Assembly (NCBI GenBank): GCA_030265395.1
Contig: JARFYF010000051.1
Coordinates: 17,744,264 to 17,808,263, forward strand
Length of the DNA: 64,000 bases
Source of the DNA: Rhina ancylostomus
Lineage: Eukaryota
Direction: 5' to 3'
The notes beneath the pieces are model-generated. The model did not search any database. It saw nothing but the letters and a program-made list of their open reading frames with translations, and was not told the DNA's origin. Below, one piece after another: positions 1-64,000 of this stretch. A program made the translations under genes and the position numbers. Within the stretch, counting starts at the first letter, position 1, and each line of letters opens with the position of its first letter.

Positions 1-245
1 TGCAGTTACATTGAGTTAGTACAGAGTGCATTGATGTAGTACAGGTAAAAACAATAACAGTACAAAGTGTCACAGCTTCAGAGAAAGTGCAGTGCCATAA
101 GGTGCAAGGTCACAAGGTAGATCGTGAGGTCCATCTCATCGTATAAGGGAATGGTTCAATAGTCGTATCACAGTGGGGTAGAAGCTGTCCTTAAGTCTGG
201 TGGTACATGTGCTCAGGCTCCTGTATCTTCTATCTGATGGAAGAA
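1..245 (-). mobile_element. Rex1/Babar-type LINE 3' fragment
   Basis: Minus strand reads TTRLKDSFYP, like the end of the Rex1 RT, followed by the element 3' UTR. Confidence 0.55.
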
Positions 246-329
246 GAACCTGTATTGCCTCTTGGCATTCCTGATAGCTTTCCAAAGGTCATATCTTGAT
301 TTCTTGTACAGGTCAGGATCACCAGATTT

Positions 330-828
330 GTGTGCAGCAGTCCTCGACTTCAGTAGGGAGTGGATCATGGCTGATCTTCTGCCTTAAACCCGTTTTCTTG
401 TACTTTCCTCTGTCTCTTGATTCCCTGTATTCAGAAATCTGTTGTTCTCTGTTCTGAATGAACTCAGCACTTCCATAGCCCTCTGGGATAGGAAGTTCCA
501 AGGATTTACCACCCTCTTAATGAAGACATTTCTCTTCATCTTGTTCCTAAATAGCCTTCTCCATATTCTGAGACTGTGACTCTAGCTCTAGACTCCTCAG
601 CCTGGGGAAACGTCCCGCTCATTCAGCCCAGTAAGAATTTTGTAAATTTTGTAATGAGATGTCCTCTCATTCTTTGAAATTCTGGAGAATATAGGCCTCA
701 CCTACTCAGTCGCTCCTTCCAGGGCAATATGCCATCCCTGGAATAAGGACAGTGAATCTTCACAGCACTTCTGCTATGGCAAATACATCCTTTCTTCAGT
801 AAGGAGTCAGAACTAAACACAATACCAA
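330..828 (-). mobile_element. CR1 LINE 3' fragment
   Basis: Degenerate CR1 RT C-terminus and 3' UTR; similar to 60690-61380. Confidence 0.6.
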
Positions 829-1944
829 GCAGTGATATACTCCTCCGACTGGAATTGGGAGATCACGGACATTTTCAGTGTCCCTGGTGACTATACCTGA
901 AGGAAGTGTGTCCAGCTCCAGTTCCTGCAGTTAGATTCACTATGTGTCATCCATGATGTGCAAAATGTGGTAAATGGTACATTTGGTGAGTTACTCACAC
1001 CACATAATCAAAAATAAAGAAGATAGGTGACCATCAGGAAGGATGGTAAGTGCAGCCAGAGAGTTCAGGAGTCCCCTGTGGTCATTCCCCTCTCGAACAG
1101 GTATGCTGTTTTGGATACTGTTGGGGGAATGGTCTCTCAGAAGAAAGCAACAGCAACGGCCACTGCCAAATTCAGGGTATCACAGTTGGCTCTGATGCAT
1201 GCAAGTGGAGGGAAAAGTCTAGGTGAGTTTCAGTTGTGGGGGAATTTGTTCTTGAGGGAGGTAGAAAGGGGCTTCTGTGGCCAAGAGCGAGAGTCCAGAA
1301 TGGTACATTGGTTCCCTGGTACCAGGTTCAGGGATGTCTCAGTCTGGGTAGAGAACAATCTGAAGGTGGAGGAAGAACAGCCAGAGATTGTAGTGCACAT
1401 TGGTACTAGCAACAACGGTAGAAAGTGGGGTGAGGTCCTGCAGGGTAAACTTAGGGAGTTCAGAAGGGTAAAAAGCAGGACCTTCGGGACATGATTGCGG
1501 AATTTCACCTGGTGCCACATGCTAGTGAGGGTGAAAATAGGATAGGACGGATAAATGTGTGGCTAAAGAGCTGGTGCAGGAAGAAGGGCGTTAGATTCTT
1601 GGGATTGTTTCCGGGTCAGGTGGGACATATACACCTAAACTGGGACAGGATCAATATCCTTGCAAGGAGGTTTACTGCTGCTACTTGGGAGGATTTAAAC
1701 TAATTTAGCAGAGGGGTGGGAAACTCAGCAGCAAAGTGGCAGATGGAGAGATTGACTCAAATGTAGAGGGTAAATCAAGCAAGTCCAGTTGGCAGAGCAG
1801 ACAGAGGCAGGTTAGAGAGCATAGGGGGTTGCTAGTAGGTGCAACTCCATTCACTTTAATGCAAGCAGCCTTGCAGGTAAAGTAGGTGAGTTTAGAATAT
1901 GGATCGGCACATGAAATTACAACATTAGCATTTTTTGTAGAGTT

Positions 1945-2445
1945 CAGATTTATTGTCCTGGCTGGGCATACCCAGGTGTAATCACCATGAAAATTTGCTT
2001 TTGGAGAGGCAGCACAGTACATTACAAACATGACAAACATAAATTAACATACATTATACATAATTTACATGACAAAGTAAACAAAAGTAGACAACAACAT
2101 TCGTGCAAGTTGAGAGAAATATAGTCAGAGGCAGAATTAGGATTTTTCAGGTCAGTTCAAGAACTTGATTGCAGTGGGGAAGAAGCTGCTGTTGAACCTT
2201 GAGGTGTGGATCTTCAGGCTCCTGTACCTTCTGCCTGATAGCAGCAATCAGAAGAGGGCATGGCCCAGATGGTGGGGTCTACCTGATGTTGTCTTCCTGA
2301 GACATTTTGTAGATTTCCTCGATGGTGGAGAGAGCTGTACCCATGATGAAACTGGCCGAGTCCACCACTCTCTGTAGCCTCTTGCATTCCTGTTCATTGG
2401 TGTCATAGCAGGCCCTGATGCAAGTCAGAATGCTTTCCATCAGTC
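1945..2445 (-). mobile_element. Rex1/Babar-type LINE fragment inserted in the CR1
   Basis: Same family as 1-245 and 55655-55940 (ggggaagaagctg...caggctcctgtaccttctgcctga). Confidence 0.55.
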
Positions 2446-3494
2446 ACGTATTGTTGAACGAAGGGCAGGACTGGCAGCATAATATTCTGGGGAATAGAAG
2501 TTTCAGAGGGGTTGCAAAAGAGGATGGGGGAATCACACTTCTGATTATGGAAGACATCACAGCATTACTTAGGATATCATGGAGGGATTGTCCAATGAGG
2601 CCATATGGTAGAACTTGGAAATAAAAGAGAGGCATTTACCTTCCTGGAGTTCTAATGTTCTAGATGCTGCTCAATAGAGGAGTGAGAAGTATGTAAGCAA
2701 ATCTCAGAAAGGTGTAAAAGGAAAAGGGTTATAGTAGTTGTTATTTTAACTTTCCCAACATTGACTGGGATTGCCTTAGTGCAAGGGGTTTAGATGGGGT
2801 GTAATTATTTAAAAGCATCCAAGGTAGTTTTTTGAGACAATATGTTGACAGCCCCTTCTCTGGTAGGACTATACTTGACCTTATCTTGGGAAACAAAACT
2901 AAGCAGATGGTGTAAGTGTCATTTGGGGAACATCTTGGAAATAGTGACCCAAATTCTGTAAGTTTCAGGGCGGTTAAGGAAAGGGATGAAGTTAGCTGTT
3001 AAGTTAATGTTCTAAACTAGGGGAAGGTGGATTTCAGAAACATAGGAGAGGACTTGGCAAAAGTAGATTGGAAGCAGATATTGTGGATAAAACAACATCT
3101 GACAAGTGGGAGTCCTTTAAAAGAGAGTTAGTAAGTCAGGGCCGTGTTCAACAAGGTTGAAAGACAAAGATGGCAAGATTATGGAACCTTGATAATTAAA
3201 TGTATTGAAGGTTTGATTGGGGGTGGGGGGATGGGGTTAAGTATGAAGCATGTACAGGTACAGACAACTGGAATTGAGTGAATCTCTCAAGAAGTATAGA
3301 GGTTGTAGGGGAGTACTTAAGAAAAAATTAGGTCAGTAGAAATAGGCCATGAAATAGCCTTGGCAGGTAAGATTAAGAAGAATTCTGTCATTTTATAAGT
3401 ATATTAGGGCAAGAGGGTAGCTAGGAAAAGAGTGGGTCCCCATATGGGTAATCTTTGTGTGGATCCAGGGGATGTGAGCATGATACTAAAATAG

Positions 3495-4320
3495 GTGCTG
3501 TCATAGACGGTGAAGAAAGTTATCAAAAATTACAGGGGGATCTTGATCAGTTGGGTAAGTGGGCCAAGAATGGCAAATGACATTCAATCCAGATTAAGTG
3601 CGAGATGTTGTACTTTGGGAAGTCAAACCAGGGTAGAACTTATACAGTGAATGTTAGCACCCTGAGGAGTGTTGTGGAACATAAGAGTACAGGTGCGTAG
3701 TTCCCAGAAAGTGGTGTCACAGATGGACAGGATGGTGAGCAAGGCATTTGGCACACTGACCTTCATCAATCAGAGCACTGAGTGTAGGGGTTGGGACGTT
3801 ATGTTGCAGGTGTACAAGATGTTGGTGAGGCCGCAACTGACACACAACTGTGTACAGTTTTGGTCACCTTTCTTTTGGAAATACGTCATTAAGCTGGAAA
3901 GAGTGCAAAGAAGATTTACAAGAAGGTTGCCAGGACTTGAGGGCCTGAGTTATAGGGAAAGGTTGGGCAGGCTAGGTCTTTATTCCTTGGAACATAGGAG
4001 ACAGGTGACCTTAGGCATGTATGAAATCATGAGGGGCATAGATCAGGTGAATGCATGGTTTTTTCCAGGGAACTAAAAACTACAGGGCACAGGCTTAAGT
4101 GAGAGGGCAAGGATTTAAAAGGGTCCTGAGGGGCAACTTCTTCACCTAGAGGGTGGTGCATGTGTGGAATGAGCTGCCAGAGAAAATAGTTGAGGCAGGT
4201 ATAATAACATTTTAAAAACATTTGAATAAGTATATGGATAAGAAAGCTTTAGAGGGATACAGGCCTAACATGGTCAGCATGGACAATTTAGGCTGAAGGG
4301 CCTATTTTTATATTGTATCA
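3495..4320 (+). mobile_element. 5'-truncated CR1 copy (RT C-terminus and 3' end) nested in the older CR1
   Basis: [32 protein letters not shown]. Confidence 0.75.
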
Positions 4321-5889
4321 CTCTGTGGGAGAGGTCTTAAATGAATACTGCTTGTCTATATTTGCCAAGGAGGCTAGTGAATTTAGGGAAGGATAAGTTG
4401 ATGGTCCAGAACATGTCAATATTAAGCAGGTGGAGGTGTTGGATATTGTGGAACACATGAGGGTTCTTAGATCTATCCCAGGATGCTGTGGAAAACAAGA
4501 GAGAAGATTGCTATGGGGCCTGGATGGAGATTTTTGCATCTTTATCAGCCATTGGAGAGGTACGAGAAAACTGGAGAATAACTAATGTTCCTTTAAGAAG
4601 CAAGCAGGATAAGCCAGGTAATTACAGGCTGATGACCTTGATGTCAGTGGTAGAGAAACTGGAGAAAATTCTAAAAGACAGGATTTATGTCCATTTAGAA
4701 AGACAGGGCTGATTACAGATGGTCTGTATGGCTTTATACTGGGGAAATCCTATCTCACTAATTTGATTCAGTTTTTGTGAGGTGGTTACAAAGGAAGTTG
4801 ACTAAAGGCAGGAATGAACCTTAGGCCATTTGACAAGGTCCCACATGATAGGCTGGTCCAGAAGGTTGAGGTATTGGGATCCAAGGTGAGCTGGATCCAA
4901 AATTAGCTTGGTGGTAGGAGGCAAAGTGGTGGATGTTTTACTTATTGGAAGTCTGAACGGTGGTGCAGTACAGGGTTTGATGCTGGGACCTTTGCTGCTT
5001 GAAATTGTGTTTTTAATGACTTGAATATGAATGTAGGAGGTACAACTTGGCAAGTTAGCAGATAACACAAAAATTGGTGTTGTGAATAGCAAGGATAGAG
5101 ATCAGAGGGAAAGTTGGACAGAGCATTGAAGATGAAATTTAACCCCAACTAGTGCAAGGTGATGGATTTTAGTAGGTCACAAAGGGATAGAACATCAGAA
5201 ACTTGGTTTCAAACCCATATTCCTTGAAAGGGATAATACAGGCAGCTGGAGTGATGAGTGGCATGACACGCTTGCCTTCATAGGTTAGTGCGTAGAATGT
5301 GCCAGGATGAACTTTAAGGTTGAGAGGTGTAGATAGTTGATCTCCTTCCCATGGTAGGGGTATCAAAAACAAGAGGGCATAGGTTTAGAGTGAGGCCAGT
5401 TTTAAAAAGGAATCCAAAAGGAGGTTTTACTTGCACACAGTGATCAAGTTTCAGGACCTCTCTGCCAGAGATGGTCGTGAACTCAGACACAATTATTTAT
5501 TTGAGACATTCAGATAGACACAAGGACCTCATGCCGGCAAATGGAATTAATGTAGTGGGCAATAAAGCCAAGGGCACGGTGGGCTGAGGGGCCTGCTTCA
5601 AACTGTAAGGGAGATGGTGCAAGTCAAATGATGAGGATCAAATCAGTGTTTGGACTGATGACACAGATGGGTTGGTGATTCTTAGTTGCAAGATCTTCCT
5701 GTATACCCCATACAATTTCAGATTAGTTTAGTCCTCTCTACCAGGATACAATGAAATTCCATGTTTGCTTGAAGCTCAATGTAAACAGTATAATAATTGT
5801 AATAATAAATAACATGAAATAACTGAACAGATTGTTGATAGTTACTTCTAATGAGACAAAAAGCAACAGTGGCAATTTAGCAGGTATCT

Positions 5890-5895
5890 TTTATT
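5890..5895 (-). promoter_or_regulatory. Probable FLNC polyadenylation signal (AATAAA); 3' UTR of about 0.9 kb
   Basis: AATAAA on the minus strand followed by a U/GU-rich tract (ctgttgctttttgtctc). Confidence 0.6.
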
Positions 5896-6766
5896 ATTCT
5901 TGCCAGACATGGGTTAATGTACCAAACACAAGGCTCATCATTTTCATACAAACATTCTCTAGAAACAGACTGGGTAACAACTCCAAACACTGCTACCCAC
6001 AAGTCCAAGAGCACATCCAGCACATCATGTACTGTCACCATCACATGATCTAGCTCAGTTCCATGAGTACAGCAGTCAAATCACCATTTGTTTTGCTCCG
6101 AACTGTCAGTGCAATATCTGGTCAGGGTAACAAGTGAATGGAGATATTGGAGGACTGATCATATTGTGAACAGGGCAGGAAGGACATGGGATAGGTGGAA
6201 GAGGAACAGGCAGAACAGAATGAATTATTAACGAACCAACCCAAGTTTATTGGGACCACTTGATAACCTATTTCCACCCATCCTCAACCTTTCCCAATCA
6301 CAGCACTGGGTCAAAAATCAGCCTAAGCAGCTGGCAATATACTTTAAATTGGATGTTCTATGCATGTCTTGCCTTGGGAGGAGCAGAAGGTTGATGTGAA
6401 AGTGAAGCATCCTGACATTCTGCCCTCTGGGCTGCAACACCTGGATGAGAGGGTGCCAGTCAGACATGTAGCCAATAATGGCTCCTTTCAACACCCTCCA
6501 AAACAAAATATTTCTACCACAAAACAGAGGAGTTAGGGAAACTCTTGAATGAGGAATTGCTAATTGTTCTGGTAAATTCAGGCAGCTTCTAAAAATCAGT
6601 GTTTAACCCAGAAAAACCTTCCCACTGTACCTCCCCCCTCCCACCCCAATAACCCACCCTACTGGGTGACTATGGTTTTTAAGTTAATTTTTTTGTTTTT
6701 CTACAAAAACTTTGACAGTTCAGATCCTCTGAGATGCAACAAAGGTTCCACAAGACGATCAGTCAT

Positions 6767-6954
6767 TCATGGGACAGTAGCATGGAATGGGCTGCCAGGC
6801 ACACACTCATCTCCCCACTTCACGATCAGAATGTAGTCACCCTTCTCCTTCACAGTGTACGTAACGTTATAAACCCGGTTGCCCATGTGTTTCACGTAAA
6901 CCTCCTCACACGGAGTCTTCGGGCCATGCACTCCCACCATCAACATGTTGGTTC
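6767..6954 (-). CDS. FLNC: FLNC last coding exon (48), dimerisation repeat Ig24 and TGA stop
   Basis: [32 protein letters not shown]...SPFHATVP*. Confidence 0.96.
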
Positions 6955-9900
6955 CTAGAATGAACAGAAGTAGGTTACTGCAGGAGATCACTACAAGTGC
7001 ACAAGTTCAGAGGGTCACTGTGCAGGCCAGTGAATGGGGTAGTGAGGTAACCATTTCTCTCATCCAGCACAAGTTAGCTGGATTGTGCCTGTGACTATAT
7101 TTCCTCCAACCACCACGAACCAACCCCTATCCCTGCGCCTCAGGCATGCTCCACACCTACCACCCTCAATCCCCGAAACTCACCTGCTTTGCTGCAATCC
7201 ACAGTGAAGTTGTTCTTCTGCCCAATGAAAGCCTTGGATAGGCCAGGCCCTCGAGATACCACTTTGCTGGCATCAGATGCAAACTTGGGCATTGGTCCAT
7301 ACCCAGCAACTGTGGATGACTTGGTAACTGTTTCAACCAGGACAGTGGACGTCTCATGTAAACTATGGCCCCCAGACAGACGGACACCTGGAATTGAAGA
7401 GGGTACAAGTTATAGTCCCCCTGCAGCATTGGCCTCACACCTGGACTCTCAGCTCCACCAACCTCTCCTCCCCACTTGCACTGTTCCAACCTGGGATCCA
7501 GCTCTTCCACAGCCTTGCCCTTCTCCACACTAAGCATGCCCATTTTCTGTGATGCAGTCAGGATTAAATCCAGGGTATGCTGTGGCCATTAACCCAGAGA
7601 AAAGGCAGCACTGCACTCCTGTGAAGTACCAGCACCAGTGGAGATGTGCATCAAATGAGCTGAGGCCAGGTATTGTGGAATCCAATTACCTTAAGTCTTT
7701 GCCCCTTGGTAATGACCTCAAGGTAATAAGAAGAAATATTACATTTGGGAGTTGGATAGGGTGAAGCCATTTTCACTCAATGGTGGGTGCCTGGCACTCA
7801 CTGCTAATAGGGTGGCTGAAGAAACAACAAAAGTACCTAGATGAGCACTAGCAATGTTGTCACCTACAGGGCTATGGCTTGAGAGCTGGGGAGTGAGTTT
7901 AGCTCCATTATTTGTATTCCAGTTTAAAGATTCTATACTTTGTCATTTTTTTTATGATCCAATAAACTTGTGCTTACCTGTGACCTTGGCCTTGAAGGGA
8001 CTACCAACAATATGCTGAGGTCCACCATATTTGATGGAGATCAGGTAATTCCCAGGAGCCATTGGGGTGTAGGTTACCTTATAACCTTCAGGACCCTCTT
8101 GGCAGTCCATCTTCACTTTGGATGGGCCATCGATGGTGACAGAAAGAGCTCCAGCCCCAGCATTACATGTATTGACAATAAACTCAGAGGGCACTCCTGT
8201 ACATAAACAAAAACACAAAGGCCATCACTATGAAGCAATCTTCTCCAGCATTTAAAGTTCAGGAATAGCTGAATACACAGATCCACTAGATTATATTCCA
8301 ACCTGCAAGTCACACTAGGCATCCATTGATCTGTATATATATCCCCATTGAATCACTTCTGAATTCTAGCTTGGAACATTCTTGTTTTGTTCTCATTACA
8401 TTGTATGACCATAGAGCAATACAGCACAATACAGGCCCTTTGGCTCACCATGTTGTGCTGCCCATCAAACCACACCTCACACTATCTAACGCTTCCCTCC
8501 TGCGTATCCCTCTATCCCACATTCCTCCATATGCCTATCCAACAATCTCTTGAACCTGTCCAACATATCTGTCTCCACCACCCCAGGCAGCGCATTCCAT
8601 GCACCAACCACTCTGGGTGAGAAATCTCCCTCTGACATCTCCCCTGAACTTCCCACCCATAACCTTAAAGCCATGCCCTCTTGTCCTGAGGGCTGGTGCC
8701 CTGGGAAAGAGGTGCTGGCTGTCTATTTATTTCTCTCAATATTTTATACACCTCTATCATGTCTCCCCTCATCCTCCTCCTCTCCAGTGAGTAAAGCCCT
8801 AGCACCTTAAGCCTCTCCTTAATCACAGATCTTTGTGAAGGCCCCGAATGATTGATGCTGAGATGTAGTCCTGACCCAGCAGCCATTATTGTGTCAGAAT
8901 CTGGGTGATCAGTGCCTGCTGACTATGTGACCACTTGCAGCATCACCTCTAACTGTCCCACTGACCAAACCTGGGAACTTCCATTTGGGAATCAGACTAC
9001 TGCTCTCTAACTCGCAAACACTAGGGCAGTTTGACTCTTGCCTGGTTAACTCAGCACAGACCAAGTTACACCTGTTCAGAACATCCTGAGCCATTACTAG
9101 TGGCACTGTTGAGCAGGACGGCGAGGTGTGAGGGAGAAGTTTCTCTCCCTTGAGCCCATCTCCTTCATGTGCAGGAGGGAGGCTGAAGAACTCCCTCAGA
9201 GAGATTCATGGGGTGAGTATGGAATGATGAGCACACCAGGAACACCACGGAGGACATGAGCTATGTGAATAAGCTTCTGGACATGGAGGGGAGGAAGTGG
9301 GAACCAATCGGAAGTGCTCTGAAATATTTGCTTATTGAAATTTCAGGCCAATGACAAGGTTGGCAGATCAGAGAGACGGGCAGGTGAGCCAGAGAGAGGG
9401 CTGATGAGCATGGGTCCGTGTCTACACAAGGGGCAAAGACTGAGGGAGGGGAAGATGGCTCTGTGGTTTACAGGTGGTGTGGATTGGCCCTGCAGTGCGG
9501 GAGAGGCTGGTCGGGCTCTGTAAAGATCGCTCTTACCCATACTGGCCGGCATGGCTGCCTGTGTGAGAGTGTTGCGCTGGGGGCTGATGAGCTGGCTGAC
9601 AGATGGCAGCTTGTTCCCCATACTGTGCACTTTATTCATCGGCGGGGGAGAGGGCCCAAAGGATTGCTGTGACTGCATCGATGGCCTGAAAGAGAAGAGA
9701 GGGAAGTTATTGCAATACAGTCCTTATGCAAACATCACTATTCTCAGGGAATACATTCACCATCCCCAAATGCAGAGCCAGTACAGAGGAACCACTTGTC
9801 CCACACACCGTCCCGTGTAATCTCACTCCCTCTAACCTTCCATATCTGTCCTCAAGATTTATCCAGTATCCACGTACAAAGGCAGTTCCTCAAAAATAAT

Positions 9901-12900
9901 TCCATTAGTCCTGATGCAGGGTCTCGACCTGAAATGCTCACCATCCTGCTGCCTCCACAGATACTGCCTGACCCAATGAGTTCACCCAGCAGTTTGTTTT
10001 TCACTCCAGGCTCCAGCATCTAGTTTCTCAACCATCTGACAGTCTGGTGCAACGTAAATATCCTCTCTCCTCTCCTTGTTGATCCTGAGCTGCAGCTCCT
10101 GCCTGTTGTGTTGTTGTTGGAAGTGGCAAGGCCTAAGGAGCCTGCACTGAGGAGAATTAGTATGTTTGTTGTTTCAATAGATTAGTTCATATTGAAAGAA
10201 ACATCTTTCTGAGGTATAATGCACCTCCGAAATACTTACAGACAAAAACCTTGTAATGTCAATGTGGCAACCATTTTGTAAACACAAGCTACGAGAGGTT
10301 TGACCAATTCACCTGTTTCTGGTGGTGTTGATACAGGATAAGTACCAGACTACTGGAGAGAACACCACTGCTCTTCTGTAACATTTTTAACCTTCTCCTG
10401 GCCAGAATATTTGGTTTGACGTCTCATTTGGAAGAAGTCACCTCTAATGTTGCTAACACATGCATTCAGAGCTTTGGACTGAGCACAAGCCAGACATTCA
10501 TGAAGTGATCGAGGGATTTGGGGATTACGTGGACGCTGGGGTAGTTGAGGCTCTCAATTGGACAACAGTTAGGGACGATGGGGGTGGGGCTTGGTTGGAA
10601 TGCCTTCCAGTTTAGTCAGAAAGCTTGCATTGCACTTAGCCACACATGGGCAGGGTGTGTGGGCACAGTGGTATTTGGAGCCCGAGGAGCTGCACCCTAG
10701 GAATGTCGTGGACAAGGGCGAACCACAAGGAGAGAAGGATGCCAGATAGACATACACAATCCTTTTCCAATTTATGTTTCAGTACTTTTAATGAATAAGG
10801 TCCTTGGGTTTGTTCCACCTCACTGCTGCACCACAGCCATTTCTCCAGCCACATACTGAACATGGCTCAATGATTCCTGGGTAAGACACTATGGTCTGCC
10901 TCGGCTCCCACAAAATGACCTGCTCCTCGGGACTGTGAGGTGCTTCCTCACAACAGCAGAACCAAGAAACACTCCACACAGACTCTAGTAACCTGATTTA
11001 TTTAAAGGTTCAAGAACAGTTTTCAGTGGTACAAAAGAGTGCCAACAATTATACTGCAAACACATACTCCTGCACTCAGGAATATATGTGGCCAACAGCA
11101 ACAGCAGAGTTGCTCCCTGGGACTAGCCAGGTGAAGGAGAACATTGGATAAACAGTGTCTGGTGACGTAAGGGATTCCACAATAAAACAGAACGCTGGTA
11201 TCATCAGGTCAGGCAGCCTCTGGGGAGGGACAAGAGTTGTTGTTTCAGGTTGATGACTTTTGTTAGAACTGAAACATTAATCCCATCTTTCTCTCTTCAC
11301 AGATGCTGCCTGACCTGCTGTGTTTTTTCAGCATTCTCTGTTTTTATTTCAGATTGCCTGCATCTGTGGTGTTTTACTTCCCACACTACAAACAGCACCT
11401 TTGGGCAATGAGAGACTTTATTAAACAAGAAAAAGACATGTAGCTGCAAGATTTGCTTTTTTTTCTGATTTACATGATGGGTGAACTCTACTTTCCCATC
11501 AGCATCCATGGGCAGAAGTGTGTGATAGCCCTGTATAAGAAACTCTGGTTAGACCACTCTTAGAGTACTGTGTTCAGTTCTGGTCGCTGCATTATAGGAA
11601 GGATGTGGAGGCGTTGGAGAGGGTGCAGAGGAGATTTACCAGGATGCTGCCTGGATTAGAGTNNNNNNNNNNNNNNNNNNNNNNNNNNNNNNNNNNNNNN
11701 NNNNNNNNNNNNNNNNNNNNNNNNNNNNNNNNNNNNNNNNNNNNNNNNNNNNNNNNNNNNNNCTCTGGTTTTTCCAAGTATCCAAACTCTTGATTTCTCC
11801 CAGTGAAAGAATACAGCACCTATTGCCAAGTCTTCCCAAAAATAAGAAAACAAGGCAACAGGTGCTTAGAAACCACAATATGGAATTTGGCAAGGGTGGG
11901 GGGCTCATAATTCAAGGTACAGAAGTCCATCCAGTTCCCATCTATAAATAAAGCTGGGTGATAAAGCCCAGGGGAACCTCTTCGTTCCCCAATCTCATTA
12001 ATACACTGCCAGTCCAATGCCATGCTCCTGCTCACTCCCCAGAGCCTTTAATATCCCATCTCACTCTGATTGCTCCCTAGACTCGAATATCCAACAATGC
12101 TTAAAACATTAGAATTGGTAGAACACATGTTAAAAAGATTAAAAAGGGTTGACTGAGATTAGAGTTGGGGAGGTGCCAAGCTATAGGGGATTGGAAAATG
12201 AGGGCAGAGTTTAAAAAGCAGAGCTGTTAAACCAGGAAGCCACATGGGTTAATGAGGCTAGAGGTGATGCATATAATTTAAAAAACTTGGCATCAGTTAG
12301 TATACAGGTAGTACTTTGGACCTCAGGTTTACAGAAGGTAGAGCAAGGAAGGCTGCCAATTCAGAAGTAGGAAGGGTCATGTCTATGTGTACCACTACAT
12401 TGTGATAATTGTGAAAACTCATTTATGAGCCAACAAACCATTCAATTCTAGAACTTGCTGGATAACCTGTGATCTTTGGAAAACATTAAATCTTACACAA
12501 TTACAAAGGCACAAATGAGAGCATCAGTGGCAACTGCATGTTGCAGAGCAGAATTGGGCAAATGTTAAAAAGGTGTTGTTGGCAGAAATAAGATCAGAAG
12601 CTCTTCCATAACACTATTACAGTGCCAACGACCCAGGTTCAATTCCCACTACTGTCTGTAAGGAGTTTGTACGTTCTCCCCGTGTCTGCGTGGGTTTCCT
12701 CTGGTTTCCTCCCACATTCCAAAGACATACAAGTTAGGAAGTTGTGGGCATACTACATTGGCGCTGGAAGTGTGGTGACAGTTACAGGCTGCCCCCCCCC
12801 CCCCCAAGTACTCTATGCAANNNNNNNNNNNNNNNNNNNNNNNNNNNNNNNNNNNNNNNNNNNNNNNNNNNNNNNNNNNNNNNNNNNNNNNNNNNNNGTG

Positions 12901-15900
12901 TGGTGGGGGGGGGTGGGGAGCTGTAGATTTCAGTGCAACAAAAAGAGAAATTGGAAAAACAAAGCTTCAGAAAAAAAGGCAGGAGGAGATAGCGCTGCAC
13001 AAGTTAAGTGACCTTGAGTTGTCCTTCTGGAAGTTTCTGAGTTACTGAAGGCTGTAGGGGCCTGGATCTCGTGTTACAGCTTAAGCCCCAGGCAGCTGCT
13101 GCAAGAGGCCATAAGCACATGGTATGGGAATAATTGCTTATTCTGGGTCAGATCAATAACAGCCCTCAGCCACATACACCACATCCAGCTGCAGTGGCTC
13201 CCACCTCCCCCTTCCACTGGGTGTTGTATCTACTCCCTCCTGCCCCACTTTGCTCCACATCTTGTTCTTGTCCAAGCCTGGGACACAGACAACTCTCCAT
13301 TTTCCCTCATCCCCTGTGGGGATCTGCAAAAAGGAATTGCATGCTCGGATTGCCCCACCAGAACATCACCATGAAATCAGATGACAAAAATCACTGTTCA
13401 TCATTGCTACTGTGTTAACCATTGTGTGGCTGGAAGAGGGCAAGGGAAAGAACTAGTGAATAGGTAACAGAAGAAGGTATAAGTACAGGAGGCAAGCTGC
13501 ACTTAAAACAGTGCCACACTCCCTCCACCCACCCACCAAAATTCTCCCCAGTCACTCACCACTATCCAGCTCTGACATGTAACATTCCTCCACAGCCCCA
13601 GATGGGGTCCGAACTTTTGCATCGATCACTCCTCTTGCTCCATTCAGCTGAACTGCAAATGAGGCTTGTTGGTTGACCTTTAACCCTGATTCCTGGGCAC
13701 AGATTAAATAGATAATAAAATCTGAGCAAACATTCCAGATCCATTTGCCCAAGGCTCAGCATTTCACAAGTTGGAGTGTGAAGGGCCTCTACACTGTCCA
13801 TCAAAAAAAGCACCAAGGCGAAGGTAATATACTTTAGACAGAGGAAAGCTCCATCTGCAGAGTCCCAACAATCACTCCAAGGCCAGGTATAGTGTTAAGC
13901 TTTCTACCTCAATATTTCAACTAGCAAACAGTTACAAGAAAAGGTGGTGGTAATTTAAAACTGAAGTGTGTAGGAATTTCATCTCACATTGGTCATGGGT
14001 GCTGACATTGAGAGGCAGCAGCTCCACTAACTGCACCACATTTAATGGTAGGGCAAGCTTGAGGGGCCAAGTGGCCCGTGATAGTGCAAGAAACTAGGAA
14101 CAATCTTAAACACCAGCCATCCTGTGTCCTCTCAGAGTAGAGGAAGGCTCAGCAATGCTCTCTCAAGTGTAATGCAGGCTGCTTTGTGCTGAACAGAAAT
14201 CAGCTGCCATTTAACTTCTGCAAAAAACTCATTCTTTATGAAGTCATCACGGGAAAAAGTCTGGTTGTCAATTCAGACCAGATGTAGTGGGGGAGCAGCA
14301 CAAGCTCCTCCCGTGATTTCTCAGCTGCTGCTGCCTCCCAGTTCTGGAAACCCCTTTGAGCACTGTTCAATGCCCTGCACCAGCAGCTTCTCATCCCCCA
14401 CAATCCACAAAAACCCTGCCCCACCCCACTCTGAAACACAGCCACATTCAGTGCCTGCCTTGTGCACACCTGGAGACTGGTAACGGTGAGTCTGCGGGCA
14501 GCATCCGAGGGAGAAGCAATCGGAACAATAAATGGAGAGTCTGGGATGTGCTCATCATTGAACTTGATGGATACCTCATAGTCACCTGGAAAAAGAAGAG
14601 AAGCTCAACTCAAGTCTGGATACAGAAGGTTTAAAAAAGACAAAACAATTCCATCCAATTTACTGACCAGGTTCCTGTACAACGTAGGAAACGCCACATG
14701 AGCCATCCTTGCGATCTTCAAAAGAGATCTCTGCTTTGCTTGGGCCTTCCACAGCAATGGAGAGACCACCAGCCCCAGCCTCACGGGTCCAGATGCTGAA
14801 TTCAGCTGAAAACGGGAGAAAGCAGTGAGTGACTGAGGGATAGGCACACAAAATATACTCCATAACCTCAACAAATCTACACCACCATTCTGTTCTTCCT
14901 GTGATCAGTCTCTCTCCATACCCCATCCCCGGACCACACCTATATACTCTTCCATCCTCCACCAAAGACTGGCCCCATTCCTGCCCTTCCTCAAGTAGCA
15001 CCTGTTCTCTACTCATCTGCCATTTCATTAAGCATCAGAAACTCACCTGGCACTGCAGCAACACCACGCTCCAAACCAGAACCCCCAGCTCGAACCTTGT
15101 GGGATCCTCCCTCGCCCAGTGGCCCCACAGTGAACTGGAAGGGGCTGCCGGGAACATGTTGGCCTCGATACTTAACATTGACAGTATGAGAGCCCATCTC
15201 TTGCGGTATGAACCGCACACTGTAAGTGCTGTCGTCTCCCTCAATAATTTCTGCATCATCCATCTTCCCAGATGGGCTGGTGACCTGTGCCGTCATCTCC
15301 TTTGCTCCAACTTCCACTGCAAAGAACAAAAAGTTAGAAAATTTCTTAAATCATATGGCAATAGCACCCCATAAATATTGGTTCATCACTTCCTTTTCAA
15401 ATATCATGTTACCCCCTCTTGATTAAGCACAGTCAGATGCACACCTTCAGCCCGTGGGATATTGGTAAAGGAGCCCAGGCTTTCACGGCCCATGAACTCT
15501 CCGAATACATTGTGGAAAGGGTCCCCTCCAACTTGTGTGGATTCCTCCACTCTCACTTCTCTCTTAGTTTCACCACCACGCGTTTTACTGATCTCAGTCC
15601 GTTCCGTGCGTGTGTAGGTGTGGCTACTGCGTGTAAAGGTCCTGGTCAAACGCTCCTGTGCAGACACCATCTGGAACCAATTTCCTAAAAGAAAAAGGGG
15701 GCAGGTGGGGGAAGATGAAGGAAGACAGAACCAATGAGCAAAAAGGTGAAGTTTGGGGGGGGGGATGCAATATTGTCTATTTTGGCAGAAAACAATAAAT
15801 AAAAGCACATCTACATGGAGCGAGACAGCCAAGCTCTGATAGAGGGATCTGGGTCTGGTTCACTCAAGGATAGTATGCAGGTACAGAAAGTAATCAAAGT

Positions 15901-18900
15901 TAACAGGTTATTATTGAGAGGTGAATGGAGTACAAAGGAGGTTAAACTTCAGTTACAAGGCAAAAGACACCACATCAGGGAGTACTCTGAGCAGTATTGG
16001 TTCCCTTAAGGAAGGATGAAAATGGGTTGGAAGCAGTTCAGGTTAACTGGACCAACATCTACTTGTCTGTTGAGGAACGTTGCACAAGCTAGACTTGCAT
16101 CCACTCGAGTTCAGGAGAGTGCAAGACAATATGATTGGAACATACATTATCCTGAAAGATCTTGAACAGGAGGAAGTTTTTGGACCTCTTCCTCAAAAGG
16201 ATCATGGAAGCATAGTTTCTGAACATTTGGGATAGATGTAGATAAATACCTGATGAGCAAAAGGGATGCAGACATACTAAAATGGTAGCCAGGGAAGTAG
16301 AATTGAGATTACAATCAGATCATTTGCACGCTTATAGAATGGCAGAACAGGCTTGAAAGGCAAGTGGCCTACTCCTACTCTTACATTTGTATGTTTACAA
16401 AACACCTTGCAAAGCTGCCATACAAACCTCAACATGCTGTTTTAACCCATTAATGGGCCAGTGTTAAAAATCAGTCCCAAACAGTTCCTTCAATTACCAA
16501 TCTTGCTCTCAGTTTTCAAGAATCCATCTCAACTAGCCAGACATGTCACTGAATATCGGTCAGTGATATGACTAATGACCACTAAGTTGGGAACTGCCAA
16601 TTATATCTTCTTCAAATCAACATTGGGAGGCTGCTTGGAAGCACATCCTGATCATTAAGGATCTAATAGCATTGGATTGTTAATACAACAATTAAAGGCA
16701 CAGAGACTAAAAGACACAGGACAGCTGGTTTACTGAAATCTACAAATTAGATAAAAACAAACTTGGCAACAGTGATGGTGACAATGAAACTACCAAGTAG
16801 TCAAGAAAACTATTACTTCAGTACCAATCACTGAGAAAATCTGCCATGCTTGGGCTAGCTACATGCTGGCCTAGACCCACAGTATTATGGTTGACTGTTA
16901 AATATTGAAGTGGCAAATCACTTAGTTTAAGGGCAATTAAGGTTAGACATTTAAAATCAGGTGCATTTGCTTATACAAGATGTGGTCATCTCTGGCAAGG
17001 CCCACATTTATTGTCCTTCCCTCAATGACGTTAACATGGTAGTGATGAACCACCTCGAGGCAATATAGCGTACTCCTGCTTTCATTTCTTATTTCTAACT
17101 CAATTAATTCAAAATGTAGATACCCTTCTCCCTTATAGCCATTCCTCTCCATTCAAATGACTATGCTCACTTTATATCTGTGCCAGGCATAGTTTGGTAC
17201 AGGAACAGTATGCAGATTTCTGTGCAATGCTGAGAAATACACAAGTTAAGAGTTCATGAAAAGTCCATCAGAGCCATGTAATCAGGAAATTTCCAGCCAG
17301 TTGTGTGGAAATTTAGGATTTCTTCATCATTTAGAGGTAAGTGCTGTTCTTCACAAGCCTTCATTCTTAAACAAGTCAGTCTCAAAATACTAGAAGTAGG
17401 GGTGTCATAGTCTCAAAATAAGTAGTAAGCCATTTACAACTGAAATAGGAACACATCTCTTCACTTAGAAGGGTATGAATGCATGGAATTCTACCCCAGA
17501 GAGCTGTGGAGGCTTAATCCTCAATTGCATTCAAAGCAGAAATCAATAGCATTTTGGATGTTGGAGGAAGCAAGGGATAGGGCAGAAAAGTTGCCACAAG
17601 GCAGAAGATTTTGTTGAATGACCGAGTAGATGCAAGAGGCCAAATGGCCTACTCCTGTTTTATTTCTGGATGGTCCACTTAACAGTAAACCCAGTATGTT
17701 GGTGTATTTAGAGATGTTAATACTCCTGAACAACAAGTGGAGCAGATTAATGTTTGAGATAACTACTTCAAACTCATAGGGCACAAAATGTTATCCCATG
17801 GCTAAATGTTGTCTAAAACTTGTTCAACAAAGGCATGGACATCTTCATTAGCTGAAGCATCTACCCAATGTCACCAAAAAATCCAAAAGCCAGGAAAATG
17901 CCTTTTTGAAAGCTATTTTCCCTACAAGTCCTAAAGCCTTCTAGGCCCAGCTGCCTCCATTTTCTCACCCACAGATTTCTATAACACATAACCCCAAAAA
18001 AAAATAGGTATCAAGGGTTATGGGGATAAGGCAGGAAATTGGGGATAATTTTTTTTCCTCTTCTTACCTTTCCCCCCCCCCCCCGGCCCTTCTCCCTCTT
18101 ATTTCTATTTCCATGGAGCAGGCTCGATGGGCCAAATGGCCTTCTTCTGCTCCTTTATCTTGTGATCTTGTGAAAAATAATGAAAATCATTACACAGTGT
18201 TGCTACATCTTTGTAACAACATTTTCCAATTAGAAATTCCCATGTTCACACTCATCATAGAAAAGCTATCTGAGAACTGGACTTTAGGTCCATATACATT
18301 CATATGTCAAGATCTTGGAGTCCAAAAAAAAAGCACAAAATAGTTGCAGTACAGGAAGAGGATATTCACCCCTTGAGTGGATGCTAATTACTCATAGAAT
18401 AATCACATTAGTCCCATTCCCACACACTTTCCCCACAACCCTGCAAATTATTCTCTCTCAAATGCCTATCCAATTCCATCTTAAAGGCAATGATTAATTC
18501 TGTTTCCACAACCCCATCAGGGAGTACATTCCACCTCCCAATTCCAAATTGAAATTTTAAAGTCTTCTTCACACACCCCTTGTATCTTCTCTGCAGAATT
18601 TTCGATTTATATCTTTTGGTGCTTGAACCATCTGTTAATGGAAAAAGCTTCCCTCTATGTAGCCGATTAAACCATGCATGATCTTGTACAAATTATCTCA
18701 GTACATTGTTCCAAAAAGAATAACATCAGCTGCCCCAGTTTAACAGCATAACTTTATGCCCAGCTATCTTCTAGCCCTTACACTTGTTAGAAACTGCTAC
18801 TGGTCAACAAAAAGAGTAAGAATATAGACATTGTGAATTAAATAAGACCTTCTAGGTGTTTAGATGACACAGATGTGGGCAGGATTGAGTTGGCAGTGAA

Positions 18901-21900
18901 CCTTTCCACTGAAATCATGACAACAAGGGGCAAGGGGTCTAGTACCCATCCTCAACTGCCTCTGCCATCAGTTAGAGAGAAAACTGACGCAGAGATTTAA
19001 AGACCTTATCATTGATCCAGCAGCAAGGGCAGAGCTGAAGAAAATACAAATGAATCTGCTTTCATGCTGTGGTTTCCATCAATTGAGAGTAGATACCTGT
19101 GATGGGACTTGCTGGAGAGTACACAACCAATAGTTACACAGAAATGTGAATTAAGTGGAATAGAGTGAGGTTTTAGGAAAGGGGAAGTACCAGAGGAGCA
19201 GTGGCAGAGACCAACAAATAGTACCAACAGTCACACCTCCACTGTTGCAGCAGTGATGGGTTTCGTTCTTCATCTGACTCCGACAAACATTAAATGTATG
19301 GGAGATTGGATCATTTGGACCAGACTAGCTGTGAAAGGGCATATTTAGTGCCAGGACCTTGCTTAGAGGGAAAACATAGCCAGAAATGTAAATCCTGATT
19401 TATTATCAGTGTGATCTGCTGATAAGATGGCATAGAAAACTTGATTACAAGTTGGTGACATTACAAGACAAATCCAGCAGTGGAACCTATGGCATAATAC
19501 TCTGCTGTGATTTTCATCAGGGATAATATTTGATGAAAGGCCTTCTGGTTGATGGTGGCAGGGTTTTAGAACCCACCCCATTATGAGCCACGATTTACTA
19601 CAAAGGGAAGAAACAAACAATAAAGCCATATTTGTGCATGTTACACTTCAATTTGGCCCTAATTTTGGCTGTTGATTACAATAAAATGGATCCTCAGTAA
19701 CAAAAAGGACTAGGAATAAACCATTCTCCCTCTTGAGATTGCTCTATTACTCAATTAGATCAAAACTGATCAGCACCTTTGGTTCACTTCTTCACAAAAA
19801 TCAATTGGTCTTAGCTCCAATTCTTTACCCGCAGCCTTGTGAAGCAGAGCTCTGAAATTCTACCACTCTTTTTGTGGAAAAAGTACTTTCTGAGTTTACT
19901 TCTGAATGGCCCAATTCTAATTTTAAGGTTATATCCTCTTATTCTTGAGTTCTCCACAAGAAGAAATAGTTTCTCCAAGACTATTCTATTCAACCCTTTT
20001 AACATTTTGAATACCTTTGATTATTTCACTCCTCAATCTCAATCCTTTGATTGTTGACATGCATTTGGAGGTTGCACTGCCTGAGGTGTTGTTTCCACTT
20101 AAAGCCCTGTGTTAACTTGTTAAATTATTATTAGTTCTTACTTATGCTGCAAGCTGTTTCAAGATTTCACATCCTCTCTAATTAGAACCTCAGAAGGTTC
20201 TGATCAACTACATAAGAACATTTAAAAGAAATAAATATAGAATGAGAGGTAACTTCAAATAAAGCAGAGGAATTTCAGGTTTAAGTACACTCATTGCTGC
20301 TTAAAAGCTGCATTGCTCATGAAATTGATATTGGCTAACAGTCCAATCACTGGAAATCAAGTAGTAATATGCTGCTAACACTAGAACTCTGAAATAAAAA
20401 CAGAAAATGCTAGAAATACTCAGAGAAGTCAGCATCTGGGGAGTGAGAAACAATATCAACATTTCAGGTTAATGAATTTTCATCAGAATTGATGAACCAG
20501 TACTGATGAAAGGCCATTAACAGGAAACATTAATTCCATTTCTCTTTCCACATTTGCTGGCTGACCTGCTGAGTACTTCCAGCATCTTCTATTTTCATTT
20601 TAATCATAGGAAGTTATATTTTAGAAAGTATAGAAGAACCTGTATTTCTGTAGCATATTTTACAACTTCAGGATGATGCCTGGCACTTTACAAACAGTAC
20701 AATGTTTCAAAACACAAATACAGCAGCTTACTTCAACTAACAAGAATCCAAAAATTCCAAATGACATGACCGACCATTAGGTGGATTTGTCTGTACTGAC
20801 AAGGTAAAAAGCTTTGTTTCAATCCTTCCACTTTTCAATTCATGCCGTAATTTTTTTTTGATATATCAGCTTGCATAGCAGCTGAGGTATCAATTTAATG
20901 TCTCAGCAAAAGGTGGCACTTCTGAAAAAGTAGCACTACCTTCAGTTGGACAGGGGCTTTTGGGAATCCATAGGCCTCATCTGAAATTATCATCACAACT
21001 CGAGATCCTTAAATAGTGCCTTACCTTCCACCTTAATAAGACATCCAGTCTAGGTGTATTACTTCATTTTCAAAGATGTAGAGGCTATTTTCACTGAATA
21101 TTTTGCTTATTCATTTGTGAATGTGGACATTGCTGGCAAGCTGGTACTTATTGCCCCAAATTGATGCTGAACTTGATAAAGCCATTTCATAAGGCAGTAA
21201 AGACCAGATTGGGTAAACATGGCAAAATTCTTTTCTTTAAGGATCCTATGACAACTTACTGCTACCACTAGTTTCACGGTTACCAATAGTGACAACACTG
21301 GCATTTTAGTTTCAGATTTAGTTAATTATTTGAATTTAAGGTCCTCAGCTGCCATGGATTTCAACTCAATAATTCTGACCTCTATATAATAGTCTAATAA
21401 CTTAACTGCTCTGTTCTTATATCCAACTATGTCCAGTGAAAATAGAACATAGAACAGTACAGCACAGGAACAGGCCCTATGGCCCATGCTGTCTGTGCTG
21501 AACATGATGCCAGTCCAAACTGATCCCATCTGCCTGCACACAGTCTATATTCCTCCATTCTATCTGCCTCGTATCTGCTTCCAATACTTCCCCTGGCAGC
21601 ACCTACCACTCTCTGTATAAAACATTTGCCATGTAAATCTCCTTTAAACTTTCTCTCTCTCACCTTAAGGCTATGTTCTTGAGTATTTGACATTTCAACA
21701 CTGGAAGAAAGACTGACTACCTGCCCTATTTATGCCTCATATAATTTTATATATTTCTGTCAGGTTCTCCTCAGCCTTCGCATGCCAGAAAAATCAATTT
21801 AAGTTGGTCCAACCTGTCCTTACACCTAATACTCTCTAATTTAGCCAAAATCCCGTGAGCCTCTTCTGCATCCTCTCCAAAGTTTCCACCTCCTTCCTGG

Positions 21901-24900
21901 AATGCAGTGACCAGATTGCACACCCTCCTCCAAATGTGACCCAACTGAGGTTTTATTGCAACATGACTTCGACTCTTATACTCGACACCCCACCCGGTGA
22001 AGGCATGTATGCTGTATATCTTCTTTACCACTCTATCAACTTGGTGTTGCCACTACCACCCTATCTACTTGTTTTGCCATTACCCAATGCCATTCCATGC
22101 ACCAAAACAGGCTAAATTTCTCTACAGAGCAGACAATGGCATATTTTAAAGAGTACAATTCAGATTAGGACACTTGTTGTGCTCATCTCACATTCCACAG
22201 AGATTATCTGTAACAGCACCATGCTGTGCAGTGGGGGAATGACAATAAGGAGAAGAAATAAAAGAAAGAAGAGAATGGGGAAAGGAAATGGAAGTAATAG
22301 TAGCATTAAATTGTATAGGAAAGGACCACATTTTGGTTCACTGGATGTTGCAGTTTCAATGTAAAGGAAAATCAAGATCTTTTGGTACTTTAAATCAATC
22401 CCCCTCCTATATTGGATCCTGATTATGATAATGAGTTAACTTCTCTGAAAAGCCTTTTGACTACAAAAAAAATTTCTGAGTGGTTCTTTCTTAAACTATT
22501 TCTAACTGTAAGATCCTTCTCCTGAAGAAACCTTTTCTCTTCTTGATGGAAGATCTTTACTCCTAATTTTGTGTAAGGCAATGATGACCAATTACAAATA
22601 GTTCCATTTCTATTTCAAAACCAAATTTAAAATAGTCCTGTTTAATGTAATGAGCAAGGATTAATATGGGATCTTGTGGACAAAGATCCCCTAGAGGGTA
22701 GTGAGCACAATATGACAGAATTCAAAATGTAGTTTGAGGGTGAACACCAGAGGTTGAAAACCAGTGTCTTCAATTTAAATAAGGGCAATTACAATGGTAT
22801 GAGTGAGGAACTGTTTAATGTGAATTGGGAAACAAGCCAAGAAATATGTCAGGAGAGGAACAGTGACAGATATTCAAAAATAACAAAAACAAACAGTAAA
22901 AGTGGTGGCTAAGGTAAATGTGGGGCCTTCAGAGAATGAGGCTGGTGAATAACAGCAAAGAAATAGCAGATATGTTGAATAAATTTTTTGCATCGGTCTT
23001 TACCCTAGGATATCAGGTGGACAAATCTCAAATAACATGGTATAACTTACAAAAATCCCAAACTCAGGGAGCTAAAGACGGCAAGTCACCAAGATCCAAA
23101 GGACTGTATGCTAAGGCTTTAAAGGAAGTGGCTGCAGAGTTTGTGGACTCAATGGCTGAAACTTTTGAAAATTTGCTAAATAAGCAGAGGGTACCAGATG
23201 TTTGGAAAATAGCCAATGTGATTCCCTTTTTCAAAAAAGGTAAAAGGACAGGGAATTACACACCAGTTAGCTTAACAGCTATTATTGGCAAGATGCTGGA
23301 AACTTTGCACTTGTCTGAGTTACAATCCTCCACTTACTTTCCCAGTTGGCTGATATCCCGCTGTAACCTTCACAACCTTCTTCTCTGTTCACTATACCAC
23401 CAATTTTGATATCTGCAAACTTACTAATCGTACCTGTCCAAATATCTTTTAAATGTTGTATTTTTTGTGTCTTTCACACATTTTGGCAGATAATTTTGGG
23501 AAGATGGACTTAATGCTTATATACCAAATAAACATGAGACTATAAATTATTCAACATGCACTAATGGTCAAAATGGTTACAATGTGCAAATAATCTGAGC
23601 TCAGTCAGTTCTGCTAAGTATGACTTCTGAGTGCAACCCTTTCCCCCCCCTCCCCCCGATTGTTCAGTGGCTGCATAGATCAGCACGGAGGCCAACACTG
23701 TTATTAATTTTGACCTCTTGAGAAAGGAAGTGTCACAATGTTGATCGAAAGCAAACTCACAGAGAACCCAAATGCGGCACACTGATACGAGACTGGAGTC
23801 AGGATACTTCCTCAGGACAAACGCAGGCAGTAACTGGAANNNNNNNNNNNNNNNNNNNNNNNNNNNNNNNNNNNNNNNNNNNNNNNNNNNNNNNNNNNNN
23901 NNNNNNNNNNNNNNNNNNNNNNNNNNNNNNNNNNNNNNNCGAATGGCCTTCTTCTGCTCCGTTATCTTGTGAAAAATGCAGGTTGTGAGAAATTGCCTCC
24001 AACAAGGGGACAATCCCCCACAGCTAATTCCCCAAATAGCCCTTAAGTTAAACTCATCCAAGAGCTGCAGTTGCCTCCTGTCAGTCAGACCGAACAAGGC
24101 TTCCCACTGTCACCCATGACCATGCACATCTGCAAGGATCTTGTTTGTTGAAGAACAGTATCCATTTGCAAAAGACAATGAATGGCATGCATAGAGGATT
24201 GTAGAGGAAACTGCTCAGAAAAAAGAGCAGCTAACATTTATTCTGCCCCTTGTGACACTTGACCTTGGCCCAGGGGTTGTACATACCTGGAATCTTTAGA
24301 TTCAGGTCACAGGTGCTACCCACAGTTGCTATGGAGGGTGCCTGTCGTCTCCTGGTGATACTCTCCTTAATTCTCCCTTCACCAGTCATCTTCACTGTAA
24401 AAGGACTTCCTACAACAAAAGTCACATGGTAATTAGTAGCAAGCCAAATGCAGCTTGCTATATCATACAGTCACTGAGTAACTTGCTGGTTGAAAAGTCA
24501 GGTCACAGTGAAATCTGCTGCTGGAGTCCACTGTTGTTCAAATCATTGCCATGGCCTGACAGTGTGAAGGAGCCCTCGTTTTCTGGTTACTTACCTGGCA
24601 CATGGTGGTCAGCAAATTTAATGTTAATAATGTAGTTGCCTGGCTCAGTTGGGCAGTAAGTCACTTTGCAAGTTCCATCCTCCTGATCCTCACAATTGAT
24701 GTCCACTTTGCTGGGACCTTCAATGGACAGACCAAGCCCTCCGTAACCTGGGAGACAGGTGCAAAACAGTGCATCAAGAACAAAGGATAGCCTACTCCCA
24801 AGTTAAATACAATTGCTTGCTCAGGTCTTTAAAACTTAAAATGTTCCCAGCACACATTTAGTCATTCAGTTAATCATTCCAAAACACCAACTATCCCATC

Positions 24901-27900
24901 CCTACAGAGCAATTCCATTACTTAGATCACCTCAGGATTGGAGATTGGTTATAATTTTCACTCGTGGTCTGAGCAAGCTGCCCCTCAAAAGCCAGTTCCC
25001 ACACAAGACAATTTTTTCTGCAGCAAGTACAGTTCCTGATTGAAACCAGGAGTTGGAAGCACCAAGTCACTATTGAAGCTGTCTTCAATGGAAGTAGCCC
25101 CTACCTGCACCTCTCGTGTCCACGATGAATTCTGACACCTCAAATGTTCGACCTTCCACCAGGCCTTTCCCAGAAACCTTCACTTTGGAGGCATCGCCAA
25201 TCTCAGAGGCCCCTACCATGATCTTGAAGGGGCTGTTTGTGACATGACGGTTATTTTTCTTAACACTCACCACATGCTCTCCCACCTCCTTCGGGGTGAA
25301 TGAAATACCTGGTGAACAGGAAGAAAACGGGGATGAAGTCATTGAATGGCAAGAGATACCCACTGGTTGAATATCTGACCTGCCACAGCCAGCAGATGCT
25401 GTATACAACACCGCTCCCCCCCCACCCCAATCATAGAGGCTCCTGAACAACCAAGTCACTGACAAGACCGCTTTCAACCAATAGCCCCTACCCCTCTGAA
25501 AAGCACACCTCCCACCACCATGGTGGATAATTCTCCCTAAATGTAGGGCTTCCAATTGACAGACCATCATTCTGTACAAAGTGAGAAAGGCAGGATTGGA
25601 AGTACAATTTGTCCATAGTCAGTGTTGATGTTCATCTTCACCAGGGACACTATCCTAATCCCAGATGATCATCCAGTTCCCATCTAACCTACTCTTAAAA
25701 TCCCTAATTTAAGGAATTTCATAGCCTCAATTGTTTCTTCTACACAGTCTGAAATCTCCAGGTGTTTGATCTTGAGCTGAAAGTGATCCATTTGTCTATC
25801 CTGCCTATATCTTAATATGCAAGACTCTTCAAAATCACATTGTTTATTTGAGAGGATTGAGAAACAAATAGTATCTCACTCTTAGTGCTATTTTCAATAA
25901 AAGGAATTGGATGAGGTCATTCAATTCCAAGCCTACAACTGCACTCATTTAGAGAAGGGCTGACCTCGTGCTTCATTTCATACCCTTAAAGCCATTATCC
26001 AACAAAAATCCATGGATTTCAGACGAAAGTTTTAATTGGTGGACCAACTCCAGTTTTAAGCTTAGAATCTTTCTTCTGGGAGATATGTATAAGAAAATAA
26101 AAATCAGGTAAATAGAACCTATCAAATCCTTTTAATTAGCATAATTCATACAGTTCTTTCACCCTTTACACTAATAGGACACAAGCTTAGTCTAATTAAC
26201 TCCATGGCCAAGTTTCACTTTGGTGTATGTGCTGAATCTCCAAAATATCCTTTTAGCTATGAAGCACAAAAAATGGAATCCACATTTTCTCAATTGGGTT
26301 ATTGTTCAATAAAATGGAACCACTAATCACTACCCCATATCTAATAGAGATGCCCAGTCAACCTCTGGCTATGCACACCATTCGTGAATGTCTTACCAAT
26401 GTGCCTATTGGGCAGCCTCTTCAGCAAGCAGGGTTCCTCATTACCAGATGGGGCCTTGATGCTGGCATTGAGCAGACTGAGGTCTGTCTCTGTAATCTTC
26501 AGTGAGACTTCAGTTGATGTGCCAACGTTGAGTTGAGAGGTTCTCATCGAGTCATCACCTGCACAAAGTGGTTTCATCAACTTGTTTGGTTCTCAAAGAC
26601 ACTCATCAGTCCCAGTACCCTTGCAATTACTTCTGCCATCTTCAGCCAAGCTGACTATTGGACTGGCTGGAGGACAACTACTAAAGTGAAGTATGTAGCA
26701 GTGGAGCCTTCAAGGCCCACTCTAATACTGTTCAATCAGCACCTACACACAGTGTATTGTTAACTCTTCCCTATTGCAGGTTTAGAGGCTAATAGGCCAT
26801 CCTAATAGCAAAGGTCAATAAATACAGCACAGAATAGATTGAGCTCTCCTTTCACCGACTCTCACAGCATGGTCCACATGTGGACCTGTCAGATCTCTAA
26901 AAGACATCTAGTCCTTGGTTTCCCTGCCAATGGTATCAATGGGTACACTGCTCAACTTAGGTTCGCCAACTAACCCACACTAGAACAAACCCCATCTTTC
27001 TGGATCTGGTTGACCAGCTGTGCATTCTGATTAATGACCAAGTTCTGAAAGGAATGAAAGAAAAGCATCAGGTTGAGTTACAATGCCCAGTATTTGCTAA
27101 ATCCTACGGGTCTTTGTAATGGAATCTCACCAAGAAAACAGAGATTCTTCAATCACAACAAGACATCAGGGAGGATGGTTTAAACAAAAAAGTTGNNNNN
27201 NNNNNNNNNNNNNNNNNNNNNNNNNNNNNNNNNNNNNNNNNNNNNNNNNNNNNNNNNNNNNNNNNNNNNNNNNNNNTCGAACAATAATGTTGTAATCTCC
27301 AGGGGCAGTGGGCAGGTATGATACAGTACAGGTCCCATCCTTGTTGTCTTTACATGTGATTTCAGCTTTAGAGGGACCTTCCACAGCAAGGGACAGGCCA
27401 CCTACAGAAAGAAAAAAGTTGCTTTAGGTATCTTCTGCACTACTGGGCTTCCAAACACAATCCCACTCGTCCAATCACTCACCCCCTCCATTCTCATTCC
27501 ATTACCCTTCCCACATACCAAGGAAGGTCACTTTCACTCCCTCCATTCACATCTTCAGTCTTTCCCTTCCCCTCACCATCCCTGAATCTGGACCTTTGCA
27601 TCATTTTCCTAATTGTAAATCTTTTCACTACAGTCCAGATCCTACACTTCTCTGATGAAAGGTTTCAGACCAAAACATTAACCAATTTTCTTTCCACAGA
27701 TGCTGCCTGAGTTTTTACAGCATTTTGTTTTTAATCCTGCACTTCTTCCTTGCTCAGCCCCTGCTTTCCTCCCCATCTCTCTGATTCAGTGTTGACCCAC
27801 ACATACCTTCCCCTGCATCCTTGGTGACAATAGTGAATGTTGCAGGTTTGTTCACCATCCCATGGCTCAGACCAGGTCCAAATGCAGTCACATGACCACT

Positions 27901-30900
27901 GTTAATAGCATCCACATAGAACTGCAATGGGCTACCTATAGCAGAAGAAATGTAGAGAGGCAAGTAAAGGTCATTCCTCCCTCAAGCTACTGCAATTAGT
28001 CAGTCACCCGCTCAATTAGGTGTTTGCATCAGTATCTCCCTCATGGCAAAAAGTTTAGTGTGCTGGGATGCTATGGGTTACACGTCATCCTGGATGTTGG
28101 TACCAGGACCGACGACATTACATGATCAGAATGGAGCATCAGTCACTAGAGATGTAAGTATAACACACAGTGGTGCTGCAGCACCACCAAGATCATTCAT
28201 GTAACAGGTAGCTGCCATTTTAGATAACCACAGTCCCAACAGAACAAGAGGACAAGGCAAGTATTGGCAAAGCTAAATAAATCACTGATCACGCAGGAAG
28301 AAACACCTTTAATTAGAAGCGGTAACTATTACACAGTGTTAATATGGTGATGGGTCAGGTGGCAAGGTCTGGCCACATACCTGGGATGTGATTCCCATCA
28401 TACTTGATGTCCATCTCATGCAGACCCTTCTCGATGGGAGCATATTTCACTGTGACAGTCCCATCCTTGTTGTCAGTTATGTGTGGACGGCCAGTTTTAC
28501 CAGATGGCATCCGGACTTCACCTGGGACAAGAGGAATATTTCAGAACGAGAAGGGAAACAGGAGATTGCCAGCTTACAAGTGCAGGTAAGAATCTGAGAA
28601 CATGAAATTCAGTCAAACATTGACAAAGTGGGAAACCAAAGGCCAGTTATGGGGAAAATGCCAATAGATGTTATGATAGGGAAATTATAAAAACAAGGTC
28701 ATCCAGTAAAGTCGACATGGGTTTGTGAAAGGAAAATTGTGTTTGATCAACATAAACTTCAATTTTGGCAAGGCATCAGAAGGTCATGAGTTTAAGTCTC
28801 ACTCCAGAGGTCTGCACCATCCTAGATATTGGTTTTCAGATGACACATTAGTCCCCACAGTATCTACAGAATTTGAATGGTAGAGCTCTCCACATAAAAA
28901 GACTGGGGGAAAAGAAAAATGATATACAAATAGAAAATGTGTTCACCCTTTTAGAACTCAGCCAGTGATGGACATGGTCCTCTCTCTCAAACAGGGATGA
29001 GGGAAGGGTGGGAGTGGCTGTTCACCATCCTTAACTGACCTCACTAGACTCTGGGAATTCAGCCTTTTCATTTCTGAATGATCACTAATGCACAACCTGC
29101 ATAATCTCACTGTGCCCGTGTGAATGATCCACTACAGAAGGAAAATTTTCCATCTTACCCGTGATTTCTCCCTTCTGGACAGTGAAGGGAATGACCAGGT
29201 TGAATGGCCGGAGACCATGTTCCATAACATCAACTGGAACAACAGACTCTTCAGTAGCCTGTGAAGTGAGTGAGTAAAACTATAACTAAAATTTATAGAC
29301 CATAACGTGAGAAAGCAAAAGCAAGACAGAAAGTGAGAAGGAAAGATAAAGAGTAAACAAGAGGTTTAACAGGCTATTATCAGAAAGTGTCACTAAGTGT
29401 CTGGAATATTGTGATCTGGGTTAACTCGTGCACCAGTTCAGCAAATTGAAGATCTGTAAAAGAATGATTGGGTTGAGCTGCAAATCAGGGCTAAATCAGG
29501 AACAGCAGGAGTAGAGGGACGAAAGCAGCAACCTGCACTGGAATCAGGTAATGCTCCTGCCTTTGGACAACTAAAGTTCTAGGATTGGCCAAATAAGCAG
29601 AGGAAGTGGACAACACTGATCAGGATATTGGATTGGCTGATTTTGTGGCCCCATGTGCCCACCTATTGATCTCATTCACTCTCCAATCACAAGTGGTTGG
29701 ATTCACTACCTTTCAGCCACTGCAGTGGTCATGTGACCGAGACCCAACCTCTGGAATAAATATATTTCTCCCTGCCTGGAACTTGAAGGAAGGAGAAAAG
29801 TAGCTTTGGGACAGACAGGGATTTAATGGAGCATAAACAAGTGGTCATTTATATCCCACCTCTGCTCATCCTGGTTTCTGTGGACCAAGCTGAAAGACTC
29901 TGGTGCTGACTGGCTGTCTCAGTGTAGGAAGTGTGCTCCTTTGAGGAATGCAATCCTATCCTTGCAATTATAAATTCACTAGTTACTCCAAGTGGCCAAA
30001 CAAAGCAAACTAAACATACTATGTTCCCTTGATAAATCTGTACAATATTTTCCCCTGGAATTATTTAAAATGAAGGAGTAGTAGAGATTTGAGCCAGATT
30101 TAAAATGCAGGAGCTGGAGGAACCCAGGTTCCTTAAGATTAAATTAATCCCAGGGGCAGAAATGTATCTCCCTTTTTCATATAAAATGTTATATTTTTGT
30201 GTTTATCAAATGATGATTTCNNNNNNNNNNATCCTGATCACATGCAACCTGCCAAGTGGGGAAACGTGACCAGCAAATGTGACCAAGATTAATTCAGAGA
30301 ACTGTCCAAATGCTCAGTGGGCAGAAAATGTGTAGAGATTTACCATGAGCTTTACTTCATCTAATGAGCTTCATAATAAGAGAACCGGCTACCAAAAAAA
30401 ATCAAACATGAGCAATGCTGCAGAGCAAAGAGGCAAGACAGTACTCCAGTCTGTGGTTAGAGACTAGAAGATTCAATAATAAGTGCGGGAAAGGAAGAGA
30501 CAGATCAAAAGCATGAGTACAAGGCAGACTATAAAAAATGATAAACTAACCAAAGAGGAAAGGGAGAATAAAATATTAGAAATAACATTGTGGAAACTAA
30601 GAAACAAATAGAGGACAGGAAAGATAGATTGGAAGTCCTGTTTGAAGAGAGAGAGTAGTCAGTGGTTGAATCTTATACCCAGTGTGGTGGATAGCCAGCA
30701 TGGCAAGGCACGTAGGGCTGGTGTAGCTGCAGGGTATCGCAAGGCTCCTCAATGATGGGGATGGCATCACAGGCCTATGATTGGAGCAAGCTAGAAGTTA
30801 AACACAAATCCAACACAACTCCCAAAACTTGTATCTGAAATGTCAAATGCAAAAGGGGTTGGGGTTGGGGGAAGTATAGCAGCTCCTCAACAAGCTAAAG

Positions 30901-33900
30901 GGACACAGCTTGGGGAAATCAACATTGGCTCCAGAAGCCAGCATTCCTGCAAATTACTCCTTCCATCTTGATGTTCAAGGTGACATGTCCAGTTTGTAAA
31001 TGGTCTGGAGAGTTTTGTGCAAAGGGTGGCAATGGAGGTGGGGGAAAAAAAAAACACCCATTCAGCTGGACTCAAAGCACTGAGGCACAGATATCCATAC
31101 CAGGACAGAGGCCATACATTAGGGACGACTTGTTCTCCATTCATGGCAGTTTTCCATTTTCAGTTTTACATTCTACATTCTATACACGGGATCCAGGTGT
31201 TGAGATTGTGGTTTCAAGGACTGTAATACTGATCAAATTAAAAGGGATTTGGTATTGAATGGGTACAGAAGAATCACTGAGCTAGTGCAGATACAAGTTA
31301 CCACAAAGGCTGATGGAATATTCACACATCATCTCAGAAGGACTGGAACACAAAGCAGTATGTTACATTGCAGCTAAACAAAAGGGCTGGTCAGATCCTA
31401 GCAGCAAAACTGAATTCAGTTCTGGACACCACCCAAGGAAAAATGTATACATTGGTTTGGAGCCAAATTGCAAGGAAAGACTATTCCCTCAAGTATAGGT
31501 GATTAAGGAGTTATTATTAGAGGTGTTTAAGTTGATTAAAAGAATTTGATTGGGTAGATAACAAGAAACTGTTCCATCTGATGGTCGAGCCAAGAACAAA
31601 AGGACATTAACTTAGATGAAGACTCCACCTCCCTTTCTCCCCCACATCCCATCTCTCTCCTCATACATAGATTCTTTGATTCCAAGCTCCCTTTCATGCC
31701 TACAACAGAATTCTGTTCTCCGGTTGGGCCTCTACACTTGCAGTGCTCCATTTTAGACCCATGAGCCAAGGAATTCAAAAGCTTCACACAGGGAACTCCT
31801 CCTTTTGATCAGATGTGATAATATGTTGGGCAACGATGATTCTAAAAGTCACATCAAATCGTAGAACAATAGTACAGAAGTTAGTTAGCAATATGCTTGC
31901 AGGAATTATTTAAGAGCTGTTCAATAGTCCAACCCTTGATATTTCCCATAGTCTGGTACTCTTCGCTTTCATTCCCCTTCAAATTTCTGTGCAATTCCCC
32001 TTTGAATGTTAGTGAATTTGCTTCACTATTTAAAGAGCAAATTCTACACCATATTACTGTGTGAAATACAATTCTTTATTTTCCCTTAGAATTTTTGCCT
32101 CATGCCCCAAAATCTGGATGCTCTGATCAATCTTCCAGCCAAAGGAAAAATTTTCAACATTTCTGTCAAAGATATCCATAACATTGAGAACTTCTACCAA
32201 ACCCTCCTTTAATCTACTCTGCTCAGAGTAGAGCTTGAGTTTCTCTAATGTTTCCACATAGATGAAGTCCCTCATCCCTGGTACCATTTTAAATGGCTCG
32301 TAAATCCTTTCCAAAGTCTTACCAACCTTCCTAAAGATTGGACTGACCGCCACAACCATTAGATCCCAAAAGGTTTAGGCTAATGTTCTTCTTCTTAAAC
32401 TTGTTGCCTCTACCCATAACAAATAGGGGACTCTCAAATATCATTGTTCTCCAAACTTGTTTTGCAGGTGCAGGCATGTGCACTTCCAGACCCCCTTTCA
32501 AATTCTACTATGGATAATTATCACATGACATCTGTCATTTAATCATCAGGGTAATATGCTAATGGTGTTATCTAGTGATGATGCTGATTAGTCAGCATTA
32601 CTTACCACCACGTGAAATGGGCTGTTGGGTATAAGCTCCCCACCAAAGCGGATGGTAATGACATATTTGCCAGGTTCTGGTGCTGTGTAATAAATGTCAA
32701 ATGTTCCATCTTGATTTTCAACCACATCAACATCTAGCTCAGCTCCATCAGGGGTCGAGACCTTGCAAGTGACCTTCCCTTTGCCAGCTGCCTTGGCATC
32801 CACTGTTATGACTGTTTCCTGGCCAATCTGGATGGTTGGACCAAGTCCTGCCCCTGTAAATGAATTGGGTGTGATGGTTAATGGGTGGTACAATTGAACC
32901 CAAGTTCTACACGCGATAACAAGTTACGGACACGTTGCTTTTGTGGGGTGGGACTCCATCACCAGTTAGGACCCACAGAGTTGGCAATGAGCATTAGAAC
33001 AGCCCGCAGACCAGGTTGAGATAGACAGCGGCACCAGGAGCAGCTCCATCTCCCAACACAATACATCAAATAAAACTAGAAGGTACTCAGTGAAGGGCAA
33101 CAGGGCAGGACCAGAGAGAGAGGTGGGGATTGGTGGTAGTGGTGGTGACGGGCAGCAAGACTGACCCATTAGATGATGGTTAAACAGAAACAAATCTTTA
33201 AAGGTCCAGTTACATTTGTCTTGTCACCTCAACCAAGACAACAGCTGGGTCACAGTGACCCCTGGTTTGGGGGAAAAAAAACAAAATCAGCTGGGGTTAT
33301 GAATCCAGCTACACAAGTTCTGTTGACTCTAGTTTGATGGGGGAGAAAAAGAAATAATCAGCCAGGGCTCTTGCTCCAGATCACTGACCAGTGACCCCCT
33401 GGGGAGGTGGGTGGTGAGGTTTGGGATTTCCTGGTTTATAGGAGGCTGAAGAACTGAGGAGTTGGGAGGCTGGTCACTCANNNAGTCCATGGCCGCCGAT
33501 GGACACTGTGGGGGGAGAGCAGCCGGTTAGAAACTGTCACCCATAAACTCAAAACACAGATTAATTGACGTTAGCAAAAAACACAAGACAGGCAGGAGAG
33601 GTTGAAATAAATCACTGGATTCTCGTGGCATCAGTTCATGAAGCTGCTGGGTCACAGGCGGGCACCCACAAACTTCCAGGTCTCCAAAACTACTCAAAGT
33701 GCAGCAGAATTACTTCATGGCTCAAACCCTCAAACTTTAGCCATCCCTAGTCTAATTCCAAAATTCCAATTGGTCATAAAGTAGAGAGTTGAGATCCAAC
33801 AAGTGATATCCCCAGGAATCTACAGCATATCCCCAAATCCCAATGAATGGCCAGTGTCTCAGTGTAAGATCTTAGCTAGGCCTCGATAATGATGGCAACT

Positions 33901-36900
33901 TCATGTGTTTACATTCCCAGTGTGACCATAGTCCCTGTTGGTATGGGAATCCTTGGGGCACAATGAGAACAGGAGTAACTGAAGCAACACTACACCAGCC
34001 CTCCCCCCCACAAAGTGGCAGTCCCATGGCCTCCTGCCTCTGCACCAACCCCCAGCCCATATCTCCAAAGTTTAAAGTTTCCAGGGATCCACCTTCACCT
34101 CCTTTCTCAATTTCCACACAATCACTGTAGCTGGTTGCAAGAGCCCTCTCTCTATCCCAGAGGAGGAGCCTCCAGTGGCTGGCCATTTATTTACTTCAAC
34201 TTCTCCCTGTTCAGACACTTAGATGGACATAACCGCTGACTGTACCTGTTACCAGACACTTGCTGGCATCTCCAGTTGGAATGGCGTGGATTCGATATGG
34301 TGAGTAGGGGATTTCATCACCTCCATATTTGATAGTAATGGTGTAGTGTCCAGTCATATCAGGGACATAAGACACTGTGTATGTTCCATCCCCATTATCA
34401 CGAATGTTAGCCTTCTTTGGTTTGCCCTCAGGATCCTAAATGAACAAGTCAACGTTACTGATATCAAACTGCAAAGAACTTAGGCCTTAGCTCATTCCCA
34501 CTAAGAGTTTACATACACTGCCCACATTTACACCAGTGCACACAGAGAGTGAGAACGAACTTCATCTCTATATATGAGCAACAGGTTTAAGCGTTGGGAT
34601 AAATATTTGGTCCAAGTACTTACTATACTATAAACAAGGTCTGGAACACAGACAGAAATCACAGGTTGTAACTTCAGCTAAACATTCTCAAATATTTGTT
34701 CGGCATGCATAGGTTGTACTGTAGTTTAGGAATACAGTCACATTCCATTTAACTTCAGAGCAGAACATTGTCAAGGATCATGAACAACACAACAAAGTAA
34801 ATGGTGGTTTGGAAGGGGGNNNNNNNNNNNNNNNNNNNNNNNNNNNNNNNNNNNNNNNNNNNNNNNNNNNNNNNNNNNNNNNNNNNNNNNNNNNNNNNNN
34901 NNNNNNNNNNNNNNNNNNNCAAGAGAAGCTGATCTCGGCATGCCTCCACTCTGGCAAAACCAAGGAGCACTGGAAACCTCATACAAGTTGCTTCCAATTT
35001 TGTGAAGTTTCCAGCTCTCAGTCCAGACCAAGAGCTTCTGATAAGTCTGGATAAACTCTGGATAATCCTCTGAACTTTGAAGTGCCTCATTAAAGCACAG
35101 ATTGTAGAAGAAACTTCTGGCCCTGGTCATACTACCTATTAACCTAGATGGTACAAGATGTGACCCAGACTTACAATGATCTGGACAGTGAGCAGTCCTT
35201 CACCAGCATCCCTGGCATCGATAGTGAACTCGACAGGGAGACTAGCTGGCACTCCAGAGGCATTCAGTCCTGGCCCACTTGCTCGCACTTTGCTGGCATC
35301 ATGAGTTGGCAGAACCTTGATCTTGAAGGGACTGGGGGAGGAAAATAATGAACAAAATGAATTGCCTCCTGGGAAAGTGGGTTTTAATAATGAAAGCCAA
35401 CATGGCTTTATTACAGGGGAAAATAGAGGATTGACAAGGATAATGCAAATGTTGTGTATAGACTTTGGGGGAAAACAAANNNNNNNNNNNNNNNNNNNNN
35501 NNNNNNNNNNNNNNNNNNNNNNNNNNNNNNNNNNNNNNNNNNNNNNNNNNNNNNNNNNNNNNNNNNNNNNNNNNNNNNNCATATTTGGTAAAATACCACA
35601 GACATGTTAGAACATTAACTCCTGTGGGGTAAATTAGCAGCAGCCTGGATATAAACATTAATTATGGAACAGAAAGCAAAAAGGATATTAATGAATGGAT
35701 GGTTTTCTGTCTGAAGGGAAGATACACTATTACAGTTCAATCGGTATCAGCTCCTTTATGCTTTGATATATTAATGACCCACATCAGGCAATGCAGTATA
35801 AAGTGTGTGACGGTACATTAACAAGAACAATAGGAAAGGTACTTCACACATGTGAAAATAAATGTGTAAATGAGTAGAGAAACAAGCATCTGGGGGTACA
35901 AATTCACAGATCACAGTAACAACCCCAGTTAAGACCATTAAAATAATTGAAGCATTGGAGTACCTTTCCAGATGGAGAGGAATGAAATGCAGGTATTAAA
36001 TTTGTATAGGCTCTTAGTAGGGCCACACTTGAGAATTGTCCTTCTGGTCTCCATTGAGAAAGAGCAAACAATAATAAAAATGTTATTAAACAAGAACTGC
36101 AAGATCACATCTTGCAGGAAAGATTGAAGGGCTAGGATTAAAAAAACTAGATTACGGTCAGAGTAGAAATTAATCTTATTAAACTTTGTGCAAACAAAAT
36201 CAATAGAACCAAATTTCAGAAGTACAGTTCAATGTGCATTCACTACTAAATCAAACATTTAGTTCACGGAGGAGAAATTTCTACCATATAGGTCTTAATG
36301 TTTATGAGAAGGACTTTAATGTTGGACAGAGAAAAGAAAAAAAAGAGGCTTCTCCTTGCAGTGGAAGCTGAACACAGGGCCTGAAATACAAAAACACTAA
36401 TAAATCCAAAGTTCAGGAGGAATTTCTTTCCTAGATAATGTTTAGTGTGGAACCTGGTACAAACAATATATACATGTGGTTGGAAAAATATAAAAAGAGG
36501 ACATGTCACCACAGTTGGATGGAAAAGAATGGAAGTGGCTTGTGTGGAGCACAAGCCATTTGGGTTCAGTGGCCCATTTCTTTGGTCTAAATATGCATTA
36601 TTCCAAAGTTTGTGGATGACACTAATTACGGAATCTCAACTATTAAGAAATAGCAACAAACTACTGGTGGAATGGTCAGAGATATGGCATATCAAGTATA
36701 ATGCAGACAAGTTTCAAGTGCTTAGAGCCACAGAATGAGTCAGTGCAAATGGATGATATCTGGTCAATTGAGCCATCGCTAGCAGTGGCACAGCTTCAAA
36801 TTAGTTCCACTTCCTTGCTCTTTCCCCAATACCCTACACATTCTTCTCCTTTAAATATTTATCCAGTTCCCTTTTGAGAGGTATTACTGAATCTGCTTCA

Positions 36901-39900
36901 GAGCAGTCCTGATCACAACTTGCTGCATAAAAATCTCACATTTCCTCCGGCTTTTCATTAGTTCTTTCAAAATTTTGAACATCTCAGACTTTTCCAGATT
37001 CTCCAGTAAATATGGAGTCAGAGACAGATACAATAGCTGATGCTCACCTGCGTGGAACCTCCTGGTCTGCATACTTAACGGAAACAGTGAAGGGACCGTC
37101 CGTGGTTGGGGTATAATGAACAGTATGTGTTCCATCTCCATTATCAATAACTTTTGTTGGCTCCGATACACCTGGACAGTACAAATAGAGTCAAAGTTCA
37201 CCCAACGACAACCAATTCCACTTCCTCCAATCCCTCTCAGAACCAGTGCTGTCTTTCCACCAATCCCCCACTCAAACCCTGAGCAATGCTGTCTTCCTAG
37301 CAAACACTTCCTCCCAGATAAAATGACCCCTCTGAGCGGGTATCTACTCAGAGCTTGCCCCTCATCCACCCAACCCCCTCCCACAGAGTGACTCCCACCC
37401 TCCTCCCTCAACATACATCCCATAGTCTTTAGGTTTTACAGTTAACCTCAAACAAGCACATGCCAGCAGCAGAGTCCGAGATTTACCTGTAGGCCTGAGG
37501 ACCAGCACTTCAAGTGGTGCTAGCCCAGCTTTGCTGCAATCGACTGTAAATGTCTGGGGTACATGTGCCCGTACTCCAGTGCCCAGTCCAGGGCCCATGC
37601 ATTTCACTTTGCTTGGATCAACCAACTCCTTCACTGGCACACGGAAGGGACTTCCTATCAACACAAAACAGGTGTCACACCACATCCCGATTTCCCCAGC
37701 AACTTACACACTGCATACAGGCTGATGGACATATGGCTCTATGGAGGGTGATGTACAACCCCAGGATATTGCTTTATATCAACAACAGCTTCAATTAAAC
37801 TGTAAACCACAGTGTACAGTTTGTGTTTCTGTAGTTTCAGGAGATGAAACAAAAAGTACTCTCAGATGATTCAAGATAGGTTGGATAGACCCATATTCTC
37901 CATAATTTAAAAAGAATGAAGATGATCTCAAAAACACAGATGATGATCAACCAGGAAGTGGTGTGCACCCCTCTCCCTGGTCAGACAGCCAGTACGAGGC
38001 ATAGATGCCACACAAGGTCGTAGCCATTTTGAACAGGGATAAGGAGCTTCTCCCCCCCACAACCTCCCCAAAAGAATTGCAAAGCTTTGGAATTTTTTTA
38101 GTCCAGAAGGCTGTAGATACAGATTCATACTAGATCTGTGACAGAGCTTGATGAAACTTTGGACACAAAGAAATCTGGCATTTGGGAATAAAGCAGGAAA
38201 GAGGAATAGATTATGGACATTCAGCTGTCAACAATGTATGGTTGAACAGATTGGAAGGGCCACATGGCCAAATCAACACACTTACACATTTTTAAACAAG
38301 CCTTGATGATTTTGTTGCAGAGAAGCAAAGGGAGCAAGCCAGAGAGGCAGTGTGAGAGGACCAAAGCAGAGCCTCGTCCCTCAGTGCCCTGGGACTCTGC
38401 TGCCAATGCATCAGACACCGAATTGGTTCTGTGTCGCTAGGACGAAGTGGGTAGCTGGGCTGAGCTCACCTGGAATGGGGTGCCCCCCAAATGTTATGTT
38501 GACATCGTAGTCTCCAGGAGTAAAGGGGATATACTCAACACTGCAGCTGCCATCCTTGTTGTCCTTGCAGGACATTTTTGCCTCAGAGGGACCCTCAATG
38601 GCCAGTCCCAGGCCTCCAGTGCCTGCACCCCTGAGGGGAAAGAAGGAGGAAAAAAAAGAGGATAATGGGTTTGGCCAAATCAAGGTAAAGATCAGCATAG
38701 CTCAGGATACAGGCAAGAAGTCATGTCTAAAATCAGTTAGCCAATCAATGGCATTTCCAACTCCCCCCACAAAAACCACCTTACTCACTCAAACCATAGG
38801 ATCAGGGGTTTCCCAGCAGAGCCAATGATCTGAGGCAACAGGGCAATCAATGGTGGGTCAGCAAAAAGGGACATTCAGAATTATCCCTCAGATGGGAGAC
38901 ACATAGAGAGGGTTAATGCTTTCTGGGATTGGGCCAGACAGGCGACACAAGATCATAGTATGGTCAATGAAAGCCAGAGCTGGATAGATGAGCGAGGTGC
39001 AAGCATAGGCCAAGAATGCTAAGGTTTCTTTCATTTCTTTGAAAGGAATCACCAGGAGGAGAGTGTTTGATTTACGGTTAGATAAGAGTCCACATGGACT
39101 GAGGAAGAGATCAAAAAGTGACCCAGGTGTATACCTAATCTTGACCCACCATTTACAGTCACAGCTTACCTGGTTTCCACTGTGAACCGGTTGGGTTTGT
39201 TGACTAGACCTCCTTCCAGGCCTGGCCCATATGCCCGGACACGGCTGGGATCACAGCCCTCAGTGACTCCAACTCTGAATGGACTCTTGGGGATCGGGAC
39301 ATCATCATAGAGCACTTCAATCATATGCATTCCTGAAAGAGTCAGCAACATATAGAAGGTAAACTATATATAAAAAAAAACAGGTCAGCAATGCCGGCTG
39401 AAGCAAAATGCACCCCATCTCAAAGCTGCCCACAAAAGAGATCCTTTTCCTTGATACACCCTGGACCTTACCCTTTAAAATCCACAGAGGGGCCCCTTGC
39501 CTCACATCCCAAAGGAACACATCGTATGGGGAAGCTCCAGCAACTAAAACCGTTCCAACAGTAGCCAAGAGCCCATCAAGGGTCAGGGGGAAAATGCAAG
39601 CAAACTCATGGAAGGATGATTTGTGGCAAGCTGCGATCATATCTGGGGAAAATCATCTCAACATTTCTCAAGGCCTTTGCTTTCAAAAGAAGCTATCCTT
39701 CATCTTCACTTGAGAGAGAGCAGAAGAGCTTGCAACCCAAGGAGGAAGTGAAAGGCAACATCTTCACATCAGCAACTAAAATCTGAAGAAGCAAACCTAG
39801 GAAACGTGGAATGGTGCCCAGAAAGGAATTTGTCCTGGATGACAGAGACTGGATACTTTTTCTCCCCCCGGCAAGTCCATTAACTCTGTCTCTGGGGGAT

Positions 39901-42900
39901 GGGGCAATTGTGGTCAAACGGGTTTGCAGAAGGCTAGTGTTGATCAGAAGCAGTTGGGATTTCTTCACCAGGAAATGAGCACCAAAATCACCAGGAAACA
40001 GGACTGTTGTAAGGAAATTTTTTAAAAAAATTAAAAACCTGAAAGGGAGGTGGCATATATTACTCACCATCTTCATAGGCTGTGTACTCCACATGGTAGG
40101 TTCCATCACCATTGTCCTTGATGTAACTGTCAGTCATGGCCCCAGAAGGATTAACTATACAAATCTTGACATGGTTCCCACCAGTTTTGTTAACAGATCG
40201 ACAGTCCACAGTAAATTCAGTGGTGACCTCCCGGAGCACTCCTAAAAATGAAAATTGAAATGGGGTCAATTTTTTTTTTCTTTGCCTCACCACTGCAGTA
40301 ATCCTGTTGCTCTGAACATCTGCAATAACAAGTCCCCAACACCCACAATCAACCCCAGTGCTTCCCACACATGTACAAGTTCCTTGATATTTTGTTTGAA
40401 ATCAGATTCCTACAGAGAGGTCAGCTGCCCACTAAGAGAGCTGTCATTTTCCCCACCACCTCCCCACCCACAGATCCCCACCTGCACTAAAAGCAATGCT
40501 ACATGTATTTAATTGCCTGGTTGTTCCATCACATTGTCTCAGAGATCCAGTTCTACCAGAGTGAGCTTTTCCTGTAGTAGCAAAAGAGAGCAAAACAGTA
40601 GTTGCCTGTACAGATGGTTCCCTTACCACGAGGCTCTACTCCTGGTCCGAACACCTTCACTCCTGCTGTGTCAATAGCTGGATCAACCCTGACACGAGCT
40701 GGGAACTTGGGTACTGCGTGCCCGCCGTACTTGATGGTGATGGTGTACATGCCATGAAACGGTGGGATGTAGGTGATGGTATAGGTCCCATCGCTATTGT
40801 TCTGAATGTGAACCTCCGCCTTCGCGCCAGTCTCAGAGATGATCTCAATAGTCAGGTCAGCCTCCCCGGCCTTGGAGCAATCCACAGTGAAAGTTCCTGC
40901 CTCGCCAACCTTGCCGCGCTCTAGCCCCGGTCCACTGGCTGTGACCTTGCTTGGGTCGAAGACTGGTTTGATGTCTGCCTTGAAGGGGGACCCTGGGATA
41001 TGGGCCTCGGCAAATAGGATGTTGACTGTGTATTCACCTGGCTCTGTTGGGAGGTACGAGACAGAGCAGGAGCCATCACCATTATCCTGGCATTCAATTT
41101 TAGCTTCACAAGGACCTTCCACAGTCAACCCAAGACCACCAGTGCCAGCACCCTTGGTGTCAATGGCAAAGGGAGCTGCTTTTCCAACCACACCACCTTT
41201 GAGACCTGGCCCATAGGCACGAACCTGAAATACAACCAAAAATTCCTCATTTATTTCGTACAAAGTCACATAATCGTGTGCTTCACAGCAAATACCAAAC
41301 TGCAATTGAAGCCAAAAGTTGTATCACAATACTGCCCAAGGTCAGGACACTCTAAGATGTGTCACAGCCAATCAAGTACTTTCAGCTGTGTAGATAGGGC
41401 TCATAAACACAAGAAAACAAATGTATTGCACAACAAGTTCCCACAAAGAGGAACATTATAATGATCTTTGCTTCTATTATGTTGACAGAGGATGAATATT
41501 GGACAGGATCTGCTCACTGGGGAGGGAAAGCAGAGTGGGTGTGTGTTTGTATAGGAAAAAGAAAACGCAATTCACAATGAACATCATTGAGCATCACAAT
41601 GAACAGAAAACTAGTGTCAATCAAACTAATAATCTGAGGTTGGTGGGGTGGGGGCAGACAACATCCTTCATTCCATGACTACACAAGTTATCCAACTCTT
41701 GGCCCAGTGTTAAACAGAGGGCTGTGGCAATGTGGTGAGCCACTGTGAGAAAGGAAGATGGCATAATCTGTACTCACCTTGGTGGGGTCAGGAGGCATGA
41801 CTCCCTCCACGGTGAAGGGGCTTCCAGGAACTGGATGTCCATCATAGCCAATGTCCACTTTATACGGACCCTCCTCAGGCGGCATGTACTTGACAGAGTA
41901 AACATCACTGGTAGGTCCCGTCTCCACCTTGCACGGGATGGGACGGCGGGATGGAGAAGTGATCTTCACGTCAACCTTGCCCTGTCCCCCTGCACCTCGA
42001 GTATTGACACTGAACTCCTGATCCTTCCCCACGTCAACCTCTGCAACAACAAAAACATCAGGGCATCTTTAGCAAAGTAGCCCAACTGATGCAAGCCAGT
42101 TTCCAGGCATAACAACCAAGGTGTTTATAAAGGGTTAACACTCTTACTATTATTCAATCCCTGAACTTTGACCTTATTCAGGTCAAGAGGTGGAGCCACA
42201 TTAACTGTGAACGGACTCTTCGGAACCTGGTCGCCACCATAGGTCACAGTCACCATCATGTTACCCTGCAATCAAATGACAGCACATGGATTGTTAAGAG
42301 TACGTTGGTAAACTTCCAATCAGTGCACACAATGCCCCAAAATTCAAGCACTGCCCCTCCAAGTTTAACTCAAATCCAGGCACTCAGATAAACACAAAAC
42401 CCTGCCCGACAGTGCACAAACCCCCTCTAACTCCAGCTCCACAAGATACAAATACCCACTGCATTAAAACACCATCCTCCTGGGTGCAAACCCAAAACCC
42501 ATCCCCTAACATTTGCCCACTGCTTCCCCACCTGCTGCACAGCAGTGTATTTCACAGTGTAGGAGTAGTCATGGTTATCGATGATTTCAAAGTCACGAAC
42601 AGCCTCTCCCTTTGCTGCTCCAGTGAATTGCACATCCAATGTGGCTTTGCCAGCCCCTTTGGTGTAGACAGTGAAGTGGGTGGGTTTCCCAACCTCGACA
42701 CCTGCAAACAACACATGATCTGCTCAGAATAGTGCACGGATCCAGGAGCTCCCCACATCTGCATGTAACACGTCATCTCTCACCCATACCTTGCTGCTTT
42801 CATCCATATACCCACATTAACCTGCATCCACCATGCTAGTCCCACTCCCACCTACACTACACCCCAAAGTGAAAGTCAGTGTGCTTCCCAGGCTTAAGCA

Positions 42901-45900
42901 CTGGGCCCAGTCTAGGCAAGATGGTCAGATTTAGAGTGGACTTGAAGGTCTCTCACCACTTTGAACCTACACTGCTACTGATCCAATGGCCATGGGTACG
43001 AGAACCCAATTTGTTATATTGACAGCCCTCAGTAACCAACATCTACCAGAAGAGAAAATAGCATCGCCAAGTTTGGTGAAGTATTCCCAGAGGCTGCATC
43101 AGGATCTCCCACCTCCAACCACTCGGTCAACAGTCAAGCAATCTTTCACCCATCTTAATGTTCATAACCAGCATGGGAAAAAGAAAACACTGCATTTTGA
43201 AGAGAGGATTTCTTTTCATCACTTGCTCCCATGTCTAGGGGATCATTATNNNNNNNNNNCTCTAGCATGACCACATCTCTCAGTCAGCTTTTACTCACCA
43301 GTCCGGCTCAGTCCAGGACCTTCAGCCTTGACCTTTCCAGCATCATGCGACGGCTCCACTTTAATGCAGAATGGGCTGATGGGAATTTCCTACAAATAAA
43401 TTGGACAGGAAGTTATTAGGCAAGTTCAAAAGGCATGGCTGGGGGGGGGAGGTGGTTGTGGACGGAAGGAAAGAGGAGAATGGGAATGGGAAAGGAAAAG
43501 GAAAAAAAAAATCAGCCAAAGAGAATCTAGGAGAATTTTTAAAAAAAGGCCCAACTGCACTGCACAGGATTGATTGTCAGTAAAGACTTTACAGTGAACT
43601 AACCAGGCACAGCCACCTATCAATCCATGTCCCTCACAGGAACATTCCAAGAGCAGTAGACTACTTGTGCCCATTATTCACCTCCACCATTCATTGAGAT
43701 TACGGCCAATCTGACTGAACCCTTAAATCCTCCTACCCACTGCAATCTTTCATCCCATTGCCACTTCTCAGAAATATTCAGACACTCCATTTGCCCATTG
43801 GAGAAGAGTTCCAAAGATTCAAAACCCTCAAATACAATAACTTACCTCAGCTCCATCTTAAGGGACAGCTCCCTTATTTTTTCCTCAATCACTTGCTCCC
43901 ACCTCTAGGGGATTCTATATTTTCCCCCAGAGGCACCGTCTCCCCTCCCCCCCCCCAAATTGCTGGAATGCACCCCACATTGAAAAACGTTTCATCATCT
44001 GCCTGGCACACTGTCCTCAGTCACCCACCCTCCCCCACCACCCGACTATTCTCTCACAGATAAACCCTCTCTCCAGCCAGAATTTCTCCATATATACCCT
44101 CAGTGCCATGCAAAGCACAGTTCATGAATTGCAGCCTTAAATGGATTGTGGAGAAAACTGAAGGACCTCCTTTCCCTTCCTGGGAGGAAGGCCCTTCACA
44201 NNNNNNNNNNNNNNNNNNNNNNNNNNNNNNNNNNNNNNNNNNNNNNNNNNNNNNNNNNNNNNNNNNNNNNNNNNNNNNNNNNNNNNNNNNNNNNNNNNNN
44301 AATGTCTGATGCCTCAGGTGCAGTAATTAAGACTTGCACAGGCAGCCCATTCCTTAATGACCTCCCATCACTTTTTAAACTTAAATTTTTCTTTAAATTT
44401 TATTTACAGCTTGGTAACAGGCCCTTCTGGCCCAACAATTCCGTGTCGCCCATTTTAAACCCCAAATTAACCTACCCGTGCGTCATTAGAATATGGGAGG
44501 AAACAGGAGCACCCGGAGGAAACCCAAGCAGACATGGGAGAACATACAAACTCCTTACAAACAGCAACAGGAATCAAACCCCAATTGGTTGCACTGTAAT
44601 AGCGTTGCACCAACCACTACGCTACTGTGCCGCCCCCTTTGGCAGATCCAAGATCATGGAAAGAGTGATGGACAGCAGTTGGAGATTGCAAATGCACAGA
44701 AAATCAGTGCGGAAGAATAAACAAAGGTGGGGTAGGAATCATAGTGGGGTGTCAGTAGGAGAAAGTTAGGAGGGTGGGAAAAGGATCATATTGAGGGTAA
44801 CAAGATCAGAATGAACAAGGGAGATTGGGGTACTGGCTTATATGGGAGGGATCTACCAAGAAGGTCATGGAGCCTGCACTGGAGATCAAAGAGGGAAACA
44901 CTTATCAGGGAGATCAGAGAGGAGATATGGAGTATCAAGGAGAAATTGAGTGGAAGAACGCTGGTGGAGGAGGAGAAATCAGACAGGTCTGGGAGCAGTG
45001 ACCAATAACATGGAGGAACAGGAGACTTGGTTTATAAGATAATTACAACAGATGGAGGGTTTAAACGGGAACATACCTCAGGACAGATTGACACCTCAGA
45101 AATTGCAGTGGCTGCCCAAAAGGGGATAGGCCCTTTAACCTGATGAGGCAAGCCTCAACCCTCCAGTTCTGATCTGCTCAGCCGATTGAAACCTGTGCAG
45201 CTCATGAATTTTGTACATGGTCAAAAATCACAGCACATATCCAAATCCCTCCATGCTCACACACATCATACACATAGAGGCCCATACTGAATTTCCAGAG
45301 ATATACAACGCATGCACATAGTCCCCATTTGTATTTGTTGATACCATTTTGGATGACGTTCATTCACACAGAGAATAAATGTGCTGCACTAAGGTAGAAT
45401 TCTAGGTCTGGATGTCATGCCCCATGATATCTATTATAACCCCAATGAGTCAAACTTGCGACCTTATTTACACTTCCTTCCACTCTATTCCATTGTCCTG
45501 GATTCTCCACCTCCATAATAGCTGTTCCAACACATTTTCTATTCAAGAACTTCTGTAAAGATGCAGCTTTTTTTCTAAACTAAAGATTCTACTCAGCTGT
45601 GATTGGCAGATCATTCGACTGTGACTGTCTAAGTTTTTGTTCTGGCTCCCCCCTCACCTTCCCTGTTCTGTCAAAACCAGGATCAGCAGCCCTCTGTTCT
45701 TACTTTCTACTCCACCCGCGCCTTCATTCTACCAGCTTCAATATGATGCCACAACAAACACCTCGACATTCTGGAGGGACAGTTCCCTCCACGGCATCCC
45801 TGGAGTTGGGCCTCCTCCTAATTTATATGTTCCACATTGATCTGTCCACATCATACTGTGACAATTACTGCATTACCCATGGCACCATCCCAAGAAGGCA

Positions 45901-48900
45901 TCCTCCCCTTTCCTCCCTATTGAGGCCTTCAACTCTTCTTCCATGTGAACATAGAACATAGAAAAACTACGGCACAGTTCAGGCCCTTCAGCCCACAAAA
46001 CTGTGCTGAAAATTGAAGCAGTGATTCAATTGCACTCTCCTTCCCCAGGAAGTGACTGCTTGATTAGTTTGCAATACATTCATTGGCTGCCCTGTGATAT
46101 CTTAGTCAAGTATTCTTTCTCCATGTCTGAGACCACACAGTGAGGGGTTTATTTCACTGAGTGTGGGAGGGAACGCCATAACCAAGTCCTTCTCACCTTC
46201 TGTCTACACAAGCGCATTGGTCCAACATTGAATGCAATTGCAAGATGGAATGTCAGACATACCAAGGCCAAAGGGAGTAGGCAGCCCTACCAAATGGTAG
46301 GTTACAAGCAATTAAGATTCTGCTGTCCCCTGCTATTTCTTATAGTACAGTAGTACGCCATCTCTAGTTTTGATTTTGTATCGCTTTGCATGTAATCTAG
46401 CAAATAAAATCCAATGTTCCCGATTAATCTATACCCGTGTAATTCAGGATAAGAGAGTACAAATGGCAGTAGTCCAGCATTTCATATTTCTAATATAATG
46501 TACAGTGTCCAAATTACATCAGTCATTTGTGATTACACACCCCATTTAAGATCATGTTCCACTTAGCTCACAAGACAACTGAAATAAAATAATAAATACA
46601 TATTATAATCAAAACTACATTTATCTTCAAAGCTGATATATCAATTGAGGTATTAATTAAAATACCTGAGACCAGAGAGTAGAAATCAAGACACGAAGCT
46701 TATTTAAAACTGACACTTGCAGGAAAAAGATTTGAAAGATGGTAAACAAGGCAATAAAACTCTGATGAAGCAATAAGCTTTATCATCAGCTATTATAGGT
46801 TTTAACAACCATCCCCTCAAGACAAACAAAAGTAGATATGGCAAATTACCAAGATATTAGGCCTAAATTTCTAGACTGAAAATAACTAAATGCTCAAACG
46901 CTGAGTGCATGTGTATTAAGGAAGCAGTTCTTGTTCTTGACCAGATGTACTTTACACAGACAAAACTGAAATCTAGATCTCCAATATTCATATATCTTTA
47001 TAATTGTTATAGATGTTTTAGTTTACACCAAAACCGATCCCATGTGGTATGTTCAATAACATGTGGTACAGGTTCACCATGATCCACCTGCTAATATATA
47101 GAAATTGTCCATTTGCTCCCACAACTTGTCTAAATAGCCTTAAATGATTGTTGTCAGATTTTTTCACAAATGCATCAACTTTTGACAAAACTGCCTATAT
47201 CCAAATTTATAATGAGAACCTGTCACGCTGTAATTGTACTCTGCCCCCAGTGGTTGGTGCTGCTGCAATACTTGGGCGTTATACCATCCAGCTCCACAGC
47301 CTGAACCACAAGGAAGCTCTTATAAAAACAATTCTTTACTGAATAGCACCAATAAAGTAGCAAAAAATGCCACAAGGCATTAAACAAGAACATGGCTGCC
47401 CGTCAAACCAGACACAAATCTTCAACTGCACGATGCAAGTTTAATTTTCCTTCTTTTGGCTTTATTAATTTCCAGTCACAGCATTATCAACAAAATTTAG
47501 TGCCAAGCCTCTATATTCCAATAACCTATACTTCTGTACTTTGCAGTTTTCTTCTTACTGCAATTGTACAATATGAAGTTGTTTGCAATGGAAATTCTTT
47601 CACATAACACAACAATTAGAAGCATTTTAGAATTCAAAAGATAACCAAAAATTAATGAAGAAATAGTAAATGAGAGTAAACTTGTGAGAAACAAAAAAGA
47701 ATAAACCTTAAACACTTCTAAAGGGATGCAAAATGGAAAAGACAAGCAAGAGCACATGTGGGCCCCTTATGCACAGAGGTGGAAGAATTTATAGCAGGAG
47801 AATAAGGAAATAGCAGAGGAATTAAAAACCTACCATAAATACTGGAGAGCCAAAGGAGAATCGGTACAAATGAGAAAGTTAAAAAAAAACTGGTAGAAAA
47901 GAAACTACTAGCGAAGCTAATGAAGCTAAAAACTGATAAATCCCAAGAACTTGATGACCTTCATCTCAGAACTTTCAAGGAAGTAGCTATGAAGATAGTG
48001 GATGCTCTGGTTATCTTCTTCAAAATTATTTACATCTGGAATGGTTTCTGCAGACTGTAGAGTGGCAAACATAACCTGTCAAAGAAGAGGGCAAAATGAG
48101 ACTGACACAGGATAACCCAGTACTCAGTGAGACAGTCGTGCCTACAGTTCACAATACAGAGGGCTGAGCTGCCCATCTGCAGCATTTTGTTAAATATCTT
48201 TGTCCAAACAATATCAACCCTCATGATTTGCCTTCAACAAATCCAAGTGATCAGTTAGTCATCAGCCCACACCTCCAAGCGTCAATTAACTTTATCCAGA
48301 TTATCGACTCTTGTTTCCCTACAGCCAGCATTTTGCCGACTGGTTTGCAGCTGGTTGTAGCCCTCTCCTCTTAAAACACAAAAGGCAGGAACTGGGCGGA
48401 GCATTTCCCAGAGACTCACCTTGTCCAGCCTCACTGCAGTCCACTGTGAAGTAAGTGGGTTCATTGGCCTTGAGTCCTGTTTTCTCCACACCTGGTCCAT
48501 ACACTTTCACCTTCTGTGGGTGACAGCCTTCACCCACAGATACCTAGGGACATGCAAAATGCAAGTTACCACACAGCCAATTCAGGGCATATTCCAGTGA
48601 AATGCAGAGCAGCAGCAGCACAAGACAAGTAGTAAAATGGGTAACCAAGTTGGTTCTGAGAAAAAAAGTCAGTTGTATAACCCAGGTAAACCTCAATGTG
48701 CAATACCAGGTTCTTCACTGTCTCTTCACCCCACCCATTAACCAAACTCCCTCTCCTCCTACTTACTGATTCACTGCACTCCCCTTCACACCCATCTCCA
48801 TCACACTGACCCACCCCAATCATCACTACCCCCTCCCATCAGTTTCCATTACACTGGCCCAATCCCACTGATACCTGCATCTCCTATTCTGTCAGGGAGA

Positions 48901-51900
48901 GTCACCAGGTTTCTAGTTCTCCCCCCACCCAAAAACATCCAACAGGGTGCAATAGGCCTATTCATACTACCACCTATGCCCACAGTCCCTTCCACTCCCC
49001 ACTTACTCGGAAGGGACTATTCGGGATGTTGACGGAGCCCCAGCTGATGATGATTGTGTGTTTGATGGGCTTCTGTGGCACATACACACAGAAGAATGTG
49101 TTGTCCCTGTTATCTTTGATCTGGATGTCAATGGGAACACCTTCCGCATCCTAGAGAGGCAGAGAAACAAATAGTAAGTATGGCAAGCTGTAGCTGAGGA
49201 TCCTCACTCTCATAAACAGACCCTCAAATCTGATTAAATAGAATATTCCCACCCCTACTCTAAAATGCCAACAAGCTCTCCCCACCCCACTTCTGAATTT
49301 TTAGATTTTTAAAAAAAAATCAGCAAGTCTACTCCAGTTAAGGTTGCTACCCACATCTCTGCCCACCTCCCCAACCCTCACTGGTATTGACCAAGACTGA
49401 AAGGCATTACCTGTGCATAGATCTTGAGTTCACCCTTGCCAGCAGCTCGAGCATCAATGGTAAACTCAGCTGGTTTGTTTACGATGCAGCCTGTCGGTTC
49501 CAGACCTGGGCCAAAAGCCTTCACCTGAAATGCAAGATTGAAATAATTACGTTACCACACCCACAACAATCCACCAAAAATATAGCTGCTGCAGAAACTG
49601 AGCAGGTAAAGCAGCATCTGTGCAGGCAAAAGGGATGGTCAATGATTCAGGTCAAGGCCCTGCATTTGGACGTGATGCACGTCCTTGATCCGAGACGTCA
49701 ACCATCGCTTTGCCTCCACCGAATTCCTCCAGTTTTGTTTTTTGCAACCATGGGTTTCCTGAGCTATGTTCTTTCTCATACACTGACCATTTCCAAACAG
49801 GTCTCTGATGAAGTGAAAGAAAACATCACTTCAACTTTCATCTTGTGGAAACCCAAGCACTTAATCCAGCCCAACAATTCCTGACCGAGGAACTACAGGT
49901 AATGGTGCCCTGGATGGCAGCACCAAGGACACACAAGCACACAACAACTTTGTAAAACCAGGTCTTGTTGATCATCTTGGGTGAATGCAGTGTAAAGTAC
50001 TATTGGCAGAAGAACAAGTAGCCTAGGGTTTTTAAGGTTCTGCTTTTTTATCCTACACACCCCTATTAGCAGATACTTCTCTATTCAGCAGGTTAAAAAA
50101 TCCAAACCCTCTTACCAAATCCAATCTTCTCCACTCTAGAAAATACAAGCCATATTAGTGCAATCTCTCCTCAGAACTTAACCTTTGCTCACATTCTTCC
50201 AATGTGTGCACTCTTCCAAAGCTAATAGGTTGACACTAAAATTCAGAGCCCTGGACTACAATGCTCAGGTTATGGTTTGATCAGCGGTGCAGCAAAACTG
50301 CAAGTGCACAGTTCCATTCACCATACATCTCTCCTTCATCCCAAAATATTTCACTTTTTTTTTTAAATATCATTTTTGTATCATTTACAGATTTCAAAAT
50401 GTGCTCCCTGCACTAAATTTAAAAGCCTCAAAAACTGTAATCACAATGACCCCTGTTGATCCCCTGACTCCATGCCACACATTTGCTCTACTCATGCCCT
50501 GAACTCTATACTCACCTTCTCTGGGAAGCTTTCATTGTTTGCTGGCAGAATGTGTGCCATGAAAGGACTATCTTTAATATCTTCATCATCACAAATCACA
50601 TGCACAGCATAATCACCAGGCTCAGTGGGCCAGTATCGTACATCACATGATCCATCTCCTTTATCATCACACTCAATCTTTGCCTGCGAGGGACCTTCAA
50701 TGGAGAAACCTGGAAAGGAAAATTACAATGTTGTTCTCAGAGTGGAGGCCAAGTGCATTCAGACATTCCCAGAGCAGGTACACCAAGACAGGTTAGACAG
50801 AAAAAATTCACCCTGATATTTTGTCGGAGTCTTATTATTGCCCTCAATTAAATGTAGATTGAACAGAGAAGATGCAGTGAATAAATTGGGTGTGGAGCTT
50901 GGATCCAGACTAGTGTTGGCCCTAAATGGAAGCCTCACCACTATCACAGGAAGTGACAGCACTTACCTAGTGTCCCAACTTCAGTCCCAATCGCCTCTAC
51001 TACAAAATCCGCCGACTTTCCCACAACCCCAGTCTCCAGTCCCGGTCCCCAGGCTCGCACCTTCTGGGCACCAGCTTCAGGTCCAACTTGCACTTCGAAG
51101 GGGCTGAGGGAGCAATACACAGGTCAGTATACACACTCCAAACACTACCTGTGCTGCACTTTCAATTAACATTGGCACAAGCAAGTTTCTATGGTATTAT
51201 ACTGGGGAAGGGAAGGTAATTTCTGAGTGTTTTGCCCCATATTTGTTGTCGTTATTGAATACATTGAAACTGGAAGATTGATTTAAGATCCTAGAGGAAG
51301 ATAGACAAGTAGAACTTGAACTAGAGGAATGGAGAGACCCTTCTGTTGGAGTTAAACAAAACTGCAACATCAACAAGTTAATTCTGTGCCCAAATTGAAT
51401 GAACCAGAAACGTTTTCCTAAATGCAACTCACCTTCTCGGAATAGCATAACCACCCCAGGTGATGGTCACCACGTATTTGCCTCCAATCATTGGATGATA
51501 TTCACATTCATAGACACCGTCGCCAACATCCCGAACCTTCACAGGTTCCTCTGTGCCCTCTGGAAGAAAATAAATGGAGGCCACTGACTGATGTTTGCTG
51601 ATTGCTCTTGTCCTTTATTGGTTGTTTCAATGGCTGCATCTCCTTGGGTGCTGGTTACTGGATTCACTGACTAACCAATTGCTGGTTAGTCAGTGAATCT
51701 AGAGCTTCTGCTCACTGGCAATGAGGATCAGATTGAGAGGTGCAGCAACAACAGCACCATTGCATCCAAGATCACCACTAGCCAAAAACTTCCACCACAA
51801 CTTTGCTGAGAGGATTACGGCTGAGCAAAAAACTCTGGTCACCATAATCCACCAGCCGAAGTGCAGAAATCAGAGGATATCAGTGAGAGCACACATTGGG

Positions 51901-54900
51901 ATAGGACAATAACTGCCAAACCCATCCCTGGTGTGATGGGAAAAAAAAAATCAGATTAAATCATTCAAAGACAGTGACTCAGCACACAAGACAAGACAGA
52001 TTCTGCAGATGCTGGAATCTGGAGCAATACACAAAACAGAATGCTGGAGGAACTCAAAGTCAGGCAGCATCTATGGAGAGAAATAAACAGTTGACGTTTT
52101 GGGTCGAGACCGGAGTCCTGATAAAGGGTCTCAACCCAAAACATTGACTGTTTCTTTCTCTCCATACATGCTACTAGACCTGCCAAGATCCTCCAGCACT
52201 GTGTGTNNNNNNNNNNNNNNNNNNNNNNNNNNNNNNNNNNNNNNNNNNNNNNNNNNNNNNNNNNNNNNNNNNNNNNNNNNNNNNNNNNNNNNNNNNNNNN
52301 NNNNNNNNNNNNNNNNNNNNNNNNNNNNNNNNNNNNNNNNNNNNNNNNNNNNNNNNNNNNNNNNNNNNNNNNNNNNAGCCAAGCTGGGATACACAATCCC
52401 TACCAGCCAACTTACTAGGTCCTTTGATGACAACCTTCAGCTCTCCAGTGCCAGCTCCTTTGGTGAAGACTTTGAAGTCGGTCACCTCCTTAACTCGCAC
52501 TCCTTTGGGCTGCAGACCTCTCCCCGAGGCTCGACATGCATTAGGATTGCACGCTGGCAGAAACACACGCGATTCAGGTTAATGTCAAGACATCAGATTC
52601 ACAGAAAGCCCAACCACAGCCCACAGTCACATCACTGTTACCACACCTACAGGATTCATGTTACAAGAGGAATCAGAAAACCTGCCAGTTTAGCAAGCGA
52701 ATAACCAGCCGCTTCTGCTGCAAGAATGTACCTCAGACTACAGGCCCTACTCCAATTGAGGGGCTTTCTGGACCCACTCATTGCCCAGAAGAGAGATACG
52801 AGAAATCAACAGGGGTTCCTGCTCCTAATGACTGACCCAGGAGAGAGCAACCTCTCCACATACAGATGACAAACCACCTTCCTGTCCTGGAAAGGAAAGC
52901 CATGTACAATGGCCAAAATGCAGATTACACTAAAATAGCTGGTATAGTGGACAATGAAGACGGCTGTCAAAAATTACAAGAAGATCGANNNNNNNNNNNN
53001 NNNNNNNNNNNNNNNNNNNNNNNNNNNNNNNNNNNNNNNNNNNNNNNNNNNNNNNNNNNNNNNNNNNNNNNNNNNNNNNNNNNNNNNNNNNNNNNNNNNN
53101 NNNNNNNNNNNNNNNNNNNNNNNNNNNNNNNNNNNNNNNNNNNNNNNNNNNNNNNNNNNNNNNNNNNNNNNNNNNNNNNNNNNNNTGCAACTTTTGGCAC
53201 ATTGGCCTTCATCAGTCAGGGCACTTAATATAAGAGTTGGGAGGTTGTGGTGCAGTTGTACAGGATGCTGGTGAGGCTGAACTTGGGAGTATTCAGCTTT
53301 GGTCACCCTGCTCTAGGAAAGATGTTATTAAACTGGAAAGAATACAGAAAAGATTTACAATGATGTTGCCAGGGACTTGAGAAACAGAGTTATAGTGAGA
53401 AGTTGGACAGGGTAGGACTTTATTCCTTGGAGCATATGAGACACAGGCAATCTCAGGTGTATGAATGCACTCAGTCTTTTACCCCCTCAGGGTTGGGAAG
53501 TCAAGAACTAGAGAGCATAGGTTCAAGGTGAGGGAGGAAGAGATTTAATGGGAACTTGAGGGTCAATTTTTTTTAAATTATACACATGAAGGGTAGTATG
53601 CATGTGGAATGAGCTGCCAGAGGAAGTGGTTGTGGCAGGTACATTACAACTTTTTTTTAAAAAGTTGGATAGGTATGTGGCTACAAAGAAGTGTGGAAGT
53701 TTATGGGCCAAACATTGGCAAATGGGACAAGCTTGGATGGGGCATCTTAGTCGAATAGACCAGTTAGGCCAAATGGGCCCATTTCTATGCTGTACAACTA
53801 TGACTAAATTGATCAAGATTTTAATCACATGACCTCATTCCATCTCTATTAACCAAAAAAATTCCATACACTGTAGGAGAAGCAATTCTGGAAAAGGAAT
53901 GCACAGAATTATCCAGTGATCCACAAACCATTCCACTCAAGAACTGCAGGAGCACAGAGCCATTCCAGCAAAACATAGCCAATTTGCCCACCCCAGAACA
54001 ACAGCACTATAGCTAATGACCAAGTTAGTAAAGACCAGGAATAAGAAGCCACTAACCACCCTCCAGTCCACATAAGACTTGCATTGACTCATGGAGCCAA
54101 TGACCATCCCAGGAGGAGTGGGACTGGCCCATTAGCCAGTACCCCCATGCACAGAGAAGGCACGGCCAGCAACCCCTTGTACAGACAGAGGCACAATGTT
54201 CACAGATATAGTCACAAGCACATCTCACATTCCCTCAGACATGTGACCAGCACCTGTCAGACACAAGCATGACCAGTATCTCTTCGTACAGACACAAGCA
54301 CAGGCAGCCACTCAGTTCAGGCCAATACTAACGTGGTCGTTTGGGTTTGGGAGGAGGGGGCGGTGCTTTCTTTGCCTTGTCTGCCGGCGGGGTGCGGATG
54401 GACTGAGGAACGATCATAATTGGAGCTGGTGCAGCAGCCTGGGCCGGAGGGGGGGATCCTGAGGTCAGTCCGGGCACAAATCATGAAGAAGAGAAGATGA
54501 AAGATGTAACATGATGTGAGTGGCAGAGATCCGTGCTGTTTCCTGCAGCTTGGTTGAAAAGTGGGGTTGGGAGAAACAGAGATCCAAGCTCTACAACCTG
54601 CAAACTATGCCCATTCTTACCAGAGTGGACTGAAGATGCTACAGCACCCACTCTCTGCTTCACTGCACCACATTCACAGCCCCAGCTTCCACANNNNNNN
54701 NNNNNNNNNNNNNNNNNNNNNNNNNNNNNNNNNNNNNNNNNNNNNNNNNNNNNNNNNNNNNNNNNNNNNNNNNNNNNNNNNNNNNNNNNNNNNATGCTAC
54801 AGCACCCAATCTCTGCTTCACTGCACCACCTTCACAGCCCCAGCTTCCAAATCACTTTCATAGCCTCAGCCTCCAAATTTCTGCCAGAGCAGACCCAACT

Positions 54901-57900
54901 CTAACCAGCCATGGTCCAACAATCTTATATCTTCACTACTGTCCCATTCTAATCAGCCTTACCCCCAGGGAGAGCACAATCAGTCCCGCTTCATCTCGAC
55001 TTTCTGTACTAACCAGCCTTCCACACGGGCCCAATGTCACCAATTCAACAACTGTGCATTAGGCATTTTCCAAGCTTCAGCACCAGCAATTTCCCCTTAA
55101 AGCTAAGCTGGTGTCCTCTCCAATCAAAGGAGCCCCCTCACCACCTAGTCTTTAGTTAAACAACATGACTCCAAGAAAGCAAGATACACTACTCTGACCA
55201 TGCTGTTGGATTTTATCTTTCTGAAGCCCACAAGAAAGACAATTATCTCACAAAACAAAAGATCTTATTTTACTCAACATGCATGAGTAAATTGATAACA
55301 GGTTCCCAATGAGATGCATCTGTTCACCACTAATTAGTTGGCTGGTCTTGGCAGGCTTCATTTATCCAAGTTAACTGGTCACCTCTTGGAGAATAAAAAA
55401 CACATGCTCCCTCATTCTAATGTTCCCCATGGCCTTAATAGATAAATGTCTAGAAATAAAGCTAGCCTATTGACAAGGAAGCTGGCAGCATCTTCACGTT
55501 TAGCTAAGTCTCCAGCCAGGCACCAAGAACAAACTTCCCCACCCATATCATATTGCCATCAATCAATATTCACATGGCTTGCCTAACTTAGAAAGTTAAA
55601 CACTTTGCAAACTGAATTTGTATTGATAGCAAAGCAAGATTCAAAGCATCTTCAAGAAGTGGTGCCTCAAAAGGGCAACATCCATCATTAAGGACCCTCA
55701 CCATCTGACGCATGCCCTCTTCATGTTACTACCATCAGGGAGGTGGTACAGGAGCCTGAAGACCCACACTCAAGGTTTCAGGGACAGCTTCTTCCCCTCC
55801 ACCATCAGATTTCTGAACAGTCCATGAACACTACCTCATTTGTACCATTTGGTTTTGTAACAGTAATTTTTATGCCTTGCACTGTACTGCTACCATAAAA
55901 CAAATTTCATGATATGTCAGTGATAATAAACTTGATTTTGAGATTCCTCCCCAGAATACTATATGTTAATCATTTGTTTTGATAACAGTGCTGAAGAATC
56001 ATGCAATTACATTCTAACCATAACCCAGAATCGAAACAAAAGCTGATACCATGCTATCAGGTCAGCAATGAACAATTTCAATTAAGTCTGAATTAAGCTC
56101 AAGGGTCATTGCTCAGGAGAGCAAACCCTGCCTATTCCCGGTCAAATAGTAACTTCAGGTTCCATGCTGGAACTCACTCCTGAGAATGCGAAATGTTCCT
56201 CAGCACTGTTTGAAGACCAGAGTTCTCCTCTGTTATTCTGGTTGATAGTCTTACTGCATGAACACCATATGCAGAAAGAAAACATTAAACACATCACTCT
56301 GAGATTATACTGTGCACAATTGGTTACTTGACTCCTGTATTAAAACAGCAACTTCACTGGCTGCAAAACATTTTAGATCACCCCGGGGTTGTAAAGGGGG
56401 CTTCAGAAATGAATATTCTTTTACACATATGCATCCTCAGACAGCTTGTGGGAGCTTTACTGCAGGGACCCACAAGCTCCATTCGAAAGGTTGTTGCATC
56501 CCACCCCCCAAAGAGAAATAATCAATTCACAATTAACTGTTTGCAACATTAACACAGCGATGGAATCCAATGTCACAACTTGCAAAGTGTCAGCCTTCAA
56601 TTCATTGCTTGTTCCCTTCTCTTCCCTCACTGAGCCCAGCCATGCTCCTGCCTTCTACCTTCATAAACCATGTATTTTATCTCCATCATGTCCACGAACC
56701 ACAAACTCCCTCAAGCACTCAATCCCCCCCTTAATTCTGAGCATCACTCTCACCCCTAAACTTCCACATTTCTTGCCTACCTCTTGTTTCCCCACATTCA
56801 CACTCCTTCCCCTTTTCTACAAGTATGATCTCTTCCATACACCCCCAATCTCTTAAACTCCCAACTGGGTCTGTTTCACCCATCACCCTTTGCTTGCTTC
56901 TGTCCTGGGGATGGGGGGGGGGGGGGGGGAAAGAAAAGATTAAGCAATGGGTGAAGGACGAAGGCTCCTTGCACAGAAGAGCCCATGTGCAGTGTGTGTG
57001 GACCTTACCTTCTGAGATGTTGACAGTGAAGGGACTCTTGGGTATTGGGGCTCCAGCAAAAGTCACATGGATGGTGTGAGGACCTTCAAGCAGAGGTTTG
57101 TAAGTGCAGCGGAGAACATTGTCTCCTTTATCCTCCAGAATCACCTCCACTGTATCCCGCCGACCCTGAGGATCAACAATGACGACGCCAACATCCCCTG
57201 ACCCAGCACCTGAGGGCGATAAAGGGCTGTTTTTAGTATACAGACAGTAACTATGCACATGCTGGCAGCAGAGTGGTCAGAACTCATGCTTCAAGTCAAC
57301 ATTAAAAAGTGATGGAATCAGGGCCGGGTTCCAAGACACCTGGTTATTCAACACAACCACTCCCCAGTCCCAAACTTAGTTTTGCAAATAGGATACAAAA
57401 TACAAGAAGATAGATGGCCTGGTGAAACTTTACAAATCTCTGCAGATTAGTTCTCAATTGGAGAACAAGAAGATCAGGATGCAGAGGTGGTTTACTAGGA
57501 GGATAAGGGGCAAGGGACTTCAGTATGTGGAGAGATTAGAGAAGCTGGATTTTTACTACACCAAGAAAAGCTGGTTACAGGGAGACCTAAAGAGTCATTC
57601 AAGAGACTTTGTTCAAGAAAGTAGAAAGGAACTCCTCACGCAAGTTGGTCAGTAAACCAAGCTTATCAACCCAAAATAATGGGCAAATGGACTAGAGGAA
57701 AAGTCATGGGGGCTTTTGGGGTGCAGGAGCACATGGCATTGAAACGTTTTTAGAGACACATTCAAAAGGCAAATGGATGTAAATGTGGAGAACTTCCCTC
57801 CCATTTCACCACGTGTTCCAGTGGGGAACCCCACTTCACCTTGCTACTCACCAGCAGTGTAAATGTCAAAGTACGTTGGCTTGTTGGCCACGTTTCCATT

Positions 57901-60900
57901 CAGCTCCAGACCAGGGCCTTGAGCAGTCACCTTGTTGGCATCACCTAGAGCCATGCCAATCTGGACTTTGAAAGGGCTTTTGTCAATTTGCTGCCCAGCA
58001 AATAAAACTGTTACCTGGAAGCAAGCACAAAGGCGGCAGCATTAATGCAAGATTGATTATTGTATACCACAGCAACCCTTATCTCCTCCCAAATCTCCAA
58101 ATTTCCCATGGAGTACAGGGATCAACAGTTTCAATCTGACCTAGAGTGGTTGCACTAAGTTTAGAAGATTTAGAGATGAGGAGAGTTTGGAGACAATCAT
58201 TCAAGATTCANNNNNNNNNNNNNNNNNNNNNNNNNNNNNNNNNNNNNNNNNNNNNNNNNNNNNNNNNNNNNNNNNNNNNNNNNNNNNNNNNNNNNNNNNN
58301 NNNNNNNNNNGCAAACTGTTTCCAAAAGTTTTATACAAACCCCCCCCCCCCCCCCAGAACAAGGCACAGAAACCAGGGCTAGCCTGTTCAGATGGGACAT
58401 CAGAAGCCACTTCCTAGCACAACAGATTGGGGTGGAGTATAGAAACACTCTCACCCCTTTTAAAAAAAGTTTGGACACTGGGGTCAAAATGGATCTTTTA
58501 AGGTCAAGATTGATCTTTTCCCATCCCAGATTAGAACCAAGGGACAGGGAGCAGACCAACCATCTGAGTGGTAGAACAGTTCCCTGATGTACCAAGAGAA
58601 AGGCAGACATCAATAGGCTTGCTTCACGCAACAGTTTCTGGTATGTAGCTCCCAAACACTACTGATGGGGAAACCCAGCAGGACTTCCAGGCCTATGAGT
58701 CAAAGCATGACCCAACACATGAAAGGAGCAATTCACAGCCAGTGCACAACAAGGACAGGGCATGACAATGGGATAGATGAGGATGAAGACACAGCTCTTC
58801 CTGGATGACCTGAACTACTTTGAATGGTCAAAGAGTTACCTTATGAAGTCCAGCAACTTTGGGTATGTAGGAAACAGAGTATGTGCGGTTCTTGTCATTG
58901 TTTGCAGTCACTCGTGCCTGTACAAAGAAAACAAAATGGTCATCCTGCATTGCACTGGTCACTCCCACACCAGCCCACAGACCAAAACAGGGACCAGACT
59001 CTTCAGCTTACACAAGATACATAACCTTAACACAATACAGTTACAGTACACCCTCTGGAACAAATACAGGTGAGCATTAAATGATGGTCTTCAACAACAT
59101 CGATGTGCTGCAAACAATAACCAAAAAGCACAACCCATTTCCACACTCATTACCTCCTCAGTGTGGCCTTCAGGATCCTCCACAAAAACCAGGACCTCTC
59201 CAAGACCAGCATTGATCGTCTCCACTGTGAACTCCGCTGGCTTTAGGACTACGTTACCCTGTGGCTCAATACCTAGAATCAAATGCAAGAGGAGTTTTCA
59301 CAACAACATTCCTACCAGGCCAAAAGGACATCACTATCCCTCACACCAGGTTTAAGGGCATAGTCAAGCTGACACACTATTCCCCCCAGGCCAAAGGGTT
59401 TGCCCAGACTCATCTTGTTGTTCCTTAATCTAACCAAAATGGCCCACTCACTGACAGAAAACTATCCCTTATTCCAGGTCAAAAAGGGCATACCCTGAAA
59501 GGGAGCACCCCTTATCCCAGGAAACAATTGAGAAAGATATTGGATAGTCAGTGGGCCAAAGTTTGTGGTACCACATGGAAGAGGTGAAGGAACCACATAC
59601 AAAAAGATGTCCATACCTGGCCCATAAGCTCGAGCTTTCTTGGGGTTGAGTTTTGTCCTGAGTGGAGCACCAGGTTTGAGCTTTGCCTTTGGGAATTGGG
59701 AGAGATAGGTCATCACCGAGTGCTCATCTACATTGGGGTCCACAATCTCCTCAGGGGCAATTACCTGCAGAGAGGGCAAAGAAGATCAGGGGTGAGAAAT
59801 GCGAGAGGCACACATGGACAAGCAAGGGAGAGGATAAATTTCAAGATCCAAGTGAGCACGAGCGAGGTCTGGATTCAAAGAGCAAGCACAAAGCATAGGA
59901 GACAAGAGATTCCATTGAATTTGCTCTACAGATTCTGTGGTATTAGCACAAATACAGAGATACGAGAACATAGACACTCACCTGAGGAACCCCCAGCCAA
60001 TCATCAGCTTGTTGCATGGCCTCCCGGGCATTACCCACAGGTTGATTTGGGTCCCAATCCTGCCAGTCAGGGCACAGACCTGTGGGCACAACCAAACACC
60101 CTTCAAACAATGATCAATGAAGCAGGGATCCTTGCATCAGGCAGCTGAGAAAACCCACACACCAAGAACTACAAAAAGGGACACACTCTCAGGCTAGTTC
60201 TGGCTAGCTTTATAATTGCTCAAACACACCGAGAAATAAAGGATCCCGCACATCTAACGCACAATAACTTTGGATCAGAAACTAGGAAACTACCTTTAAC
60301 ACAGAGCTCACACTGAAGTTGATCCCATGTACGTTCATTGATCAACAATCACTCCAACTATAGAGTGCACGTTCAATCAGCATCACTACTCCTGTTCATG
60401 ACTAATAATGTAGCAGGAGCTGGGACTGTGCCAGCCCAGCTCACATCTGGTTCTGTTTATCTTTAATTGTATATAGCTCTGTTAAACATTTCCAACATTG
60501 CCAATTCAGCATTTTTAAATCCCATCCCTTTGCTTCATAAGCTCTTAGTACACCCCAGTCCTCCATCATCACATCCACAGTACTGCTACTTGCAAGGGTC
60601 ACATTCACCAACTGATTCATTCTGGAAAAAATGCAGCAGGGAAGACATGGCAAGTGAATCGAAGCACTGCTGTGCATAAAGTGGTCCTTCAATAATACAA
60701 GAAATAGAAGTGGGAGTAGCCCATTTGACCCCATGCCTGTTCTGTCATTCAAGACCATGCTTGACCTTTTACCTCAATGTCACTTCCCAGATGTCTTGAT
60801 TCCTTTAATATCTAAAGATCTATTGACCCTTCTCGAACATACTTAGCTACAGAGCCTCCAAGGCCCCCAGGGTTGAGAATTCCAATGATTCACTAATGAG

Positions 60901-62011
60901 GTGAAGAAATCTCATCTATCCTGTATGGCTGACTATTTATTTTGAGACTGTGACCCCTGGTTATGGGCAACCCAGCTGGGAGAAAACATCATTGCCATAT
61001 CCACTGTCAAGTCCTGTATGAATATTTTCATTTCAATGAGATCACCTCCTATTCTTCCAAAGAGAGCAAAAGGCCCAATCTGCTCAATTTCCCCTCACTT
61101 GACAAATCCACCATCCCAGGAATCCATCTTGTGAACCATCACCGCACTCCCTCTACCACAAGTATACCCACCCTCAAAGCGAAACCAGACCAGAACACTA
61201 TTACAAATAGCCATACTAGGTTCCTGCAAAATTGCAGCAAGACATCACTACCCTAATACTCAAATCCTCTAGCAATATAGGCCAATGTACTGTATGGTTT
61301 CTTGTCATTGTACAAGGTCTTTCAGCCATTTGTGCTGAAGGGTACCCATGTCCCTCCTAACACAAACACCTTTCAAAACTCCCACCACTTGACCACCCTG
61401 CCCCCAATCCCAACATTAATTTTCAATTTCTCTACACCCCTTTGTGTAGCTACACATCTGATCATCCTATAACCTTATTGATACAATCACCTTTATTTTC
61501 AGTCAGNNNNNNNNNNNNNNNNNNNNNNNNNNNNNNNNNNNNNNNNNNNNNNNNNNNNNNNNNNNNNNNNNNNNNNNNNNNNNNNNNNNNNNNNNNNNNN
61601 NNNNNNTTTTCAGTCAGTTTCTACAATCACCTTGAGCAAGTAACGCAACCACCCCTCCAGTCAGAACAAACATTCCATAAATTCACCAGAATCCACTCAC
61701 ATTTAAAAGCCAAGTCCCTTTTACTTAAGGTCATTAATCCCACTACACTCTCCCCTACTTACCTGGTGCACAGTTGTCCACCAATGCGCCTAGTGCCTTG
61801 CCATCCTGCCAATCTCGGTGAAAGTTGGTGATGGGCAGCTGTGGGATCTTGTTCTGAATCCAGCCCAACAATCTCTGCTTGGGAGTCTGCTTCTTAATAT
61901 CTTCATCGTCCTCATCTTCCCACATGGGCATGGAGATGGAGTAATGGAGGATGAGAGTCCAGATCAGGCCCAAGATAAGCTTCAGGTTTCCATCCACTAT
62001 AGCCTTGCTAT
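6767..62011 (-). CDS. FLNC: Filamin-C, multi-exon CDS span (exon 2 to stop; exon 1 outside window)
   Basis: Collinear GT-AG exons encode the CH actin-binding domain ([18 protein letters not shown]), filamin Ig repeats, the FLNC-type hinge 1, the FLNC-specific Ig20 insertion and the C-terminal dimerisation repeat. Phases join correctly except at the missing exon 16 and the gap-truncated exon 35. Confidence 0.97.
7184..7387 (-). CDS. FLNC: FLNC exon 47 (hinge 2 / Ig24), 204 nt
   Basis: [22 protein letters not shown]...[13 protein letters not shown]...VDCSKA. Confidence 0.94.
7978..8196 (-). CDS. FLNC: FLNC exon 46, 219 nt
   Basis: [27 protein letters not shown]...SPFKAKVT. Confidence 0.95.
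8408..8820 (-). mobile_element. CR1 LINE 3' fragment
   Basis: [21 protein letters not shown]; [10 protein letters not shown]; CR1 tail. Confidence 0.8.
9537..9685 (-). other. Orphan p53-family (TP63/TP73 exon 11-like) coding exon inside a FLNC intron
   Basis: tctcttctctttcag|GCCATCG...AGTATGG|gtaaga; 149 nt, phase 2-1; [49 protein letters not shown] matches the p63/p73 linker motif [10 protein letters not shown]. Confidence 0.85.
11519..11662 (+). mobile_element. CR1 fragment abutting gap
   Basis: [17 protein letters not shown]. Confidence 0.8.
12620..12790 (+). mobile_element. tRNA-derived V-SINE (HE1-like)
   Basis: B-box GGTTCAATTCC and V-domain ggagtttgtacgttctccccgtg..gggtttcctc..ttcctcccaca. 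Confidence 0.7.
13560..13692 (-). CDS. FLNC: FLNC exon 44, 133 nt
   Basis: [27 protein letters not shown]...SELDS. Confidence 0.95.
14470..14585 (-). CDS. FLNC: FLNC exon 43, 116 nt
   Basis: [38 protein letters not shown]. Confidence 0.94.
14668..14805 (-). CDS. FLNC: FLNC exon 42, 138 nt
   Basis: [26 protein letters not shown]...VVQEP. Confidence 0.95.
15047..15316 (-). CDS. FLNC: FLNC exon 41, 270 nt
   Basis: [12 protein letters not shown]...[14 protein letters not shown]...GVAAVP. Confidence 0.95.
15445..15684 (-). CDS. FLNC: FLNC exon 40 (FLNC-specific Ig20 insertion), 240 nt
   Basis: [56 protein letters not shown], diagnostic for filamin-C. Confidence 0.95.
15760..16390 (+). mobile_element. 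Old CR1 3' fragment
   Basis: Degenerate RT end (EYSEQYWFP) and tail ggcctactcctactc. Confidence 0.55.
20383..20600. repeat. Palindromic Penelope-like terminal-repeat element
   Basis: Imperfect inverted repeat with CTGATGA...GAAA on both strands. Confidence 0.55.
21442..22050 (-). mobile_element. CR1 LINE 3' fragment
   Basis: [20 protein letters not shown]; tail with atagaac repeats. Confidence 0.75.
22640..23300 (+). mobile_element. CR1 ORF2 fragment
   Basis: [44 protein letters not shown]. Confidence 0.8.
24287..24409 (-). CDS. FLNC: FLNC exon 39, 123 nt
   Basis: [40 protein letters not shown]. Confidence 0.95.
24595..24747 (-). CDS. FLNC: FLNC exon 38, 153 nt
   Basis: [20 protein letters not shown]...KFADHHVP. 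Confidence 0.94.
25105..25308 (-). CDS. FLNC: FLNC exon 37, 204 nt
   Basis: [17 protein letters not shown]...FIVDTRGA. Confidence 0.95.
26397..26558 (-). CDS. FLNC: FLNC exon 36, 162 nt
   Basis: [21 protein letters not shown]...KRLPNRHI. Confidence 0.95.
27277..27401 (-). CDS. FLNC: FLNC exon 35 (3' part lost in N gap 27196-27276)
   Basis: [22 protein letters not shown]...YNIIVR runs into Ns. Confidence 0.92.
27807..27935 (-). CDS. FLNC: FLNC exon 34, 129 nt
   Basis: [25 protein letters not shown]...TKDAGE. Confidence 0.95.
28381..28521 (-). CDS. FLNC: FLNC exon 33, 141 nt
   Basis: [26 protein letters not shown]...DGNHIP. Confidence 0.94.
29159..29258 (-). CDS. FLNC: FLNC exon 32, 100 nt
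   Basis: [33 protein letters not shown]. Confidence 0.94.
30679..30774 (-). CDS. FLNC: FLNC exon 31 (hinge 1), 96 nt
   Basis: catag|GCCTGT...CACTGG|gtataa; [32 protein letters not shown] resembles human FLNC H1 (ACD...EEP...QL.QPY.P...HW). Confidence 0.9.
32606..32853 (-). CDS. FLNC: FLNC exon 30, 248 nt
   Basis: [25 protein letters not shown]...NSPFHVV. Confidence 0.95.
33482..33505 (-). CDS. FLNC: FLNC exon 29, 24-nt microexon (VSIGGHGL)
   Basis: cccacag|TGTCCATCGGCGGCCATGGACTNN|Ntgagt; the last two exon bases and the donor G are N. Confidence 0.88.
34246..34435 (-). CDS. FLNC: FLNC exon 28, 190 nt
   Basis: [23 protein letters not shown]...GDASKCLVT. Confidence 0.95.
35175..35331 (-). 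CDS. FLNC: FLNC exon 27, 157 nt
   Basis: [22 protein letters not shown]...LLTVQII. Confidence 0.95.
37048..37171 (-). CDS. FLNC: FLNC exon 26, 124 nt
   Basis: [40 protein letters not shown]. Confidence 0.94.
37487..37654 (-). CDS. FLNC: FLNC exon 25, 168 nt
   Basis: [18 protein letters not shown]...LEVLVLRPT. Confidence 0.95.
38470..38630 (-). CDS. FLNC: FLNC exon 24, 161 nt
   Basis: [27 protein letters not shown]...FGGHPIP. Confidence 0.95.
39170..39332 (-). CDS. FLNC: FLNC exon 23, 163 nt
   Basis: [31 protein letters not shown]...FTVETR. Confidence 0.95.
40068..40241 (-). CDS. FLNC: FLNC exon 22, 174 nt
   Basis: [15 protein letters not shown]...[10 protein letters not shown]. Confidence 0.95.
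40627..41224 (-). CDS. FLNC: FLNC exon 21, 598 nt
   Basis: [15 protein letters not shown]...[11 protein letters not shown]. Confidence 0.96.
41778..42040 (-). CDS. FLNC: FLNC exon 20, 263 nt
   Basis: [20 protein letters not shown]...VMPPDPTK. Confidence 0.95.
42148..42265 (-). CDS. FLNC: FLNC exon 19, 118 nt
   Basis: [39 protein letters not shown]. Confidence 0.94.
42532..42701 (-). CDS. FLNC: FLNC exon 18, 170 nt
   Basis: [19 protein letters not shown]...VKYTAVQQ. Confidence 0.95.
43299..43389 (-). CDS. FLNC: FLNC exon 17, 91 nt
   Basis: [30 protein letters not shown]. Confidence 0.93.
44400..44637 (-). mobile_element. V-SINE
   Basis: Reverse complement of the V-domain seen at 12620-12790, plus a tRNA-like head. 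Confidence 0.7.
47720..48080 (+). mobile_element. CR1 ORF2 fragment
   Basis: [33 protein letters not shown]-like. Confidence 0.6.
48420..48543 (-). CDS. FLNC: FLNC exon 15, 124 nt
   Basis: [41 protein letters not shown]. Confidence 0.95.
49007..49150 (-). CDS. FLNC: FLNC exon 14, 144 nt
   Basis: [23 protein letters not shown]...NIPNSPFR. Confidence 0.94.
49411..49524 (-). CDS. FLNC: FLNC exon 13, 114 nt
   Basis: [26 protein letters not shown]...KIYAQ. Confidence 0.94.
50516..50709 (-). CDS. FLNC: FLNC exon 12, 194 nt
   Basis: [31 protein letters not shown]...SFPEK. Confidence 0.94.
50967..51103 (-). CDS. FLNC: FLNC exon 11, 137 nt
   Basis: [25 protein letters not shown]...EVGTL. Confidence 0.94.
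51433..51559 (-). CDS. FLNC: FLNC exon 10, 127 nt
   Basis: [20 protein letters not shown]...WGGYAIPR. Confidence 0.94.
51661..51699. repeat. Perfect 17-bp inverted repeat (hairpin)
   Basis: GATTCACTGACTAACCA-attgc-TGGTTAGTCAGTGAATC. Confidence 0.9.
51988..52206. repeat. Palindromic Penelope-like terminal-repeat element
   Basis: Inverted arms tgctggaggaactc..caggcagcatct / tagacctgcc..tcctccagca around gggtctcaaccc; relatives at 9908-10021, 11183-11372, 20383-20600, 27650-27732, 49582-49748. Confidence 0.6.
52416..52553 (-). CDS. FLNC: FLNC exon 9, 138 nt
   Basis: [23 protein letters not shown]...VIKGP. Confidence 0.95.
52900..53810 (+). mobile_element. CR1 RT 3' fragment (spans gap)
   Basis: [20 protein letters not shown]; [10 protein letters not shown]; WNELPEEVV. 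Confidence 0.8.
54333..54458 (-). CDS. FLNC: Candidate extra FLNC cassette exon (proline-rich, 126 nt, between Ig2 and Ig3)
   Basis: ctcag|GATCC...CCAC|gttagt; phase 1-1, open in the FLNC frame: [42 protein letters not shown]; CpG-rich compared with the flanking intron. Confidence 0.75.
54636..54849. repeat. Direct repeat of about 56 bp on both sides of an N gap (collapsed tandem repeat)
   Basis: atgctacagcaccca(c/a)tctctgcttcactgcaccac(a/c)ttcacagccccagcttcca occurs on each side of the gap. Confidence 0.7.
55655..55935 (+). mobile_element. Rex1/Babar-type LINE 3' end
   Basis: [37 protein letters not shown]. Confidence 0.65.
57009..57209 (-). CDS. FLNC: FLNC exon 8, 201 nt
   Basis: [22 protein letters not shown]...SPFTVNISE. 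Confidence 0.95.
57852..58014 (-). CDS. FLNC: FLNC exon 7, 163 nt
   Basis: [17 protein letters not shown]...[11 protein letters not shown]. Confidence 0.94.
58840..58917 (-). CDS. FLNC: FLNC exon 6, 78 nt
   Basis: [26 protein letters not shown]; ag/gt flanks. Confidence 0.94.
59154..59272 (-). CDS. FLNC: FLNC exon 5, 119 nt
   Basis: [18 protein letters not shown]...PEGHTEE. Confidence 0.95.
59617..59764 (-). CDS. FLNC: FLNC exon 4, 148 nt
   Basis: [29 protein letters not shown]...RAYGPG. Confidence 0.95.
59982..60079 (-). CDS. FLNC: FLNC exon 3, 98 nt
   Basis: [32 protein letters not shown]; ag/gt flanks. Confidence 0.95.
60690..61380 (-). mobile_element. CR1 3' fragment
   Basis: CR1 tail and degenerate RT end. 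Confidence 0.6.
61763..62011 (-). CDS. FLNC: FLNC exon 2 (CH1/CH2), 249 nt
   Basis: cacag|ATAGCAAG...CCAG|gtaag; [18 protein letters not shown]...DNCAPG. Confidence 0.96.
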
Positions 62012-62399
62012 CTGTGAATTACAAGTCAGGACTTGGGTTAGAACCCAACAGCAAAGTATCAAGACAGCACCACAGTAATAATCTTTCACAATGCAAGGGA
62101 AAGTCACATATGAATGGGTTGACTCAGGAAATTTAAAAGAAGGACTTCAAGGAAAAAGTATTCAGAAAGACTACAATTTAAATCTCTTCCCAAAACCTGT
62201 CCAACCTCTGGCTCACTAAACCCATGCAGTTTCTGCATTGGGAGAGTTTGGTTAGATGGTGGAGAGGACATTTCACTCTGTACCTAACCAATAGCCTGCA
62301 AGCCCACCACACCAATACCATCCAAGATTAATTCCCCAACTTCCACCAAAGGCAGTAGCAACAAGAGATCCAGCACTTTCCTAAGGAAGTGGTAATAAG

Positions 62400-63360
62400 A
62401 TACTTAGAAAATAATATGATTCGGTAGAGTTGACATGAATTAATAAAGGGAATGCATTTTTGATAAATCTTTTGGATTGTTTTGAGGATGTAACTGGTAG
62501 AGGAGAAAGGAGAAACCAGTTATCAGTTGTGCATTTAGACTTTAAGGTGGCTTTCATTAAAAGATGCACAGTGTTGTGGGTATTATACTGGGATGTATTG
62601 AGGAATAGGGAATGGACAGAAAACAGAATAAAAACGGGTTGTTTGGCTGCGATGCTGCAGATTGCTGCGGAATCAGTATTGCGACCTCAGCTGTTCACAT
62701 TGATTTGGAGGAGGGAAACCAAGTGTAATATATTAAAGTGTACTAATGAAAGCAAGTTTGATGGCAGCATGGTCTGTGAGAAGGATGCTGAGAGACTTCA
62801 GGGAAATAAAGACAAGGGAAAGACATGGCAGATGGAGTGAACTGTGGTCTGTTTGGTTGAAAAAAAATTAGAACGACCTTAAAAATGGTGTGAAAGACTG
62901 AAAGAAGAGATCTTAGTGTCCTCATACACAAACTACTGTAAATTAATATGCAGATGCAATAAGCAACATAGCTGGAAAATGGCATGGGATGGTAGGTTTG
63001 TTACATGAAGTAGACTGGCCCTATACTCAAGTTTGGAAGAATGAAATGCGACTCCATTGAAACATTTAAAATTCTCGTGTGGTTTCACAGCAGTGATGTT
63101 TTGTTTGGTACCAGGGTCAGTCTCAAATTGAGGGATCAGCCATTCACATCAGATAAGAAATATTGTCAAGCGGTCAGTAAATCTTTGGAATTTTCTGCAC
63201 AAGAGGGCTGTGGAGGCTCAGCATATTCAAGGAAGAGATCTGTATTTTTAGAACTTAGGTAATTAAGGCATTTTGGGTTAGTGCAGGAAAGTGGTATCAA
63301 GGGAAAAGATTCATCTTGATCTTATCAAATAGCAGAGCAGTCTAATCCTGCTTCTATCAA
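62400..63360 (+). mobile_element. Old CR1 RT fragment
   Basis: NLLDCFEDVT..VHLDFKVAF..SVLRPQLF. Confidence 0.7.
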
Positions 63361-64000
63361 GTTCTTGTGGCTCTCCCAATAAATCAGGTATTGTTCACAG
63401 TAAAATTACAACATTGAATAAAAATCAAAAAGGAACTCTGGTCAGTGACCATCCAAAGCTTGATCAAAACAAGTTCTGGAACCACCCTCCCCACCATGAG
63501 TAATTCTCTCCCTGTGAGCCACAGCTTCCCAGCTGTTGCAGAGATCACTCTCACTCATCTGGGAGTTACTGGCTGGGGCTACAGCCAGCAATGATATTTT
63601 CAGTAATGTTCCAGTGTAGCCAGGCAGCAGATCCCAAAGATTTCAGAGCTAGTGTTTCCCTCCCCCCTCAATGCAGAATACAGAAGGATTTCCTCCAACA
63701 CCATACCCGGCTTGGCAATGCTCCCGGTGACCCTTACTGCTGTCACAGAAAGGAGCACTGCTGTCAGAAATTCCACAGTCAACAAACTTCAAAAAAAAAA
63801 CTCAAATTTCCACCAATTTGTAGCCCTTGTCCAGATCACATCAGCCACATGCTCCAACTCTCTGCATACCTATCTAATCCCCCGTCACACTCTGCTATAA
63901 GAGTGCAAGACATGGGTGGCAAGCACCAACTACCTAAAACGAGAGTGAGAGACACACAGTGAGCGTAGAAGACTGCTACACACATAGAAGGTGATGTAAA

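Follow-up and report, generated by a model that had tools for sequence, protein, structure and literature searches.

In a preprint on assembly errors (bioRxiv 10.1101/2020.05.22.110833), a piece of the platypus VTG2 gene is described as having been assembled into an intron of Calpain-13, and the same preprint puts the number of mis-joins in short-read hummingbird assemblies at ~5,000-8,000. For the genes that concern us here, the mouse TP63 exon 10' comes after intron 10, according to one paper (PMC11802870), and skipping of TP73 exon 11 is reported in another to shift the reading frame (PMC10471163). The locus described below resembles the platypus VTG2/Calpain-13 case in that a gene piece lies inside the intron of an unrelated gene while its native locus is fragmented. 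Unlike that case, where the error is stated to have been proven by a long-read assembly, the TP63 case is argued from within one assembly.

The DNA analysed is a stretch of 64,000 nucleotides (the window, G000:C51:17744264-17808263) from a fragmented Rhina ancylostomus assembly of 2.2 Gb in 65,984 contigs. Exon numbers are given throughout in the human gene numbering, and the bounding repeats, labelled as in the initial annotation, are presumably CR1. The features discussed are as follows.

7978 to 8196, minus strand: FLNC exon 46, 219 nt.
8197 to 8407, minus strand: 3' end of FLNC intron 45, the 211-bp interval between exon 46 and the repeat.
8408 to 8832, minus strand: member of a high-copy CR1-like LINE family, truncated at its 5' end and 89-92% identical to many copies; probable site at which FLNC intron 45 was falsely joined to TP63 intron 11.
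8833 to 11539, minus strand: putative misplaced TP63 genomic piece with part of intron 11, exon 11 and part of intron 10; TP63 identity is established for the exon alone, and the intronic sequence is assigned to TP63 because it is contiguous with the exon.
9537 to 9685, minus strand: TP63 exon 11, 149 nt, phases 2-1, intact, the sole copy found in the assembly.
11540 to 11662, plus strand: upstream portion of another copy of the repeat family, entering the gap; its 3' end is probably C94:108957517-108957655, on the right flank of the TP63 gap.
11663 to 11762, no strand: gap of 100 N that separates the stranded piece from FLNC intron 44, with no repeat 3' end after the gap.
13560 to 13692, minus strand: FLNC exon 44, 133 nt, ending in phase 1.

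FLNC (filamin C), the host gene, carries the muscle-type insert and is read from the same strand as the exon. The initial annotation had reported a 149-nt exon on this strand, its acceptor an AG behind a strong pyrimidine tract and its donor G|gtaaga. The exon is where it had been placed, from 9685 to 9537 on the minus strand; the acceptor AG follows a pyrimidine-rich tract, the donor reads G|GTAAGA, and the undecayed peptide translates exactly as had been given. The surroundings were also described correctly. The sequence runs without a gap from FLNC exon 46 at 8196 through the repeat at 8408-8832 to the exon, the repeat stub on the other side runs into the 100-N gap at 11663-11762, and no neighbouring p53-family exon was found in the window or in its 10 kb and 20 kb flanks. 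A comparison of GC content by segment was uninformative, and a Pfam scan of 93 of the 152 listed frames in 8197-13560 and 43390-48420 returned no family above the cut-off.

The exon peptide gave significant p63 matches (E 4.5e-18), in keeping with the p53-family origin that had been proposed for it. It is 82-94% identical to elasmobranch p63, above p73, with 46 of 49 residues (94%) shared with Mobula hypostoma p63 (XP_062901312.1) and, over the last 43 residues, 42 shared with p63 of the sawfish Pristis pectinata (XP_051873288.1), in whose model the first few exon residues read differently. This closeness to ray p63 equals that of the native TP63 exons on scaffold C94. In 28 of 31 elasmobranch p63 proteins from 15 species the exon is flanked by the sequences of exons 10 and 12, and the three proteins that lack it are gamma-type isoforms. 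The TP73 exon 11 of this genome has a different sequence, lies in place on scaffold C59 with a 33-N gap inside it, and gave no score when the genome was searched with the stranded exon. The mixture of p63 and p73 features described in the initial annotation is contradicted by these comparisons. Judged by its sequence, the stranded exon is a plain ray TP63 exon 11 and no p63/p73 hybrid; it agrees with the exon 11 of Mobula and Pristis in sequence, has phases that fit exons 10 and 12 of this genome, and differs only in its position in the assembly. TP73 exon 11 is its paralogue, and skipping either would shift the frame, for TP73 as reported (PMC10471163) and for TP63 in silico.

A genome search with the exon returned one significant match, which was the exon itself. 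A search with whole p63 gave 25 matches and placed the TP63 gene at C94:108.95-109.09 Mb; this scaffold covers all of p63 except residues ~430-473, for which the sole match is the stranded exon. It had been asked at the outset whether the native locus lacks the exon or has it as well, and the TP63 locus assembled on C94 is without exon 11, one of the two signs of an artefact that had been named there. No second copy is present in the assembly at the donor locus, the donor site itself being a gap. In a genome search with 8197-11500, much as had been proposed for the whole piece, 40 of 10,357 candidates were scored. Besides the piece itself these comprised repeat matches and one short 74% match, and the absence of a second copy applies to those 40 candidates, as a lower bound.

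The phases agree with a place in TP63. On C94 the phase is 2 at the end of exon 10 and 1 at the start of exon 12, matching the 2-1 phases that had been assigned to the stranded exon. Joined in silico, exons 10, 11 and 12 give 138 open codons, 131 of them identical to Mobula p63 without gaps, whereas exon 10 joined directly to exon 12 gives a frameshift and a stop within exon 12. TP63 exons 12-14 on C94 are intact. Since these exons are intact and yet exons 10 and 12 cannot be joined in frame, exon 11 is hard to place other than in cis. Five gaps lie between C94 exons 10 and 12, and two of them, of 2,775 N and 4,382 N (108953135-108957516), can hold the 2,707-bp core of the piece. An intact p63-gamma-specific exon was found at C94:108964511-108964353 (77-81% identical to Mobula and Narcine; L040). 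In the mouse, exon 10' precedes exon 11. Of the two gaps, that of 2,775 N is upstream of the gamma exon, which leaves the 4,382-N gap as the probable home of exon 11. The piece and the missing part of the repeat would together occupy 3,255 + ~296 = ~3,551 bp of the 4,382-N gap, which leaves ~830 bp of the gap unaccounted for; the piece and the gap's left flank do not overlap. TP63 intron 11 would then span ~3.5 kb.

The right flank of the 4,382-N gap opens with the 3' end of a plus-strand repeat. The plus-strand stub at 11540-11662 belongs to the same repeat family as this flank and is 91-98% identical to several copies. Placed on family members such as L068, the stub ends ~295 bp upstream of the point at which the C94 right flank starts, on the same strand. 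The right end of the piece is thus in register with the C94 flank; its left end does not overlap the donor flank. We screened gap flanks for the repeat family: 7 of 211 N-free flanks in seven stretches matched it (at least 86% over at least 60 bp, a threshold chosen after the data had been seen, with N-containing flanks dropped), and 4 of these 7 are joins predicted for TP63 and TP73. The reference repeat copy was selected for its likeness to the repeat of the window. When the repeat at 8408-8832 was compared by eye with 11 copies, no mosaic switch was visible, and it resembles one ordinary truncated copy. Pfam gave no match on the short frames of the bounding repeats. Three contigs, at window position 11662 and at G000:C51:38910027 and 38934735, end at position 187 of the reference repeat copy, which suggests that this position is a spot where the assembly stalls.

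The stranding of exons on another scaffold recurs, and was seen in three of the five genes examined (TP63, TP73, FLNA, FLNC and, in part, TP53). Four TP73 exons of the DNA-binding domain and linker lie on C112 (G000:C112:90227751-90232748, L058), where a 100-N gap and the end of a repeat immediately precede them. Native TP73 on C59 has a 4,606-N gap (G000:C59:21047080-21051685, L056), the left flank of which is the preceding part of the repeat of the C112 piece, 49 bp upstream in register. The TP73 piece, at ~5,047 bp, is ~440 bp longer than this gap, and the repeat match at its right end extends over 54 bp only (92.6%). A large filamin exon at G000:C51:38917595-38918191 (38.92 Mb, L083) adjoins a 100-N gap and is, by elimination, assigned to FLNA; the FLNA locus on C77, 29% of which is N, has a 2,948-N gap (G000:C77:478011-480958, L077-L078) where the stranded filamin exon belongs. 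Repeat halves in register were not seen at the filamin A case. The TP53-like locus (G000:C70:8535001-8565000, L085-L087) is 55% N, and only some exons of its DNA-binding domain were seen.

Within the host gene, the initial annotation had noted the lack of FLNC exon 45 in this interval, and the exon is indeed absent from the window. It was likewise not found genome-wide with its 57-59 residues among 35 scored candidates. The possibility that it lies on another scaffold was rejected, as these candidates held only FLNA-like (C77) and FLNB-like (C94:24.84 Mb) exons. A second FLNC exon (P0042 residues 301-352) was not found in window positions 43390-48414, which contain a 100-N gap at 44201-44300, or genome-wide. 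Exon losses are common in this assembly, as this second FLNC exon and several FLNA stretches illustrate, and the missing exon 45 is therefore not specific evidence; taken by itself, its absence is weak evidence of misassembly. The FLNB-like gene lies at C94:24.79-24.84 Mb, on the same scaffold as TP63. Human FLNB and TP63 are also on one chromosome.

We consider it very probable, judging from the assembly itself, that the exon was placed in the FLNC intron by a repeat-mediated chimeric misassembly and that its place in the animal would be the TP63 gene. The slight lean of the initial annotation towards misassembly is strongly reinforced by a native locus that lacks the exon and has a fitting gap with the matching repeat end, and the repeat-mediated capture of a p53-family piece that it had offered as the other option found no support. 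This reading draws on the identity of the exon, its single copy, the vacancy in TP63, the fit of phases and of size, the repeat ends in register and the recurrence in other genes. The contig with FLNC exon 46 would have been extended into the CR1-like copy at 8408-8832 and would then have exited into the flank of a different repeat copy, in TP63 intron 11. From there the extension may have crossed ~2.7 kb of unique TP63 sequence including exon 11, to stall within the next copy of the family (11540-11662). The stalled contig would have been scaffolded to FLNC intron 44 over the 100-N gap, and the outcome would be a 4,382-N hole in TP63 and an FLNC without exon 45. We infer that the crossover point lies inside the repeat at 8408-8832, and that the software step was contig extension or gap filling. 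Against misassembly stand the gap-free left join, the ordinary look of the repeat at 8408-8832, the ~830 bp of the C94 gap that the piece does not explain, and the imperfect parallels at TP73 and filamin A described above.

The gap-free join between FLNC exon 46 and the exon, and the single repeat family that bounds the piece at both ends, would equally be expected of a recent and real repeat-mediated duplication (ectopic gene conversion) of ~3 kb of TP63 into FLNC intron 44/45. Near-identical copies would then have been collapsed by the assembler, and a collapsed copy would likewise leave a gap at one locus, so that the same assembly picture is predicted. We regard this as improbable. The 3' end of the stub's repeat is present at C94 and not beyond the window gap, the exon is undecayed and matches sawfish p63 at 42 of 43 positions, and the pattern of a hole and a stranded piece at TP73 and FLNA would demand several independent events in a few genes. 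An inserted exon of this kind could serve as a poison exon of FLNC. Splicing from FLNC exon 44 to the stranded exon gives an early stop in silico, and the 16-residue reading predicted in the initial annotation was reproduced, although the poison-exon idea as such gained no support. The fuller version, in which LINE-mediated ectopic recombination copied TP63 exon 11 into FLNC, replaced exon 45 and made a poison exon, is a shade less probable still; filamin C would then be cut ahead of its last repeats, and the TP73 and FLNA cases would mean unusually frequent repeat-driven exon transfer between chromosomes. A literature search found no paper on a TP63-FLNC fusion in a shark.

Far less credible again is that a separate paralogue of the p53 family, combining p63 and p73 traits, lay beside FLNC and left this exon as its remnant. 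The likeness to both genes noted in the initial annotation speaks for it, as do p53 DNA-binding-domain matches on five scaffolds, but the latter resolve into TP63 (C94), a TP73 split between C59 and C112, the TP53-like gene (C70) and a mollusc-like 525-bp contig, the stranded exon and the C94 exons are equally near to ray p63, and no further family exon lies nearby. A fourth p53-family paralogue was rejected as a candidate for the C112 matches, these being the middle exons that are missing from C59 TP73, and a literature search offered nothing usable on such a paralogue. The 525-bp contig (L002, G000:C62040:1-525) carries an intronless open p53-family frame of 175 aa. Among named proteins the best matches of this frame come from molluscs (a chiton protein at 58%), and an unnamed protein matches it at 85%; the contig is likely foreign DNA or a transcript in the assembly. 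The assembly taken at face value has one copy of TP63 exon 11, on another scaffold, as a real translocation to FLNC would leave it, with p63-alpha made by trans-splicing or lost in the lineage. This we hold to be the least probable reading of all, against which stand a sized gap in the native locus exactly where the exon is expected, intact TP63 exons 12-14 and the presence of the exon within the p63 models of 15 relatives.

Chimeric misassembly thus remains the preferred reading, and it is very likely that the exon is an ordinary one whose location in FLNC is an artefact and not real biology. As biology, the location is most likely of no importance. If true, the duplication would be one of the rare cases in which the transfer of an exon, here into a muscle structural gene, is caught in the act. 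The stranding of TP63, TP73 and FLNA exons off their scaffolds is a caution for this genome: claims of gene loss, of an extra p53 paralogue or of exon capture need read-level checks. The TP73 exons on C112 could pass for a fourth p53-family gene, and a naive count would credit this ray with a defective p63-alpha and one p73-like gene too many.

Follow-up and report, generated by a model that had tools for sequence, protein, structure and literature searches.

An ancient, alternatively spliced proline-rich exon at the Ig2/Ig3 boundary of filamin C

The DNA analyzed here, called the window, is a stretch of 64,000 nucleotides from Rhina ancylostomus (contig JARFYF010000051.1, positions 17,744,264 to 17,808,263). 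Its minus strand encodes filamin C (FLNC), as judged by CH domains followed by filamin Ig repeats, the FLNC-specific insert in Ig20 and a hinge-1 exon. The exons are mostly 90-100% identical to those of a ray FLNC, and this includes the exons for the Ig20 insert and hinge 1. Exon 8, which encodes the end of Ig2 and has the donor GTAAGG, lies at 57209-57009, and exon 9, with the start of Ig3, at 52553-52416 (both minus strand). Both were placed by exon matches, and a splice joint that skips everything in between ends at 57009 and 52553. The numbering is consistent with six upstream exons in the window and a first exon beyond the window end. The intron between exons 8 and 9 has a length of 4455 nt.

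This intron contains a cassette exon of 126 nt and phase 1-1 at 54458-54333 (minus strand), which resembles exon 8a described in the mouse (see below). The initial annotation had proposed an in-frame cassette exon at this place, and its description is borne out by sequence and frame: the splice sites are canonical, with a pyrimidine tract and CAG acceptor at 54505-54459 and a GTTAGT donor at 54332-54327 (minus strand) that is used in a contig of a relative, the phase is symmetric, the length is divisible by three and there is no stop. The segment is indeed rich in GC and CpG (GC 0.635 vs 0.45 for the intron; 7 CpG vs about 1.0 expected), and both measures peak here within the intron. The reading frames with and without the exon each contain no stops and differ by 42 codons. 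The annotated count of 42 added residues is therefore right, while the junction needs correction: inclusion creates a Gly codon before and a Pro codon after 41 exon-internal residues, and the skip form has a single Ala instead. The first Cys of Ig3, which directly follows the insert, is also where the crystal construct 4m9p (Ig3-5) and its alignment to exon 9 begin. PPKPKR (54354-54337, minus strand), a run of five prolines and SP/TP sites are all present in the exon, as had been noted.

Splice sites, phase and an open frame were dropped as sole proof of an exon, since the same intron holds 111 stop-free, in-frame AG..GT segments of 60-300 nt, with 50 acceptors. The cassette stands above this chance background because of a junction contig from a relative and because of its conservation in predicted proteins, and these two lines of evidence establish it as a real exon at the Ig2/Ig3 boundary.

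The splice evidence comes from relatives (organisms A and E) and not from the species of the window. Twelve sequencing runs were listed and seven were compared with the window, X4, X6 and X10-X12 being left out. Run X1 consists of contigs from organism A, probably derived from RNA, and one contig of 186 nt is composed of 30 + 126 + 30 nt without any cover of the intron. The two junctions suggested as a check, 57009-54458 and 54333-52553, are both found in this contig. It differs from the cassette of the window at four positions, and its loose ends match exon 9 in 27 of 30 letters and exon 8 in 24 of 28. The divergence of the cassette (4/126) is lower than that of the flanking exons (25/338), but not significantly so (p 0.13). 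The depth of the cassette contig is 59.9, compared with 67.7 and 83.9 for the contigs of exon 8 and exon 9; these values hint at high inclusion, although contig depth is no quantitative measure. The skip joint 52553-57009 was found in raw RNA runs of organism E, with 49 reads in X7, two in X8 and three in X9. These runs have zero depth on the cassette and no inclusion reads, the presence of the cassette in the genome of organism E not being established, and their reads carry several fixed differences per exon relative to the window. Thus, both splice forms exist, inclusion in organism A and skipping in organism E, and the alternative use that had been suspected is seen as well in pairs of predicted isoforms with and without the exon. 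Where contigs of organisms B and D cover the exon, no difference is listed. A contig of organism C (depth 15.4) has no substitutions in the exon vs 14 in 275 flanking bases (Fisher p 0.007); the same contig is one nucleotide short in the run of seven C at 54449, and this frame-shifting gap may be genuine or a homopolymer error. Intronic repeats at 53195-53846 and 55640-55965 attract thousands of divergent RNA reads from other genome sites, on both strands.

Conservation was read from predicted proteins. A search with the 41-residue peptide, which covered only proteins up to 2000 residues, gave a single match, a filamin-C-like fragment of the sevengill shark that has the insert in frame and is 81% identical. 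From a search with the sevengill boundary region the best 120 of 504 proteins were taken; a lizard query added two, and cluster look-ups added members. Among the matches listed there are 210 proteins, 116 with the full cassette, 72 with the one-residue skip, nine with other inserts and 13 without both flanks. Counted by species, again among the matches listed, predicted FLNC isoforms with the cassette occur in 92 of 116 named species and both forms in 19, a count that leaves out FLNB rows, invertebrates and fragments without the boundary and that describes a search-enriched set and is no frequency. The range runs from chimaera, sharks and rays over reedfish, sturgeons, gar, teleosts and lungfish to caecilians, newts, frogs, lizards and snakes. 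The expectation that the exon would be common to other fishes and already present in predicted fish isoforms has thus been borne out by automatic FLNC predictions of cartilaginous and bony fishes, and the proposed protein search of fish, amphibian and reptile FLNC extends it to amphibians and squamates, wider than had been guessed. The 77 distinct cassettes among the matches listed have a median identity of 56% to that of the window, the best being 93% in two rays. In predicted filamin-C isoforms such as XP_072922819.1, XP_069764511.1, XP_015207866.2 and XP_062839468.1 the same insert is found at the same place, 40-93% identical; those of sharks, rays, bony fishes, amphibians and squamates are automatic predictions without a described function. 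A search with the lizard cassette gave 15 matches, none of them from mammals, birds, turtles or crocodilians, with clustering at 90% that hides isoforms. All six bird proteins spanning the boundary show the skip form, a weak sample of six proteins only.

Other filamins were compared at the same junction. All 18 proteins named filamin-B among the matches listed have one residue there and no cassette. In the window's own genome, a filamin paralogue (C94, L003) has the complete orthologous intron without a cassette; in a third filamin, split over gapped contigs (L004, L005), the best cassette match is an unrelated string (E 0.048). A second own-genome match (L002, E 2.3) was rejected as chance; it does not fall in a coding frame and lies close to the 3' end of a kinase gene, presumably a PIM-like protein kinase whose 3' exons lie at L002 1-760 (minus strand). 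Among 150 distant representatives, nine have both flanks adjacent, eight of these with one residue between them. The amphioxus filamin CAH1264976.1 (P0216) carries an unrelated acidic insert of 84 residues (about 464-547) at the same Ig2/Ig3 boundary, a hint that inserts are tolerated at this junction or attracted to it. Among the proteins searched, none that crosses the boundary could be identified as FLNA or as coming from a jawless fish, and searching the Atlas features with the cassette yielded nothing usable. Cypriniform flnca proteins (P0121, P0194, P0199, P0200) have an optional insert of 18-19 residues at the same site that is basic and proline-rich and has neither PQ..TPP nor, in its 18-residue form, the terminal PKPKR; it is possibly a copy that decayed after the teleost duplication.

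The view that the exon was lost in mammals is not supported. In the part of PMC10770608 available to us, mouse Flnc is described as having an exon 8a of 63 nt between exons 8 and 9 that is in frame and translated in muscle. Its junction peptide VAPPCNPNACR was detected in 5/5 wild-type and 0/5 DM1-model muscles; inclusion is around 10% in wild-type mouse muscle and is lost in the myotonic dystrophy model, and the authors describe the exon as strongly conserved among mammals, primates having a shorter version that is also in frame (PMC10770608, same part). Within the reach of our full-text search, which most subscription journals lie outside, this was the only paper found on mouse exon 8a, and none was found on a long exon in non-mammals or on a link between the long form and exon 8a. 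The other matches concerned something else: exon 8a in PMC13478325 and in bioRxiv 10.1101/2024.10.05.616792 belongs to other genes, 'FLNC' in PMC6105124 is another abbreviation, and PMC12613645 and PMC2777869 have no bearing on the exon. The mouse exon and the cassette agree in intron, frame, alternative use and phase, the latter read from the junction peptide, and in both a junction Pro precedes CNPNACR. They differ in length (63 vs 126 nt) and in their ends, as far as the peptide in this source goes: the mouse exon ends VAP and not PKPKRP, so that PKPKR does not form the 3' end of the mammalian exon. The mouse VAP-P resembles KKVAPP of a frog cassette and KK[VA]PP of others, a comparison of four residues. 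Judging from position, phase and these four residues, we consider it quite likely that mouse exon 8a is a shortened orthologue of the cassette.

Exons that are lost in a DM1 disease model are typically activated by MBNL and have YGCY words downstream. Downstream of the cassette donor (54306-54146, minus strand) we counted eight YGCY words at +27 to +174 and one TGCATG at +182, candidate MBNL and RBFOX sites by the commonly used motif names. Eight YGCY in the first 200 nt are reached by 0.6% of gene windows, and the six in the first 150 nt are equalled at 1 of 38 other donors, in a post hoc test of one of eight motifs counted. MBNL-type splicing factors likely turn on inclusion of the cassette in muscle, a suggestion drawn from motif counts, and exon 8a would share this regulation, the mouse data being from a DM1 model and not from a direct test of MBNL.

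Our main reading, to which we give a probability of roughly 60%, is that an ancient alternative exon adds an unfolded, proline-rich spacer with an SH3-type docking site at the Ig2/Ig3 boundary, and that its inclusion in muscle is likely of the MBNL type. An extended chain spans about 0.31 nm per residue; at full extension, the 42 residues would put as much as about 13 nm between the compact Ig3-5 unit and the part made up of the actin-binding domain and Ig1-2. AlphaFold2 was run on the sevengill protein (P0004) with 53 aligned sequences. It placed residues 270-307 between folded Ig domains, with no secondary structure and pLDDT < 50 (pTM 0.31); the truncated CH2 part also has low pLDDT, which is thus not specific for disorder. 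The segment is therefore predicted to be unfolded, with no fold of its own, and by this prediction it resembles hinges 1 and 2 in lying between two Ig repeats without a fold. This agrees with the linker character that had been proposed, yet the word hinge needs care, since about a third of the residues are proline and the segment may be a semi-rigid spacer.

A purely structural role might be all there is to the exon: an optional third hinge or spacer that binds no specific ligand and changes how far, and at what angle, rod 1 stands from the actin-binding head. The insert lies exactly at a domain boundary, it is predicted to be unfolded, and its length is held at 39-47 residues, with 63 of the 77 distinct cassettes at 41-42. 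Shortened forms are tolerated in cypriniform flnca and in mouse exon 8a, and the unrelated amphioxus insert occupies the same boundary. What speaks against a mere spacer is the distribution of conservation, in that Q, T, K and R at particular positions are kept across jawed vertebrates, unlike the first 12 residues, which drift. The cassettes are 34% proline and contain two near-invariant blocks. PQ[SA][IV]xTPP, in the window PQSIRTPP with its Thr-Pro site (54408-54385, minus strand), has P in 77, Q in 74, T in 73 and the two following P each in 75 of the 77 cassettes. PPPx[PL]PKP[RK][RK] is the core of the second block, [KR][KR]xPPPx[PL]PKP[RK][RK], where P is found in 70, 77 and 73 and then P in 77, K in 74 and P in 72 cassettes; squamates have LPKP[RH]K. 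Two such blocks next to a drifting start are more than a pure spacer would need, and we regard that account as rather unlikely. Splicing to an in-frame AG inside the exon would leave a 93-nt cassette (54333-54425, minus strand) with both blocks intact; no use of this site was seen.

The preferred reading, a spacer that also docks a protein, would assign the second block to binding of an SH3 or similar proline-reading domain. In the window this basic polyproline block (54372-54334, minus strand) includes PPKPKR and contains overlapping class I and class II SH3-ligand patterns, which makes it a candidate ligand. With the general definitions of these patterns, class II (PxxPx[RK]) and class I ([RK]xxPxxP) each fit 69 of the 77 cassettes, keeping in mind that strings rich in proline and lysine fit SH3 patterns easily; eight cassettes have neither. 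The CIN85/CD2AP-type pattern fits 12 of the 77, and PPxY occurs in none of them. SH3 docking and phosphorylation are suggested by motifs and backed by the conservation of these motifs. CAP binds through an SH3 domain. Sorbin-family adaptors would be the first candidate partners because CAP/SORBS1 is listed, in the part of PMC7216277 available to us, as a binder of repeat 2, adjacent to the insert. However, human FLNC does not have the long cassette and binds CAP, and hence CAP does not need the cassette.

The Thr-Pro site could act as a phosphorylation switch in addition to docking. In a second alternative it would be the main point of the exon, with Thr-Pro phosphorylation read by WW-type domains, or with a link that a protease can cut to release the actin-binding head. 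Thr-Pro-Pro after PQ[SA][IV]x is near-invariant, and the accessible part of PMC7216277 describes hinges 1 and 2 as calpain-sensitive and lists ERK1/2 and MKK4/7 as FLNC partners. This would leave the conserved basic polyproline block unexplained, and we hold such a role, taken alone, to be improbable. That the cassette is an unused relic or an annotation artefact in the species of the window, for which one could quote the lack of inclusion reads in X7-X9, splice evidence from relatives and the deletion in the organism C contig, is very hard to reconcile with an intact frame and splice sites, 93% identity to the cassettes of two rays with predicted inclusion isoforms and a junction contig with only four differences.

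An extended version of the docking-spacer reading would be that the SH3-docking linker beside the actin-binding head is a third, so far unrecognized splicing-controlled module in rod 1, FLNC-specific and present since the jawed-vertebrate ancestor, that MBNL switches it on in muscle, that mammals and cypriniform flnca shortened it independently, and that exon 8a, missing in myotonic dystrophy, is what remains of it; we put this forward tentatively, at somewhat less than even odds. The long form appears to be the ancestral version of a barely described FLNC exon and is already contained in automatic annotations. A conserved optional linker next to the actin-binding domain would be a third tuning point in a protein of major importance for myopathy and cardiomyopathy. 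Linking exon 8a with an exon found from chimaera to lizard would turn a 'cryptic' remark from proteogenomics into a conserved module with testable motifs, and the link would flag human FLNC intron 8 as a site where variants could matter. If true, the long fish form would show the origin of the mammalian remnant, with zebrafish or frog as a model.

For human FLNC, the parts of PMC7216277 and PMC7318287 available to us describe 24 Ig repeats, two hinges and two main transcripts whose only difference is hinge 1. Hinge 1 (FLNC exon 31, between Ig15 and Ig16) is, like the cassette, an optional exon that encodes an inter-domain linker, but its sequence of 32 residues is unrelated, not basic and not polyproline. 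The two also differ in use: normal muscle reportedly omits hinge 1, while exon 8a is found in healthy muscle and disappears in the DM1 model. A cassette profile run against the six frames of the window found nothing significant elsewhere (next match E 1.4), and the hinge-1 sequences look unrelated. In the predicted isoforms all eight combinations of cassette, hinge 1 and Ig20 insert occur, and no coupling could be read from them. The Ig20 insertion (about 81-82 residues) is likewise an FLNC-specific insert, absent from FLNA and FLNB, and is named as the docking site for myotilin in the accessible part of PMC7216277. Unlike the cassette it lies inside a rod 2 domain, is highly conserved in mammals and is not proline-rich.

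Three further exons of the window are of interest in their own right. The hinge-1 exon (30774-30679, minus strand) is intact with 32 codons, and it is optional in predicted ray, shark, gar, frog and lizard isoforms. The exon of the Ig20 insert lies at 15706-15446 (minus strand); predicted gar and lizard isoforms skip an insert of 80-82 residues, although it is described as FLNC-defining. Finally, an 8-codon micro-exon that starts with VSIGG (33509-33481, minus strand), with three N at its 3' end and donor, is the difference between the two members of a ray isoform pair.
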